64,000 nt of DNA from an uncultured cyanobacterium (GCA_963744145.1 CAVUSO010000001.1:5312001-5376000), one strand, 5' to 3'. Shown: positions 1-64,000, counted from the stretch's first letter. Notes: generated by a model not told the origin, from the sequence alone. Translations and numbers: made by a program.

Positions 1-117
1 AATGCTCGACCTGCGGTTCAACGAGTTCGGGAGATTGGAAAGGATATTAAATTCAAAACTGATTTTGATGAAGAGACTCGTCGTGCGATGTTTCCCCAAA
101 ATTATCCCAAAGTTTAA
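1..117 (+). CDS. 3' end of a probable glutathione S-transferase family gene (partial, runs off window)
   Basis: Frame 1 reads NARPAVQRVREIGKDIKFKTDFDEETRRAMFPQNYPKV*, resembling the RPAVQR...FK...DEE.RRA.FP C-terminus of bacterial GSTs. Confidence 0.6.
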   Translation, partial: NARPAVQRVREIGKDIKFKTDFDEETRRAMFPQNYPKV

Positions 118-195
118 TTAAGAGTAAAGGCGATCGCCCCTCATAGCCACCTTTTCCAACCATAATTCCGAAAGTTTTCTTGGCTAGCAGTTCAG

Positions 196-319
196 TAGAC
201 CTCTTGCAAAAATAAATAGGACAGGCAAGATGCCTGTCCCACAAAAGTGATTTTTTCTGGTGGGACAGGCATCTTGCCTGTCAATAAATAGATCAATAAG
301 GACTTTTGCAAGAGGTCTA
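196..319. mobile_element. MITE with 16-bp terminal inverted repeats, carrying an inverted pair of REP-like hairpins
   Basis: TAGACCTCTTGCAAAA (196-211) and TTTTGCAAGAGGTCTA (304-319); internal GGACAGGCAAGATGCCTGTCCCAC and its reverse complement. Confidence 0.8.
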
Positions 320-471
320 GTTTATTAGAATTGAATTTGAATGGGCGATCGCTATTCTAACTGCTAGTTTGGCCTGATGAGTTGGATAGTTACCACAGTA
401 TATTTTACCAAAATTTATTGAGGAATCAGCATTTATTGTAAAATTAATCTCTATAAATATTTTAAATATTC

Positions 472-1635
472 ATGATGAGTGATTCTCAAGTCCCAAGTAG
501 CCAATTTTATGACGCCTTTATTTCTTATGGTCGGGCTGATAGTAAGGCTTTTGCTGCCAAACTGAAAGAACGACTACAGAGTCAAAATCTTGAAGTTTGG
601 TTGGATCTTGAGGAAATTCCCTTCGGGGTTGATTTTCAAAATCAAATAAATGATGGGATCACCAAAGCTGATAACTTTCTGTTTCTAATTTCGCCCCATT
701 CCGTCAATTCTGCCTATTGTCGCAAAGAAATTGACCTAGCCATCGAATTAAACAAACGAATATATCCCATCTGGCACGTTGCGGAAATTGATCAGGAAAC
801 GTGGCAAGAACGTAATCCTGGTAAATCTGAAGCTGAATGGCTGAGGTATAAGGAAACGGGACAACATTCTACTGTTCCCGGTAAAAATCCCAATATGCAC
901 CCTAAAATCGGCGAAATTAATTGGCTCCCTGGTGAAAAAGATAAACAAAGAGATGGTGAAAAAAGGGATGATTTTGAGGAGAGATTGTTCACATTATTAG
1001 ATACCGAATTAATAAATATAATGCGTCGCCATCAAGACTATGTGCGACAACATACAGTTTTGTTGAATCAAGCTCTTTACTGGAAAGATCAGCAGAAACA
1101 AACTCGTTATTTATTAATTGGAGAAGAACGGCAAAAAGCCGAAAAATGGTTAAAAGAGAGAAAAGAGAGGTTTAAGGAAAAAAAACTAGCGCCCGGCGAA
1201 CCTACATTGCTGCATTGTGAGTTTATTTGCGAGAGTATCAAGAATGCGAATAACTTGATGACTCAGGTGTTTCTCTCCTATGCGGAAGTTGATATTTCTA
1301 CAATGCTTCAAGTTAGAGAGATCCTGTTACGAGAAAGTATTACAGTTTGGACAAATCAGACAGATATTCAAACTGGAGAAGTATTTGAGGAGGCAATAGA
1401 GCGGGGAATTGAACAAGCGGATAACATTGTCTATTTGATTTCGATCGATGCCCTGACATCTTATTACTGTCAGAAAGAACTTGATTATGCTCTCTTGTTG
1501 AATAAAAGGATTATTCCTTTGTTAATTAAGCCAACAGATTTAGAACAAATTCCATCAGTAATTAGAGGATTACATGAAGGGGGCAGAACAGAAAACTCAA
1601 CATCAGCCAACAACCTTACAGAAAGAGTTTATTAA
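472..1635 (+). pseudogene. TIR-TIR N-terminal part of a split TIR x3-TM-WD40 protein
   Basis: Two TIR domains (YDAFISYGRAD...SAYCRKEI; QVFLSYAEVD...SYYCQKEL); homology breaks after IRGL near 1572. Confidence 0.75.
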
Positions 1636-3175
1636 TGAAAGTTTGCGCCAACCGCCAGCCGCATCACTGGATGTATTTATCTCTTATTCCAGGTCTGATT
1701 CTGATTTAGCCCGTCCATTAAATGATGAGTTGCAATTAAGGGGAAAGACAACTTGGTTTGACCAAGAAAGTATTGCGTCAGGTGCAGATTTTCAGAAAGA
1801 GATTTATGCGGGAATTGAGAGTGCTGATAATTTTCTATTTATTTTGTCCCCGCGTTCTATTAATTCGACCTACTGTGCGGATGAAGTTGAATATGCAGCT
1901 AAACTTAATAAACGGTTTATTACCATATTGCATCAAGATGTGAATACTACTGAATTACATCCAGAGTTAGCTAAGATGCAGTGGATTGATTTTAGGCAAA
2001 AAGAAGGAGAATTTTATGCTAATGTTAATCAATTACTAAGGACTTTAGACACAGACCGAGAATATATTCAAAGTCATACTAAATGGCTGCGTCGGGCGAT
2101 CGAATGGGAAAACCAAGGTAAGAATAATGATTTGCTGCTCAGAGGTAGTGAGTTTGCGATCGCGGATAACTGGTTTCAAGAAGCAACTCAAAGTAAAAAG
2201 CAACCTCCTGTCACGGAATTGCAAGCTAAGTTTATTGATTCTAGTCGTAATGCGATCAAGACTACTACTAAAAGGGAAAAACGACGGCTGCTTCAAATAC
2301 GATTGGGACTGGGAGGGATAGCAGTGGCGATCATGGCAATTGGAGCTACTACCTACGCTTTGAAAGAGAGGAGACAAGCCAAACTTGATCAAATTAAAGC
2401 TCAGGAACAAAATGCTTTATCGCTATTAAATCCACAGGAAGAAAAGTTAGATGCTTTAATTGCGGCAATTAACACTGGTAAGACGGTGCAAAAAGAAAAT
2501 ATCCTTTCCCCCATAACCATAGACACATTGGAAAAATCTTTTTTTGGAGTCAGGGAATATAACCGCTTGGTAAAGCATCAGAAGCGGGTCAATAGCGTCA
2601 GTTTCAGCCCCGATGAGCAAACCTTAGCCTCTGGTAGTTTTGACAGTACGATCAAACTATGGGATGTAAAGACAGGGCAGGAACTTCGCACTCTCTATGG
2701 TCATAGTAATGAGGTCTGGAGCGTCAGTTTCAGCCCCGATGGGCACACCTTAGCCTCCGGTAGTTTGGACAAGACCATCAAGCTATGGGATGTAAAGACA
2801 GGGCAGAAAGTTTACACTCTCTCTGGCCATCAATGGGGGGTCGAGAGTGTCAGTTTTAGCCCCGATGGGAAAACCTTGGCATCCGCTAGTAGTGACAGGA
2901 CGATCAAACTATGGGATGTAAAAACAGGACAGGAACTTCGCACTTTCTCTGGCCATAGTGAGTCGGTCAATAGCGTCAGTTTCAGCCCTAATGGGCAAAT
3001 CTTGGCGACAGGTAGTTTGGATAATACCATCAAACTATGGAACTTAGAGTTTGATTTAAACTATCTCTTAGAAAGGGGCTGCCATTTGGTACACACTTAT
3101 TTAAACAATCCTAATTCTGGTTTAGATGAGAGTGACAGACATATTTGCGACGATATCGATACTGGGAAAAATTAA
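1574..3175 (+). CDS. TIR-linker-TM-WD40 C-terminal part of the same split gene
   Basis: DVFISYSRSD...STYCADEV TIR, hydrophobic LGLGGIAVAIMAIGA segment, four GH...SVSFSPDG...IKLWD repeats. Confidence 0.8.
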   Translation: MKGAEQKTQHQPTTLQKEFINESLRQPPAASLDVFISYSRSDSDLARPLNDELQLRGKTTWFDQESIASGADFQKEIYAGIESADNFLFILSPRSINSTYCADEVEYAAKLNKRFITILHQDVNTTELHPELAKMQWIDFRQKEGEFYANVNQLLRTLDTDREYIQSHTKWLRRAIEWENQGKNNDLLLRGSEFAIADNWFQEATQSKKQPPVTELQAKFIDSSRNAIKTTTKREKRRLLQIRLGLGGIAVAIMAIGATTYALKERRQAKLDQIKAQEQNALSLLNPQEEKLDALIAAINTGKTVQKENILSPITIDTLEKSFFGVREYNRLVKHQKRVNSVSFSPDEQTLASGSFDSTIKLWDVKTGQELRTLYGHSNEVWSVSFSPDGHTLASGSLDKTIKLWDVKTGQKVYTLSGHQWGVESVSFSPDGKTLASASSDRTIKLWDVKTGQELRTFSGHSESVNSVSFSPNGQILATGSLDNTIKLWNLEFDLNYLLERGCHLVHTYLNNPNSGLDESDRHICDDIDTGKN

Positions 3176-3244
3176 TCTAAATTACTTGAAAAGATACCTT
3201 ATTTGTTAACAGTAATTCTGAGTTAAGGTAATTAATCTGGAGCA

Positions 3245-3465
3245 GAGCGATCGCATTCCCCACCATCTACTCTGAACCTGGATCAAAGCGATCGCATTTC
3301 CCCAATCATCCACCCTTAATCTTGATCAAAGCGATCGCAATTTTCCCAACCAGTACAAGCAGTCTTAATTCCGATAATGATCGCATTCTCAATATAACCT
3401 TTAGCAGCGATCGCCATCCTTAACAAAACCAAGACAGGGGATATTTTGGAATAGCGATCGATCAT
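3245..3465. repeat. Stack of HIP1-anchored degenerate 30-47 bp units
   Basis: GCGATCGC or near-matches at 3247, 3288, 3331, ~3377, 3407, 3454; GATCAAAGCGATCGCA occurs twice. Confidence 0.7.
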
Positions 3466-3576
3466 GTCCCAGCATTATTCTCTCAGCTCTAGCGGTGAAC
3501 TAAACAATTGAGGTTTATTAGACTCTTTCCAAGATTTTTGGTTAAGATTAAACGGAATAAGGAGAAGATCATCAAG

Positions 3577-4368
3577 CTATTCGATTTTAATTTGTTGAAA
3601 ATAATCGGGCAAATTATCATTAATCAATTTATCAATCTGATTCGCTTTAGGTTGATAAAGAAAAGGACGACGGGGATAAATGCGATCGTTCACCCAAGAA
3701 ACTGACCAATCTTGAGTAGTTTGGATACATTGTTTAGCAAAACCAGTTAAATTATATTTCTCTTCTTGTTCTAAACAGCCCGATAAAAAAATATCAACAT
3801 AGGATTGAACAATGGGATACTTAGCATTAGGAATAGCTAAATTTTCAGGTCGATTGACATAAATCCATACTTGTCCATCAGGTGCAGTTGTGTTCACCAA
3901 TAATTTAAGCTCTTTAGAGCTAACCGGCAAACGGCAATAAATTGTTTCTCGGCGATCGGTAGCTAACAATTCTCCCTGATCTTTAATTTGATAAAGCACA
4001 GCATTAAACTGACTTTTAGGGTCAGGAATAATTCCCAGAAAAGTTGCACCCAAACTAACAAAATTTTTCCCTTGAGCATACCAGCCCCGTCGATAACCAG
4101 TTACCATCACAGGGTAAGCTACTCCACTATTAGGAGAAGTCCTTAACCGCGATTGCTCTTGCATCAAGCTACCATAACCAATAATATATTGTTTTTGACC
4201 ATTAATAGGAGGATCATTACAGTTACTCGGTAGAGTGAAACTGGGTATACCTGAATTTGGATTTGGATCTGCCCAGACAGCTAAAGGAGTAAAACTGAAA
4301 GTCAATGGTAAAGCTAAATTTCCTAATAGCTTTTGGGTTGAGTTAGACACTTTTACTTTGTCCTGCAA
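3577..4368 (-). CDS. Gamma-glutamylcyclotransferase-like (AIG2/ChaC fold) protein with probable signal peptide
   Basis: YIIGYGSLM motif, later DRRE; N-terminal hydrophobic stretch ending AVWA. Confidence 0.65.
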   Translation of the reverse strand: MQDKVKVSNSTQKLLGNLALPLTFSFTPLAVWADPNPNSGIPSFTLPSNCNDPPINGQKQYIIGYGSLMQEQSRLRTSPNSGVAYPVMVTGYRRGWYAQGKNFVSLGATFLGIIPDPKSQFNAVLYQIKDQGELLATDRRETIYCRLPVSSKELKLLVNTTAPDGQVWIYVNRPENLAIPNAKYPIVQSYVDIFLSGCLEQEEKYNLTGFAKQCIQTTQDWSVSWVNDRIYPRRPFLYQPKANQIDKLINDNLPDYFQQIKIE

Positions 4369-4631
4369 CTAAAATGGCATTATTCAGGTTAGAGCAAATC
4401 GAGTCGCTTTGATCTTCCTGGATAAAACAATTGCTCAAAATTTTGGCACTGATCAAAAAACCAACGGTCAGAAGGTGGGCTAATATTGCTCAGATGTCCG
4501 ATCAGGTTGTCGGTTTGGTTGGATCAAAATGATGATTTGCTCAAGTGGGTTGATCCTAACTACTGTCCAAATCGAAAAAATCAAGTTAAAGTAAAATCAA
4601 TGTACAGTTAAGCAAATTAGAAAGACTGGTT

Positions 4632-5156
4632 ATGCCTTTGGATAGTCTCTTTTCCACTCAGGGGATTATGGTGATCCTTTTGGTAGCTTATGCAGGTGCC
4701 ATGTGGATGTTCCTCACCAGCGCTCCCAAAGTACATACGGTGATGGTGTCGGATCTAGAGATTGCTAGACAGTTCTACGAAGGATTATTAAATCTACCCG
4801 TAGCTGAAGTTCCGCTTCACTATTACTATAACTATGAGCAAACCTTGGGTGCAACGGGGATTGACCCGCTTTATATGTCTACGAGCCCTGGGATAGCTGC
4901 AAAAGCTGTGAATAATGCTGATGGTCTTTGGTATCAAATTAAAAAAAATACCCAATTGCATATAATTTCTGGGGCAAGTTTGGGCACAAAAAACCGTCAG
5001 CGTCATGTCTGTTTCGATCGCGACTGTCTGGAACAAGTGTTAATGCGTATAGAAACCCGGGGAATTAAACATAAAATTCGCCGCGAAAAACCCATGAATT
5101 TTTTGGTAAAAGATGTAGAAGGTCGCGTAATTGAAATGTCGGAAGTATCCAATTGA
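4632..5156 (+). CDS. Membrane-anchored VOC/glyoxalase-like protein
   Basis: N-terminal TM; VHTVMVSDLEIARQFY and FLVKDVEGRVIEM motifs. Confidence 0.75.
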   Translation: MPLDSLFSTQGIMVILLVAYAGAMWMFLTSAPKVHTVMVSDLEIARQFYEGLLNLPVAEVPLHYYYNYEQTLGATGIDPLYMSTSPGIAAKAVNNADGLWYQIKKNTQLHIISGASLGTKNRQRHVCFDRDCLEQVLMRIETRGIKHKIRREKPMNFLVKDVEGRVIEMSEVSN

Positions 5157-5177
5157 ATAAACAAACCAAAGCCAATT

Positions 5178-5216
5178 AACAACGAACAGTGAAACATCTG
5201 TTCGCTGTTTTTTTTT
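5178..5216 (+). terminator. Probable intrinsic terminator between convergent genes
   Basis: AACAACGAACAG-loop-CTGTTCGCTGTT followed by a T run. Confidence 0.6.
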
Positions 5217-5217
5217 A

Positions 5218-6195
5218 TTACTGTTGCGATCGGCGAATTCGGTCTATTTCTCTTTGCAAGTCTTCCATTTGACGACGTAATGATTCCACTTCATTATTGC
5301 TCGTTGTTTCTGTTGTTTGGGCATTGACATTCACCGAGCCAGCGGCGGTAGTACGTTGATAATCACCAGCAATAATTTGACCATATTCTGATGAACTTGC
5401 CCATTGACGCAAATAATAAAGTCTTTCTACTGTAAAAGGATGGGTAAGAAAAGAGCCTTGACCACCATTATAAAGCAAAAATTTATATACTTGGTTGAGG
5501 GCATCTTGATCTAATTCTTGATAACTTTCTGATTGGCGAATAAATTCATCTAAACTACACTCATGGGAATATTTAGCACTGCCCCCTGCTAGTTTCATCA
5601 TTGAATTCATCACCGAATGTAGATCATCTATCACTAATAAAGCGGCGCGATCGGCAGATAATTCAGCTTTCCGACGCCATTCATAAAAAGCTAAAAGTAG
5701 CCCAGTTGAAAGTAAACGACCAATTCCTAAAGTCATACCACCTAATAAACTGGCTGCTCCCATTGTCCAAATCGCCATCTGGATTAAAACTGTATGACCA
5801 CACTTAAGATGTCCTAATTCATGGGCAATTACTGTCCGAATTTCGATTTCATTCAATAAATCTAAAAGTCCCGAGTCTAAAATTATATAAGGTCTTTCTT
5901 GTCCTAAAGAAAAAGCATTTGCTAAAGGATTTTGGGAAATAAATAAAGCTGGTTCTGGATAAACATCTAAATCCCGAATACACTCTCGAAAGATTTGGTA
6001 AATAGTAGAATATTGGCGTGGTCCAACTTGAATACTATTGCCCAAATGATAAATAAATTGGGGACGCTCATAGACAAATTCAACAAACTTACTCGCGACC
6101 AAATCAAATCCAGGGACACTCCGTAAAGCTTGTTCAGCTTCTCGATCGAGAGGATGTCGGAAAGCTTCGCTAGAAATTCCGGTATATGTAGCCAT
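5218..6195 (-). CDS. M48 family Zn metallopeptidase (HtpX-like)
   Basis: IAHELGHLKCGH, AELSADR and THP motifs. Confidence 0.9.
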   Translation of the reverse strand: MATYTGISSEAFRHPLDREAEQALRSVPGFDLVASKFVEFVYERPQFIYHLGNSIQVGPRQYSTIYQIFRECIRDLDVYPEPALFISQNPLANAFSLGQERPYIILDSGLLDLLNEIEIRTVIAHELGHLKCGHTVLIQMAIWTMGAASLLGGMTLGIGRLLSTGLLLAFYEWRRKAELSADRAALLVIDDLHSVMNSMMKLAGGSAKYSHECSLDEFIRQSESYQELDQDALNQVYKFLLYNGGQGSFLTHPFTVERLYYLRQWASSSEYGQIIAGDYQRTTAAGSVNVNAQTTETTSNNEVESLRRQMEDLQREIDRIRRSQQ

Positions 6196-6272
6196 AGTCA
6201 GAGTTTTTTAACAGATCAGGGATGAATATTAACATTTTGCAATAAAATTCAAAAAATAGGAGCATTAAATTC

Positions 6273-7106
6273 ATGCACCGGATCTTCACAGGAGCTTTGC
6301 GGGTTGAAAAATTCACTATCGCGATCGCAGACTTACCTAGTCAACTCGTAGGAACCACTCTGGTCCAGTTATCTGATTTTCACTATGATAAAGGAAAACT
6401 TTCTGATCAACTTCTAGCTGAAGCCATCTATGCTAGCAACCAAGCACAACCAGATCTAGTCTTATTAACTGGTGACTACATTACCACAGATCCTACACCC
6501 ATTGATAAATTAGCATCCCATCTCAAACAATTGCAACATCGAGCTGGTATTTATGCTATCCTAGGTAATCACGATCTAGAGTGGTTGGGAGCTAGAGCCA
6601 AAGTTACCAACGCACTATTGACCAATGGAATTAAGATTTTATGGAACCAGGTAGTTTATCCACTAGGAAAAGATTTAGCTTTAGTTGGACTCGCTGACAT
6701 TTGTTCTGGTGACTTCAACCCGATTAGTAGCTTTGCTCCTATTCCCTTTGGGACTCCACGCATTGTTTTATCCCATAATCCTGATAGCGCCCATTATTTG
6801 CAAAAATGGCGGATCGATTTACAACTATCTGGTCATACTCACGGAGGTCAGATTGTGCTACCTGGGTTAGGTCCAGTACCAGCCAAAATGAGAGTTTTAG
6901 TAAATAAGATCCCTAAATCAATCAAATGCTGGATGCCCTGTATGTCAAAAAAAAAGATTAAAGTAGTACACCATTGGGAATGGTCAGAAGGATTACATCA
7001 GGTAGGGACAAATTATCTATATGTTAACCGAGGTTTGGGGACCTATCTCCCGGGACGTTTATTTTGTCCTCCAGAAGTCACTGTAATTACCTTGGCAAAA
7101 AAATAG
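6273..7106 (+). CDS. Calcineurin-like metallophosphoesterase (YkuE-like)
   Basis: SDFH, TGDY, GNHD, SHNPD, SGHTHGGQ motifs. Confidence 0.9.
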   Translation: MHRIFTGALRVEKFTIAIADLPSQLVGTTLVQLSDFHYDKGKLSDQLLAEAIYASNQAQPDLVLLTGDYITTDPTPIDKLASHLKQLQHRAGIYAILGNHDLEWLGARAKVTNALLTNGIKILWNQVVYPLGKDLALVGLADICSGDFNPISSFAPIPFGTPRIVLSHNPDSAHYLQKWRIDLQLSGHTHGGQIVLPGLGPVPAKMRVLVNKIPKSIKCWMPCMSKKKIKVVHHWEWSEGLHQVGTNYLYVNRGLGTYLPGRLFCPPEVTVITLAKK

Positions 7107-7143
7107 CGGTGGATAAAACCTAAAACTGATATTGGGATCTAAA

Positions 7144-8130
7144 ATGAATCAGGTAGATTACCTTCGCATCAGCTTAATTGATCGGTGCAATTTTCAATGT
7201 CAATACTGTATGCCAGAAGGGGCAGAACTTGACTATATATTGCAGCAGAATTTACTCACTCGCGATGAATTGCTGACTTTATTGCGCGAGGTTTTTATTC
7301 CTGTTGGTTTTACTCGATTTCGGCTCACTGGTGGTGAACCATTGATCCGTAAAGATGTAGTAGAGATTGTCCGAGCGATCGCATCTCTTCCTCAAACCCA
7401 AGATTTATCGATGACCACCAATGGATTTTTATTAGCTCCCCTAGCTCAACATCTCTACGATGCGGGTTTACGCCGAATTAATATTAGTTTAGATTCTCTA
7501 AATCCAGATATATTTAACCAAATTATCGGTCATCATGGTCGGAGTCGATGGGAACAAGTGTGGGCAGGGATTTTAGCTGCCCATCAGATCGGATTTAATC
7601 CTTTAAAACTGAATGTAGTAATTATTCCCGAAGTTAACAATCAAGAAGTTTTAGATTTAGCTGCTTTAAGCATTGAGCGACAATGGCACATTCGATTTAT
7701 TGAATTTATGCCGATCGGTAATGCCGGATTATTTCAAGATCGGGGTTGGATACCATCAGCAGAATTAAGACAACAAATTCGCGATCGATTTGGGTTAGAA
7801 ACAGCTCAAGTTCAGGGTAATGGTCCGGCTGACGTTTTTCAAATTCCTGGTGCTAAAGGCACCTTGGGATTTATTAGTCAAATGTCTGAATGCTTTTGCG
7901 ATCGCTGTAACCGGATGCGTCTTTCTGCTGATGGTTGGTTACGTCCTTGTCTGTTAAATGAAACCGGTCAAATTGATTTAAAAACCGAACTTCGACAAGG
8001 TACTAGCACAACTCGATTACAGGAAAAAGTCCAACATTTACTATTAATCAAACCCGAAATTAATTACCAAGAGAGAGATTCTGGGACTTCGGGAAATTAT
8101 CAACGGACGATGTCGCAAATTGGCGGTTAA
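7144..8130 (+). CDS. moaA: GTP 3',8-cyclase (molybdenum cofactor biosynthesis)
   Basis: [19 protein letters not shown] radical-SAM motif, [11 protein letters not shown]-terminal MSQIGG; ATG at 7144. Confidence 0.97.
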
Positions 8131-8210
8131 AGAAAAATATTTTATGGTTCATTTTCATGGGTAATTACTATTAGTTTTTCGCCAGGAACCTGAACCATAA
8201 GCAAGCTGTC

Positions 8211-8819
8211 TTAAGCAATCCGAGAGTAGTATTCAACCACTAGCAGCTCGTTAACTTGAAGAGCGACCCATTCCCGCTCAACTATCCCATTCACCTTACC
8301 AACCAGCTTTTCTTTATCAAATTCCAAGTGACTGGGGGTATGTTGCAAACCAGGGAATTGCAAATTAGCTTCCACCAGTTTCTTGGAACTTTCCCGTTTC
8401 TGAACAGCGATCACATCTCCAGGTCGGCACTGATAACTAGCAATATTAACAGAGCGATCGTTAACGGTGATATGTCCATGATTCACTAATTGACGAGCCC
8501 CAGGAATAGTGGGAGCCATACCCAAGCGAAAAACCGTGTTATCTAGTCGCATTTCCAGCATTTGTAACAGCACTTGTCCCGTAGAACCGGTGACACGACG
8601 TGCCCGACGGACATAGCGCAATAATTGCCGTTCTGTGAGACCATAGTTAAAACGCAGTTTTTGCTTTTCTTCCAAACGAATCGCATACTCAGAGCGTTTT
8701 TTGCGAGCTTGACCATGCTGACCTGGTGGGTAAGCACGTCTAGGGGTTTTACGGGTTAAACCTGGTAAATCACCTAGACGACGGACAACGCGCAGACGTG
8801 GACCTCGATATCTTGACAT
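8211..8819 (-). CDS. rpsD: 30S ribosomal protein S4
   Basis: [10 protein letters not shown]...LEMRLDN...VVEYYSR. Confidence 0.99.
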
Positions 8820-8938
8820 TTGGTTTCCTCTTTATATCCTGAATGAAATATTACCCAGACCCTCTAGTATAAATCTTGAACATCCTAACTTCCAAGTGGT
8901 AAATCTGACCTTTAAGTCGCAAATTTCTAGGAGTTTCC

Positions 8939-9604
8939 ATGCCACGTCTTGATTTCAACCGTTTTTTACGATCGCAACAATTTGCTAAAAATGTTTTTTT
9001 AAAGTCTGCTCGATCGTCTCAATCCCCCAAAAACCGCTTTATGCCCCGCGCTACCAGTCCCTTGGTCATGCTGGGAATGTTAGCAATGGCGATCCCCAGC
9101 CCAGCGATCGCCTTTAACTGGTCCAATATTGAATCTAATGAATATCGTGTTTGTGCTGCTCGACTGTTAACTACGGGCATTGTGCCAGAAATAGCAGCGA
9201 TTAGTTGTGCTAGAGCACTTCATCCCAAAGACTTGGGTGGTTGTGTGCTTTCTATCCATCGAAAAACTGATATTACAGCCCAAGATGCTTTACTTACTTG
9301 TCGAGAAGTTCAACGTCCACTTGATTTAGCCACTTGTGTGGTAGATATTAGTAGGAAAACGCAAAGAGCAGACCCCCCAGTAGTTTTGGACACTTGTCGG
9401 CGCAGTTTGTTACCAATTCGCTTTTCTGAGTGTGTGGTCGGGTTGAGCCGGAAAATTGAACTTACTCCAAATCAAGCTATGGCTGCTTGTATTGATGGTA
9501 GCGATCGCCCTCACGATTTTTATCCACCTTTACCACCGAGCAATCAATCTGTCGTACCACCAGGACCTGATTTGGTCGTACCTCCGGGAACTGTTAGACC
9601 CTAG
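8939..9604 (+). CDS. Hypothetical secreted/lumenal protein with Cys-pair repeats (start may be ~9041)
   Basis: Signal-like segment ending AIA; repeated C...P.DL..CV units; Pro-rich tail. Confidence 0.65.
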   Translation: MPRLDFNRFLRSQQFAKNVFLKSARSSQSPKNRFMPRATSPLVMLGMLAMAIPSPAIAFNWSNIESNEYRVCAARLLTTGIVPEIAAISCARALHPKDLGGCVLSIHRKTDITAQDALLTCREVQRPLDLATCVVDISRKTQRADPPVVLDTCRRSLLPIRFSECVVGLSRKIELTPNQAMAACIDGSDRPHDFYPPLPPSNQSVVPPGPDLVVPPGTVRP

Positions 9605-9637
9605 GTCTAGTTGTGAATATCTAAGTCGAGAAAAAAT

Positions 9638-9961
9638 ATGGCAATAGCAACTTACATTCAAGACAGTGAATTGGATCAGCTTTTAACTAACCAAGAGCTA
9701 TTATTAGTGGTCGATTATACCGCTAGTTGGTGTGGTCCTTGTCGCGTGATTGGTCCTTTCATTGACCAATTAGCGGAAAAATATGAAGGTCGGGCTAATG
9801 TGGTGAAGATAGATTTGGATAAAAACAAAGTTAGTGCCAAAAAATACGGAATTAAAAGTATTCCTGCGGTTCTGATTTTTAAAAAAGGGGAGGTAGTGGA
9901 AACTTTGGTGGGTAAGGCTAATTATGAAACTTTTGCTCAAGCCCTAGAAAAGCACCTTTAA
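9638..9961 (+). CDS. Thioredoxin
   Basis: WCGPC active site, 107 aa. Confidence 0.95.
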   Translation: MAIATYIQDSELDQLLTNQELLLVVDYTASWCGPCRVIGPFIDQLAEKYEGRANVVKIDLDKNKVSAKKYGIKSIPAVLIFKKGEVVETLVGKANYETFAQALEKHL

Positions 9962-10031
9962 TTAGACTTATACCGATTTTTGATGAGGTTGCATAGAGGT
10001 TGACCTCTCCCCCAACCCCTCTCCTACAAGG

Positions 10032-11749
10032 CTATCCATTAGTCACATCTTTCTTAACAATCCTGAAACTATTACCTAGTAACGGTTTCAGGATTCATGG
10101 CCGCAGGTGGAGTTGACTAATTGCACAGAATATGCAATTGAGAGCTGCGGGCGGACTAGGAGTGAGCTATACAGCAGTGGTCGCTCAGAAGAAAAGTCTT
10201 GATGAGTATAGTATAGAGAGGAAAAGAAGAAGTAAGGTGGAAGGAAAAAATGGAAAAGTGGGCAGAGCAAGAATTAGCCACAGTAGACTTGGGAGATGCG
10301 AGGAGAAACAAGCGATTAATTCGGTTGGTGGAAGATTTAGCCGCACAACCAACCAGCAGCGTCCCACAAGCTTGTGGCAATAGTGCAGCTACTAGTGCGG
10401 CTTATGACTTGTGGAAGTCGCCCTATTTTCAGCCATCAGATATCCGACAGGCACATACAGCCAGCACGATCGAAAGAATTAAAGCGCATCAGACAGTATT
10501 AGCAATACAAGATACCACAAATATCGATTTAACCAATCATCCTAGCACGAGAGGGATTGGTTATTTAGATCACCGAAAATCAGCCGGAATAAAAGTACAT
10601 TCAACGCTAGCTGTAACCACTTCAGGAGTACCATTAGGGATAATTGAGCAACAGGTATGGACTAGAGAGCTGGCGAATTTGGGGATAGCCAAAAAACGGC
10701 GGGAAAGAGAAATTAAAGAAAAGGAAAGCCACCGCTGGTTGGCAGGATTAAAAGTTACAGAAAATTTAATCCCAAGTGATATTCAAGTAGTAACCGTGGC
10801 GGATTCAGAAGCTGACATATTTGAGCTATTTAGCCAGCCTCGTGCCGCCAATTCCCATTTACTAATTCGCGGTACTCATAATCGGAAAGTAGACCATTCT
10901 GCCCAATATTTACATCAAGCGATCCGTCAAACTCCCGCAGCAGGAGAATTAAGTATAGAAGTCAAAAGAAATCCGACACATCAAGCTAGAACTGCCGTTC
11001 TGACAGTACGATTCGCCACTTTAGAGATTCAAGTTCCAGCACACCATATCGGGCGAAAGCAACTCCAACCAGTCAAATTACAAGTAATTCTAGCATTAGA
11101 AGAAAACCCAGAACCCGGAGTTAAACCGATTAGTTGGTTGTTAATTACCAGTCTGGAAGTTAATGACTTAGCAGCGGCAGTCCAATGTGTAGAATGGTAT
11201 ACATACCGTTGGTTAATAGAACGCTATCATTACACTCTAAAAAGTGGGTGTGGAATTGAGAAATTACAACTAGAAACCGTGCGAAGAATCGAAATGGCCT
11301 TAGCGACTTATACGATTGTAAGTTGGCGTTTATTATGGCTTACATATTCGGCTAGAACGAATCCAATGGCATCGAGTGCTGAGGTTTTAGAAACTCATGA
11401 ATGGCAATCTTTATGTGCGACTATTACTAAAAATCCTATCCCTCCAAAAACTCCACCTTCTTTACAAGAAGCCGTCCGTATGATCGCGATGTTGGGGGGA
11501 TTTTTAGGTCGAAAAGGTGATGGTGAACCGGGAGTAAAAACGATTTGGAGAGGATTAAGAAGATTACATGATATTGCAGCTACCTGGAAATTATGTACTT
11601 AAATTGGCTGGTGTATAGTTATTACTCTCCAACTCGTTACCAGATCATATTCTGGATCATTTTGTCAAGTAGCTTAATTACTATTAATCCTGAAACCGTT
11701 ACGGGGTAATAGTTTCAGGATTGTTAAGAAAGATGTGACTAATGGATAG
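10032..11749 (+). mobile_element. IS4-family (IS50/Tn5-like) insertion sequence, apparently intact
   Basis: ~64-bp terminal inverted repeats starting CTATCCATTAGTCACATC; 9-bp target duplication CCTACAAGG (10023-10031, 11750-11758). Confidence 0.92.
10250..11602 (+). CDS. IS4-family Tn5-like DDE transposase
   Basis: LGDARRNKRL N-terminus, QDTT, ADSEAD, YTYRWLIERYHYTLKSG, GGFLGRKGDGEPGVKTIWRGL. Confidence 0.95.
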   Translation: MEKWAEQELATVDLGDARRNKRLIRLVEDLAAQPTSSVPQACGNSAATSAAYDLWKSPYFQPSDIRQAHTASTIERIKAHQTVLAIQDTTNIDLTNHPSTRGIGYLDHRKSAGIKVHSTLAVTTSGVPLGIIEQQVWTRELANLGIAKKRREREIKEKESHRWLAGLKVTENLIPSDIQVVTVADSEADIFELFSQPRAANSHLLIRGTHNRKVDHSAQYLHQAIRQTPAAGELSIEVKRNPTHQARTAVLTVRFATLEIQVPAHHIGRKQLQPVKLQVILALEENPEPGVKPISWLLITSLEVNDLAAAVQCVEWYTYRWLIERYHYTLKSGCGIEKLQLETVRRIEMALATYTIVSWRLLWLTYSARTNPMASSAEVLETHEWQSLCATITKNPIPPKTPPSLQEAVRMIAMLGGFLGRKGDGEPGVKTIWRGLRRLHDIAATWKLCT

Positions 11750-11989
11750 CCTACAAGGAGAGGGGAGCAAGATTTATCCCCCGCATCGGAGACGATCGCC
11801 AACGCATTCGGTGAAAAAAAAGCCTTATTAAATTTATGGTTAGCAATGGATGAGATTAAAGCCAAAGTAGTTTATGTGCAGCAGGAATTGCTTTTAGAAC
11901 CTGGACAATTGACTTGAGATTTAAAAAATGTTATTCATGAAGATAAATAAGTGAAATAAAATTATGAAAATTAAAGGTATTAAACGGGG

Positions 11990-12288
11990 TATGGTTTAGT
12001 TAACTTGTAGGGGCAAAGCATTTCGGTGCGTAAATAATTGCTTAAGCGAAGAATAATATTACCGAAATGCTTTGCCCTCACCATCTATGCAGCCAATAGA
12101 TCAACTATATATTAAAATACATTCAGTTAAGATTTTTTTTTGAATATCTCGGCGAAGAACAGGGCGAAGCATTCGGATCTAAAATTAACGGATTTAAGCA
12201 ATAAATTGTCGCCCGAATGCTATGCCTCCGGCACGCTACGCGTTCGCGCAGCGTGCCGTAGGCAAACGCCCCTACACTTAACCGAACT
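11990..12288. repeat. Cluster of nested MITE/REP-like elements
   Basis: Two GGGC(A/G)AAGCATT(T)CGG...CCGAA(A)TGCT...GCCC stem-loops; a GC-rich palindrome TGCCTCCGGCACGCTACGCGTTCGCGCAGCGTGCCGTAGGCA interrupts the second. Confidence 0.65.
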
Positions 12289-12292
12289 TCTC

Positions 12293-12424
12293 CTACTTGG
12301 AATTGCCAAATAGCCCAGAGATAGTCCCATCATGCCTTTTGGGATCTTTCTTTTGTTTCTTAGTTTTATCAGAATCTGCTTTCGGTTTTTTAGATTCTTT
12401 GTTGCCTTTTTGTTCTTTTGACAT
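12293..12424 (-). CDS. Small basic protein, 43 aa (below the ORF-track cutoff)
   Basis: MSKEQKGNKESKKPKADSDKTKKQKKDPKRHDGTISGLFGNSK*; GGAG just upstream of the ATG. Confidence 0.6.
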   Translation of the reverse strand: MSKEQKGNKESKKPKADSDKTKKQKKDPKRHDGTISGLFGNSK

Positions 12425-12878
12425 AATGATTCTCCATTAAAATTGCTTTGAAAATACTTCCTCAAATACCAAAATAATTGGCAGATTCTAAGTAATCGTT
12501 GTTCCTTGTACCATCTGGTTTCAAAATAGTCCAATTGAGGTTGGCATTTCTGAGGTCTAAATTGCTCAAGTCTGACCCATTCAAATTTACGTTAGTAAAA
12601 TCAGTTATTTGCCTCGCAACCTGTAGCGTTGTCGCTTGTTTATATCTCTATTCTAATTGATAATACTGACTTTTACCATTTGCAAGTCCAGTTATATTAA
12701 CCGATTTTAAAAATATATTGCTTTCCTACTCCCATTCCGCACTTCTTAACCTTTAATTAATAACTTTTACTAATCGATCGCTGGTATTTTTTTTATATAC
12801 CTTGTGAATGAAGATTTTTCTGTAGCGATTTTCTGTGATATACTATACTACAGGTAAAATACAGATAACTCAGCAGAT

Positions 12879-15299
12879 TTGAAGATATCGGCTTTGATTG
12901 AAACAGAAACCCTAGAATTATTAGAATGGCCGCGCCTCTGCCAGCATTTGGCCACATTTACAGCAACGAAATTAGGTGCGATCGCGGCTCGTCACCTAGT
13001 TATTCCCGCAACTCAACCTGAAACACTGATTCTTTTGGCCCAAACCCAAGAAATTTATGACCTCGAAAATCGTTTGGCGACAAGCTTGACTTTTGACGGT
13101 ATACATGATATAGGGAATTCCTTAGAAAGAGCAGAAAAGCAAGGGATTTTAACAGGGGAAGAACTGCTAGCGATCGCGACAACTTTAGCAGGTGCTAGAC
13201 AATTACGTCGGTTGATTGATAACCAGCAAAATGTACCGATTTTAACTGCGCTGGTGGAGGAATTGAGAACTTATCCGGAAATTGAGCAAGAAATCCATCG
13301 ATGTATAGACGATCGAGGTAAAGTTGCCGATCGAGCAAGTGTGAAACTAGGGGAAATTCGTCGTCAAATTCGGCAAATCCGAGACAGAATTTATCAAAAA
13401 TTGCAAGGAATATTACAGCGTCAAGCAGGTGCGATTCAGGAACAGCTAATTGTGCAAAGGAGCGATCGCTTCGTAATTCCGGTCAAACAACCACAAAAAG
13501 ACGCAGTTCCTGGAATTGTTCACGATACCTCGATGAGTGGAGCTACTCTTTATATAGAACCCCATGGAGTTATTAATCTAAATAATGAATTACGTCAGTT
13601 TACAGGTCAAGAGCGGATTGAAGAAGAAGCGGTTCGACAGATCCTGACGGAGCAAATTGCAGTAGTGAAGTTAGATTTAGAAAGATTATTAGCAATTATT
13701 ACTACTTTAGATCTAGCTACTGCTCGCGCTCGTTATAGTTTGTGGTTAGGTGCAAATCCACCAATATTTATTGATAGAAGTATTGAGAATAGTTCATCAA
13801 AGCCAATAGACCAGCAAATTACTTTAAGACAACTATGTCATCCACTTTTGATCTGGCAACATCAGCATGAAGATGGAGATCGAGTAGTTCCCATTGATTT
13901 ACTGATTCAACCCCAGATTCGAGTAGTAACAATTACCGGTCCGAATACTGGTGGTAAAACTGTGACTCTGAAAACATTAGGATTAGCAGCACTAATGGCA
14001 AAAGCAGGATTATTTGTACCAGCGCGGGAACCAATAGAATTACCTTGGTTTGATAAAATTTTAGCAGATATTGGTGATGAACAGTCGTTAGAACAAAGTT
14101 TATCGACTTTTTCTGGTCATATTCGTCGCATTAGCCGCATTTTAGCAACAATGACCGAAAAAAGTCTGATCTTGCTAGATGAAGTTGGTGCAGGAACCGA
14201 TCCAGCGGAAGGAAGTGCATTAGCGATCGCTTTATTGCGATATTTAGCAGATCATACCTTATTAACGATCGCGACTACCCATTTTGGCGAACTGAAAGCT
14301 TTGAAATATGAAGATGAGGGGTTTGAAAATGCTTCGGTAGAATTTGATGATGTGAGTCTTTCTCCTACCTATAGATTATTATGGGGAATTCCTGGTAGAT
14401 CGAATGCACTGACGATCGCCGAGCGGTTGGGATTAAAACCAGAAATTACCCAAATGGCACAAACGTTAGTAGGGGGAGCATCAGAGGATGTGAATCATGT
14501 GATTGCTGGGTTAGAATCTCAACGTCGTCGTCAAGAAACTAAAGCTAATGAAGCAGCAAAATTACTAGCACAAGTAGAAAGTTTACATCAAGAACTAGCT
14601 CAAAAAACTGCGGCTTGGCAACAACGAGAACAAGAGTTAAAGTTAAACCAAGAGCGGATTATTCAAGAAGAAATTGCTCGCGCTAAATCAGAAATTGCTC
14701 AAGTAATTCGACGATTACAAAAAGGTAATGTAGCAGCACAGGATGCTCGAGAAGCAACGGAAGCAATTAATCAAATTACCCAGCAGAAATTACCAGTCAA
14801 AAAAGAAGCACCACCAAAACCAGGTTTTTGCCCCCAAATTGGCGATCGCATCCGGATTCCGCGTTTAGGACAAACTGCACAAGTGCTAACTAATCCAGAT
14901 ATTAATGGACAATTAACGGTAAGATTTGGGTTAATGAAAATGACAGTAGCAATTCAAGACATTGAATCCTTAAATGGGGAAAAACCGGAAGCATTAACTA
15001 AACCGAAATCTGCTCCTGTACCGATTGCTGTTACTGTGCAAAAAGCTCCAACTATTCGGACTTCCCAAAATACTATTGATTTGCGCGGTAGTCGAGTTGC
15101 AGATGCAGAAATTGAGTTAGAGCGGGCGATCGCGGCTGCTACTGGAGATGTATTATGGATTATTCACGGTAAAGGAACTGGACAATTAAGACAAGGTGTT
15201 CACGAATTTTTACAACAGCATCCTCAGATTAGTCATTATGAACTAGCAGGAACTGCTGATGGTGGTTCGGGTGTGACGATCGCGACTTTAATCAGTTAG
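12879..15299 (+). CDS. mutS2: Endonuclease MutS2
   Basis: TGPNTGGKT, DIGDEQS...LSTFS, LLDEVGAGTDP, C-terminal Smr IIHGKGTG. Confidence 0.97.
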   Translation: MKISALIETETLELLEWPRLCQHLATFTATKLGAIAARHLVIPATQPETLILLAQTQEIYDLENRLATSLTFDGIHDIGNSLERAEKQGILTGEELLAIATTLAGARQLRRLIDNQQNVPILTALVEELRTYPEIEQEIHRCIDDRGKVADRASVKLGEIRRQIRQIRDRIYQKLQGILQRQAGAIQEQLIVQRSDRFVIPVKQPQKDAVPGIVHDTSMSGATLYIEPHGVINLNNELRQFTGQERIEEEAVRQILTEQIAVVKLDLERLLAIITTLDLATARARYSLWLGANPPIFIDRSIENSSSKPIDQQITLRQLCHPLLIWQHQHEDGDRVVPIDLLIQPQIRVVTITGPNTGGKTVTLKTLGLAALMAKAGLFVPAREPIELPWFDKILADIGDEQSLEQSLSTFSGHIRRISRILATMTEKSLILLDEVGAGTDPAEGSALAIALLRYLADHTLLTIATTHFGELKALKYEDEGFENASVEFDDVSLSPTYRLLWGIPGRSNALTIAERLGLKPEITQMAQTLVGGASEDVNHVIAGLESQRRRQETKANEAAKLLAQVESLHQELAQKTAAWQQREQELKLNQERIIQEEIARAKSEIAQVIRRLQKGNVAAQDAREATEAINQITQQKLPVKKEAPPKPGFCPQIGDRIRIPRLGQTAQVLTNPDINGQLTVRFGLMKMTVAIQDIESLNGEKPEALTKPKSAPVPIAVTVQKAPTIRTSQNTIDLRGSRVADAEIELERAIAAATGDVLWIIHGKGTGQLRQGVHEFLQQHPQISHYELAGTADGGSGVTIATLIS

Positions 15300-15595
15300 A
15301 ACTCCTGAGAATAGCAACAAGTAATTCATCAACCCAATGTTGATCAGACTCTGAGAGCTTTGGTAAAGGAACGGGTTGAGGTTATTTTTGCCAGCAGCTT
15401 ATGCAGAAATCGACTGGGAAAGACCCCCAGAATTTTTGGACAAGGAACTACAAAAAGTTGTGCAATTTTTCAACAAAGCATCACCTCCTCAAACCAATAG
15501 ACATAGCTAATTTTTTGACACATACATGCTTGAAAATAGCGGATTTATCTAATAATTTTTCTCCCCATTCTGGCGGAATAGATATTAGTTGGTTA

Positions 15596-15622
15596 GTAGG
15601 GGCGTATTGCTATACGCCCCTA
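15596..15622. repeat. REP-like palindrome GTAGGGGCGTATTGC.ATACGCCCCTAC
   Basis: Hairpin; related copies at ~20760, ~21104 and ~38353. Confidence 0.75.
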
Positions 15623-15751
15623 CGATTGGGAGTATTCCAGTTTGGAACTAAGCAGAAATACTCAAGCAGGATGAATTGTTAAGATAAGCACAACGAAGTC
15701 GGAGCATCCGAGGGACATTTTGCCGTTTCCACATGGCACCACTAATCTTGA

Positions 15752-16234
15752 CCTAACTTAACATTAGCAAACCTAGCAGGAGCAAATCTAGCTCAAGCTA
15801 ATCTAACCTCTGCTAATTTCTCAATAGTAAATTTAACGGGAGCTGACTTAAGTGGAACTAATATAACTTCAGCAAATTTAACAGGAGCAGATTTAAGTAA
15901 AGCCAATTTACAAAATGCCCAATTAAATCAAGTATTATTAAGTAACACAAAATTAATAGAAGTCTGTTTACTAGGAGCAAAAATTGTTAATACTAAGCTA
16001 AAGGGAATAGACTTAACCAAAGCGAATTTATGTGGTGCTAATCTTAATAGTTTAGATCTGACTGAGGCAAATTTCACTTCTGCTAATTTAATTGGAGCTA
16101 ATCTACAAAATGCCAATCTAGAAAGGGCTAACTTAAAAGAAGCAAACCTAACTGGTGCTAACCTACAAAACGCCAAATTAAATGGTGCTATGCTAACTGG
16201 TGCAATTATGCCAGATGGGACGATTCACAAATAG
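15752..16234 (+). pseudogene. 5'-truncated pentapeptide-repeat gene
   Basis: About 160 open codons of A(N/D)Lxx repeats ending GAIMPDGTIHK*, preceded directly by an in-frame TGA with no start codon. Confidence 0.8.
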
Positions 16235-16329
16235 AGTGTTTATTGGCGATCACACTTAATCCCGGAGCTGTGTCTTCTTGGTAGCGAGGTAATCACATTT
16301 TTCCAGCTCTGGACAAGGTTTTGAGTGGT

Positions 16330-16357
16330 GCGATCGCTCTCCTATCCTATAATTTAG
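16330..16357 (+). promoter_or_regulatory. HIP1-TATAAT motif, repeated at 17553-17580
   Basis: GCGATCGCTCTCCTATCCTATAATTTAG vs GCGATCGCTCTTATATCCTATAATATAG (25/28 identical), each just upstream of a gene. Confidence 0.6.
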
Positions 16358-16397
16358 ATGTGCCATGTAGTATAACCATCCATCCACCGCGACAGAA

Positions 16398-17498
16398 ATG
16401 TTAGACCAATCAGCCTTAACAAAGACAGACCATGGTTGGCAATTTGCCACAGAGAAAGACTTGGAAGACTTTGTTTGGCAAAATATACAGGAGTTGTTCG
16501 GATTAACTCCTTTCAAAAGACAGTATTCGGCTAAGGGTGAATATTGCGATATTTTGGCAATTAGTGAAAATAGACAGTTAACCATCTTAGAACTCAAAAA
16601 TACAGAAGACCGTTATATTGTCCAACAGCTAACCCGTTACTATGATAATTTGCTTTCTGAGAGACCTTTAGCTGATCAAATAGATTATGAGCAAACAGTT
16701 CAATTAATTGCACTTAAACCATGTTTTCATCGACACAATGAGATAGATAGAAAATATCATTTGCTGCAATTTCAATTCCTGCTATTTGATATTGTCCAGG
16801 AAGATAAGCAACTTTATTTTAATCTGAAAAATTCTGATAATACTTTGATAATTCGTCAATTACCTATTCCTTATCCTCAAGAGTATGTTGATGAAGATGA
16901 TATTATTACTTTAAATGTTAAGACTATTCCCCCATTACCTAAATCACTTCAAACCAAACTAAACGAACGTTACCAAAATGATAAGTCTAGGATTTTAGAA
17001 ATTCGTGAAAAGATTCTTATGTTTGATGAACAGATGGGAGAAAATAATACACCTACAGATACTTGTTATGGGTTAAAAGGGCGAAATGGTAATATAATTG
17101 ACGGTTTTCAGTGTGTTGAGTTTTGGCACAAAGTTGTGAACATAGATGATGAAAAAAAATCTTATTTTTATTGGTTTTATTTATGGTTACCTTTTCCTAG
17201 AAAAATGTTGGGAATTTATTCGCAATCTACAGATAAAAAGATTGCCAGAATAAAGATTAATAGTCTAGATTTACAATCAGTTTCTACTATTACTATTAAT
17301 CAAAATCAAAAAGTCCGTACATCACCACCGTTGATAGATCATAGAGTATCAGCATATTCAGATTGGTATAGTCGGCTAATGGGAAAACAAATTCAGTTAA
17401 ATACTGTAGATGATCTTATTGATATTGCTTTGGAGGAATGGTTAAAAAGAAAGAATGAGAAGTTAAATGGTGCTAATAGGACTAATATTGATGAGTAG
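16398..17498 (+). CDS. NucS/RecB-like PD-(D/E)xK nuclease with unknown C-terminal domain
   Basis: EKDLEDFV...CDILA...ILELKN...VQQLTRY motif set. Confidence 0.75.
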   Translation: MLDQSALTKTDHGWQFATEKDLEDFVWQNIQELFGLTPFKRQYSAKGEYCDILAISENRQLTILELKNTEDRYIVQQLTRYYDNLLSERPLADQIDYEQTVQLIALKPCFHRHNEIDRKYHLLQFQFLLFDIVQEDKQLYFNLKNSDNTLIIRQLPIPYPQEYVDEDDIITLNVKTIPPLPKSLQTKLNERYQNDKSRILEIREKILMFDEQMGENNTPTDTCYGLKGRNGNIIDGFQCVEFWHKVVNIDDEKKSYFYWFYLWLPFPRKMLGIYSQSTDKKIARIKINSLDLQSVSTITINQNQKVRTSPPLIDHRVSAYSDWYSRLMGKQIQLNTVDDLIDIALEEWLKRKNEKLNGANRTNIDE

Positions 17499-17499
17499 A

Positions 17500-17563
17500 C
17501 ATCATTTCCCTTTTATGTTGCCCCCATTTCTCCCACATCTGACGGTTAAAGGGCGATCGCTCT
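17500..17563 (+). repeat. Inter-cassette linker, copy A
   Basis: CATCATTTCCCTTTTATGTTGCCCCCATTTCTCCCACATCTGACGGTTAAAGGGCGATCGCTCT; near-identical at 19352-19414, partial at 20455-20490. Confidence 0.9.
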
Positions 17564-17635
17564 TATATCCTATAATATAGCACAATATGGATCAGAATTG
17601 ACCAAATATAGGGCAATTCAAAAGGAGATGCTTTT

Positions 17636-17887
17636 ATGCGATCGGAATTACGGATTGAGACTAAAGTTTTACCAGGCAACAAGATTGAGATCAATTTGCC
17701 TGCCGATATGCTCTCAAGTTCTGTGGGACAAACCATTGAGGTGATTGTTCTGCTGCCTGAGCGACCGCAATTAATGCGGCAGAATATCCTGGAATGGATT
17801 GAGCAGGCACGTAGCCGAGTATCCTTCAGAAGCGTTGAAGAAATTAACCGTGACCTGCAAGCCGAAAGAGACTCATGGGACAGCTAA
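17636..17887 (+). CDS. Putative antitoxin of the adjacent PIN toxin
   Basis: 83 aa, GGAG RBS, ends EEINRDLQAERDSWDS and overlaps the PIN gene start. Confidence 0.75.
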   Translation: MRSELRIETKVLPGNKIEINLPADMLSSSVGQTIEVIVLLPERPQLMRQNILEWIEQARSRVSFRSVEEINRDLQAERDSWDS

Positions 17888-18297
17888 ATTTGCCAGACTC
17901 TGCCAGAATTTACATCGATACCTCAGTTGTAATTTATACAATCGAGGTCAATCCCAATTATTGGCAACTGCTGCAACCGCTGTGGCAAAAATTTCAAGCA
18001 GGACAAATTGAGTTGATTACTAGCGAACTCACTCTCATGGAATCTTTGGTGATCCCATTTAAACAATCCAATGTCAATCTAGTTGATACCTATGAGCAGT
18101 TGCTTTTATCCTCAGTGCTGCAACTTATCCCAATTAGTCGGACTATCTTAAGGGAAGCAGCAAGACTACGCGCTATCATGTCTTCCTTAAGAACGCCTGA
18201 TGCCATTCATGCTGCGACCGCGATCACTTCACACTGCACTCTCCCCAACACCAACAAATGCTCCTCATATTGGCCAATAGAATGTGATCGCGCATAG
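17875..18297 (+). CDS. vapC: VapC/PIN-domain toxin with aberrant C-terminus
   Basis: IYIDTSVVIY, SELTLMES, TPDAIHAATA; the expected terminal T-x-D motif is missing. Confidence 0.75.
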   Translation: MGQLNLPDSARIYIDTSVVIYTIEVNPNYWQLLQPLWQKFQAGQIELITSELTLMESLVIPFKQSNVNLVDTYEQLLLSSVLQLIPISRTILREAARLRAIMSSLRTPDAIHAATAITSHCTLPNTNKCSSYWPIECDRA

Positions 18298-18323
18298 TAG
18301 ATGGATAAACGAGTGGGTAAACT

Positions 18324-18417
18324 CTTCGACTACGCTCAGGGCAAGCTCAGGGCAAGCGCTTAAGCAATCATTTATTCGCCGAAATGCTCTTTGCCCCTAC
18401 GGTTAACTGAACTGTAT
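18324..18417. repeat. Partial MITE/REP debris
   Basis: GCTCAGGGCAA duplicated; CCGAAATGCT...GCCCCTAC half-element as at ~12060; end-like TTAACTGAACTGTAT. Confidence 0.5.
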
Positions 18418-18446
18418 TGGATTATAAATTAGGGAGTCAATGAATT

Positions 18447-19298
18447 ATGGATCATCGTAAAAACTTTGAAACTTTTACTAAATTGGGAGCGTTAAAGGAT
18501 AATGCAATTAAACTTTGTGGCGAACAATTTATAAATAATTTAATTCAACAGAAGATTAATTCTAAAAATGATAAGTTTTGGTATGCAGTTAATCAAAAAC
18601 TAGGTATACCAGATGATGCTTATGAGCAAATGTTAATTCAGCGGCAAGAGGAAGAAGAAAGAATAAAAGCTAAAGAAAAAGATCGGATTGACACTCTGAT
18701 CAAAAATAGAGTTTTACTTGAAATAATAGATCGAGAAAATTGGCATATTAAAGTCTTTGAAACATTTGAAATAGTTGACAGAATCGTTGATAAAAGTTTT
18801 TTTGCAGAAGCTGTTAAATTAGATGATCCACAGACTACTATAATTACAGACTTTTTCAATAAGAAAAAACGAGCTATCAGTGAAATTAGTTCTTTAATTG
18901 ATAACTTTGAGCGAGAACAAAGAAAACAACGTAATGTCAAAATTATCAGTCAGATTTATTTGATGTATTTATATGTATCTGGAGGGGATAAATATAATGA
19001 GCTTTCAAGAGATGATCCGAAGAAAAAAGATAAAGAAACATTTCTAGGAATTGAGAGTTGGGTAGCAGATTTCGATATATTACCAGAAATTGATAAAGAA
19101 GGATTAATTAGACAACCCCAAAGAATGGGTAAACATCCCAAAAAAGTAACTTATATTGAATTTACAAGAAAAGGAATGCAGACCGCTAGAGAAGCTTTAC
19201 AAAAAGTTGATTTAGAGGGTTTGGCAGATTTTCTCAGAGAGAGAGAATACCATGAGGATTATTTTGCTCAAGAAAGATTTAATGAAGATGAAGATTAA
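18447..19298 (+). CDS. Hypothetical protein with a C-terminal DUF6429-like/winged-helix-like region
   Basis: LMYLY...W..DFDIL..ID.EGLI...IEFTRKG...ARE pattern; GGAG RBS. Confidence 0.55.
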   Translation: MDHRKNFETFTKLGALKDNAIKLCGEQFINNLIQQKINSKNDKFWYAVNQKLGIPDDAYEQMLIQRQEEEERIKAKEKDRIDTLIKNRVLLEIIDRENWHIKVFETFEIVDRIVDKSFFAEAVKLDDPQTTIITDFFNKKKRAISEISSLIDNFEREQRKQRNVKIISQIYLMYLYVSGGDKYNELSRDDPKKKDKETFLGIESWVADFDILPEIDKEGLIRQPQRMGKHPKKVTYIEFTRKGMQTAREALQKVDLEGLADFLREREYHEDYFAQERFNEDED

Positions 19299-19309
19299 TT
19301 AATCTCACA

Positions 19310-19486
19310 GCGATCGCACTCTTCCAATATCATCCCAATCGCGATCGCACCCATCATTTCCCTTTCATGTTGCCCCCTTTCTCCCACATCTGACGGTTAA
19401 AGGGCGATCGCTCTCCACCTGTCTCAACTGTGATCGCACCTCACCGAATAAATATGGACAACTGGGAAATTTTGAGTAGCGATCGC
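19310..19486 (+). repeat. HIP1 stack containing linker copy B (19352-19414)
   Basis: GCGATCGC at 19310, 19341, 19404, 19479 and GTGATCGC at 19430. Confidence 0.85.
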
Positions 19487-19571
19487 AATTTTAGGTAGAA
19501 AAATGCCAATTATTTTCAGATGGTTTGATCTGTGGATTGATATATAATTTAGATGCGGAGGGGTTAATCCT

Positions 19572-20111
19572 ATGAAATTACAAAAACTCTTAGAAGAAAA
19601 ACGGACTGATATTCTAGATATTGCCGCTAATACCAATTAACTATGAAATTGCACTTAATCTGAGGTTGATCTGTTAGGTCAGGGCAGGTTTATAATGGTG
19701 ATCTGTTGGTGGCAAAATTGACTGGTGAACCTGCCCCTACCAATTTTATCCTCAATTTGCGGATTTCTGTAGGGGTGGGTTCACCGAGATGTTTGACATT
19801 TACCTACTAATCATCAAAACCCACCCTCACCCACAGATCAATCTTATCAATGTATCTTCATGGTGAATTGGTATAAACACGGAGCGTTTAATGTCCGGGT
19901 ATTTGGCTCAGTGGCGCGGGGTGAGGAAACAGAAAATAGTGATATTGATTTGTTAGTTGATTATGATCTCAAGAAAATTTCCCCTTGGTTTCCAGTGCGG
20001 CTAATCCGGGATTTAGAGGGATTATTAAGTCATAAGGTTGATGTGGTGACAGAAAACGGGCTAAAATCTCGGATTCGCGATCGCGTGTTGCAGGATTGTA
20101 TTTTGCTATGA
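19572..20111 (+). pseudogene. MNT (minimal nucleotidyltransferase) antitoxin interrupted by a MITE
   Basis: Removing 19629-19874 restores the 97-aa [37 protein letters not shown]...SDIDLLV. Confidence 0.9.
19630..19874. mobile_element. IS630-type MITE (~245 bp) carrying REP-like stem-loops
   Basis: Ends ATACCAATTAACTATGAA / TTCATGGTGAATTGGTAT (2 mismatches); terminal ATACCAATT shared with the IS630 at 20512. Confidence 0.85.
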
Positions 20112-20439
20112 GAAGTGATACAGAACGGTTAAAGGATATAGAAGAAGCCATTACCAAAATCGATAAATACAGTGTGAAAGGTAGAGAAAACTTTTTGGCT
20201 GATGAGTTAGTATAAGCATGGATTTTGCTTCATTTGCAGATGATTGGAGAAGCGGCAAGGTCTATGTCTGAGGAAACAGGCAATATTTACAAGTCAGTTG
20301 GCAAGATATTATTGATTTTCGCAATTTGGTTGTTCATGAATATTTCAAGGTTGATTTGGTAATTGTTTGGCTAATTGTTGAAAGTGAGTTGCCGATTTTG
20401 AAATCTCAAATTGCGTTGATCCTGGAAGAATTAAACTGA
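20108..20439 (+). pseudogene. HEPN (DUF86/HepT-like) toxin pseudogene
   Basis: [11 protein letters not shown]...ELV*(TAA 20213-20215)AWILLHLQMIGEAA, frameshift near 20280, then W...FRNLVVHEYF with RX4H motif; ATGA overlap with MNT. Confidence 0.88.
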
Positions 20440-20443
20440 AATT

Positions 20444-20490
20444 GCGATCGCACCCATCATTTCCCTTTCATGTTGCCCCCATTTCTCCCA
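20444..20490 (+). repeat. Inter-cassette linker, copy C (truncated)
   Basis: GCGATCGCACCCATCATTTCCCTTTCATGTTGCCCCCATTTCTCCCA, then an element end ATACGGTTCGGTTAAG. Confidence 0.85.
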
Positions 20491-20511
20491 ATACGGTTCG
20501 GTTAAGGTCTA

Positions 20512-21699
20512 ATACCAATTCTTGCAATTTCGACTACAGATAGTATAGAGTATAATTTGAGTAGAGTTGAAGGAAAAATATGGCAGGAGTTTATCACCTA
20601 GACATCAAGGAAAGTGAAGCCGAGCTGAAGAAATTGCTCGCAGTGGAAAAAACTGGTTCAGGAAAAGAACGATTACAAGTATTATATCTACTCAAGACAA
20701 CCAAAGCTAAAATAGTCACAGATGTTGCCGAAATTTTGGGCAGAAATCGAGTCACTGTTCGTAGGGGCGCAAGAGCAATACGCCCGTACACAAATACCGT
20801 CAAGGAGGACTGGCCAAATATCTGGGTAAAAAAGTGGGTACATGCCGACCGAGAAAAATTCCTGAATGGGCGATAAAAAGTTTAGAAAAACGACTAAATG
20901 AAGAGGAAGGATTTAATAGTTATGGGGAAATTTGTCAATGGTTATCATCAAATCTTGGCATAGAAGCCAAATATAAAACCGTTCATTAATTAGTGTATTA
21001 TAAACTAAAAGCCTCACCAAAAATCGCGAGGCCGAAAAGTACAGAACCGTCAAAAAAAAAGCTAGATAATTTTAGAAATCACTTGGCAGAAGACCTCGCT
21101 ATGCGTAGGGGCGTATTGCAATACGCCCGTACTTTGCTATAACAGTAATGGGTTTAGGGGATAAAATCAGATTTTTATGTCAAGATGAAACGCGGCTCGG
21201 ACTGAAGACGATTAGTGGGAGAAAAATCACCGCTTGTGGAGTAAAACCAATTGGTAAAGAAAGCGTGGAAATTTCAAGCAACTTATATTTATGGTGTAGT
21301 AGAGCCAAAGACGGGTGAACATTTCTTTTACGAGTTTACTCATCTCAATAGTCAATGCTTTCCGAGATTTTTAGACTTAGTAGCCGCGCATTTTTCGGAT
21401 AGTATTTTGATCATTCAGTTAGACAATCGTGGTTTTCATAAAGCTAAAAAGTTGGTAATTCCTAAAAACGTTATTTTAATGTTTCAACCATCCCATTGTC
21501 CTGAATCAAATCCAATTGAACAGGTATGGCAATATCTCAAAAAGGGATTGAGATGGGAATTACCAAAGAACTTAGATGGGTTAAGACTTTTAATTAGTAA
21601 AGAACTAGAAAAAATGAATTCAGAAGTAGTTGCCTCAATTACGGGACCAGCCTATATATTAGAGACTCTATCTGTAGTCGGCATTTAGAGAATTGGTAT
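20512..21699 (+). mobile_element. IS630-family element with degraded transposase
   Basis: TA-ATACCAATTCT...AGAATTGGTAT-TA; HTH part 20580-20876, QDETRLG, and DN.GFH...PESNPIEQVW in 21251-21688; stops and frameshifts. Confidence 0.9.
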
Positions 21700-21952
21700 T
21701 AGATTTTAATGCTTTTGAGCTTGACCTATATTTTTCCTCAGCTAGCGAGTGACAAAAGAGGGATTACTATCGCTGGCATACTAGAATCCGTCCTGTGGCT
21801 GGTGATATTATTTTAATAAAGGATAATCGTTGGCATGTAAAATCTGTTGAGCTAGCAAGTGCTAACTTTTCTGTTGATGGGTGGTTATGTCTTGAAGAAG
21901 TTGTTTAAATACAGATAATTCGTAAATTAGGAAAATTGTAGTAGCATAAAAT

Positions 21953-22654
21953 TCAGCAACCTCTTAGTTTCCGAACAATAGCAAAAATTTCACCTCTCCC
22001 AAAAAAAGCTCCATAGTACGCTAGAACTATCGCATGATAGCTAGCCTCAAAATCTTCTGATTTGGAAATAGAAGTTACATAGAGATGCTGTCCTCCTAAT
22101 GGGTGGCTAAAGTGATAAGCATAGTATCCGTCATTCAGTTCGCTAACCAAAACAGCACTGTCAAAGTCTTCTCTAATTAGTCCAACTGGTCCACAATGTT
22201 TACACCTTAATAACTCATCACGTAACTCATTTAATGTATGAATCATAGGTTGATTTGTAAATGGATCATGATCTGTAAAAAAATGAGAATTGCTTTGTTC
22301 TGAATATCCGGTATATCCAGTCACGTAATATGCAAAATGTTCACAGTTTCGATGTCCCAGATGATAATCAATCCCTGTTGTCATCTGTTTAATGCGTTCT
22401 TCTATCAATGCTAGACTAGCTCCAGTGCGTTTCTCTAGAGTAATCTCTTTCAATGCACCATTTTTAGCTAACCACTTATAGCCTCCGCCAACTTTAAATA
22501 ACTCTTCTCTAAAAATATGTCCTTTACCACCCATCCAGGAACTACCATCCCAAGGTCCCCACTCGATTATCTTGTCATCACCAACATAAACGAAGAAATG
22601 ACGAGTATGCGCCAACAGCTCAACAGATAAAATGTCGCCAACTTGGAATTGCAT
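21953..22654 (-). CDS. LRAT/NC-domain (permuted NlpC/P60) protein with unknown C-terminal domain
   Basis: GDIL...HFFVYVGD...YHLGHRNCEHFA. Confidence 0.75.
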   Translation of the reverse strand: MQFQVGDILSVELLAHTRHFFVYVGDDKIIEWGPWDGSSWMGGKGHIFREELFKVGGGYKWLAKNGALKEITLEKRTGASLALIEERIKQMTTGIDYHLGHRNCEHFAYYVTGYTGYSEQSNSHFFTDHDPFTNQPMIHTLNELRDELLRCKHCGPVGLIREDFDSAVLVSELNDGYYAYHFSHPLGGQHLYVTSISKSEDFEASYHAIVLAYYGAFFGRGEIFAIVRKLRGC

Positions 22655-22731
22655 CTGTCCAAAATTGCTGAATGTTTAATGCCTGTGAAAGGTATCCTAA
22701 GATTACCATAGTTTTTTAGAGAATTAGCCTG

Positions 22732-22828
22732 GGGTGCATCTCATATTTGCAAATCAATTCTCAGGTAACGAAAAACCAAGCGTTTCAGCCTCATTTTGAG
22801 CGTGTTTTTGCAAAACTGAGATGCTCCC
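22732..22828. mobile_element. 97-bp MITE with 9-bp target duplication
   Basis: GGGTGCATCTCA / TGAGATGCTCCC ends; ATTAGCCTG at 22723-22731 and 22829-22837. Confidence 0.85.
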
Positions 22829-22945
22829 ATTAGCCTGGATGATTGCTCCGGTGTGGGCGTAGTTGGCGATCGCCAAAATGGAACAACAGTGGATACTTTG
22901 GGATGGCTCTACTCCCAGCGTGGTAGATGTGAAGCGGATAAAATC

Positions 22946-23013
22946 TGTTCACCGGATGTTCACCGAATAGACGTGGATGGAGAAATTTTATTGTTCACTG
23001 AACGTTTACCGAA
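22946..23013 (+). promoter_or_regulatory. Two tandem pairs of 11-bp direct repeats (operator/iteron-like)
   Basis: TGTTCACCGGA TGTTCACCGAA ... TGTTCACTGAA CGTTTACCGAA. Confidence 0.6.
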
Positions 23014-23027
23014 CACCTTAAGCTAAT

Positions 23028-23354
23028 ATGGCCGAATTAGACAGATTCCCAGTAAAAGACCTACAAAATCGCTACAACTTAGGCAGGACAGCACTTTACG
23101 AGCGTTTCAAATTTACTCATATTACTCCCACAAAAGATGGAACTCGTTCTTATGTTTCTGGCGAGCAGCTAGAAGAACTCGATAGGTTAGATTTGCATAT
23201 CAAAGCTGGTGGTAAGTTAGAAGATTTCCATCCGAAGGTTCAATCCACCACTACGGAGATGGTTACATCGCCCCAATCTGCTACAGATAACTTTGAAGTT
23301 GTACAGGTTCAATTTGGGCGAGCAATTATGCAATTTAGATGTTTTTTGAGGTGA
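23028..23354 (+). CDS. Small putative HTH DNA-binding protein, possibly 3'-truncated
   Basis: VKDLQNRYNLGRTALYER is HTH-like. Confidence 0.55.
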   Translation: MAELDRFPVKDLQNRYNLGRTALYERFKFTHITPTKDGTRSYVSGEQLEELDRLDLHIKAGGKLEDFHPKVQSTTTEMVTSPQSATDNFEVVQVQFGRAIMQFRCFLR

Positions 23355-23366
23355 GATTGTCTTCTG

Positions 23367-23389
23367 CTAGCTACTTAGCAAGTAGCTAG
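23367..23389. terminator. Hairpin between convergent genes
   Basis: CTAGCTACTT-AGC-AAGTAGCTAG. Confidence 0.5.
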
Positions 23390-23391
23390 TG

Positions 23392-23760
23392 CTAACTAAA
23401 TTGTATTCGTATTTCTTCAATAGCTTCATCGAATCCTGTGTTATGAATCCAACCTACATAACCCCCAAATATCATTTTGTTTTCCGAATCTGCTAAGAAT
23501 ATATGTTTTACACCTACTGGATTTATGAAAAGTCTTACTGTTGTTTCATCTTTGAGCGTAAATAAGGGTCGCGCTCTTTTAAAGTCTCTACCATGAGCTA
23601 TAGTCATACCAGGAACGCTGAGTAACATTTCAACAACTTGTGCAGTTAGTGGAGAAATGCTAGAAGCAATCTCTGCTTCAGAATTCCAATCTGCTATAAC
23701 TTTAACTGCATCTCTTGATAGTTCAAGCGCCCCGTAAAATGGCTCTAATGGAGTTAGCAT
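23392..23760 (-). CDS. Hypothetical protein (~122 aa)
   Basis: Open frame; GGAG upstream of the ATG at 23760. Confidence 0.55.
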   Translation of the reverse strand: MLTPLEPFYGALELSRDAVKVIADWNSEAEIASSISPLTAQVVEMLLSVPGMTIAHGRDFKRARPLFTLKDETTVRLFINPVGVKHIFLADSENKMIFGGYVGWIHNTGFDEAIEEIRIQFS

Positions 23761-23845
23761 TTTCGTCATCTCCCAAATATGTAAAACCTGATTATACACA
23801 ACATAATTAACATAGTAGCCAAATTGACTAACCTTAACTAAGTCT

Positions 23846-24140
23846 TTGATCTTGGATGCAAATGCTCTCATTCATTTCCACTGGCTCAATGAATGGGCAT
23901 GGCTCCAAGAATACTATAGTCCACTTTTTGTGTCTCAAGATGTTTTGGATCTCGATAAACTGAAAGAAAGTACCAAGGAATCTGCTATTAAATATCTTCA
24001 GCCCTTGGCACTAAATACTACCGAAATGTATGAGCTTTACATCAAATTTAGGCAAGAGTTTGCGCCGATCGCTATTGCTGACTTTTCAACCAAGCGCGAT
24101 CGCCAAACATCAAGAGCTTATTTGTAGCACTGATGAAGCT
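23846..24140 (+). pseudogene. PIN-domain protein remnant
   Basis: ILDANALIHF start; frameshift next to the HIP1 at ~24096, with AIAKHQELICSTDE in another frame. Confidence 0.6.
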
Positions 24141-24201
24141 TCCAATCGCTCATTTATTGATTCCTCAAATTGGTTTAGGGATAGGGACATATACTAATTA
24201 T

Positions 24202-24217
24202 TGTAACTATGACTACA
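24202..24217. promoter_or_regulatory. NtcA-like box
   Basis: TGTA-ACTATGAC-TACA matches GTA-N8-TAC; TATAAT at 24232. Confidence 0.4.
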
Positions 24218-24335
24218 AACAGTCTATGATATATAATCTGTAGTGCTAACTTATGAAATTGGTGTTACTAGGTTGATCAAACCCCATTCTACCGATCGCC
24301 ATCAAAAACTGTCCGAAGCATGGCTTTTACTATTA

Positions 24336-24357
24336 TAGTTAAATAACTGTTTAACTA
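24336..24357. promoter_or_regulatory. Palindromic operator-like site upstream of the alkene reductase
   Basis: TAGTTAAA-N6-TTTAACTA. Confidence 0.5.
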
Positions 24358-24384
24358 ATCGATGTTAAGGGAGATTTCAGCCCA

Positions 24385-25518
24385 ATGAGTACCAACCTTA
24401 ATCTACTGTCACCATTCAAGCTAGGTCCATACAATCTGCCAAACCGTTTAGTGATGGCTCCTTTAACCCGGAATCGAGCAGGTGTGGGAAATGCTCCAAC
24501 ACAAATCAACGCAACTTACTATGCCCAACGAGCATCCGCAGGACTAATTATTAGCGAAGCCAGCCAAATCTCACCGCAAGGATTAGGCTATCCAAACACA
24601 CCAGGAATATATTCTCAAGCTCAGATCGATGGGTGGAAATTGGTAACTGATGCGGTCCATGAACGTGGAGGACATATTTTTCTGCAACTCTGGCACGTTG
24701 GACGAATCTCCCATCCATTACTACAACCAGAAGGTGCTTTACCTGTTGCTCCCAGCGCGATCGCTCCTGAAGGTACAGCTAGCACTTTTGCAGGACCAAA
24801 ACCCTTTGTGACACCTCGCGCTCTGGAAACCGAGGAAATTCCCACAATTATCGAACAATATCGACAGGGAGCAGAAAATGCTTTAGCAGCTGGATTTGAT
24901 GGGGTAGAAATTCACAGTGCCAATGGTTACCTACTAGATCAATTTATTGAAGATGGTACTAATCATCGGACTGATCAATATGGGGGTTCCATTGAAAATC
25001 GAGCTCGGTTGGTGTTGGAAGTTACCGAAGCTGTAACTAAAGTTTGGGGAGCAGAGCGAGTAGGTATTCGCTTGTCACCTGGTGGGATATTTAATAGTAT
25101 TTCTGACTCAAATCGAGTTGCTACCTTTAGCTATGTTGTTAATGCTCTTAATGCCTTCAATTTAGCCTATCTTCATTTAATTGAACCGAGAATAAATACA
25201 GATGCTCTCAGTGGTTGGGCTAAAAATGATGGCACTGTAGATGCTGCCCAACCAGATTTAAGTTCTCGATATTTTCGTTCGATTTTTCAAAGACCTATTA
25301 TTGCATCCGGTGGCTATGATCAGAAATTAGGTAATGCAGCGATCGCGAATGGAACTGCCGATCTAATTGCCTATGGACGGTGGTTTATTTCTAATCCCGA
25401 TTTGCCAGAGCGTTTTGCTGTCAATGCACCTTTAAATCCCTACGATCGCGCTAGTTTTTATGGTGGAGATGAAAAGGGTTATATTGACTATCCTGCACTC
25501 CAGGCACAAACAGTTTGA
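24385..25518 (+). CDS. Old yellow enzyme / NemA-like alkene reductase
   Basis: MAPLTRNRA, QLWHVGRISH, EIHSANGYLLDQF, FYGG...GYIDYP. Confidence 0.95.
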   Translation: MSTNLNLLSPFKLGPYNLPNRLVMAPLTRNRAGVGNAPTQINATYYAQRASAGLIISEASQISPQGLGYPNTPGIYSQAQIDGWKLVTDAVHERGGHIFLQLWHVGRISHPLLQPEGALPVAPSAIAPEGTASTFAGPKPFVTPRALETEEIPTIIEQYRQGAENALAAGFDGVEIHSANGYLLDQFIEDGTNHRTDQYGGSIENRARLVLEVTEAVTKVWGAERVGIRLSPGGIFNSISDSNRVATFSYVVNALNAFNLAYLHLIEPRINTDALSGWAKNDGTVDAAQPDLSSRYFRSIFQRPIIASGGYDQKLGNAAIANGTADLIAYGRWFISNPDLPERFAVNAPLNPYDRASFYGGDEKGYIDYPALQAQTV

Positions 25519-25594
25519 GGAGCGAATAAATCGAGACTATGGGATTTCTCGACCCACTAACCAATTCTTTAATTAGGTTAATAAAAAACATTTT

Positions 25595-26284
25595 ATGGAT
25601 TATAGCAATTTACGAGAACTGTTAAAAATTAAGCAGTGGAAAGAGGCTAATCAGTTAACTAAAGAGTTAATACTTAAATTAGCAAATCGGGAAGAAGAAG
25701 GTTATTTAGACGCTGCTGCTAGTCAAATACTACCTACTGCTGATTTGGTGCTAATCAATCAATTATGGTTAGAATTCAGTCATAATCATTTTGGTTTTAG
25801 TGTGCAACGAAGCATTGTCATTGAGGTAAATCAGCAATATAATAAGGCTCTAGACCATATAAATAGTTTTGTTGGTGATCAGAGTTATTTAAAATTCTGG
25901 TTTTGGGAACAAATTTTAATTAAATATTTAGGTTGGGATAGAAATATAGCAGAAAGCTTAGAGATAGATGATATTTTGAATACTCCTAGAGGATATTTAC
26001 CTTGGATAACTATTAATATTGCTCGGAGCATCGATCATAACCAAATTAAGGATATGGAAAGAATTGGCGGTTTATATAAGTTATTAATGCGGCGAGAATT
26101 GTTGGTAGATTTTCCTGAAGTTGAGTTTTTTAAGACATCGAGCTATTCTGATAAAACTGCTAGTAAATTTATTGGCTCTATTGTTAATTCTAGAAAAATT
26201 GAAGCCCTAAAACTCTATCGGGAATTAACGGGTGCTAGTCTGTTTGAAGCTAGACAGGCAATCGAAAAGTTAGGAGATTTTTAG
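25595..26284 (+). CDS. GUN4-like domain protein with a C-terminal ribosomal L7/L12-CTD-like module
   Basis: LRELL...WKEAN...INQLW..FS..HFGFSVQR...PRGYLP; C-terminus KIEALKLYRELTGASLFEARQAIE. Confidence 0.75.
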   Translation: MDYSNLRELLKIKQWKEANQLTKELILKLANREEEGYLDAAASQILPTADLVLINQLWLEFSHNHFGFSVQRSIVIEVNQQYNKALDHINSFVGDQSYLKFWFWEQILIKYLGWDRNIAESLEIDDILNTPRGYLPWITINIARSIDHNQIKDMERIGGLYKLLMRRELLVDFPEVEFFKTSSYSDKTASKFIGSIVNSRKIEALKLYRELTGASLFEARQAIEKLGDF

Positions 26285-26449
26285 TGATCATAAGAAACTT
26301 TCACTATCTTACCATCAATGGGAATAACCTCTCCTCCCATTTTGATAATTAGGGTATTTACCCAACCTTGAAAACATTGATTCAACTGTTGTGGATTGAT
26401 GAATTCAAACACTCGTCTAAAGGGATTATCTGAAGGAATACCGTTGGGT
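26285..26449 (-). pseudogene. ISAs1-family transposase fragment
   Basis: Minus strand reads PNGIPSDNPFRRVFEFINP...GEVIPIDGK. Confidence 0.7.
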
Positions 26450-26556
26450 TATATTTTAGTTTAGCCGATCAATTTTTAAATGTGTTGAGGATAAATTTAT
26501 CCTCATTATTAGCTCAGTAGCTGATTAATCTAAAATTCGCAATTGAGTAATTATTA

Positions 26557-26946
26557 TCAATTATATCCTATCTTCCAACCCAAAATTTTGGCTACTTGTT
26601 CTGCTAAAGTCAAAGGATCAAATGGCTTAGTAATTACTCCTTTTACTCCGATTTCTGCAAATATTTGTTGCTCATTAGATTTAACTTTTGCGGTGAGCAA
26701 AATTACCGGGATTTTCTGGATTAAAGGATTTGATTGTAACTGAGCAAAGGTAGCAAGACCATCTAGATCTGGCATCATTACATCTAAAAGAATAACATCG
26801 GGTTGGTTAGCAATAGCTAATCTTAATCCTTCTTGGGCACAAGCTGCTGTTAGCACTTCCCAATCAACTAACATTTCTATACTTAGTTGTGCTATTTCGC
26901 GGATATCATCTTCATCGTCAATCAGTAAGATTTTTTTGTTGGTCAT
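26557..26946 (-). CDS. Single-domain CheY-like response regulator
   Basis: ILLIDDE, LLDVMMP, LTAK, KPF; ATG at 26946. Confidence 0.92.
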   Translation of the reverse strand: MTNKKILLIDDEDDIREIAQLSIEMLVDWEVLTAACAQEGLRLAIANQPDVILLDVMMPDLDGLATFAQLQSNPLIQKIPVILLTAKVKSNEQQIFAEIGVKGVITKPFDPLTLAEQVAKILGWKIGYN

Positions 26947-27171
26947 TATCTTTTTGCCGATGGATTGACAAAGTTGCTCACTTAATTCCAATCTAGCTCA
27001 AAAACTTATATTTTGCTAAAAAATATAATTAATTAATAGTGATAAATATTTTTTTTATAATAAAAATTAACTGATCTAAAGATATTAGATGCCCCTGAAA
27101 CTACTAACTCGCTCCAAAAATAACTCTACCCTTAATCAGATAATGGCAGATCAATTACCATTTACATTAAA

Positions 27172-27684
27172 TTATTTTTGCTCAATTGGTGCAGATGAAT
27201 TTAACTGTTCCGATTGTTCCGATTGCATCTGCACTTGACGACGTGCCATTTTAATAGTTTTTGGTAAAACTCCTACTAACAAAGCCAAAGCATCATTAGG
27301 AATCTTTCCCACTGTATCCTGATCAAAATATTCACCAAACAAAGTTAATACTTCCATTGCTCTTTGGAGTGGGACAGAATTCTGGGTGACTTTTTGAGTA
27401 GCACGAAGCCATTGTTGTCTAATTGCATAAGCTTGCTGTCTTTCTTCATAAGATTCTGGATAAATTAAGGAAAGATCAGCGATCGTAATCACTCGACAAC
27501 ATTCTAAATCAAACAAGCCACCAACAGCAGCACCAGGACCAGCAAATTCCGCATGATGATGTTTCCAAATAATTAATCCACCCTGACGTTTGCTATCAAT
27601 CACCAGTAACTGACCTGTATTAAACTGAGTTAATACTTCCGTTGAATTTATGACTATTTGAGGCAGGAAATTTTTACTTGACAT
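27172..27684 (-). CDS. Hypothetical protein, possibly a degenerate CRP-like regulator
   Basis: AEFAGPGAAVGG region and C-terminal LALLVGVLPKTI HTH-like segment. Confidence 0.55.
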   Translation of the reverse strand: MSSKNFLPQIVINSTEVLTQFNTGQLLVIDSKRQGGLIIWKHHHAEFAGPGAAVGGLFDLECCRVITIADLSLIYPESYEERQQAYAIRQQWLRATQKVTQNSVPLQRAMEVLTLFGEYFDQDTVGKIPNDALALLVGVLPKTIKMARRQVQMQSEQSEQLNSSAPIEQK

Positions 27685-27733
27685 GGTGTTTTATTTAGCG
27701 TAATTTTAGATGGGAAAAATATCCAAATTATCT

Positions 27734-27937
27734 TTAATCAACCAGTTGAATAAAACCTCGACGAACGTTATAAACAACCCGATTAATAATCGCTTCATGT
27801 TCGCCCGTCATTGAATGTTCTAATAAAGCTGATCGAATCAATAAACGATCACGAACCGTAATTTTGCCAGAGTAAATTATTTCACCAAACAGCTCTTCGA
27901 GGGACATTGACCCAGGGAAACATCCATTGCTTTGCAT
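27734..27937 (-). CDS. Small hypothetical protein
   Basis: 67-aa ORF with SGKIT..DR..I...LL...E...INRV...VRRG pattern. Confidence 0.55.
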   Translation of the reverse strand: MQSNGCFPGSMSLEELFGEIIYSGKITVRDRLLIRSALLEHSMTGEHEAIINRVVYNVRRGFIQLVD

Positions 27938-28143
27938 GGGACTAAGGGAACTTTCTACTCCCGATAAAATCTCCTATTACTAATATTAATCATTTTTTCA
28001 ACAGTACCTGTGATCCCCACGGTTGACCATTCGTGATACTCATCTTGCTTTTTTGTGACTTCCGTCATACCCAAAAGGCAATTATCACTATTAGGTCTAG
28101 TCATTAAGAACCTTAAAAGACACTTTACCAACGGCAAGTGGCA

Positions 28144-29328
28144 CTAGAGAAACAATTGAAAGATTTCCCTAGCGGCGCGATCGCAAGCTCCCACCTCTCC
28201 TAGAGCCTGGCGCATTTTTTTATAGTTGTCAATAGTCTTAGCACGACGAACTGGATCAAACAAAAGTTCCCGTGCCAGAGAAATAATATTTTCCGGTGTT
28301 GCTTGGGTTTGGAGTAGTTCCGGGACGATCGGCTGCATCTGGACTAAATTAACCGGGGACATAAAGGGAATCGAAAACTTAAACACTTGAGTTGCAATCC
28401 AGAAAGTAATCGGATGAACCCGATACACTACCACCTGGGGCACATTCAATAAAGCTAGCTCTAAATTTACAGTTCCCGACTTAGTAATCGCCAAATCCAC
28501 CGCAGCGAGAACATCTGGAGTTTGATTAGCCACAACAGTCGCCCGCAATTGATAAAATTCAATGGCGGCGGTAATAGGTTGACGGTAAGCTTCTAGAGAA
28601 AGGGGAATCCAAAAATTCACATCGGGCAACTGGGCTTGAATTTGTTGGGCCGCAGTAAAGATCATCGGTAATAAATATTTGATTTCTTGTTGACGAGAAG
28701 CAGGTAAAAGCGCGATCGCTGTACTATCTGACTTAATCCCCAAGCGATCGCGAGCCACCGCACGACTAGGAAAAGATTGCAAGCGATCTAACAGCGGATG
28801 ACCAACCCAAGTAACCGCAGCCCCTTTATTGCGAAAATACTCGGCTTCACCGGGAAAAATAGCGAGGAGACGGTCAATGTGGGAAACGATCTGAGTAGTA
28901 TTGTGGGGATTAACAGACCAAATCCAGTCTTGAGGAGCAATATAATAGACCACAGGCACCTGGGGCAGATGGCGCTTGATATACTGCAACATCCCCAGAT
29001 TTGGTCCAACATAATCAATTAACACCACCAGATCCGGTGGATATTGGCGCAGATATTGTTGAGCTTGACGCTGAATCTTTAAAGTTGGCCAGATATAAGG
29101 AATCGATTCGAGAATACCAACCGAACCAATTCGGCTCGTATTACCTAACAGTAAAGCACCAGCCGCCGCCATCTGAGTTCCACCTAGGGCGACAATTTCT
29201 AATTGAATATTAGCTATCTGGGCTTGACGTTGGAGCGCAGCAATCAGCATTGCTCCTTGCAAATCACCAGAAACTTCACCCGTGCTAATAAACAAGCGGA
29301 ATTTTGAAGAAGGATTTAATTGGTCCAT
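28144..29328 (-). CDS. lpxB: Lipid-A-disaccharide synthase
   Basis: STGEVSGD, IDYVGPN, VGHPL, LPASR, KSGTVNLE; position in lpx cluster. Confidence 0.95.
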   Translation of the reverse strand: MDQLNPSSKFRLFISTGEVSGDLQGAMLIAALQRQAQIANIQLEIVALGGTQMAAAGALLLGNTSRIGSVGILESIPYIWPTLKIQRQAQQYLRQYPPDLVVLIDYVGPNLGMLQYIKRHLPQVPVVYYIAPQDWIWSVNPHNTTQIVSHIDRLLAIFPGEAEYFRNKGAAVTWVGHPLLDRLQSFPSRAVARDRLGIKSDSTAIALLPASRQQEIKYLLPMIFTAAQQIQAQLPDVNFWIPLSLEAYRQPITAAIEFYQLRATVVANQTPDVLAAVDLAITKSGTVNLELALLNVPQVVVYRVHPITFWIATQVFKFSIPFMSPVNLVQMQPIVPELLQTQATPENIISLARELLFDPVRRAKTIDNYKKMRQALGEVGACDRAAREIFQLFL

Positions 29329-30146
29329 TCTTCATCCTGACCCTGGGATTTAATTTTCTGGCCAGAAATTGGGCCGCGACGTCCCGGTTGTCCAGAAGCT
29401 TGTAAAAACCAGTATAGATGGGATAAAAATTCGCTATCTTCCATGGTTTGTAATTCAGCCAGTGCTTGATTGAGAGTTAAACCAGAACGATAGAGCATCC
29501 GGAAAGCAGTTTTTAGGTGTCGCAATTGGGTAATCCCAAAACCAGCTCGTTTTAGTCCGACCAGATTTAGCGATCGCACCCTTGCAGGATTACCTTCCAC
29601 CAACATATAGGGCGGGACATCCCGATCAATCCGACTCATCCCGCCCACCATCGCCAAACGACCAATGTGAACAAACTGATGAATCCCTAAAACGCCACCA
29701 ATCGTTGCTTTGGACTCAATCTGAACATGACCCGCCAAAGCCACAGCATTAGCGATCACTACTTGGTTTTCAATCACACAATTATGAGCCACATGAACAT
29801 AAGCCATCAGCAAATTATCATTACCAATCACTGTGGCTGCACCTGCTTGAGTAGCACGGTTGATTGTGACATATTCACGAATTCTATTCCCGTTGCCAAT
29901 TTTTACCAAACTGAGAGCCCCATCATATTTCAGGTCTTGGGGTTCTAACCCGATCGCTGCACCTGGAAAAATTTGGTTGCGCTCACCAATTTCCGTCCAA
30001 CCTTCGAGAACTACATGGGAACCAATTTCTGTGTAGGGACCAATTTTTACTTGTTCTCCAATCACAGCATAAGCACCCACCTTAACAGTGGGATGTATTT
30101 TAGCACCAGGATGAATTACGGCTGTGGGGTGAATTAGGGTAGTCAT
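29316..30146 (-). CDS. lpxA: UDP-N-acetylglucosamine acyltransferase
   Basis: IHPTAVI hexapeptide repeats, PQDLKY, HVAHNC. Confidence 0.97.
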   Translation of the reverse strand: MTTLIHPTAVIHPGAKIHPTVKVGAYAVIGEQVKIGPYTEIGSHVVLEGWTEIGERNQIFPGAAIGLEPQDLKYDGALSLVKIGNGNRIREYVTINRATQAGAATVIGNDNLLMAYVHVAHNCVIENQVVIANAVALAGHVQIESKATIGGVLGIHQFVHIGRLAMVGGMSRIDRDVPPYMLVEGNPARVRSLNLVGLKRAGFGITQLRHLKTAFRMLYRSGLTLNQALAELQTMEDSEFLSHLYWFLQASGQPGRRGPISGQKIKSQGQDEEWTN

Positions 30147-30163
30147 TTACTCACGATCTGTTT

Positions 30164-30679
30164 TTAATCGACGATCGAAAACATCAATTCGCCCTCTGCT
30201 ACCAGTTGGCCATCTACTTCCGCCCGAGCTTGCATTTTGCCAAACCAACGTCGTTTAATACATAACAATTCGACTGTCATCACTAACTGATCTCCCGGGA
30301 CAACGGGACGGCGAAATTTAGCTTTATCAATCCCGGCAAACATACACAAACCTTGCTCAACTTCGGACATCTGGGTTAAAACGATGCCACCCACTTGTGC
30401 CATTGCTTCGATAATTAGGACTCCGGGCATAATTGGACGTCCGGGAAAGTGCCCTTGAAAATGGGGTTCATTAAAAGTAACATTTTTAATCCCCACAGCT
30501 AGTTTGTCCGGTACATAATCAATAATTCGATCAACTAAAGCAAAAGGATAGCGGTGGGGTAGTAGTTTTTGAATTTCTTCCAAAGTAAAAATGGTTTTTT
30601 TGCGCGGGGCGATCGCGCCATCGACTGAGATTTCCTCAGATATCAAGGTATTCGGGCTATTTTCCGTCAATGTGGACAT
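30164..30679 (-). CDS. fabZ: 3-hydroxyacyl-ACP dehydratase
   Basis: [34 protein letters not shown] at 30679. Confidence 0.97.
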
Positions 30680-30683
30680 AGGC

Positions 30684-31580
30684 TCAATGCAATACTTGCG
30701 ATTTGGGATAAGATGGAACAATTGGTGAGGTAAGCGCCACAATCTTCTGAGCAAGTTGGATATGCAAATTATGGCTGGCTTTATAGGCGAGAAAATGAGC
30801 GATCGGCCAAGTTGCTAATAAGCTCAGATCCCCTAATAAGTCTAAGATTTTATGACGTACTGGTTCATTTTCAAAGCGTAAGGGTGGATTAAGCCAACCT
30901 GTGGCACTACAAACCAGCGCATTTGCTAATGTTCCACCTTTAATTAAACCAGCAGCACGCAGTTGCTCAATCTGATTAGCTAACCCAAAAGTCCGCGCTG
31001 GAGCAATTGTGGTCGCAAAACTGTCTCGCTCTGGGTGCCAAGTATGCCACTGTTGACCGATCGCTGGGAAATCAAAGTCAATTCCGTAGGAAAAACAAGT
31101 AGTTGGTGCAGGGAGTGCAGCTACAAAAGCATCACCATAATTTACCCAGATTGGTTCAGTAATGGCATAAATTGGTAGCTCAATCGACATGGTTTGACTT
31201 GGTGATCGGACTAATCCGACCTGAGCGATCGCTTCTACCCAAATTTGAGCTGAACCATCAAGTAAGGGGACTTCTGAGCCATCAATTTCGATCCGCACAT
31301 CATCTACACCCATTCCAGCTAAAGCTGCTAATAAGTGTTCTACTGTGCGGACAGTAGCTTCCCCCTCAATCAGTTCTGTGGAGAGAGTAGTTTGATGAAC
31401 TGCTCCAACTCGAGCGGGAATGATGGGTTGTTGGGGGAGGTCAACCCGCACAAAATAGCGTCCATCACCAGAATTAGCCGGTAATAGCCGTACTTGAGTA
31501 GAAATTCCACTATGTAAACCGATCCCAGAGTGGAATATTTCTTTTGCTAGGGTATGAGAAGGTTTTTGCTCTTTGATCAT
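30684..31580 (-). CDS. lpxC: UDP-3-O-acyl-GlcNAc deacetylase
   Basis: [36 protein letters not shown]. Confidence 0.97.
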
Positions 31581-31636
31581 AGGTTTCCTTTGGTGTATGG
31601 ATCATTAATCAGGATCATCAATGATCCAAATTGGCA

Positions 31637-34097
31637 TTAGAATCTTTCACCAATACCAAAGTGAATGTGAGTACCCCCTGATTCATTAATCCCGTAATCA
31701 ACCCGAATTGGACCTAACGGTGATTGAATGCGGACACCCAAACCATAACCGTAACCAGTTCCAGATTTACCTCGAATTCCCGCAGGATTACCTGGAACAC
31801 TTGATGCTGTTCCTAAGTCACTGCCAAAATCAAAAAATAATGCTCCACCGAGAAAAGCAAATAGAGGAAAGCGATATTCCGCACTAGTTTGGACAAAACT
31901 GCGACCCGCACCTAAATCACCTTCGTCATAACCACGTACTGAGTTACTACCTCCCAAAGCAAAAGCTTCATAAGGTGGTAAATCCCCGATCGCAGTTCCA
32001 GTTTGGAAATTAAGTGCTAAAGTCTGAGCCCCACGCAGAAAACTGAGATAACGGACAGGCAGATAATAACTATAACTACCTCTGAGACGGGTTAGCAAGA
32101 TACTTCCTGATCCGACTGGAACAGATTGTTCTGTACTAAAACGGAGAAAATCACCTCGAGTTGGTCGGAGCGGATCGTTACGGCGATCGCGTACTGCTGC
32201 TAATTCAAACACCAGCAGGTCGTCACGTCCTGTATGACTAAAACTGAGGTTATTCCCACGTTGATCTCGAGGTCTGAGTACACCATTACTATCAATAATG
32301 GAAACTCTCTGATATTCAAATCCCACAGATCCTCTCCATTCGGAAGTTAGGGGATTTGCGCCGAGCGGACGAGTAAAAGTCACCCCCGCACCCAGACGAT
32401 CTACGCGAGGTTCATCACCATTAGGAAGATAGATGTGGTGTCTGGTGCTGGTAAAAATATTCGATATTGCTCTGCGATCGAACGCATCGACGGTATAGGA
32501 GGTGTGGTGAACATCGCCAGCAATCCAAGGATCAGTAAAACTGACATTATACAAAGCACCCCGTTGGGCAATTTGGACTTCTCCTCCCAATTTTTGATTA
32601 TTACCACCTAAGTTTTGTTGTTGGTAACTTAAAGTCCCAAATAGTCCAGTTGAGGAACTAACCCCAGCACCTGCGGCTAAAGATCCGTTATTTTTTTCAA
32701 TTACATTCAATACTGCTACTACTTTGCGGGGATCTTGACCTGGATTTAAAGACAATCGGACATCTTCAAAAATCCCCAACCCAAAGATGCGCTGTAAATC
32801 TTTCTCCACCACAGCCCGATTGAACACTTGCCCTGGTTTTAATTGTACTTCGCGGGTGATAATAAATTGGCGAGTATGGCCTTTAATCGGCTCTCCTTTA
32901 GCATCTGTTTCTTCTCCATCTTTATTTAAAAAGTGGACTTGAATATCTTCCACCACCCCTTCAGCTACGATTAACGTTACTGTCCCATCATCAGCAATTT
33001 TCGGTGCTTCCGCATTGATCACCTGGGCTAAAACATAGCCTTTATCTTGATACCACTGATTGAGTTTTTTAATTCCTTGTTGCAAGCTTTTCAAGTTCAG
33101 TGGTTTACCATACTGATCTTTGAAGCTATCGGTAATCACACTGTCAGGTAGAACTTGCTTTCCTTCTACTTTAACTGTACTTAGTGGGGCGAAAGGTGTG
33201 ACTTCAAAAGTTACCCTTACACCTAATGGAGTATCTTCCGGTACTGCTCGCACATTAGCAAAATATCCTGTAGCTAAAATTGCTTGAGTATCTGCTTGTA
33301 ATTGAGAGCGAGTAGCTGTACGTCCTGGTTGAGTCCGAATCTTTTGAAAAACTAGAATCTTCTAGTTCTCCAGTTACACCTTTTACCACTACTTCAGCCA
33401 CTAAAACGTTTGGTTCTACCCGATCAGATGGTGTTGATGATGGGTTTGAGGTTGGTGGGAAAATCGGGGTTGAGTTATCTGGAATATTTATTGGTAAAGA
33501 TCCAGGATTACTTCCTGGTGTAACAGGTTGAGGACTAGGTGTGGTTGATGAAGCTCCAGGATTATTTCCTGGTGTGACCGGTTGGGGACTAGGTGTAGTT
33601 GATGAAGTTCCAGAATTATTTCCTGGTGTAACCGGTGGGGAACTAGGTGTGGTTGATGAACTTCCAGGATTATTTCCTGGTGTAACAGGTTGGGGACTAG
33701 GTGTGGTTGATGAACTTCCAGGATTATTTCCTGGTGTAACAGGTTGGGGACTAGATGGTTCAGATTCTAAATTCGCTGGTGTAACAGGTTGGGGACTAGG
33801 TGTGGTTGGTTGAGGTTGAGACTTTGGGACATTCTCATTCAGAACCGGTGTAGCTATTTTTGCGGGTAATAAGGGCAATTTTGCTTTAGCTGAGTGTTCT
33901 GGAGAGTTAGGTAAGATTTCTGTTGGTAGGATGGGCTGGACGGATGGTAATCCTGGGAGGGACGCATCTATATGTCCATTGCCTGATGGGACTCTGTGAT
34001 TAACATTGTCCTCATTTGTTTGTCCATAAGCAGGATGAGACGGATTTAGTGTTGCTGATGTGGCCAGAACCAACATCAATATTGGAGATAAGCGCAT
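31637..34097 (-). CDS. bamA: Omp85/BamA outer-membrane assembly factor, split by a 1-bp frameshift at ~33356
   Basis: Signal peptide, Pro-rich region, POTRA domains, VRGY, C-terminal FGIGERF; removing one A at 33356-33357 joins ORFs 33255-34124 and 31637-33253. Confidence 0.9.
33500..33810 (-). repeat. 54-bp coding tandem repeat (PSPQPVTPGNNPGSSSTT), about 5-6 units
   Basis: Visible in both DNA and translation. Confidence 0.9.
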
Positions 34098-34303
34098 CTT
34101 GTTAAGATATTTCAACACTTCCACACACCATAAAGAGCGGTTAGCCCTTGAGATTTTAACTGTTAGATTTTAGGGTTTAGATTGAAAATTTCCAAATCCT
34201 ATATTTTCCTTTAGAATTGCACAAGGCAAATCAAGGAAATCATCTCACGGCATAGGGAGAAATCTTACCGCATTGATGGAAAAGAAGCGATTAATATCTG
34301 GCT

Positions 34304-35038
34304 TTAATTTGAGCCAGTTTGTGCCAAAACTCTTTCTAATACTTCCTGGTAGGCTTTTTCGATATTTCCCAGATCCCGGCGAAATCGATCTTTGTCCATC
34401 ACCCGCTGATTGGGATCGCTTTCTCCACTATCCCACAATCGGCAAGTATCGGGGCTGATTTCATCCGCAAGAATAATTTTTCTTTGCGAGTCCAGCCCAA
34501 ATTCGAGTTTGAAGTCTACTAAAATAATGCGGCACCGCCGGAAAAATTCTGAGAGGATTTGGTTAATTTGCAATGCCTGCTGTTTTAATTCTTCTAATTG
34601 CTCTTTAGTCGCGAGTTCTAGCAATAATAGGCGATCGCTTGTCAATAGGGGATCTCCTAGTTGATCATTTTTATAAAAAAATTCTACTAAGGGAAATTTT
34701 AGGACTGTCCCTACTCCTAGTCCGGTTTGTTGACATAAACTCCCAGCAGCAATATTTCTGACAATGACTTCGATTGGGAATATTTTTACTGCTTTGACTC
34801 TCATTTGGTTAGCTGTCGGACAGTCGATCAAGTGCGTTGCTATTCCTCTTGCTTCTAACCACTGAAATAGCTTTTCTGAAATCTTGCAGTTGATTTCTCC
34901 TTTACCCGTTATACTCCCTTTTTTTTGAGCGTTAAATGCCGTTGCATCATCTTTGAAATGAGTCAGCAAAATTTCGGGATCGTCTGTAGTATAGAGAATT
35001 TTGGCTTTGCCTTCGTAGATTTTTTGGTGAGCAGACAT
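34304..35038 (-). CDS. purC: SAICAR synthase
   Basis: YEGKAK, FKDDATAFN, VDFKLEFG, ADEISPDTCRLWD, DKDRFR; ATG at 35038. Confidence 0.97.
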   Translation of the reverse strand: MSAHQKIYEGKAKILYTTDDPEILLTHFKDDATAFNAQKKGSITGKGEINCKISEKLFQWLEARGIATHLIDCPTANQMRVKAVKIFPIEVIVRNIAAGSLCQQTGLGVGTVLKFPLVEFFYKNDQLGDPLLTSDRLLLLELATKEQLEELKQQALQINQILSEFFRRCRIILVDFKLEFGLDSQRKIILADEISPDTCRLWDSGESDPNQRVMDKDRFRRDLGNIEKAYQEVLERVLAQTGSN

Positions 35039-35262
35039 AGTGATGTTTGGTTTTTGGTTGACTTTGGGTCTGATCCGCGATCGCATGTGATCACATTTGA
35101 TTAAATTTAGGTTAATATCAGATTAAAACCGATTCCCAGTTTCCTTTAATATTACTTACCCGTTTTTGGGTCTAGTTTTTTATTGGTGGAAACCAAAATT
35201 TTGATCGGGACATTTTCAGAAACTTTTAATTTGGCATAAGCATTTTATTCCAGGAGACAATT

Positions 35263-35514
35263 ATGACAGACAAATTTGAATTTTTTCACCCTCGTAGTCG
35301 TTACTATGGCAAATTTCAACCTGAAGCTTTATTATTTAATGCCAATTTACAGGAATTTGCCCAACGGATTAGCTATATTTGTAATCTAGAAACTAATGGT
35401 AAACTATCCCCAGCCGAATCATATCAACAAATTAAAATGCTCTGGAAACAGCTAAAACGTAGTAAAAAAGAGCTGGGGATTGGGCGTGATTCCTCCTCTG
35501 ATGAAACAGGTTAG
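35263..35514 (+). CDS. Small hypothetical protein of cyanobacterial type
   Basis: FNANLQEFAQR...LETNGKLSP...LWKQLK; GGAG RBS. Confidence 0.75.
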   Translation: MTDKFEFFHPRSRYYGKFQPEALLFNANLQEFAQRISYICNLETNGKLSPAESYQQIKMLWKQLKRSKKELGIGRDSSSDETG

Positions 35515-35529
35515 TTTTTTTCTATCCTT

Positions 35530-38130
35530 TTATTTTGTAGTCATAGTATGAACTCCATCCCAGGACTCAGGTGGAGGATTTTCGAGATATTTTTTAGAGC
35601 GTTTAAGATAAATTTCTACAGCTCGATCTCGAGAATTTAGTTGTTCGGCTTCTTGAAAATTATTTAAAGCTGATTTAAAGTCTCTTAACATATAGGCTTT
35701 ACGTCCAGCACTATAATAATGCAAGAATGCGGCAATATTTGGCTCTAACCCATCGTTGCGATCGCCAATTAATTCATAAATACTCACTGCTTCATGTTTA
35801 CCTTTGACGCGAATTTTATCTAATTCCCGCACCCAAATGCGATCGCCACATAAATCATAAGTAAATTGACTCAAAATAATATCACACCCATACTCTTTAG
35901 TCACACCTTCCAAGCGTGAAGAAAGATTAACCCCATCACCAATCACGGTATAATCCATCCGTTTTTGGGAACCAATATTACCAGAAACTACTTCACCAGA
36001 ACTAATCCCGATCCCAATCCGAATCAGAGGTTGAGCTTCAATAATTCGACTTTGATTAAACTCTTTTAAACGTCGGCGCATATCTAGGGCTGATTTAACC
36101 GCCATCCAAGCGTGATTTTGAGTCAGGGGGAGGGGGGCACCAAAAACTGCCATAATCGCATCTCCAATAAACTTATCGAGAGTACCTTCATGGTTAAAAA
36201 TTGCCTCTACCATTGTTTCAAAATATTGATTAAGCAACTCTACCACTTGAGTAGCTTCCAGTTTTTCAGTTAGGGTGGTATAACCGCGAATATCAGAAAA
36301 TAAAATGGTAACTTCCTTGCGTTCACCTACCATTAACGCATCATCACCGAGAGCCATAACTCGTTCCGCTACCCCAGGAGTCATGTAGCGATACATGGTA
36401 GTTTTCATCCGCTTTTCTCGACTAATATCTTCTAATACCACTAACCCACCACGGACCCCACCTTCTGGATTAGTTAAAGGATTTACTGTTAAATTAATAC
36501 TCCGCTCCAGTAGTTGTAGTTGATTTCTTAAAATCGGAGCATTGTCTTTCAATTGACTATTTTTTTCAGCTTTTTGGCTGATCGATTCAGCCCAAGGAAT
36601 AAAAAGATCAGGCTGATATTGATCAGGAATTGCGAGAATATATTCGTCACCTTGATCTTCTTCTAATCCAGAATGATCAGAATTTTTTGGTTTCAGATAC
36701 AAACCAACCGTTAAACTTTGTTCAGGCACAAAATGTTTAGCTGCGTTGCTAAGACTATCTTCTAATCGGAACCGCAGATTGTCGATCGGCACAATTTCCC
36801 AAACCGAGCGACCAATAATTTTTTGCTCCCACATTTGCAAATTATATTTACCGTTCGCTTTTTGCAGAGGACAACCTAGCAAAGCTAATGCAGCTTCATT
36901 AATGGTGACAATCTGTCCTTGCATATCGGTAGAAATAACTGCATCTGATAAACTTTGCAGGATATCTTTTTGATACTGTCTTTCGACTAAGACATTTTGA
37001 AACAACTGAGCATTTTCTAAAGCAATACCAGCTTGAATATTAAATGCTCGCATGAACTCTTCATCGGAACTGGTAAAACTCCCTTGATTTTTATTAATTA
37101 ACTGCGTAACTCCAATTAATTCTCCAGCCGAATTAAACACGGGCATACATAAAATATTGCGGGTATTATAACCGGTTTGTTGATCAGGAGCCGGATTAAA
37201 ACGAGGATCTTGATAAGCATCAGTAATATTCAGGGATTTACCAGTAGAAGCGACATAACCAGCGATCCCTTTATTAGCAGGAATCCGGATTTCCATTTGG
37301 GTTTTGCCATCTGCTTTAGCAACTTTAGTCCACAGTTCACCGGTTTCCTTGCTAAGTAAAAATAGGGTGCTGCGATCGGCTTGCATTAAATCTCGGGCTT
37401 GATCCATCACTGATCGGAGTGTGGCTTCTAAATCAAGACTTTGACCAAGCAATTTGGTTGCTTGTAAAAGTGCAGCAGCACCACGTTGATTCCGAGCCGC
37501 AGTATAAAAAGATTGACAACTTTCTAGAATAATGCCAATTGAAGCAGCGAAATCACGAAAATGTTGTTCATCTTCTTGATCAAAAGGCGATTCTCCAGCT
37601 TTATTTAACAATTGTGCTACAGCTACCACCTGGTTTTTGCTACTAAAAATTGGCATACACAGGAGGTTATGAGTGCGATAGCCGATTTGCTCATCAACTT
37701 CTTGATTAAATAAAGGATGACTATAGGCATCAGTAATATTGAGACAAGCCCCAGTATTGGCCACATGACCAACAATTCCCATACCGATAGGAATTCGGAT
37801 TTCTCTGGGTTTTTCGTCTTCACCTTTGGCAAGTTGAGACCACAACAGACCTTTTTCCTTGTCAACTAAAAAAATAGTTGTGCGATCGGCTTGGAGAATT
37901 TGGCCAACTTTTAAGGTAATTGCTTCTAAAACCTGTTCCAGCATACTTTCGAGAGCTTCATTGTTAATTAAGTCAAGGGCTCTCAAAAATTGCTGGAATT
38001 CAGCAGTAATAAAGTCGAGCAAGCAGATAAATTCTGGCACAGGCAGATATTTGACACGATGGGTCAATGCCCCCATCCGATTGACTTGAGTCAATGTTGC
38101 CAGAACACTACCGACGTTAGAGAATGTCAT
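35530..38130 (-). CDS. cyaB: GAF-GAF-PAS class III adenylate cyclase (CyaB type)
   Basis: Two GAF domains with NK..F..DE, PAS, FSDIRGYT, DKFIGDAIM, GDGVNLSSRLE. Confidence 0.9.
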   Translation of the reverse strand: MTFSNVGSVLATLTQVNRMGALTHRVKYLPVPEFICLLDFITAEFQQFLRALDLINNEALESMLEQVLEAITLKVGQILQADRTTIFLVDKEKGLLWSQLAKGEDEKPREIRIPIGMGIVGHVANTGACLNITDAYSHPLFNQEVDEQIGYRTHNLLCMPIFSSKNQVVAVAQLLNKAGESPFDQEDEQHFRDFAASIGIILESCQSFYTAARNQRGAAALLQATKLLGQSLDLEATLRSVMDQARDLMQADRSTLFLLSKETGELWTKVAKADGKTQMEIRIPANKGIAGYVASTGKSLNITDAYQDPRFNPAPDQQTGYNTRNILCMPVFNSAGELIGVTQLINKNQGSFTSSDEEFMRAFNIQAGIALENAQLFQNVLVERQYQKDILQSLSDAVISTDMQGQIVTINEAALALLGCPLQKANGKYNLQMWEQKIIGRSVWEIVPIDNLRFRLEDSLSNAAKHFVPEQSLTVGLYLKPKNSDHSGLEEDQGDEYILAIPDQYQPDLFIPWAESISQKAEKNSQLKDNAPILRNQLQLLERSINLTVNPLTNPEGGVRGGLVVLEDISREKRMKTTMYRYMTPGVAERVMALGDDALMVGERKEVTILFSDIRGYTTLTEKLEATQVVELLNQYFETMVEAIFNHEGTLDKFIGDAIMAVFGAPLPLTQNHAWMAVKSALDMRRRLKEFNQSRIIEAQPLIRIGIGISSGEVVSGNIGSQKRMDYTVIGDGVNLSSRLEGVTKEYGCDIILSQFTYDLCGDRIWVRELDKIRVKGKHEAVSIYELIGDRNDGLEPNIAAFLHYYSAGRKAYMLRDFKSALNNFQEAEQLNSRDRAVEIYLKRSKKYLENPPPESWDGVHTMTTK

Positions 38131-38352
38131 GGTGGTATATAACCGGAGGCAATGCTAGACGGCTTACACTCTTCTAAATGGATTGCTCCATATCAAGGGT
38201 ATCTCGTAGCGAAGCGTTTGGCTAAGGTTGGCTAAATTAGATCCGCATACAATACTGTTATAACTTGGGGAATAGATAGTTGGATAATTAAAGGCAATAT
38301 AATTGGCTGTCAGTTGATCTTTGAGTAATTTAGTCTAAGTGGGATAAATTTT

Positions 38353-38380
38353 GTAGGGGCGTATGGCAATACGCCCCTAC
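38353..38380. repeat. REP-like palindrome
   Basis: GTAGGGGCGTATGGCAATACGCCCCTAC. Confidence 0.7.
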
Positions 38381-38395
38381 GACATATGGTCAAGA

Positions 38396-39529
38396 TTAGG
38401 CGGCTGATGGCATTTGTTTAGAGCAGAGGACAGCTTCATAGTAACGACGTAATTGGCGAGTCGCTGCGGGCCACCCCCATCGTTCGGCTTCTAGACGCGC
38501 ATGATCGCGCAGGTTTTCCCTTTCTTCTGGATGTGCTAAGAGTCTTTGGGTCGCGGCGATCGCTCCTTTGGGATCATTTGGGTCAAATAAATAGCCATTC
38601 ACCCCATCGGTGACGATATCTGGTATTCCTCCTGAGCGAGCGGCTACAACCGGACAACCAGCTGCCATAGCTTCGAGCAGAACTAATCCCAGGGTTTCAG
38701 TGCGAGAAGGAAAAATAAAAGCATCAGCTGAAGCATAAGCACTAGCTAATTCTCGACCACGGAGATAACCCACAAAATTAGTAGGTGTATCTGCAAAGTG
38801 TTCGATTAAAGCTTGACGATGGGGACCATCTCCGACGAGAGCTAATCTCGCGTTGGGAATAGCTGCTAAAACGGGTTTAATTTGATCAATTTCTTTTTCA
38901 GCGCCTAAACGTCCGACATAAAGTAATAGAGGACTGTCTGGGTGACCTTGACTTAGACGCGATCGCATTTCTAAACTAGCAAACTCTGGTTGAAAAAATT
39001 CTGTATCGACTCCACGTTGCCAGAGGTTAACCCTTTCGATCCCATGAGCTGTCAATTCCTCTACCATTGCGGTGGAGGTACAGAGGTTTAATTCAGCCTG
39101 ATTATGTCCTGCTCTGAGGAGACTCCATAGCACTTCCTCGAACATTCCCCACCCATAATGATGCAAATATTGTGGTAAGTGAGTGTGATATGATGCGACG
39201 ATGGGAATATTTAAGGTTTTGCCATAATACAAACCCCCGACCCCTAAAACTGCGGGATTAACGACATGAACAAGATCTGGATCAAATTCAGCTAAGATGT
39301 CACCAATCGAGGGACGGGGTAAGGCTAGTTTTAATTCAGGATACATAGGTAAGGGAAATCCAGGAATCCCGTGGATTTTTGCCCCCTCATATTCAGGTAT
39401 CCCTCCTTCCGGGGCAAAAATTATTACTTGATCGCCAAATCTTTGCAGATATTTAATGGTGTGACATAGACGGGTGACAATCCCATCTACTTTAGGTAAA
39501 AAAGTTTCTGTGAATAGAGCGATTCGCAT
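38396..39529 (-). CDS. sqdX: Sulfoquinovosyltransferase (GT4)
   Basis: FTETFLPKVDGIV, SYHTH, ETLGLVLLEAMA; next to sqdB. Confidence 0.9.
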   Translation of the reverse strand: MRIALFTETFLPKVDGIVTRLCHTIKYLQRFGDQVIIFAPEGGIPEYEGAKIHGIPGFPLPMYPELKLALPRPSIGDILAEFDPDLVHVVNPAVLGVGGLYYGKTLNIPIVASYHTHLPQYLHHYGWGMFEEVLWSLLRAGHNQAELNLCTSTAMVEELTAHGIERVNLWQRGVDTEFFQPEFASLEMRSRLSQGHPDSPLLLYVGRLGAEKEIDQIKPVLAAIPNARLALVGDGPHRQALIEHFADTPTNFVGYLRGRELASAYASADAFIFPSRTETLGLVLLEAMAAGCPVVAARSGGIPDIVTDGVNGYLFDPNDPKGAIAATQRLLAHPEERENLRDHARLEAERWGWPAATRQLRRYYEAVLCSKQMPSAA

Positions 39530-39913
39530 AGGAAAGTGGAAATTACAAAACTGATTAATCCTAATTTTTTTACAGATGGCAAATTGGAGAATGAAAAATA
39601 AATAGGTTCGTAGTAAGCGATTAGCGAGCTAAAGCGCTTATTAAAAGCTAGTTATTTAATTTCTATTCCTGAGACATTAGACCAGAAAGCAAAAGTCAAA
39701 AACTTCTGTTCGTGGTAAGATATCTGCTCCTTGATGATTGAGTATTGGGGGACTTTAGTCCCTACTACAAACATTTTTGCCAGAAGTCTAATTATCTGCA
39801 AAATTGCCACAAAACTCTGAAAAACCATCAGTTTTACTCCTGGGTTTTCCTTGTGGGTAAAATTAAAAGGCAATCAATAAAAATATTTTACCGATTGCCT
39901 TGGTTGCTTTTGC

Positions 39914-41167
<1,254 letters not shown>

Positions 41168-41345
41168 TCAATTACCTGGGACAATCAGGGGATGGCGATC
41201 GGTAAATATACAATATCGTTTTTGGTTAATCCCTAGCATAAGCTACTCTGGCTCAAGATTTGTGTTAATTTCTTTCTCCCTCAAATCTATCAATTAGTCC
41301 ACCGGAATCGGGCGATCGCTGATAAAAATCTTAATAATCCTAAAT

Positions 41346-44264
41346 CTAACTTGATAAATGTGGTGAGAGTAAATTTAAAATTTCTTGATCATCAAAGGTT
41401 TCCGCTAAAGCTAAAATCCTCTGGGCAAAAGGAGTGTATTGAGGTTCCATCTGTTGTAACTGTTGAGTAACAGTTTCGATCGCGGTAATATCACCGATTT
41501 TGGCAGCAGCATAAATCGGAGCTAGTTTTTCGGCATGAGGGATGATTAAATCTTGATCTAATGTCGATTCTGTGGTTAATAGTTGTACATCGGATGATTC
41601 ATAGAGCCATTCTAATTTTAGGTAGGTTTGCAGATAGATAAATAGTTTTTCAATTTCAATTGGTTTGGGAAGAAAGTCATTACAACCAGCTCCGATACTA
41701 CTAATTTGGTATTCGGCTAACACACTAGCACTTGAAGCAATAATCACCACTTGCTTACCCTCCGGTAATTGACGAACCCGACGGGTAAATTCAAACCCAT
41801 CTAGAATGGGCATCACTAGATCTGTAATTACTAAATCTGGCTGAAATTGTGATACTAAAGCTAATGCTTCTTCTCCATTAGTAGCACAGATACATCGAAA
41901 ACCCAGCGGTTCCAGAATCTCGATCACAATGGAACGGTTAACTTCTTTATCATCCGCAATTAGAACGGTACGTTGTTTCCCTTGGTAACCAATAATTTTA
42001 CCTGGTTTTTCTGGGCTAACTACACTGGTCAATTGGGTGGCGATCGCTAAGTCTAAATCAAACCAAAAGTTACTTCCCTTACCAGGAATACTACGAACTT
42101 GGATAGTGCTACCCATTAAGTTAATGATTTTTTGACTAATCGCAAGTCCTAAACCTGTTCCTTCTGCACGATGGGATTTTGTTCCTACTTGTTCAAAAGG
42201 TAAGAAAATTTTTTCTAACTGTTCAGAAGTCATTCCTGCTCCTGTATCTTGAATAGAAAAGCGAATTTTTACATGGGAATCGAATGATTGATTGTCCGAT
42301 ATATTTAAATTTGACTCTAAACATAATACTTCTAGGGTTACACTCCCAACATCGGTAAATTTAATCGCATTTCCGAGGAGATTAATTAGCACTTGACGAA
42401 GGCGCTTATCGTCGCTATAAATAGTATTGGGGAGATTACCGCTAGGATGGTAAAATAATTCTATTCCTTTTTGTTGAGCCTTAATCCGTAATAGTTCGGT
42501 GATATTATTGAGAAAATAGGGGAGATGGAAATCTTGACAATCAAGCTCCATTTTTTGAGCCTCTATTTTGGAAAGATCAAGGATATCATTAATTAAATCT
42601 AACAGATGAGAAGCACATTGGTGAATGACATTAAGACTATTTTTATGTTTGTTTAAATCCTGGGAACGGTGCATGATTTGGGTATAACCAAGAATGCCAT
42701 TTAAAGGAGTTCTTAATTCGTGACTCATATTAGCTAAAAATTCACTTTTAGCTAAACTGGCGATTTCTGCTACTTCCTTAGCTTTATATAGCTCTTCCTC
42801 GGCTTTTTTACGTTTAGTAATATCCTCAATTGTCCCTTCATAGTATAGGACATTACCCCGATGGTCATAGATCGCTTGGACGGTTTCTGAAATCCAAATT
42901 ATCCTACCATCTTGACGGTAGACTTGGGCTTCAAATTCCAAGGCACTACTATGATAGTGAATTTGTTTTAGGAATTGTTTACGATTTTGCCGATCCACAT
43001 AAAGCTGTTCACTAATATTGGTAACTTTCTGGATCATCTCCACAGGTGATTCATACCCATAGATCCTTGCTAAGGCGGGGTTGACACTAATATAACGCTC
43101 GCTCTCATCAAATTGAAAAATCCCATTAATAGCATTTTCAAAAATACTACGATATTTTTTTTCTGCTTCATTTAAAGCTTGTTCAAATTGATGTCTTTTG
43201 CGGAGATTTTTTAGAAAAACTAGCAGCACATACACAACCGTCATGATCACAAATATAGTGAATATTTGTACAGTATAATTTTTATCTTTGAATTCATTAA
43301 TTCTTTTTTGTAGTAAAATATGTAATCTCGGTAAGATGGCGTCATAAAGATTTATTTGTGCCCGGAGGGATTGCTGTCCTACATTTATATATTCTGGCAA
43401 ATTGGTTTGATTATTGTTATTTTTGATAAAATAATCATAGATCAGATTAGCAAAGTTATTTGTAGCACGAATACTAACTTCCGTAGTGAATTTTAGTTGG
43501 GAATCATAGTTTTTTATATTACTAGAAATAGCTTCAATATTATGTTCAATTAATTCATTATTAGATTTGATCGAGCCATATAAAGCATTTAAGTCTTTTT
43601 CTTCTAGATTTAGATTATTGCTAAGATCATATTTTAAAATATTGTTTCCTAAATATAAAGAGCGACTAATACTTTCTATTATTACTGGTAAATAGCTAAT
43701 CGAGACATTGATCAAATGATAGCTCTCCAGGGTAGGATCAAGAATTAAATTAGTATCATCTCCCACTTGAGCAATTAACAGCAAAACTTCCATAATTATA
43801 TCTGTATATGCAGATAAATCGTGATTTTGAGAAAATTTTAAATTAAGGAAATTGCTTTTTAAAACCTGCCATTTTTGGTTTAATTCAATTTTAATCGATC
43901 GCCATTTATTACTAGTTAAATCAAAGGCTTTATTCAATTTTATTTCCGCAATGGTCAATTTTTGAAGATTTTGGTCTATTTTAGTTTGAAGTAAATTTAT
44001 ATCTCCAGATAAACTGTTATTATTAGGCTCGAATAAATATTGATTTACTTCACTACGATATTCAACCAGATTTTCTAAAACATCTTTCAGTAGATAATTA
44101 TATTCAATTCCTAATTTTTCTTTTTCAATAAAATCTTTTCCTAAATTAATTTCATAAGTTAGCTGATTAATAACTACTATAAAAGCAACTACAAAAATTA
44201 TTAAAATAATTATTAAATTAATTGATTCTGTTTTAATAAGTCGATTAAAAAAATTAATTTTCAT
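41346..44264 (-). CDS. Hybrid sensor histidine kinase (2 TM + extracytoplasmic domain-PAS-HisKA-HATPase-REC)
   Basis: [37 protein letters not shown]. Confidence 0.93.
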
Positions 44265-44486
44265 ATACCTGCGTAACTGTTTCTGCTCAGAGAAAAATGA
44301 ATTGATGACATGGTTTAATTAATCTATTTGCCAGAATAGCTAAAATTTCTATGTCTATCCCAGACATCATAATCAGATTTTTCTAAAAATTTATGTATTC
44401 TATTTAACAGTTTTTAGTAAAAAAATATAATTTTTGTACTTTAACATTTTTACCGCTCCATCAGGTTAAGCTAAATTTAAAGTTTT

Positions 44487-47400
44487 TTAGCTTGATAAAT
44501 GGGATGTGACTAAATTCAAAATTTCATGATCATCAAAAGCTTCAGCTAAAGCGAGAATTCTCTTCACAAATGGAGTATATTTAGGTTCCATCTGTTGTAA
44601 CTGTTTAGCAGCAATTTCGATCGCAGTAATATCACCAATTTTGGCAGCAGCATAAATAGGATCAAGTTCCTCAGCAGAGGGAATTATATAAGGTTGATCT
44701 GGGTCAGATTCAGTGAGAGATGCTTGTAAGTCTGACGATTCATAGAGCCATTCTATTTTTAGATATTTTTGCAGATACATAAATAGTTTTTCAATTTCAA
44801 TTGGTTTAGTTAGAAAGTCATTACAACCAGCTTCAATACTACTAAGTTGGTCTTCAGCTAAAACACTAGCACTTGACGCAATAATTATCACTTGGTTTCC
44901 CTCCGGTAATTGACGAACCCGACGGGTAAATTCAAACCCATCTAAAATGGGCATCACTAAATCTGTAATCACTAAATCTGGTTGAAATTGTGATACTAAA
45001 GCTAATGCTTCTTCTCCATTAGTCGCGGTAATACATGAAAAACCTAGCGGTGTCAGAATATCGATAATAATAGCACGGTTAACTTCTTTATCATCCGCAA
45101 TCAAGATAGTATGCTGTTTACCTTTATAACCAATAATTTGACCTTGTTTTTCTTGGGTAACGGAACTAGTCCATTGGGTGGCGATCGCTAATTCTAAATC
45201 AAACCAAAAGGTACTACCAGCACCAATCACACTATCGACTTGAATCTGGCTACCCATTATATTGATGATCTGTTGACTAATTGCTAGTCCCAGTCCTGTT
45301 CCTTCCGCACGACGGGCAGTATTTCCTACTTGTTCAAAGGGTTTAAATAGTTTATGAATTTGTTCTGGGCTAATCCCCACTCCTGTATCTTGGATGGCAA
45401 AACGTACTTTAACTGAAGTAGGTATTGATATATTTGGAGATGCTAAGTCTAAAACAATTACTTGAAAAGTAACCTGACCAACATCTGTAAACTTAATGGC
45501 ATTTCCTAATAGATTTAGCAGCACTTGACGTAACCGTTTATCATCGACCTGAACTGCTTGAGGAAGACTTGGATCAAATTGATAAATTAAATTAATTCCT
45601 TTTTGTTCTGCCCGAATTCGCGATAATTCTGTAATATTACTGAGAAAATAGAGAAAATGGATATCTTTCTGATATAGTTCCATTTTCCTGGCTTCAATTT
45701 TCGACAGGTCAAGAATATCATTAATTAAATCCAACAGATGACTACCGCATTGATAGACAATATTCACATTATGTTTATGGGAATTTAAGTCCACTGCCCG
45801 TTGCATAATTTGGGCATAACCGAGAATTCCATTCAGGGGAGTTCTTAATTCGTGACTCATCGCAGCAAGAAATTCACTTTTAGCTTGGTTCGCTACTTCA
45901 GCAGCAATTTTTGCCTGTTCTAGATGAGCTTCTAATTGTTTCCGTTCCGTAATATCCCGGAGAATCACAATATATTGCTGAAAATGCTCTCGTTTTCGTT
46001 GGGAAATGGTAGCTTCAATAATTGGTTGATGATCAAGCTGAGAGTGTCGGAGTTTTAAAATTTGTTCACTTCGTCCAGGAAATTCGGCTGGTTGAGCTGG
46101 TAAATTGGGGAAAAATTCATTGAGATGATAACCAATTAGTTGGGGTGATGGTCGTTTAAATAGATCAGTTGCTGCTAAATTGATTTGATTGATAATTCCT
46201 TCTTCATCTAGCACTAAAACTGTATCTAAAACTGTATCTAAAGCAGTAATAAAAAGATTTTCGGCTTGTTCTTTAGCTGCGGCGATCGCGGTCACTTGTG
46301 GTAAACTGGTCCAACAGGCGATCGCGACACTAATAAAGGCAATACTTAATAGTAACACGACCAAGATATTAGCATTAATCAGATTAGAAACTTGATCAAC
46401 ATTAGCTCTAATAAACCACCCAATGGTAGTTGCTCCACATACTAACAGCAGCAAAATAATAATTTGATATTCGACAAAATAGTCAGGCTGATCTGATGTC
46501 TGATTTTTCTTGAATTTTAACCACCAACGGGGCTGACAAACAGCAAAAGGTAATCTTCTGATAATTTGATCGGCAGTAAGAATAAAAATAGGACATAAAA
46601 TTCCCAAAACAAAATTTTGTTTATTCCATGCTGATGCGGTGATTAATAGAACAAAAATTTCCCCAATAAAAATACCGCCAGAAATCCAGGGCCAACGCAC
46701 TTCTTCTCGATTTCTATTGAGCCAAAGTCCGAGACGAAAGATCATAATAGTTACTAAATAGCTCGTCCCAGTGACAATAACTATTTGATCGACATTTCCC
46801 CAAATTAAACAAATAATACTTAAAGTAAAACTCAAAATAATGGCAGGTTGCAAAACTCCTTGATTAGAAACTACCCTAAACACGGTCGATAGATTTCCAT
46901 CTAAAGCCATCTGATAAAATACCCGGGGGGTATTAGAAACTGCGGTGGCAGAAATTAATAAACATCCAGAGGCAATCAAAAAAGTTATTAAAATGGCAGC
47001 ATAAGGTCCCCAGAAATGATTAGCACTTGCTAGTAATTGGGCAAAACTACCATCTGAGGTTTGAATGCTTAAACGACTAATCACCCAAGAACCACCAACA
47101 AATATGGGGATAATAAACCAGGTTACAAATTTTAAACAGCGTAAAGTAAAATCAGGGTAACGGCTATCTGCGACAAAGGAAGAAGCAGTATCAAACGCAT
47201 ACATGGCATAAGAAGCAAAAAAATACCATTTAGCCCAAATTGGCAAACTGATCCCAGAGAAGTTGGTCGGGAAAAATCCAGGACTATCATGAGCAAAAGC
47301 TAACCAACCTAATCCTTGGAGACAAAAGGTCAATAGAAAACCTAAAGCTGGTAGAATAAAACATAAATGCAAAATCGCTAAAGATCTCGTACCGCTAAAA

Positions 47401-47834
47401 GCAACTATATAGGGTAATACAGTAAATAAGACTTTTAGTGGTAGTTCTGGAGGATGTATTCCTAAAGGAGATAAATTAGCAGTAATTAGATCCGTGAGAA
47501 CGATCGCATTTAAAGTTGGTACTGCTGACCAACTAAAAGCATAGCCGATCGCTGCATAACGAGCTAACCAGGGATATTTACTTAATAAACGAGTGAGATA
47601 AATTGGTGTTCCACCGGATAAATCAGGCCATTTTTCTCCTAAACGTTTGACCTGGAGGTTAAACATAATGGCTATAATAGTTCCAGGTAGCAGCACTAAA
47701 ATAGCACTTTCTTTTAGGGCTGTATTCAAGTCTGGTGCAATATATAACCAGCCAATGAAATTGCTTAAACTAAAACCTAATGCTTCTATCGGACTCAGGA
47801 CTCGGGGCAGTCGTCTTTGTAGTTGATCAAGCAT
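44487..47834 (-). CDS. APC-family permease-PAS-hybrid histidine kinase fusion, copy 1
   Basis: ~520-aa polytopic N-terminus with GGTPIY, DTASSFVADSR.P, PRVFYQMALDG; then PAS, SHELRTP, HATPase, REC. Confidence 0.9.
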   Translation of the reverse strand: MLDQLQRRLPRVLSPIEALGFSLSNFIGWLYIAPDLNTALKESAILVLLPGTIIAIMFNLQVKRLGEKWPDLSGGTPIYLTRLLSKYPWLARYAAIGYAFSWSAVPTLNAIVLTDLITANLSPLGIHPPELPLKVLFTVLPYIVAFSGTRSLAILHLCFILPALGFLLTFCLQGLGWLAFAHDSPGFFPTNFSGISLPIWAKWYFFASYAMYAFDTASSFVADSRYPDFTLRCLKFVTWFIIPIFVGGSWVISRLSIQTSDGSFAQLLASANHFWGPYAAILITFLIASGCLLISATAVSNTPRVFYQMALDGNLSTVFRVVSNQGVLQPAIILSFTLSIICLIWGNVDQIVIVTGTSYLVTIMIFRLGLWLNRNREEVRWPWISGGIFIGEIFVLLITASAWNKQNFVLGILCPIFILTADQIIRRLPFAVCQPRWWLKFKKNQTSDQPDYFVEYQIIILLLLVCGATTIGWFIRANVDQVSNLINANILVVLLLSIAFISVAIACWTSLPQVTAIAAAKEQAENLFITALDTVLDTVLVLDEEGIINQINLAATDLFKRPSPQLIGYHLNEFFPNLPAQPAEFPGRSEQILKLRHSQLDHQPIIEATISQRKREHFQQYIVILRDITERKQLEAHLEQAKIAAEVANQAKSEFLAAMSHELRTPLNGILGYAQIMQRAVDLNSHKHNVNIVYQCGSHLLDLINDILDLSKIEARKMELYQKDIHFLYFLSNITELSRIRAEQKGINLIYQFDPSLPQAVQVDDKRLRQVLLNLLGNAIKFTDVGQVTFQVIVLDLASPNISIPTSVKVRFAIQDTGVGISPEQIHKLFKPFEQVGNTARRAEGTGLGLAISQQIINIMGSQIQVDSVIGAGSTFWFDLELAIATQWTSSVTQEKQGQIIGYKGKQHTILIADDKEVNRAIIIDILTPLGFSCITATNGEEALALVSQFQPDLVITDLVMPILDGFEFTRRVRQLPEGNQVIIIASSASVLAEDQLSSIEAGCNDFLTKPIEIEKLFMYLQKYLKIEWLYESSDLQASLTESDPDQPYIIPSAEELDPIYAAAKIGDITAIEIAAKQLQQMEPKYTPFVKRILALAEAFDDHEILNLVTSHLSS

Positions 47835-47850
47835 ATAATTATTAATTGTT

Positions 47851-50800
47851 CTAAATTGATAGATGGGAGGTAACTAAATTCAAAATTTCCCTGTCTTCAA
47901 AAGCTTCAGCTAAAGCCAGAATTTTTTTGACAAAGGGAGTATATTTAGGTTCCATCTGTTGTAATTGTTTAGCGGCAATTTCGATCGCGCTAATATCACC
48001 GATTTTCGCTGCATCATAAATGGCAGTGAGTTCCTCTGCACTAGGTATTATATCAGGTTGATCTTGAGGAAATTCTGTGGTTAATAATTGCACATTAGAT
48101 GATTCATATAACCATTCTAGTTTTAGATATTTTTGCAGATACATAAATAGTTTTTCGATTTCAATTGGTTTAGTTAGAAAGTCATTACAACCAGCTTCGA
48201 TACTACTAATTTGGTCTTCAGCTAAAACACTAGCACTTGACGCAATAATTATCACTTGGTTTCCCTCCGGTAATTGACGAACCCGACGAGTAAATTCAAA
48301 CCCATCCAGAATGGGCATCACTAAATCAGTAATCACTAAATCAGGCTGAATTTGTGATACTAAAGCTAATGCTTCTTCTCCATTAGTCGCAGTAATACAT
48401 GAAAAACCTAGCGGTGTCAGAATATCGATCACAATGGAACGGTTAACTTCTTTATCATCCGCAATCAAGATAGTACGCTGTTTACCTTTATAACCAATAA
48501 TTTGACCTTGTTTTTCTTGGGTAACGGAACTGGTCCATTGGGTGGCGATCGCTAGTTCTAAATCAAACCAAAAGGTACTACCAACACCGATCACACTATC
48601 TATTTGAATCTGACTACCCATCATATTGATGATCTGTTGACTAATTGCTAGTCCCAGTCCTGTTCCTTCCGCACGACGGGCTGCATTTCCTACTTGTTCA
48701 AAGGGTTTAAATAGTTTATGAATTTGTTCTGGACTAATTCCCACTCCTGTATCTTGGATGGCAAAACGGATTTTTGTAGTGGTTGCAGTTACTGGACTTA
48801 TCAACTCTGAATCTAGCACTATTACTCGAAAAGTAACACTACCAACATCAGTAAACTTAATCGCATTTCCTAATAGATTCAGTAGCACTTGACGTAACCT
48901 TTTGTCATCTACTTTAACCGCTTGAGGAAGACGCGGATCAAATTGATAAACTAAATTAATTCCTTTTTGTTCTGCCCGAATTCGCGATAATTCGGTAATA
49001 TTACTGAGAAAATAGAGCAAATGGATATCCTTCCGATACAGTTCCATTTTCCTAGCTTCAATTTTCGACAGGTCAAGAATATCATTAATTAAATCTAGCA
49101 AATGACTACCACATTGATAAATAACATTCACATTCTGCTTATGGGAATTTAAGTCCACTGCTCGTTGCATAATTTGGGCATAACCGAGAATTCCATTCAG
49201 GGGAGTTCTTAATTCATGACTCATGGAAGCGAGAAATTCACTTTTAGCTTGGTTCGCTACTTCAGCAGCAATTTTTGCTTGTTCTAGATGAGCTTCTAAT
49301 TGTTTCCGTTCCGTAATATCCCGGAGAATCACAATATATTGCTGAAAATGATCTCTTTTGCGTTCGGAAATTGTTGCTTCAATAATTGGTTGCTGATAAA
49401 TCTGGGAGTGTCGGAGTTTTAAGATTTGTTCACTCCGAGTCGGAAATTCGGCTGGTTGGGCTGGTAAATTGGGGAAAAATTCGTTGAGATGATAGCCAAT
49501 CAGTTGGAGCGATGGTAGTTTAAATAGGTCGGTTGCGGCTAAATTGATTTGACTGATAATTCCTTCTTCATCTAGCACTAAAACTGTATCTAAAACTGTA
49601 TCTAAAGCAGTAATAAAAAGATTTTCGGCTTGTTCTTTAGCTTCAGCGATCGCTGTTACTTGTGGTAAACTTGTCCAACAGGCGATCGCGACACTAATAA
49701 AAGCAATACTTAAAACTAATACCACCAAAATATTAGCATTAACTATCCCAGAAGCATGATCTATTTTGGCCCGGAGAACCCAACCAATTGTAGTGGCACT
49801 AACTACTAAAAAGAGGAGAATGATAATTTGATATTCAACAAAATGTTTAGGCTGGTTAACAGTCTGACTTTTCCGATGCTTCAACCACCAACTGGGATGA
49901 CAAATCGCTAAAGGCAAATTACGGATCATTAAATCTGCGATTAAAATAAAAATTGGCAAAAGGAGTCCGATCGCAAAATTATATCGATCCCAAGCTGTTC
50001 CTCCAACGATCAGAATCATAAATTCAACTATACCAACCACCCCAGAAATCCAGGGCCAACGCACCTCCGGTCTATTTCTACTCAGCCATAATCCGATATG
50101 GAATACTATAATTGTGACGACATAGCTAGTTCCAGTTACCATCACAATTTGAGTAGTATCTCCCCAAATTAAGCAAATAATACTCAGTAAAAAACTCAAC
50201 AAAATAGCTGGTTGTAAAACACCTTGCCGAGAAACTACTCCAAATACGGGAGATATATGTCCATCTAGAGCCATTTGATAAAATATCCGAGGACAGTTAC
50301 AAACAGCAGTTGCTGCAATTAGTAAACATCCAGATGCCATCAGAAAGGTAACTAAAATTGCCGCAGGCGGTCCCCAAAAATGATTAGCAGTTGCAACTAA
50401 CTGTAAAAAATCATTATCTGATCGATCCAGCGATAAACGACCAATTAGCCAAGAACCACCCACGAATATGGGGATAATGAACCAAGCTGTGAATTTTAAA
50501 CAACGTAAAGTAAAATCAGGATTACGACTATCTGCGACAAAGGAAGAAGCTGTGTCGAAACTATAAATAGCATAGACTGCAAAAAAATACCATTTTGCCC
50601 ACAGTGGTAAATCGATCGCGGGCACACTGGTAGGTAAAAATCCCGGACTATCACTAGCCAAAGTTAACCATCCTAAACCTTGCACACAAAATGTTAATAA
50701 AAACCCTAATGCAGGTAAGACAAAACATAAGTGTAAGATGGCTAAAGTTCTGGTGCCACTAAAGGCAACTATATAAGGTAATGCTGTAAATAAGATTTTT

Positions 50801-51201
50801 AGGAATGTGGCTGGAGTATGTATTCCTAAAGGCTCAAGATTGGCAGTAATTAAATCAGTGAGAATAATGGCATTTAGAGGTGGTACTGATACCCAGTCTA
50901 AGATATAGCCGATCGCTGCATAGCGTGCTAACCAAGGATATTGACTCAATAAACGAGTGATATAAATTGGTGTACCACCAGCTAAATCGGGCCAATGTTC
51001 TCCTAAGCGTTTAATCTGGAGGTTAAACATGATACCCATGATTGCTCCAGGTAACATGACGAAAATGGCATTTTCTTGGAGTGCCGTATTCAAATCTGGT
51101 GCAATATATAGCCATCCAATTAAACCACTGAGACTAAAACCTAATGCTTCTAAAGGACCAAGAATGCGGGGCAGACTTCTGGAAAATTGTTGATTTATCA
51201 T
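47851..51201 (-). CDS. APC-family permease-PAS-hybrid histidine kinase fusion, copy 2
   Basis: Same architecture as copy 1; catalytic motifs intact. Confidence 0.9.
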   Translation of the reverse strand: MINQQFSRSLPRILGPLEALGFSLSGLIGWLYIAPDLNTALQENAIFVMLPGAIMGIMFNLQIKRLGEHWPDLAGGTPIYITRLLSQYPWLARYAAIGYILDWVSVPPLNAIILTDLITANLEPLGIHTPATFLKILFTALPYIVAFSGTRTLAILHLCFVLPALGFLLTFCVQGLGWLTLASDSPGFLPTSVPAIDLPLWAKWYFFAVYAIYSFDTASSFVADSRNPDFTLRCLKFTAWFIIPIFVGGSWLIGRLSLDRSDNDFLQLVATANHFWGPPAAILVTFLMASGCLLIAATAVCNCPRIFYQMALDGHISPVFGVVSRQGVLQPAILLSFLLSIICLIWGDTTQIVMVTGTSYVVTIIVFHIGLWLSRNRPEVRWPWISGVVGIVEFMILIVGGTAWDRYNFAIGLLLPIFILIADLMIRNLPLAICHPSWWLKHRKSQTVNQPKHFVEYQIIILLFLVVSATTIGWVLRAKIDHASGIVNANILVVLVLSIAFISVAIACWTSLPQVTAIAEAKEQAENLFITALDTVLDTVLVLDEEGIISQINLAATDLFKLPSLQLIGYHLNEFFPNLPAQPAEFPTRSEQILKLRHSQIYQQPIIEATISERKRDHFQQYIVILRDITERKQLEAHLEQAKIAAEVANQAKSEFLASMSHELRTPLNGILGYAQIMQRAVDLNSHKQNVNVIYQCGSHLLDLINDILDLSKIEARKMELYRKDIHLLYFLSNITELSRIRAEQKGINLVYQFDPRLPQAVKVDDKRLRQVLLNLLGNAIKFTDVGSVTFRVIVLDSELISPVTATTTKIRFAIQDTGVGISPEQIHKLFKPFEQVGNAARRAEGTGLGLAISQQIINMMGSQIQIDSVIGVGSTFWFDLELAIATQWTSSVTQEKQGQIIGYKGKQRTILIADDKEVNRSIVIDILTPLGFSCITATNGEEALALVSQIQPDLVITDLVMPILDGFEFTRRVRQLPEGNQVIIIASSASVLAEDQISSIEAGCNDFLTKPIEIEKLFMYLQKYLKLEWLYESSNVQLLTTEFPQDQPDIIPSAEELTAIYDAAKIGDISAIEIAAKQLQQMEPKYTPFVKKILALAEAFEDREILNLVTSHLSI

Positions 51202-51219
51202 ATAATCATGAGTGCTTTA

Positions 51220-54200
51220 CTAAGTTGATAAATGAGCGGATACTAAATTCAAAATTTCCTTATCTTCAAAAGCTTCAGCTAGAGCGAGAATGCGATGCAC
51301 AAAGGGAGTATATTGAGGCTCAATCTGTTGTAAATGTTTAGCCGTACTTTCAATGGCTGCAATATCACCAATTTTAGCTGCTTCATAAATAGGGGCTAGT
51401 TCCTCCGCACTAGGAATGATATAAGGTTGATCTGGTTGGGATTCTGTCGTCAATAGTTGCACCGTTGCTGATTCATACAGCCATTCGATTTGGAGATATT
51501 TTTGCAGACTGAAAAATAGTTTTTCAATTTCCATCGGTTTGGGGAGAAAATCATTACAACCTGCTTCAATACTGCTAACTTGATCCTCGGCTAAGACACT
51601 GGCACTCGAAGCAATTATTACCACTTGATTCCCCTTCGGTAATTGACGGACTCGACGGGTAAACTCAAACCCATCCAGAATGGGCATCACTAAATCTGTA
51701 ATCACTAAATCAGGCTGAATTTGTGATACTAATGTTAATGCTTCTTCCCCATTAGTAGCTGGGATACACTTAAAACCCAGAGGTGCAAGAATATCGATCA
51801 CAATCGCGCGGTTGATTTCTTTATCATCAGCAATCAGAATGGTACGTTGTTTACCTTTGTAACCGATAATTTGTCCTTGCTTTTCCTGGGTAATTTGATT
51901 TGTCCATTGGGTGGCGATCGCTAGTTCTAAATCAAACCAAAAGGTACTACCAACACCAAGAATACTATCTACTTGAATTTGACTACCCATGAGATTAATC
52001 ATTCGTTGACTAATCGCAAGTCCCAGTCCTGTTCCTTCCCCACGACGGGATTTATTTCCTACTTGTTCAAAAGGTTGAAATAGTTTGTAAATTTGCTTAG
52101 AGCTAATCCCCACTCCTGTATCTTGAATAGAAAAGCGAATTTTAACTAGATGACTTTCTGATTCGGCGGTCGGTATTTTCAGTTCTGAGTCTAACATGAT
52201 CACCTGAAAAGTAACACTACCTTGATCAGTAAATTTAATTGCATTGCCCAGTAAATTAATTAGCACTTGACGCAGACGTTTTTCATCGGCTTTGATCACC
52301 TTGGGAAGGTTTGGACTTACTTGGTAATAAAAATTAATTCCCTTTTGTTCAGACCGAATCCGGAATATTTCGGTAATATTAGTCAGAAAATAAATTAAAT
52401 GAACATCTTTAAAATAAAGCTCCATTTTCCGGGCTTCTATTTTAGAAAGGTCAAGAATATCATTAATTAAATCTAGAAGATGGGTCCCACACTGATGAAT
52501 AATATTCACATTGTTTTTATGAGAATTTAAGTCCTTAGTACGTTGCATGATTTGGGTATAACCCAGAATTCCATTCAAGGGAGTTCTTAACTCATGACTC
52601 ATGGAAGCTAGAAATTCACTTTTAGCTTGATTTGCTGTTTCCGCTGTAACTTTTGCTTCTTGGAGACGTAATTCTAGTCTTTTGCGTTCTGTAATATCCC
52701 GCAGAATCACTATATATTGTTGAAGCTGAGTTTTTTTTCGTTGCGAAATTGTTGCTTCAATAATTTGTTGAGATGGGTTTCGCTTCAAACTACAATATAA
52801 CTGTGGATTTAAGGTTTGTTCACTCCGAGCCGGAAATGCTTCTGGTTGATTTGGTAAATCTGGAAAAAACCGATTGAGATGATAACCAATTAAATGTTCA
52901 GCATTGACTCCAAAAAGTTCAGTAGCTGCGAGATTAGTTTGTTCAATAATTCCATCAGTATCTAAAACTAAAACAGTATCTAAAACTGTATCGAGAGCAG
53001 TAACAAATAAATTTTCTGCTTGCTCTCTAGCTTCGGCGATCGCGGTCACTTGTGGTAAACTAGTCCAACAGGCGATCGCGACGCTAATAAAAGCTATACT
53101 CAGTAGCAAAACTACAAAAATATTGGCATTAACACTACTCGAAATTTTATCGATTGTAGCCCGCAGAAACCAGCCAATTGTGGTGGCGCTACAAACTAAT
53201 AACAGCAGAACAATGACCTGATACTCGACAAAACTGTTGAAACTACTAATTGCTCGATTTTTCTGAATTGTTAGCCACCAAGTCGGATGGCAGATGGCGA
53301 AAGGAAGATGTCGGATCACTGAATCTGCCATTAAAATAATCATGGGCAGGAAGAGTCCAATTATAAAATCTTGCCGATTCCATGCTAATCCACCTACTAC
53401 TAAAATTGCCAATTCAACTACACAAATTAATCCGGTAATTTGAGGCCAAAGAACTTCTGATCGATGTTTACCTAGCCATAGCCCTAGATGTAAGATCATG
53501 ATCGTTAATAGGTAGCTAGTACCTGTGATCATCACAATCTGAGTAACATTTCCCCAAATTAAACAGATTATACTTAAAGTAAAACTGGCCAGAATTGCCG
53601 GTTGCAGGACACCTTGACGAGAAACTACTGTTAATACGGGAGATAGGTGTTGATCGAGAGCTAGTTGATAAAAGATCCTGGGACAGTTAGACACCGCAGT
53701 TGCCGAAATTAGCAAGCATCCAGACGCCATCAGAAAAGTGACCAGAATTGGAGCTGAAGGTCCCCAAAAATATTGAGCTGTTGCTAAGAGATGGGCAAAA
53801 TCATTGTTTTCTAGGTTAGGGTTAGTAGCTAAACGACTCATTAACCAAGAACCGCCCACAAATATTGGTATAATTAACCAAGCCGTAAATTTTAAACAGC
53901 GTAAAGTAAAATCAGGACGACGACTATCTGCCACAAAAGATGAGGCTGTATCACAGGAATAAACGGAGTAGCTAGCAAAAAAATACCACTTTGCCCATTG
54001 TTCAAAAGTTAACTGTGGTAAATGAGTCGGAAAAAAATTCGGGCTATCAGTGGCAAAAGTTAACCATCCCAATCCTTGCACGCAAAATGTGAGTAAAAAG
54101 CCAATTGCAGGTAGGATAAAACATAAGTGTAAAATTGCTAAAGCGCGGGTGCCGCTAAAAGCAACAATATAAGGTATTACTGTAAAGATAATTTCTAGGA

Positions 54201-54597
54201 AAGTTTGTGGGCTAGATATTTCTAAAGAGCCAAGATTTGCTTGGATCAGATCAGTGAGGATAATAGCATTTATTGGTGGTATTGAGACCCAGGCTAAGAT
54301 ATAGCCGATCGCTGCATAACGCACTAACCAAGGATATTGACTTAATAATCGAGTAATATAAATTGGTGTACCACCAGCTAAATCAGGCCATCTTTCTCCT
54401 AAACGTTTCACTTGGAGGTTGAGCATAATACTAACTATGCTGGCAGGTAACATGATGAAAATTACGTTTTCTTGCAGGGCTGCATTCAAGTCTGGTGCAA
54501 TATAAAGCCACCCAATTAACCCACTTAAACTAAAACCTAATGCTTCTAATGGACTGAGAATTCGCGGTAGATGTCTTGGCAATTGTTGATCAAGCAT
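51220..54597 (-). CDS. APC-family permease-PAS-hybrid histidine kinase fusion, copy 3
   Basis: Same architecture; start set at ATG 54597 (MLDQQLPRH) by alignment with paralogues. Confidence 0.9.
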   Translation of the reverse strand: MLDQQLPRHLPRILSPLEALGFSLSGLIGWLYIAPDLNAALQENVIFIMLPASIVSIMLNLQVKRLGERWPDLAGGTPIYITRLLSQYPWLVRYAAIGYILAWVSIPPINAIILTDLIQANLGSLEISSPQTFLEIIFTVIPYIVAFSGTRALAILHLCFILPAIGFLLTFCVQGLGWLTFATDSPNFFPTHLPQLTFEQWAKWYFFASYSVYSCDTASSFVADSRRPDFTLRCLKFTAWLIIPIFVGGSWLMSRLATNPNLENNDFAHLLATAQYFWGPSAPILVTFLMASGCLLISATAVSNCPRIFYQLALDQHLSPVLTVVSRQGVLQPAILASFTLSIICLIWGNVTQIVMITGTSYLLTIMILHLGLWLGKHRSEVLWPQITGLICVVELAILVVGGLAWNRQDFIIGLFLPMIILMADSVIRHLPFAICHPTWWLTIQKNRAISSFNSFVEYQVIVLLLLVCSATTIGWFLRATIDKISSSVNANIFVVLLLSIAFISVAIACWTSLPQVTAIAEAREQAENLFVTALDTVLDTVLVLDTDGIIEQTNLAATELFGVNAEHLIGYHLNRFFPDLPNQPEAFPARSEQTLNPQLYCSLKRNPSQQIIEATISQRKKTQLQQYIVILRDITERKRLELRLQEAKVTAETANQAKSEFLASMSHELRTPLNGILGYTQIMQRTKDLNSHKNNVNIIHQCGTHLLDLINDILDLSKIEARKMELYFKDVHLIYFLTNITEIFRIRSEQKGINFYYQVSPNLPKVIKADEKRLRQVLINLLGNAIKFTDQGSVTFQVIMLDSELKIPTAESESHLVKIRFSIQDTGVGISSKQIYKLFQPFEQVGNKSRRGEGTGLGLAISQRMINLMGSQIQVDSILGVGSTFWFDLELAIATQWTNQITQEKQGQIIGYKGKQRTILIADDKEINRAIVIDILAPLGFKCIPATNGEEALTLVSQIQPDLVITDLVMPILDGFEFTRRVRQLPKGNQVVIIASSASVLAEDQVSSIEAGCNDFLPKPMEIEKLFFSLQKYLQIEWLYESATVQLLTTESQPDQPYIIPSAEELAPIYEAAKIGDIAAIESTAKHLQQIEPQYTPFVHRILALAEAFEDKEILNLVSAHLST

Positions 54598-55008
54598 ATA
54601 TTTTTTCCCTGGTAAAAGTGTAGGTGAAAATACTCTGAAAATATTGGCAAGTAGATTGACTAAAAATGCCAGTTTTTTGATCAAATATGATCCTAATTTT
54701 TTCCCAAAATAATTGAGATTATTTGTCGTTACATGAATCTTATCATAGTAATTAGAACGGGTAAATTTGCCGATGGTTCCAGCCAATAGAATTAGATTAC
54801 CCTAGGGCGATCGGAAAATAACTATTTTCTGACTGGTACAATCAAGCTACTAGAACCTTGACCTAGCAAGGATATTAAAAATATTTCAGAATTTGTAATC
54901 TAGGAAACATCTTTTTTTTTAAAAGTATAGTATTAGGTAAGAAATGAAAGGAAAACAGCTAAGATCAGGCGTAAAGATAGTTTTCTTTTTTAATAGCACC
55001 TGCTCCCT

Positions 55009-57532
55009 TTAGATTGATACATAGGATTCTACTAAATTTAGAATTTCTTTATCTTCAAAAGAATCAGCTAACGCTAGAATGCGATTGACAAAAGGAATAT
55101 ATTTAGTATCAATCTCTTGTAAGCGTTTAGCTTCTTCTTCGATCGCTGTAATATCACCGATTTTTGCCGCGGCATAGATTTGAGCTAATTCTAGAGCAGG
55201 TGGTACAATTAGGGTGGTGTTTTCCAGGACTGATGCTAAACTGGTTGATTGATGATCTAGGGGCAATGTTGATTCATAAACCCATTCAATTTTGAGATAT
55301 TTCTGAAAATAAAAGAATAATTTTTTGATATCAATCGGTTGGAAAATAAAATCATTAAAATTAGCTTTGATCCGATTAACTTGCTCAGGGGATAAACCCT
55401 GATTAGTAGCAGCAATAATCACGATATGATTAAATTTCGATAATTTCCGTAAACTCTGGGCAAATTGAAAACCATCAAGAATTGGTATTTCTAAATCTGT
55501 GATAATTAAATCGGGACTAAAGTATTTTACTTGAGTTAATGCTTCTTCCCCATTAGTTGCTTCCATGCACTCAAACCCAATGGGTTTAAGAATATCGAGG
55601 AGAATTAAACGATTTTCTGGGTTGGGATCAACAATTAATATTTTGCGTCGTTGACCTTGATAACCAACAATTTTTCCTTGATCCGCAATAGGGGCAGTAT
55701 TTTTCCATTCAGTTGCGATCGGAAATTCCAGTTCAAACCAGAAGGTACTTCCAAATCCAGGAGTGCTACTAACTTCAATCTTACTCCCCAGGATATTCAC
55801 AATTTTTTGGCTGAGTGCCAGTCCTAATCCCGTACCTTTTTGTCGTCGATAAACACTACTAACTTGTTCAAAGGGTAAAAAGATTGTTTCAATTTTTTCC
55901 GGAACAATACCTAACCCTGTATCTTGAATAGAAAAGCGAATCTTAACGTGAGAATCTCTTAATTCTAAAATAGTTACGTCGAAGGTAATACTACCTATCT
56001 CTGTAAACTTTACCGCATTATCCAGGAGATTCATTAACACTTGTCGCAGATGTTTATCATCAACTTGGATCGCAGTAGGTAGATTTGAGCTTACTTGATA
56101 ATGAAAATTAATCCCTTTTTTCTGGGCATGAGTGCGGGACAGTTCAATAATATTACTGAGAAAATAGGGTAAATGAACATCTTTGGGTTCTAGCTCCATT
56201 TTTTGAGTTTCGATTTTAGAAAGATCGAGAATATCATTAATTAAACCCAGCAGATAGGTGCCACATTGATAAATAATATTCACATTATTCTTATGCAGAT
56301 TTAGGTCATTAGCGTGTTGCATCAGTTGTGCTGCACCCAAAATTCCATTCAAAGGAGTTCTTAATCCATCACTGATCGATGCAATAAAATCGCTTTTAGC
56401 TTGATTAGCGACTTCTACTGCTACTCTTGCTTCATCCAGATGTACTTCTAATTTTTTCCGATCGCTCAGATCGCGCAAAATCACGATATATTGGGGAAGC
56501 GCATCTTTTTTTACTTCCGCAATTGTTACTTCAATAATTCTTGAGGGCTGAGGTAGAGATAGATTGCTAAAAACCCCTAAGTGTAGAGTTTGCTCACTCC
56601 GAGTCGAGAAAAATTCTGGTTGATTTGGTAAATCGGGAAAAAACTGATTGAGATGATAACCAATTAACTGCTCCGCATTGAGTCCAACCATTTCAGTAGT
56701 GGCTGGATTAATTCGACAAATAATTCCAGTTTCATCTAACAATAAAATTGGCTCGTTCACTAGATTTAAAGTTTTGATCAACAGAGTTTCAGCTTGGTCT
56801 TTAGCCGCAGCGATCGCCGTAATTTGGGGTAAAATAGTCCCGCAGGCGATCGCCACACTAATCAAAGCAATACTTAGCAATAAAATTACAAAAATATTGG
56901 TGTTTATACTACTATAAAAATGATCTAGTCGGCCTCTGAGCAACCAACTGATTGTAGTTGCACCACCAACTAATAACAGCAGCATGATGACTTGATACTG
57001 GATCAAATGAGAAAAATGGCTCATTGTTTGATTTTTCTGAGGACGGAACCACCAATCAGCAAGAAAGATTGCCAAGGGGAGACGACGAATAAATAGATCG
57101 ATCATTAAAATTACCATCGGCAAGAGAAGTCCAATCACAAAATTTTGCCGATTCCAAGCTAACCCACATACTACTAAAATGACACATTCAGCGACAAAAA
57201 TGCCACCAGAAAGCCAAGGCCAACGCACTTCGGTGCGATCTTTACCTAACCATAGTCCCATGTGTAAGATCATCATGGTTAACAGGTAGCCCGGACCTGT
57301 AATCATCACAATCTTAACCAGAATTGATGCAGACGGCGGGATAATGCCCTAACCAAGGATCGGGGCTGAACAGTCGAGTGATATAAATTGGCGTTCCACC
57401 AGCTAAATCCGGCCATTTTTCGCCCAAGCGTTTCACTTGTAAGTTGAGCAGAATGCCGACGATGGTAGCAGGTAAGATGACTAAGGGACTAAGAATGCGG
57501 GGCAGACGCCTGGGTAATGGTTGATTGAGCAT
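55009..57532 (-). pseudogene. Degenerate fourth APC-kinase copy (internal deletions; H-box His lost)
   Basis: 57314-57532 holds the paralogous N-terminus; 55009-57309 resumes late in the permease; SHELRTP is SDGLRTP; REC ADD/KP is VDP/QP. Confidence 0.8.
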
Positions 57533-57664
57533 GATGATGGTGAATTTTATCTAGAGCTTGAAAATAAATCTTTTGCCCTGAACAAAAGATTTATTCGTAG
57601 CAAAATTGCCAGCTATAATTCAATTGTAATTGATCGCCATCCCCAGACTATAATTAAATTAGGA

Positions 57665-58684
57665 TTAAGGGCGATCGCTTGCTGGCCAAGGAATACTGAC
57701 AGCGCGTAAAAATGCAGCGCTTTCTTCAGGTAAAGTAGTATTAATAAACATTCCCGTTCCTAATTCAAATCCAGCCGCCACAGAAGTTCTGGGTATCAGT
57801 GCTAAATACCAATGAAAATATGAAGCACTTTCATCTGCTGTCGGGATCGAGCGAATGGTATAGTTATAATCGGGATTATTTAAGCCATAGAAAAGTTTTC
57901 CTAGTAAAATTTTCAACATTTTTGCTAAGTCAGTAATTTCCACATCAGTAATTTCATCAAAAGAAGATGTATGGCGGCGCGGAAAAATCCAGAGATGAAA
58001 GGGAGAAAGGGCAGCGTAAGGGATAAAAGCAACAAAATGTTCTCCTGCAACCACAATTCTTTCACCAATGGCGATTTCCTCTTGTAAGGTCTGGCAAAAA
58101 ATACATTCACCTGTATCATCAAAATAGCGAATCGCTTCTTGAGCCCGAATTCGCAATTGATAGGGTACGATTGGTGTTCCCGCTAGTTGGGAATGTGGAT
58201 GTTCCAAAGAAGTTCCAGCCGCTTTCCCATGATTTTTAAAAATAATGATGGTCTCTACCCTTGGATCTAGTTTGAGGGTGCTGTATCTTTGACGATAAAC
58301 TTGCAAAATATTAGCGATATCCTCTAGATCCATCAATGCGATCGTCAAATCATGTCGGGGATGTTCGATAATAACTTCGTGAACCCCAACTCCTGATAAG
58401 CACCGATTCATCCCTTTTACTTGTCTGACTCGTTCTCCCACATTAGAGAGTGCTGGAAATTTATTAGCTACAGCACGCACCCTCCAGCTATTTCCATCGC
58501 TGATCCGCAATGATTCTGGTCCTGTAATTAGTTCGTTTCCCAAACAAAACGGACAATCTGACCGATACTGGGGCATTTCAATCGCTTTGGTAAAAGCTGA
58601 GGCAAATTCGTCGGGTCTTTTCGACCTTTCTGTCGCGATGATTACCCAGTCTCTGGTAATGGCATTTAACCTAATTTCTGACAT
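57665..58684 (-). CDS. galT: Galactose-1-phosphate uridylyltransferase
   Basis: ERSKRP, CPFC, NKFPAL, AGTSLEHPHSQ, GFELG; ATG at 58684. Confidence 0.92.
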   Translation of the reverse strand: MSEIRLNAITRDWVIIATERSKRPDEFASAFTKAIEMPQYRSDCPFCLGNELITGPESLRISDGNSWRVRAVANKFPALSNVGERVRQVKGMNRCLSGVGVHEVIIEHPRHDLTIALMDLEDIANILQVYRQRYSTLKLDPRVETIIIFKNHGKAAGTSLEHPHSQLAGTPIVPYQLRIRAQEAIRYFDDTGECIFCQTLQEEIAIGERIVVAGEHFVAFIPYAALSPFHLWIFPRRHTSSFDEITDVEITDLAKMLKILLGKLFYGLNNPDYNYTIRSIPTADESASYFHWYLALIPRTSVAAGFELGTGMFINTTLPEESAAFLRAVSIPWPASDRP

Positions 58685-58909
58685 TACTATCCTCTCTGTA
58701 AATATATATGTACGGTTTGGCAATCAATTTTCTAAAATTTCTTGCCTTTGCTGGAATTTAGTGCTAGGATATACTTACTTAGTACGCTTAAGATAATGAT
58801 ATTTTAGATATATTAATAAAAAGCGATCGCGATCAGTAATGTGATCGCGATCAGTAGACCAGAAAGCCAAAATAACTAGGACGGATATCTTACCGATCCA
58901 ATAACTTGT

Positions 58910-59257
58910 TTAAGTCTGCGTGAGCTTATGAAACAACCAAGTCACAAAAGATAAAACAATCGAGCCAAAAAAAGCAGGCCAAAACCCATGTATGCTAAAA
59001 CCATAACGTGCTGTGACGAATCCGACTAGAGACAGGGTAATCGCATTCACCACTAATAGAAAGAATCCCAAAGTAAGAACAGTCAGGGGCAAGGTAAAAA
59101 ATACCAATATGGGTCTGACTACAGCATTAGCTAGCCCCAAAATGATGGCAGCAATCAGCGCACCACCAATGCTCTTAACATCAAAACCTGGTACTATATA
59201 GGATGTAATTACCAGGGAGATCGCGGTGATTAGCCAAGTTAATAAAAAGTGTGGCAT
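58910..59257 (-). CDS. YvlD-like 4-TM membrane protein (phage holin family 4)
   Basis: LANAVVRPIL...TLPLTVLTLGFF..VVNA. Confidence 0.85.
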   Translation of the reverse strand: MPHFLLTWLITAISLVITSYIVPGFDVKSIGGALIAAIILGLANAVVRPILVFFTLPLTVLTLGFFLLVVNAITLSLVGFVTARYGFSIHGFWPAFFGSIVLSFVTWLFHKLTQT

Positions 59258-59463
59258 AAGTGCTTAAAAAAACGTCTATATATAAGTATAAGCGATCTGA
59301 TGGGTAGCTTCTGACCAATCAAAAAGCTGGTGAGGCTAGTGGGACATTTGGCTGTACTACTATGGTTTTCTTGATTATTTTTGGGAGTGAATATTTTAAT
59401 CTGATTTTAATTAAAAAAGTCAAGTAAATCATGTAATAATATAACATAGTTTACCTAAAATTA

Positions 59464-59955
59464 ATGATGATTCGCCAACTAACTGCTTTTGTAATAGCAC
59501 TATTTTTGTTGATTTTGTCTTTACCAGCGATCGCTTTAGATCATCCAAGTTTCACCTCCTTTAATAGTGTCGAGCTGACCAATCGTGACTTTTCTGGACA
59601 AGATTTACATACAGCTGAATTTGCTAGTGCAACGATCGAGAAAAGCAATTTTGCCAATACTAATTTAACCGGATCGGTTTTCAGCACCTCAGTAATAAAT
59701 CAGGTAAATTTGCATGGTGCAAATCTCACTTATTCCATGATTGATCAAGTAAAATTTATCAACAGTGATTTAAGTGATGCAATTTTGGTAGAAACAATTT
59801 TATTGCGAACTATTTTCACCAATGTTGATATTACTGGAGCTGATTTCACGGATGCGATTTTAGACGGTCTCCAAGTGAAGATTTTATGTGAGCAAGCATC
59901 TGGAGTAAATTCAATCACTGGTGTATCAACTCGTGATTCCCTTGGTTGTGATTGA
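59464..59955 (+). CDS. Secreted/lumenal pentapeptide-repeat protein
   Basis: Signal peptide, DFSGQDL, ITGADFTDAIL, LC..ASGVN..TGVSTRDSLGC. Confidence 0.9.
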   Translation: MMIRQLTAFVIALFLLILSLPAIALDHPSFTSFNSVELTNRDFSGQDLHTAEFASATIEKSNFANTNLTGSVFSTSVINQVNLHGANLTYSMIDQVKFINSDLSDAILVETILLRTIFTNVDITGADFTDAILDGLQVKILCEQASGVNSITGVSTRDSLGCD

Positions 59956-59969
59956 CTTGGTTGTGATGA

Positions 59970-61325
59970 CTATTTTAGTATTTCTAAACATAAATGACGA
60001 AAATGATCACCGCGCTGTTCAAAGTTTTGATATTGATCAAAACTAGCACAAGCAGGAGAAAGTAAAACCACACGAGCATTGAGGATTTGAGCCATTTCCC
60101 GCGCTTTTAATACTGCTTGTTCCATTGTTTCGACAATTTCGTAACGAGAATGATGGATATCTTCTAAGCGTTTGGCAAAAACTCCAGCCGCATCACCAAT
60201 TAATAATACAGCGGCAGTTTTAGTTTGGATCGTATTGATCCAAGCGGTATCATCTCCAGCTTTTGCTTCTCCACCAGCAATTAAAATTACTGGTGCATTA
60301 ACAGCAGCTAATCCAACTTGAGCAGCATCATAATTAGTGGCTTTGCTATCATTAATAAAATCTACTCCTTGCCAAGTACAGATATATTCAAGACGATGGG
60401 GAACTCCGGGGAAAGTATCAATCGCTTGGGCGATCGCTTCTTTTTCTATTCCTGCTAATTTCGCTGTAGCTACAGCCATTAATAAATTTTGTAAATTATG
60501 TTCACCCACCATTTTTAAAGTTGATGCGGGTACTACTTTTTCTCCCAGAGCAATCACCCAATCATCCTCAAGATAGATCCCCCAGTTGGGATCACCTAAC
60601 AGATGCGCTTTCCCTTTCACACTGGTCCAGAAAGCATCGGGCCATTGTTCTAAGCCGAGATTACGGAGATAAGCATCATCACCATTAAATACCTGCAACT
60701 CTGATTGTTTGAGGAGATGAGCTTTAATATTGTAATAATTTTCTAGAGTTTGATGACGGTTGAGGTGATCGGGGGTGAAGGTTGTCCAGACACCGATTCT
60801 TGGTGCCACATTCGGAGATGATTCAATTTGATAGCTACTAATTTCGGCAATTACCCAATTAGGAGGAGTTTTGCGTAGAGCTACCTCACAAATAGCATAA
60901 CCAATATTACCACAAGCAGGAGCATCAAAACCAGCAGCTTGGAATATCGCTGAAACTAAAGCAGTGGTAGTAGTTTTACCATTAGTCCCAGTAATTCCTA
61001 CCCAAGGACGAGTTTGGAGATGACGCCATGCTAGTTCAACTTCGCCAATGGTGTCAATCCCTAATTCCCTAGCACGAACTAATGGGGGTAAATCCCAAGG
61101 AACACCAGGACTAACGACAATTAACTGAGGAGGATCGGGAATATCTGGGTGAAAAGAATAACCCAATTGCACATTAATGTCTTCTGTAACCAGTTGTTGT
61201 TGATATTGGTGCAGGGTTTCCGAGTCAGTGCGATCGCTCACCGTCACTTTCCACCCTTTTTGTTTCAGCAATCTTGCGGCTGTGATCCCTGATTTTCCCA
61301 GCCCGATAACATGAGCATTAGACAT
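59970..61325 (-). CDS. murD: UDP-MurNAc-L-Ala:D-Glu ligase
   Basis: [40 protein letters not shown]. Confidence 0.97.
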
Positions 61326-61380
61326 ATTGATAGATATCCCTGGGTTAGCTTTTTAATGTTATCAGACTATGGGATATTTT

Positions 61381-63516
61381 TTAAGTTTTAACAATCGGAC
61401 CAAAATCGGCTAAAACGCGAGCGTGATTGCGTAAGAGTCCGAGTAGATTTAAACGATTACGTTTGATCTCTGGATCTGAGTCCATCACTAAAACGCTATC
61501 TGGACCATCAAAAAAATTGCTAACCGTGGGGGCAATTTGAGTTAACGCTGTCACTAATTGTTGGTAATTGCGTGATGCTTGAGCAGCTTGGGTTTGGGGT
61601 AATAACTCAATCAGTGCATCATAGAAATCTTGTTCACAGGATTTTTGGAATCGGGCTGGATTTACTGCTATTTTAGCATCAAGTTGGCGAGAATCTAAGT
61701 TTCCTTGAGCCGCTAGACGAGTGGAACGATTCACCGTTTCATAAATCTGGTCTAAACTATTATTAATGCGGATATTTTGGAGGAATAGAGCGCGATCGCG
61801 GGTATCGAGTAAATCTGTTAATGCTCTTTCTGCATATTCCGGATCATTTTCTCCTAATACTGCACTAACTAGATCATAATCAATTCCTTTTTCTTCTTGT
61901 AATAAGGTGCGTAGACGTTGGGAAAAGAATTCTTGCAGTTGGTTAAATAATTCTGGGGAAGCTTTAGGATGATTGGCGATAATTTGCTGAATTAATTCAT
62001 ATAAATTAAGGGATAAATCAGCACTCCAGATCATATTAATAATCCCATTCGCAGCACGACGCAAAGCAAAGGGATCAGAAGAACCGGTCGGGAGCATTCC
62101 TAAACCGAAGATACTAATCAGAGTATCGATTTTATCAGCGATCGCAATAACTTGACCGACAATAGTTTGGGGTAAGCGATCTCCTGCACCTCTGGGTAAA
62201 TAATGCTCAAAAATCCCCGTCGCAACTGCTTCTGATTCCCCACTAGCAAGAGCATATTTTTCTCCCATAATTCCTTGTAGCTCTGGGAATTCATAGACCA
62301 TCTGGGTAACTAAATCAGCTTTACAGAGCAAAGCAGCACGATTAATATTAGTGCGATCGCTTGCTTCTATCTGTAGCTGTTGACTAATTAATTCTGCATT
62401 TTTTGCTAATCGGTCTACCTTCGCTCCCATTGACCCTAATGCTTCTTGAAATGTCACTTTTTCGAGTAAGGGTAAATATGCTTCTAAAGGTTTAGCTAAG
62501 TCAGTTTGATAGAAAAAATTTCCATCCGCTAATCGGGCACGAATCACTCTTTCATTACCAGCAGCGATCGCCGCTGATTTCTGGGGATCGCCATTGGAAA
62601 TAGTAATAAAATAGGGTAATAATTCCGGAGAGTCTTGACTTTTATAGATGGGAAAATAACGCTGATGGGTTACCATCACAGTTTTAATGACTTCCGATGG
62701 CAAATTCAGAAATTCTACATCAAATTTACCAACTACAGCCGTGGGAAATTCAACTAAGTTAGTCACTTCCGCTAGTAATTGCGCTGGAATTTCTGCCCAA
62801 CCACCAATTTGAGTAGCAGCATCGCTAATTGCTTGTCTAATCTTAGTTTGACGTACTTCTGGAGCAACATCGACATACCCACTAGCTAGAAGTTCTACAT
62901 AATTTTCTGCATGACTAATAATAATCGGTTGGGGATGTAAAACTCGATGTACTTGGGATCTGCGATCGCTTGTTACTGTCTCACATCCATTGACTAATTC
63001 GATTGGTAATAGAGTATCATCTAATAAGGCAACCAACCAACGGATCGGACGCGGGAATTTTAGATCCCCATCAGACCAGCGCATTAACCGTTTACCTTCT
63101 AATTTAAAGATCCATTCGGGAATTAATTGGGTCAGAATCGCAGCGGTAGGATGTCCAGGGATATGTTTACGGATAAAGACAAAATCACCTTTGTCCGTGG
63201 GACGAATTTCCAGGGTATCTAATTCTACCCCCTGTTTTTTGGCAAATCCAACTGCGGCTGGTGTTGGTTTACCATTTTTGAAAGCAGTGGTAGCAGGTGG
63301 ACCTTTGATTTCTTCTTGTCGATCGGGTTGTTGGAGGGGTAAACCCTTGATTAATATCGCCAGACGACGTGGTGTAGCGTATATATTAATAGTATCGTTA
63401 GTTAATGAGTGTTCAGCCAGACTAGCGGGAAGACGAGATTGCCATTGGGCGATCGCTTCATCAATAAAGGTCGCGGGTAATTCTTCTGTACCGACTTCTA
63501 ATAAAAACGTAGCCAT
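61381..63516 (-). CDS. glyS: Glycine-tRNA ligase beta subunit
   Basis: [42 protein letters not shown]. Confidence 0.98.
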
Positions 63517-64000
63517 ATATTACGGTGATTTACTGCTGGACTGGACATAAAAAGCTGGTTTAAGTAGTTTACAATATTTTCTCTGCTCACAACCCGACCT
63601 CTCAAATAAGTGGGATAACTCTTGTGGGACAGACATCTTGTCTGTCCTATTTACCAATTTAAGACAAAACTCACCAATTAAAGGTCTGGACTTTGGCAAA
63701 ATTTCAGCTATAATACATAACATGATAGTTTATACATTGTTAATCATCCGTCCCTACCCACCTGGGTGAGCCAGCTAGAGGAAGCAAGTCTACCATCAAA
63801 GGGTGTAGTTTGATACAAACCAGAAGTTAAATTGTGATAGCTTACTGGGGGTGAGATACTTCTTTACCTAGCTGTAATAACGCTTTTATATTCTCAGAAA
63901 CATAATTGTAAAATTGTCCATTGCCAAGGTGACAAGCACAAACAAAACCGCTCTACTGTGCTTGTTTAAATAAAATTCTGGCGTAAATAACCCAAAGGGG

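Follow-up and report, generated by a model that had tools for sequence, protein, structure and literature searches.

An array of accessory genes in an uncultured cyanobacterium that may have been shaped by crossovers at HIP1 sites of a mosaic linker

The function of the 8-bp palindrome HIP1 (GCGATCGC) has been an open question for three decades. The smtB excision is described as HIP1-flanked (Gupta 1993, as cited in PMC13756078), and HIP1 in the homology arms is reported to raise integration in the transformation of PCC 7002 (10.1101/2024.09.10.611283). The NIME arrays (dRS3-RS arrays) of Neisseria are presented in PMC1797815 as dynamic arrays, in which a short palindromic word stands between spacer modules of 20–200 nt. 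In this transformable organism, the arrays were proposed to promote the exchange of neighbouring genes, or their insertion, with incoming DNA, and the paper states that they had not been observed outside Neisseria. Integrons and CALINs hold co-oriented accessory genes, including toxin-antitoxin cargo, with related repeats between them and no integrase nearby (PMC4889954), and SDR5 of the Nostocaceae is a short dispersed repeat between HIP1 words (Elhai 2008, as cited in PMC4390886 and PMC5861425). A literature search that covered mostly non-subscription papers returned no description of HIP1-punctuated linkers between accessory genes.

The array analyzed here lies in a window of 64,000 nucleotides, meaning the whole stretch of DNA under study, and shares features with each of these systems. 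It resembles the NIME arrays as outlined above, but the separator is the 8-bp HIP1 and not the 20-bp dRS3, a single module is present in 12 copies and not in hundreds, and the cargo is of toxin-antitoxin or defence type instead of surface proteins, with no candidate phage recombinase. Our best reading is that the array would work like a NIME array without being a NIME proper, since dRS3 is absent. As in the HIP1-linked deletions and recombination events of cyanobacteria, HIP1 is found at the junctions and no dedicated enzyme has been identified; unlike in those cases, HIP1 is here part of a reusable multi-module repeat with serial blocks and duplicated linkers. The duplicated linkers around serial blocks suggest gains as well as losses. 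The array differs from integrons and CALINs in that its blocks hold between one and three genes and have TATAAT elements of their own, genes are cut internally, and attC cores, an attC hairpin and an IntI in the genome are all missing. SDR5 belongs to a class of 21–27 nt, whereas the linker module is about 55 nt long, low in copy number, part of an ordered module chain and without covarying structure. On balance, we consider it probable, if not strongly so, that the linker is a lineage-specific, HIP1-bounded intergenic mosaic module and that the array grew and decayed by crossovers at HIP1, without a dedicated integrase.

The array consists of three HIP1-bounded blocks, and five of the six block ends coincide with an exact HIP1 site (16330; 17553 and 19310; 19479 and 20444). 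The left border is formed by the 3' part and 3' flank of a pentapeptide-repeat gene (15753..16287, plus strand), where matches to C1 3092345, 6197194 and 1198178 all stop at 16287; it breaks off halfway through a HIP1 site, which is intact at three paralogous loci. Block 1 contains a gene for a NucS-like PD-(D/E)xK nuclease (16398..17498, plus strand; 366 aa, 32% GC) with a Pfam NucS_C match of 28.5 bits. Block 2 contains a putative antitoxin of 83 aa (17636..17887, plus strand), which gave no Pfam match and was matched upstream of a PIN gene at 19 of 19 homologous loci, followed by a VapC/PIN gene (17875..18297, plus strand; Pfam PIN). The latter is truncated near 18240 and continues into unrelated sequence, and thereby lacks the conserved C-terminus of the intact VapC homologues of 146–152 aa. 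Downstream of vapC are a high-copy repeat (18315..18435; BLAST depth up to 159), presumably REP-like, and a DUF6429-like gene (18447..19298, plus strand; 283 aa, 30% GC). Since the spacer between these two genes holds the high-copy repeat and not the linker, there are three linker-bounded blocks and not four cassettes, as the original prediction had it. In block 3, the MNT antitoxin gene (19572..20111, plus strand; Pfam NTP_transf_2) is split by a high-copy element of about 250 nt (19627–19876), while an uninterrupted paralogue is located at C1 1.1946 Mb. The adjacent HEPN (HepT-like) pseudogene (20108..20439, plus strand) contains an in-frame stop and a frameshift, and two of its frames each match PF01934. 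The MNT-HEPN pair is broken and VapC is truncated. Beyond block 3 lies a degenerate insertion sequence with 42-nt inverted ends and 11–13 matches in the genome (20502..21709), which may be IS630-like. No cargo is duplicated within the array, and the genes of blocks 1 and 2 have no HIP1 inside. The proposed gene labels are backed by Pfam for NucS_C, PIN, NTP_transf_2 and HepT-like; the DUF6429 match is weak (E 2.6e-4, below the cut-off), and the two homologues of this gene carry PF20008.

The recurrence of the linker could be confirmed: copies A (17500–17563), B (19352–19414) and C (20455–20490) are co-oriented, are separated from the preceding stop codon by gaps of 1, 53 and 15 nt, respectively, and have the end motifs previously described. 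Between copies A and B there is a single substitution and a single indel, and copy C differs over its 36 nt by one substitution from A and by one indel from B. The linker is module M1 of a composite repeat of about 250 nt that is cut into pieces by HIP1, with M1 measuring about 55 nt between HIP1 sites. Modules M0 to M5 occur in differing combinations at nine loci, separated by the palindromic HIP1, and M1 is almost always accompanied by its neighbouring modules in a fixed order. Copy B spans 19310..19486 (plus strand) in the order HIP1-M0-HIP1-M1-HIP1-M2-(HIP1-like)-M3-HIP1, with exact HIP1 sites at 19310, 19341, 19404 and 19479. Further modules are present at 17553–17580 and at 16288..16357 (plus strand), where M4, HIP1 (16330) and M5 are 85.5% identical over 69 nt to C1 1193532-1193464. 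Including its flank, copy A (17500..17580, plus strand) consists of M1 without the left HIP1, then HIP1 (17553) and directly M5, and is a chimera in which M2 to M4 have been skipped at HIP1. It is 97% identical to copy B until 3 nt past HIP1 and, from HIP1 onward, 89% identical to the 16330 site, the switch from B-like to M5-like sequence being placed within an 11-nt shared HIP1 word. Copy C (20444..20490, plus strand) comprises HIP1 and the first 39 nt of M1 and is truncated by the mobile-element end. M5, of which a strict pattern finds 3 copies in C1, contains a TATAAT hexamer, which may serve as the -10 promoter element for the downstream gene, judging from the sequence. The M5 sites are missing from the output of a sigma-70 promoter scan, and genome-wide TA[AT]AAT showed no peak at M5's distance after HIP1.

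A BLAST search with copy B alone identified 12 copies in the genome at E<=1.1e-7 with the next match only at E 0.028, and the linker thus exceeds chance. These copies are located at eight loci, and nine of them are found at seven other loci, showing that the linker is not special to the array. Two copies, at C1 0.618 and 0.817 Mb, adjoin housekeeping genes (the ATP synthase and mreBCD regions), in partial agreement with a scatter among core genes, which the original prediction had named as evidence against it. The copies are clustered, with 4 of 11 adjacent pairs less than 2.5 kb apart (0 of 200,000 random draws); the most similar ones are neighbours, all co-oriented, with 97–98% identity within the array and 68–87% between loci. 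Among the nine loci, HIP1 is where modules have been skipped, doubled or reordered, and where genes and other cargo have been cut and fused to modules. M0 is in tandem double between HIP1 sites at C1 0.618 Mb, an M2-like piece is placed ahead of M1 at C1 4.850 Mb, and a HEPN paralogue has been cut at HIP1 and fused to M1 at C1 1.194 Mb. Similar arrays at other places in the genome are marked by two unrelated linker families, which are co-oriented, HIP1-bearing and confined to a single locus each, with 8 copies in 16 kb and 7 copies in 34 kb. The screen for local repeat families yielded 14 families, 8 of which carry HIP1, and is incomplete because it missed the window's own family; three of five other families inspected were plain tandem paralogue arrays.

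Among sequencing runs, no RNA run and a single DNA run were listed as containing the sequence. The DNA run was represented by low-depth contigs and may come from the source sample of the window, since the 8 longest pieces are identical to it. The joints in these contigs agree with paralogous loci: the bases inside 19437->16289 are those of the 1.1935-Mb paralogue, 16287->20486 matches the 6.1977-Mb paralogue, and 19627->19874 matches the MNT paralogue without the element, or may derive from an element-free MNT allele.

Among the nine loci, 30 of 55 homology ends were positioned on HIP1 as compared to 3–16 in seven shifted controls. These ends are not independent of one another, the loci were picked via a repeat rich in HIP1, and conserved words are places where local alignments tend to break off. 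The other 25 ends are off HIP1, among them that of the truncated vapC and the left one of copy A. HIP1 is more conserved than control octamers, according to PMC5861425, and HIP1 at the junctions may have been regenerated by mutation. Genome-wide, 138 of 2134 duplicate ends were on HIP1, as compared to 61–86 in nine controls. Within 60 nt past the stop codon, HIP1 was observed for 30 of 116 genes with less than 33% GC but only for 56 of 759 genes with at least 42% GC (26% vs 7%; p 4e-8). The excess is not confined to the gene end, since it persists at 60–120 nt (20 of 95 vs 38 of 569 genes). HIP1 followed within 60 nt of the stop for only 5 of 29 NucS-like homologues and 4 of 19 vapC homologues. 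The suggestion that recombination occurs at HIP1/linker units survives in part: junctions, both here and at the other loci of the repeat, are on HIP1 above shifted controls, linker copies are much more similar inside the array than between loci, and no integrase is involved, whereas four discrete cassettes were not upheld.

The linker was not found in the other genomes searched; in 40 relatives, only matches of 22–40 nt were obtained, in 3 of the 40 and at E>=3.7e-4. A degenerate linker pattern matched 2 loci in genome contigs, the same 2 in metagenome contigs and none in viral contigs, and the two were dismissed as chance matches inside peptidase coding sequence. Neither the upstream region of the MNT gene nor the second linker family had a match in any of 300 other genomes, with only 2 candidates scored in each. 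Of 300 other genomes from the order, 79 have NucS-like homologues, but a related-locus search with the NucS-like protein gave no relative locus. The neighbours downstream of mutS2 differ in the relatives examined. In another genus (g55), an exact 4,086-bp HIP1-to-HIP1 difference separates two genomes (G167 and G308), corresponding to a 4.1-kb deletion. In this genus, however, 4 of 128 breakpoints were on HIP1 as compared to 0–11 in controls, with no enrichment, and the homologous toxin-antitoxin pair was gained or lost 31 nt from HIP1, which counts partly against the original prediction.

Ordinary local tandem duplication of a gene with its flank, followed by replacement or deletion of cargo via any microhomology, would see HIP1 merely as the commonest and best conserved word. 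Paralogue arrays with HIP1-bearing flanks at C1 0.90, 1.29 and 1.59 Mb, the 25 ends off HIP1 and the g55 breakpoints are all consistent with this process. We nevertheless hold it to be unlikely here, as the array has no duplicated cargo, five of six block ends are exact HIP1, and module order changes sharply at HIP1 between partners that are 89–97% identical. The linker could also be the decayed form of a small mobile element that uses HIP1 as its insertion site, like SDR5 (insertion into HIP1 is described in PMC4390886 and PMC5861425), and accumulates passively where accessory regions tolerate it, leaving the genes unmoved. The 12 dispersed copies at 8 loci, two of them beside housekeeping operons, and HIP1 at both ends as a duplicated word agree with such an element. 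It had been stated that the linker has no terminal inverted repeats; the two flanking HIP1 sites do constitute one of 8 bp, yet nothing more MITE-like was found: the inverted repeats do not extend past these sites, and none of the 5 full copies compared shows a target duplication other than HIP1. This, together with the lack of a conserved hairpin, the near-constant company of neighbouring modules in fixed order, and the co-oriented, neighbouring position of the most alike copies, makes a mobile element distinctly improbable.

A dedicated site-specific recombinase, encoded elsewhere, could instead recognize the linker with its HIP1 core and move blocks as circles. Blocks 2 and 3 are bounded by near-identical direct repeats, a 390-aa tyrosine recombinase is encoded about 10 kb from the 7.00-Mb cluster, and PMC4390886 cites HIP1-core site-specific plasmid recombination for Synechococcus PCC 7002. 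The genome has 2 tyrosine and 6 serine recombinase matches; as predicted, none is in the window, and none is within 15 kb at 8 of the 9 repeat loci. Moreover, the junctions use different HIP1 sites of the repeat, other arrays are marked by unrelated linker sequences, and genes are cut internally, so we regard this mechanism as very unlikely. Finally, the small co-oriented accessory genes with toxin-antitoxin cargo resemble a true integron remnant with linkers as attC sites; attC cores follow the motif RYYYAAC ... GTTRRRY, and a CALIN may be without IntI. The core heptamers gave 0 matches in 5 of 5 spacers. The integron integrase model TIGR02249 had 2 matches in the genome, none over the cut-off (best tyrosine recombinase 41.6 bits vs 265). 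The predicted folding of copy A is no more stable than that of shuffled sequences (z 0.5–0.8), and the other copies mainly pair HIP1 with HIP1. An attC-like hairpin hinted at by one copy was ruled out by the lack of covariation: pairing is limited to the HIP1 stem plus 4 pairs, with compensatory change at 0 of 12 consensus pairs in 6 copies. An Rfam scan for RNA families gave one chance match only. Although integrons can occur in cyanobacteria (PMC4889954), the array is not an integron, contrary to the strict sense of the original prediction, and a CALIN is exceedingly improbable.

In the favoured reading, growth and decay by HIP1 crossovers, two crossovers at HIP1 sites that are offset within the repeat would integrate a DNA fragment that has HIP1 near both ends, its left end joining at a downstream HIP1 and its right end at an upstream one; the offset sites could, for example, lie on sister chromosomes. 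Such offset crossovers would duplicate the module between them around the insert. RecA-type or microhomology-led exchange by the general recombination machinery of the cell would benefit from the additional 50–250 nt of homology in the shared repeat. Later crossovers from HIP1 to HIP1 or linker to linker would delete or truncate cargo, and M5 could provide a -10 promoter to a gene landing behind it. The DNA would likely be supplied by natural transformation, comEC being present in the genome. The exchange is likely slow and imprecise, with no orderly cassette cycle, because the array is now decaying.

More tentatively, and with considerable doubt, the system may represent an integrase-free counterpart of integrons, in which HIP1 chains act as landing pads that capture foreign defence genes and duplicate the promoter-bearing linker into the next pad, having arisen three times or more in this genome, each time with an unrelated linker. 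The array and its sister loci offer natural junctions and a defined substrate of 50–250 nt for testing whether HIP1-focused crossovers move accessory genes, and the HIP1 excess just behind AT-rich genes is easy to determine in other cyanobacteria too. If the capture model is false, the array would be an island in decay, scarred by deletions at HIP1. If it is true, it would explain how toxin-antitoxin and defence islands are assembled in cyanobacteria without integrons, and, with an integrase-free counterpart of integrons, HIP1 would have a definite function in how the accessory genome is built.

The three linker copies in the window, A (17500–17563), B (19352–19414) and C (20455–20490, cut off by the end of a mobile element), were confirmed at the positions originally predicted. 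One substitution and one indel separate copies A and B over 64 nt (97% identity), C shows one difference to each of them across 36 nt, and the gaps from stop codon to linker are 1, 53 and 15 nt. The genome is 7.7 Mb in size with 39% GC, and its contig C1 contains 7760 sites of the 8-bp palindrome HIP1, about one per kb. A BLAST search with copy B identified 12 linker copies at 8 loci (E ≤ 1.1e-7), and an HMM trained on 11 of these recovered the identical 12, the next match having an E-value of 0.57 or worse. Comparison of their flanks showed that the linker, here called M1, is one link in a composite repeat, HIP1-M0-HIP1-M1-HIP1-M2-HIP1-M3-(HIP1-like)-M4-HIP1-M5, with a complete chain of about 250 nt; a ninth locus contains M3 alone. 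Module M5 ends in TATAAT, and two of the three copies of its strict form in C1 are in the window array (16330 and 17553). Copies are uniformly oriented within each cluster, and 4 of 11 adjacent pairs are less than 2.5 kb apart, which was equalled in none of 200,000 random draws. Linker identity is 68–87% between loci and also between the two copies at 7.00 Mb. The composite repeat was not found in the other genomes searched.

Exact HIP1 sites in the array are located at 16330, 17553, 19310, 19341, 19404, 19479, 20077 and 20444. Instead of the four separate cassettes of the original prediction, they define three blocks: the NucS-like gene (16330 to 17500), the antitoxin-vapC pair together with the DUF6429-like gene (17553 to 19310) and the MNT-HEPN pair (19479 to 20444). 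The interval between vapC and the DUF6429-like gene contains only a high-copy repeat and no linker. Five of the six block ends lie on an exact HIP1, and the sixth is the left end of copy A, which starts 3 nt beyond the place of HIP1 in B. Copy A is a chimera, with 97% identity to B through HIP1 plus 3 nt and 89% identity to the 16330 site from HIP1 onwards; thus, M2–M4 were skipped at HIP1. At the left border, the similarity of the window to three paralogous pentapeptide genes ends in every case at 16287, halfway through a HIP1 that is intact in the paralogues. The four related pentapeptide-repeat genes (window 15753–16287, L025, L026 and L027) are each within about 5 kb of repeat-family modules; two are full length with coiled-coil-like N-termini and two are 5'-truncated. 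Upstream of mutS2, an apparently intact transposon (10016–11765) has a 450-aa ORF and 83-nt inverted ends.

Pfam matches (NucS_C, PIN, a weak DUF6429, NTP_transf_2 and a HepT-like domain in two frames) agree with the gene labels assigned earlier, while the damage to the cargo is greater than was noted then. The alignment of VapC to its homologues breaks off near 18225–18240, so that the C-terminus conserved in intact homologues is missing. The MNT gene starts at 19572 and is split by an element of about 250 nt with more than 50 genomic matches, and the HEPN gene has one in-frame stop and one frameshift. Two genes of blocks 1 and 2 have a GC content of 30–32%, and HIP1 is absent inside the genes of these blocks.

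The other repeat clusters are likewise mosaics. At 1.19 Mb, a pentapeptide gene, DUF1822 and DinD fragments and an MNT paralogue are found with a HEPN stub that breaks off at a HIP1 and continues into M1. The 7.00-Mb locus contains BrxD-like ATPases and a GIY-YIG fragment. At 7.169–7.172 Mb (L006:3070–6212), a linker copy with Phd-like, DUF7226, KilA-N-like and DinD genes is flanked by HmaB- and HmaA-like genes, and an HmaC-like ATPase is encoded upstream (PADLOC matches). The copies at 0.618 and 0.817 Mb adjoin housekeeping operons; the former follows a gene remnant and carries M0 twice between HIP1 sites. Cargo pieces are shared among the loci. Of the ends of shared segments (≥45 nt, ≥85% identity, unmasked), 30/55 coincide with an exact HIP1 in one or both partners, as compared to 3–16 when ends were shifted by 18–40 nt; this counts as support, not as a probability, because the ends lack independence and a HIP1-rich repeat was used to pick the loci. 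At about 7.021 Mb (L066:10966–11475), a 169-aa protein matches Pfam TCTP (70.9 bits), a family known chiefly in eukaryotes; a tyrosine recombinase gene is located about 1 kb away.

The array had been described as integron-like, an identity that we reject on the features examined: IntI gave no match above the cut-off in the genome, the attC core heptamer is absent from five spacers, and the linker folds into a HIP1 stem plus four further pairs with no compensatory change. For the same array to be a CALIN, an integron remnant without integrase, is thus highly improbable. It is also improbable, to a lesser degree, that a dedicated recombinase acts on the linker; the window contains none of the two tyrosine-recombinase and six serine-recombinase matches of the genome. 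In contigs of the sole sequencing run with the region, every joint is explicable by paralogues. Only slightly better placed than the recombinase, and still doubtful, is a linker that is a decayed mobile repeat.

The blocks are bounded by HIP1, the linkers are locally near-identical, the modules have been shuffled at HIP1, and the array has decayed. We somewhat favour a model in which blocks are joined and deleted by crossover at HIP1. The left end of an insert would join the chain at a downstream HIP1 and the right end at an upstream one; the modules in between would thereby be duplicated, reproducing the A/B and B/C arrangement. The reverse offset would give a deletion and reproduce the M1–M5 skip and the cut genes. 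The 50–250 nt of shared repeat would make the same loci favoured repeatedly. The genome contains comEC, and 10.1101/2024.09.10.611283 reports that HIP1 in homology arms increases integration in PCC 7002. Tandem duplication with a passive HIP1 is the strongest rival, although unlikely, and stays in consideration because three of five inspected local repeat families are plain tandem paralogue arrays. The screen gave at least 14 local repeat families, 8 with HIP1, and overlooked that of the window. At L119 (C1:902675–908550), five tandem near-identical paralogues of 292–324 aa have HIP1-rich spacers.

The cargo is widespread but patchy, with NucS-like matches in 79/300 genomes and the toxin-antitoxin pair in 28/300. 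Most cargo homologues are not HIP1-bounded; HIP1 lies within 60 nt after the stop in 5/29 NucS-like and 4/19 vapC homologues. In g55, another cyanobacterial genus, the flank of one toxin-antitoxin homologue was matched in 7/18 genomes, and these seven loci were compared. Compared with G308, genome G167 is missing precisely the 4,086-bp segment that lies between two HIP1 sites (L110 versus L111–L116). The deletion takes out a module of two genes with a large, repeat-rich protein, and the left HIP1 falls within the coding start of the first gene. The presence/absence point of the toxin-antitoxin pair is 31 nt from HIP1, and 4/128 breakpoints at the locus are on HIP1 (controls, 0–11). Thus, HIP1-to-HIP1 events happen between genomes, as a minority at this locus.

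Two HIP1-bearing repeats unrelated to the window linker occur in further arrays of small accessory genes in C1. One is a linker of about 90 nt with 8 co-oriented copies, found only within 16 kb (5.794–5.810 Mb; L093, 5793900–5809800), which lies between aspartyl-protease, PIN and unannotated modules of two genes; the last of these look like toxin-fragment/immunity pairs. The other has 7 co-oriented copies within 3.684–3.718 Mb, in units of 166–700 nt with several HIP1 sites, and is interleaved at L094 (3682000–3700000) with XisH/XisI, DUF433 and UPF0175-DUF3368 modules, many of them duplicated at 94–99% and shuffled in order. HIP1 at junctions is already known, from smtB excision as cited in PMC13756078 and from PMC4390886 and PMC5861425. 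The architecture resembles the Neisseria NIME arrays described in PMC1797815, but the array is not a NIME member. The literature searched yielded no account of linkers punctuated by HIP1 between accessory genes.

Across the genome, with high-copy repeats masked, 138/2134 ends of duplicated segments are on HIP1, as compared to 61–86 in nine shifted controls. When only genes followed by 80 nt or more of free space are counted, HIP1 occurs within 60 nt after the stop in 30/116 genes below 33% GC versus 56/759 genes at or above 42% GC (odds ratio 4.4, p = 4e-8), and the excess behind low-GC genes persists at 60–120 nt. HIP1 thus follows AT-rich genes at about 3.5 times the frequency seen for GC-typical genes, although the AT-rich genes are HIP1-poor inside. 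HIP1 behind AT-rich genes is a general signal that is worth testing across cyanobacteria.
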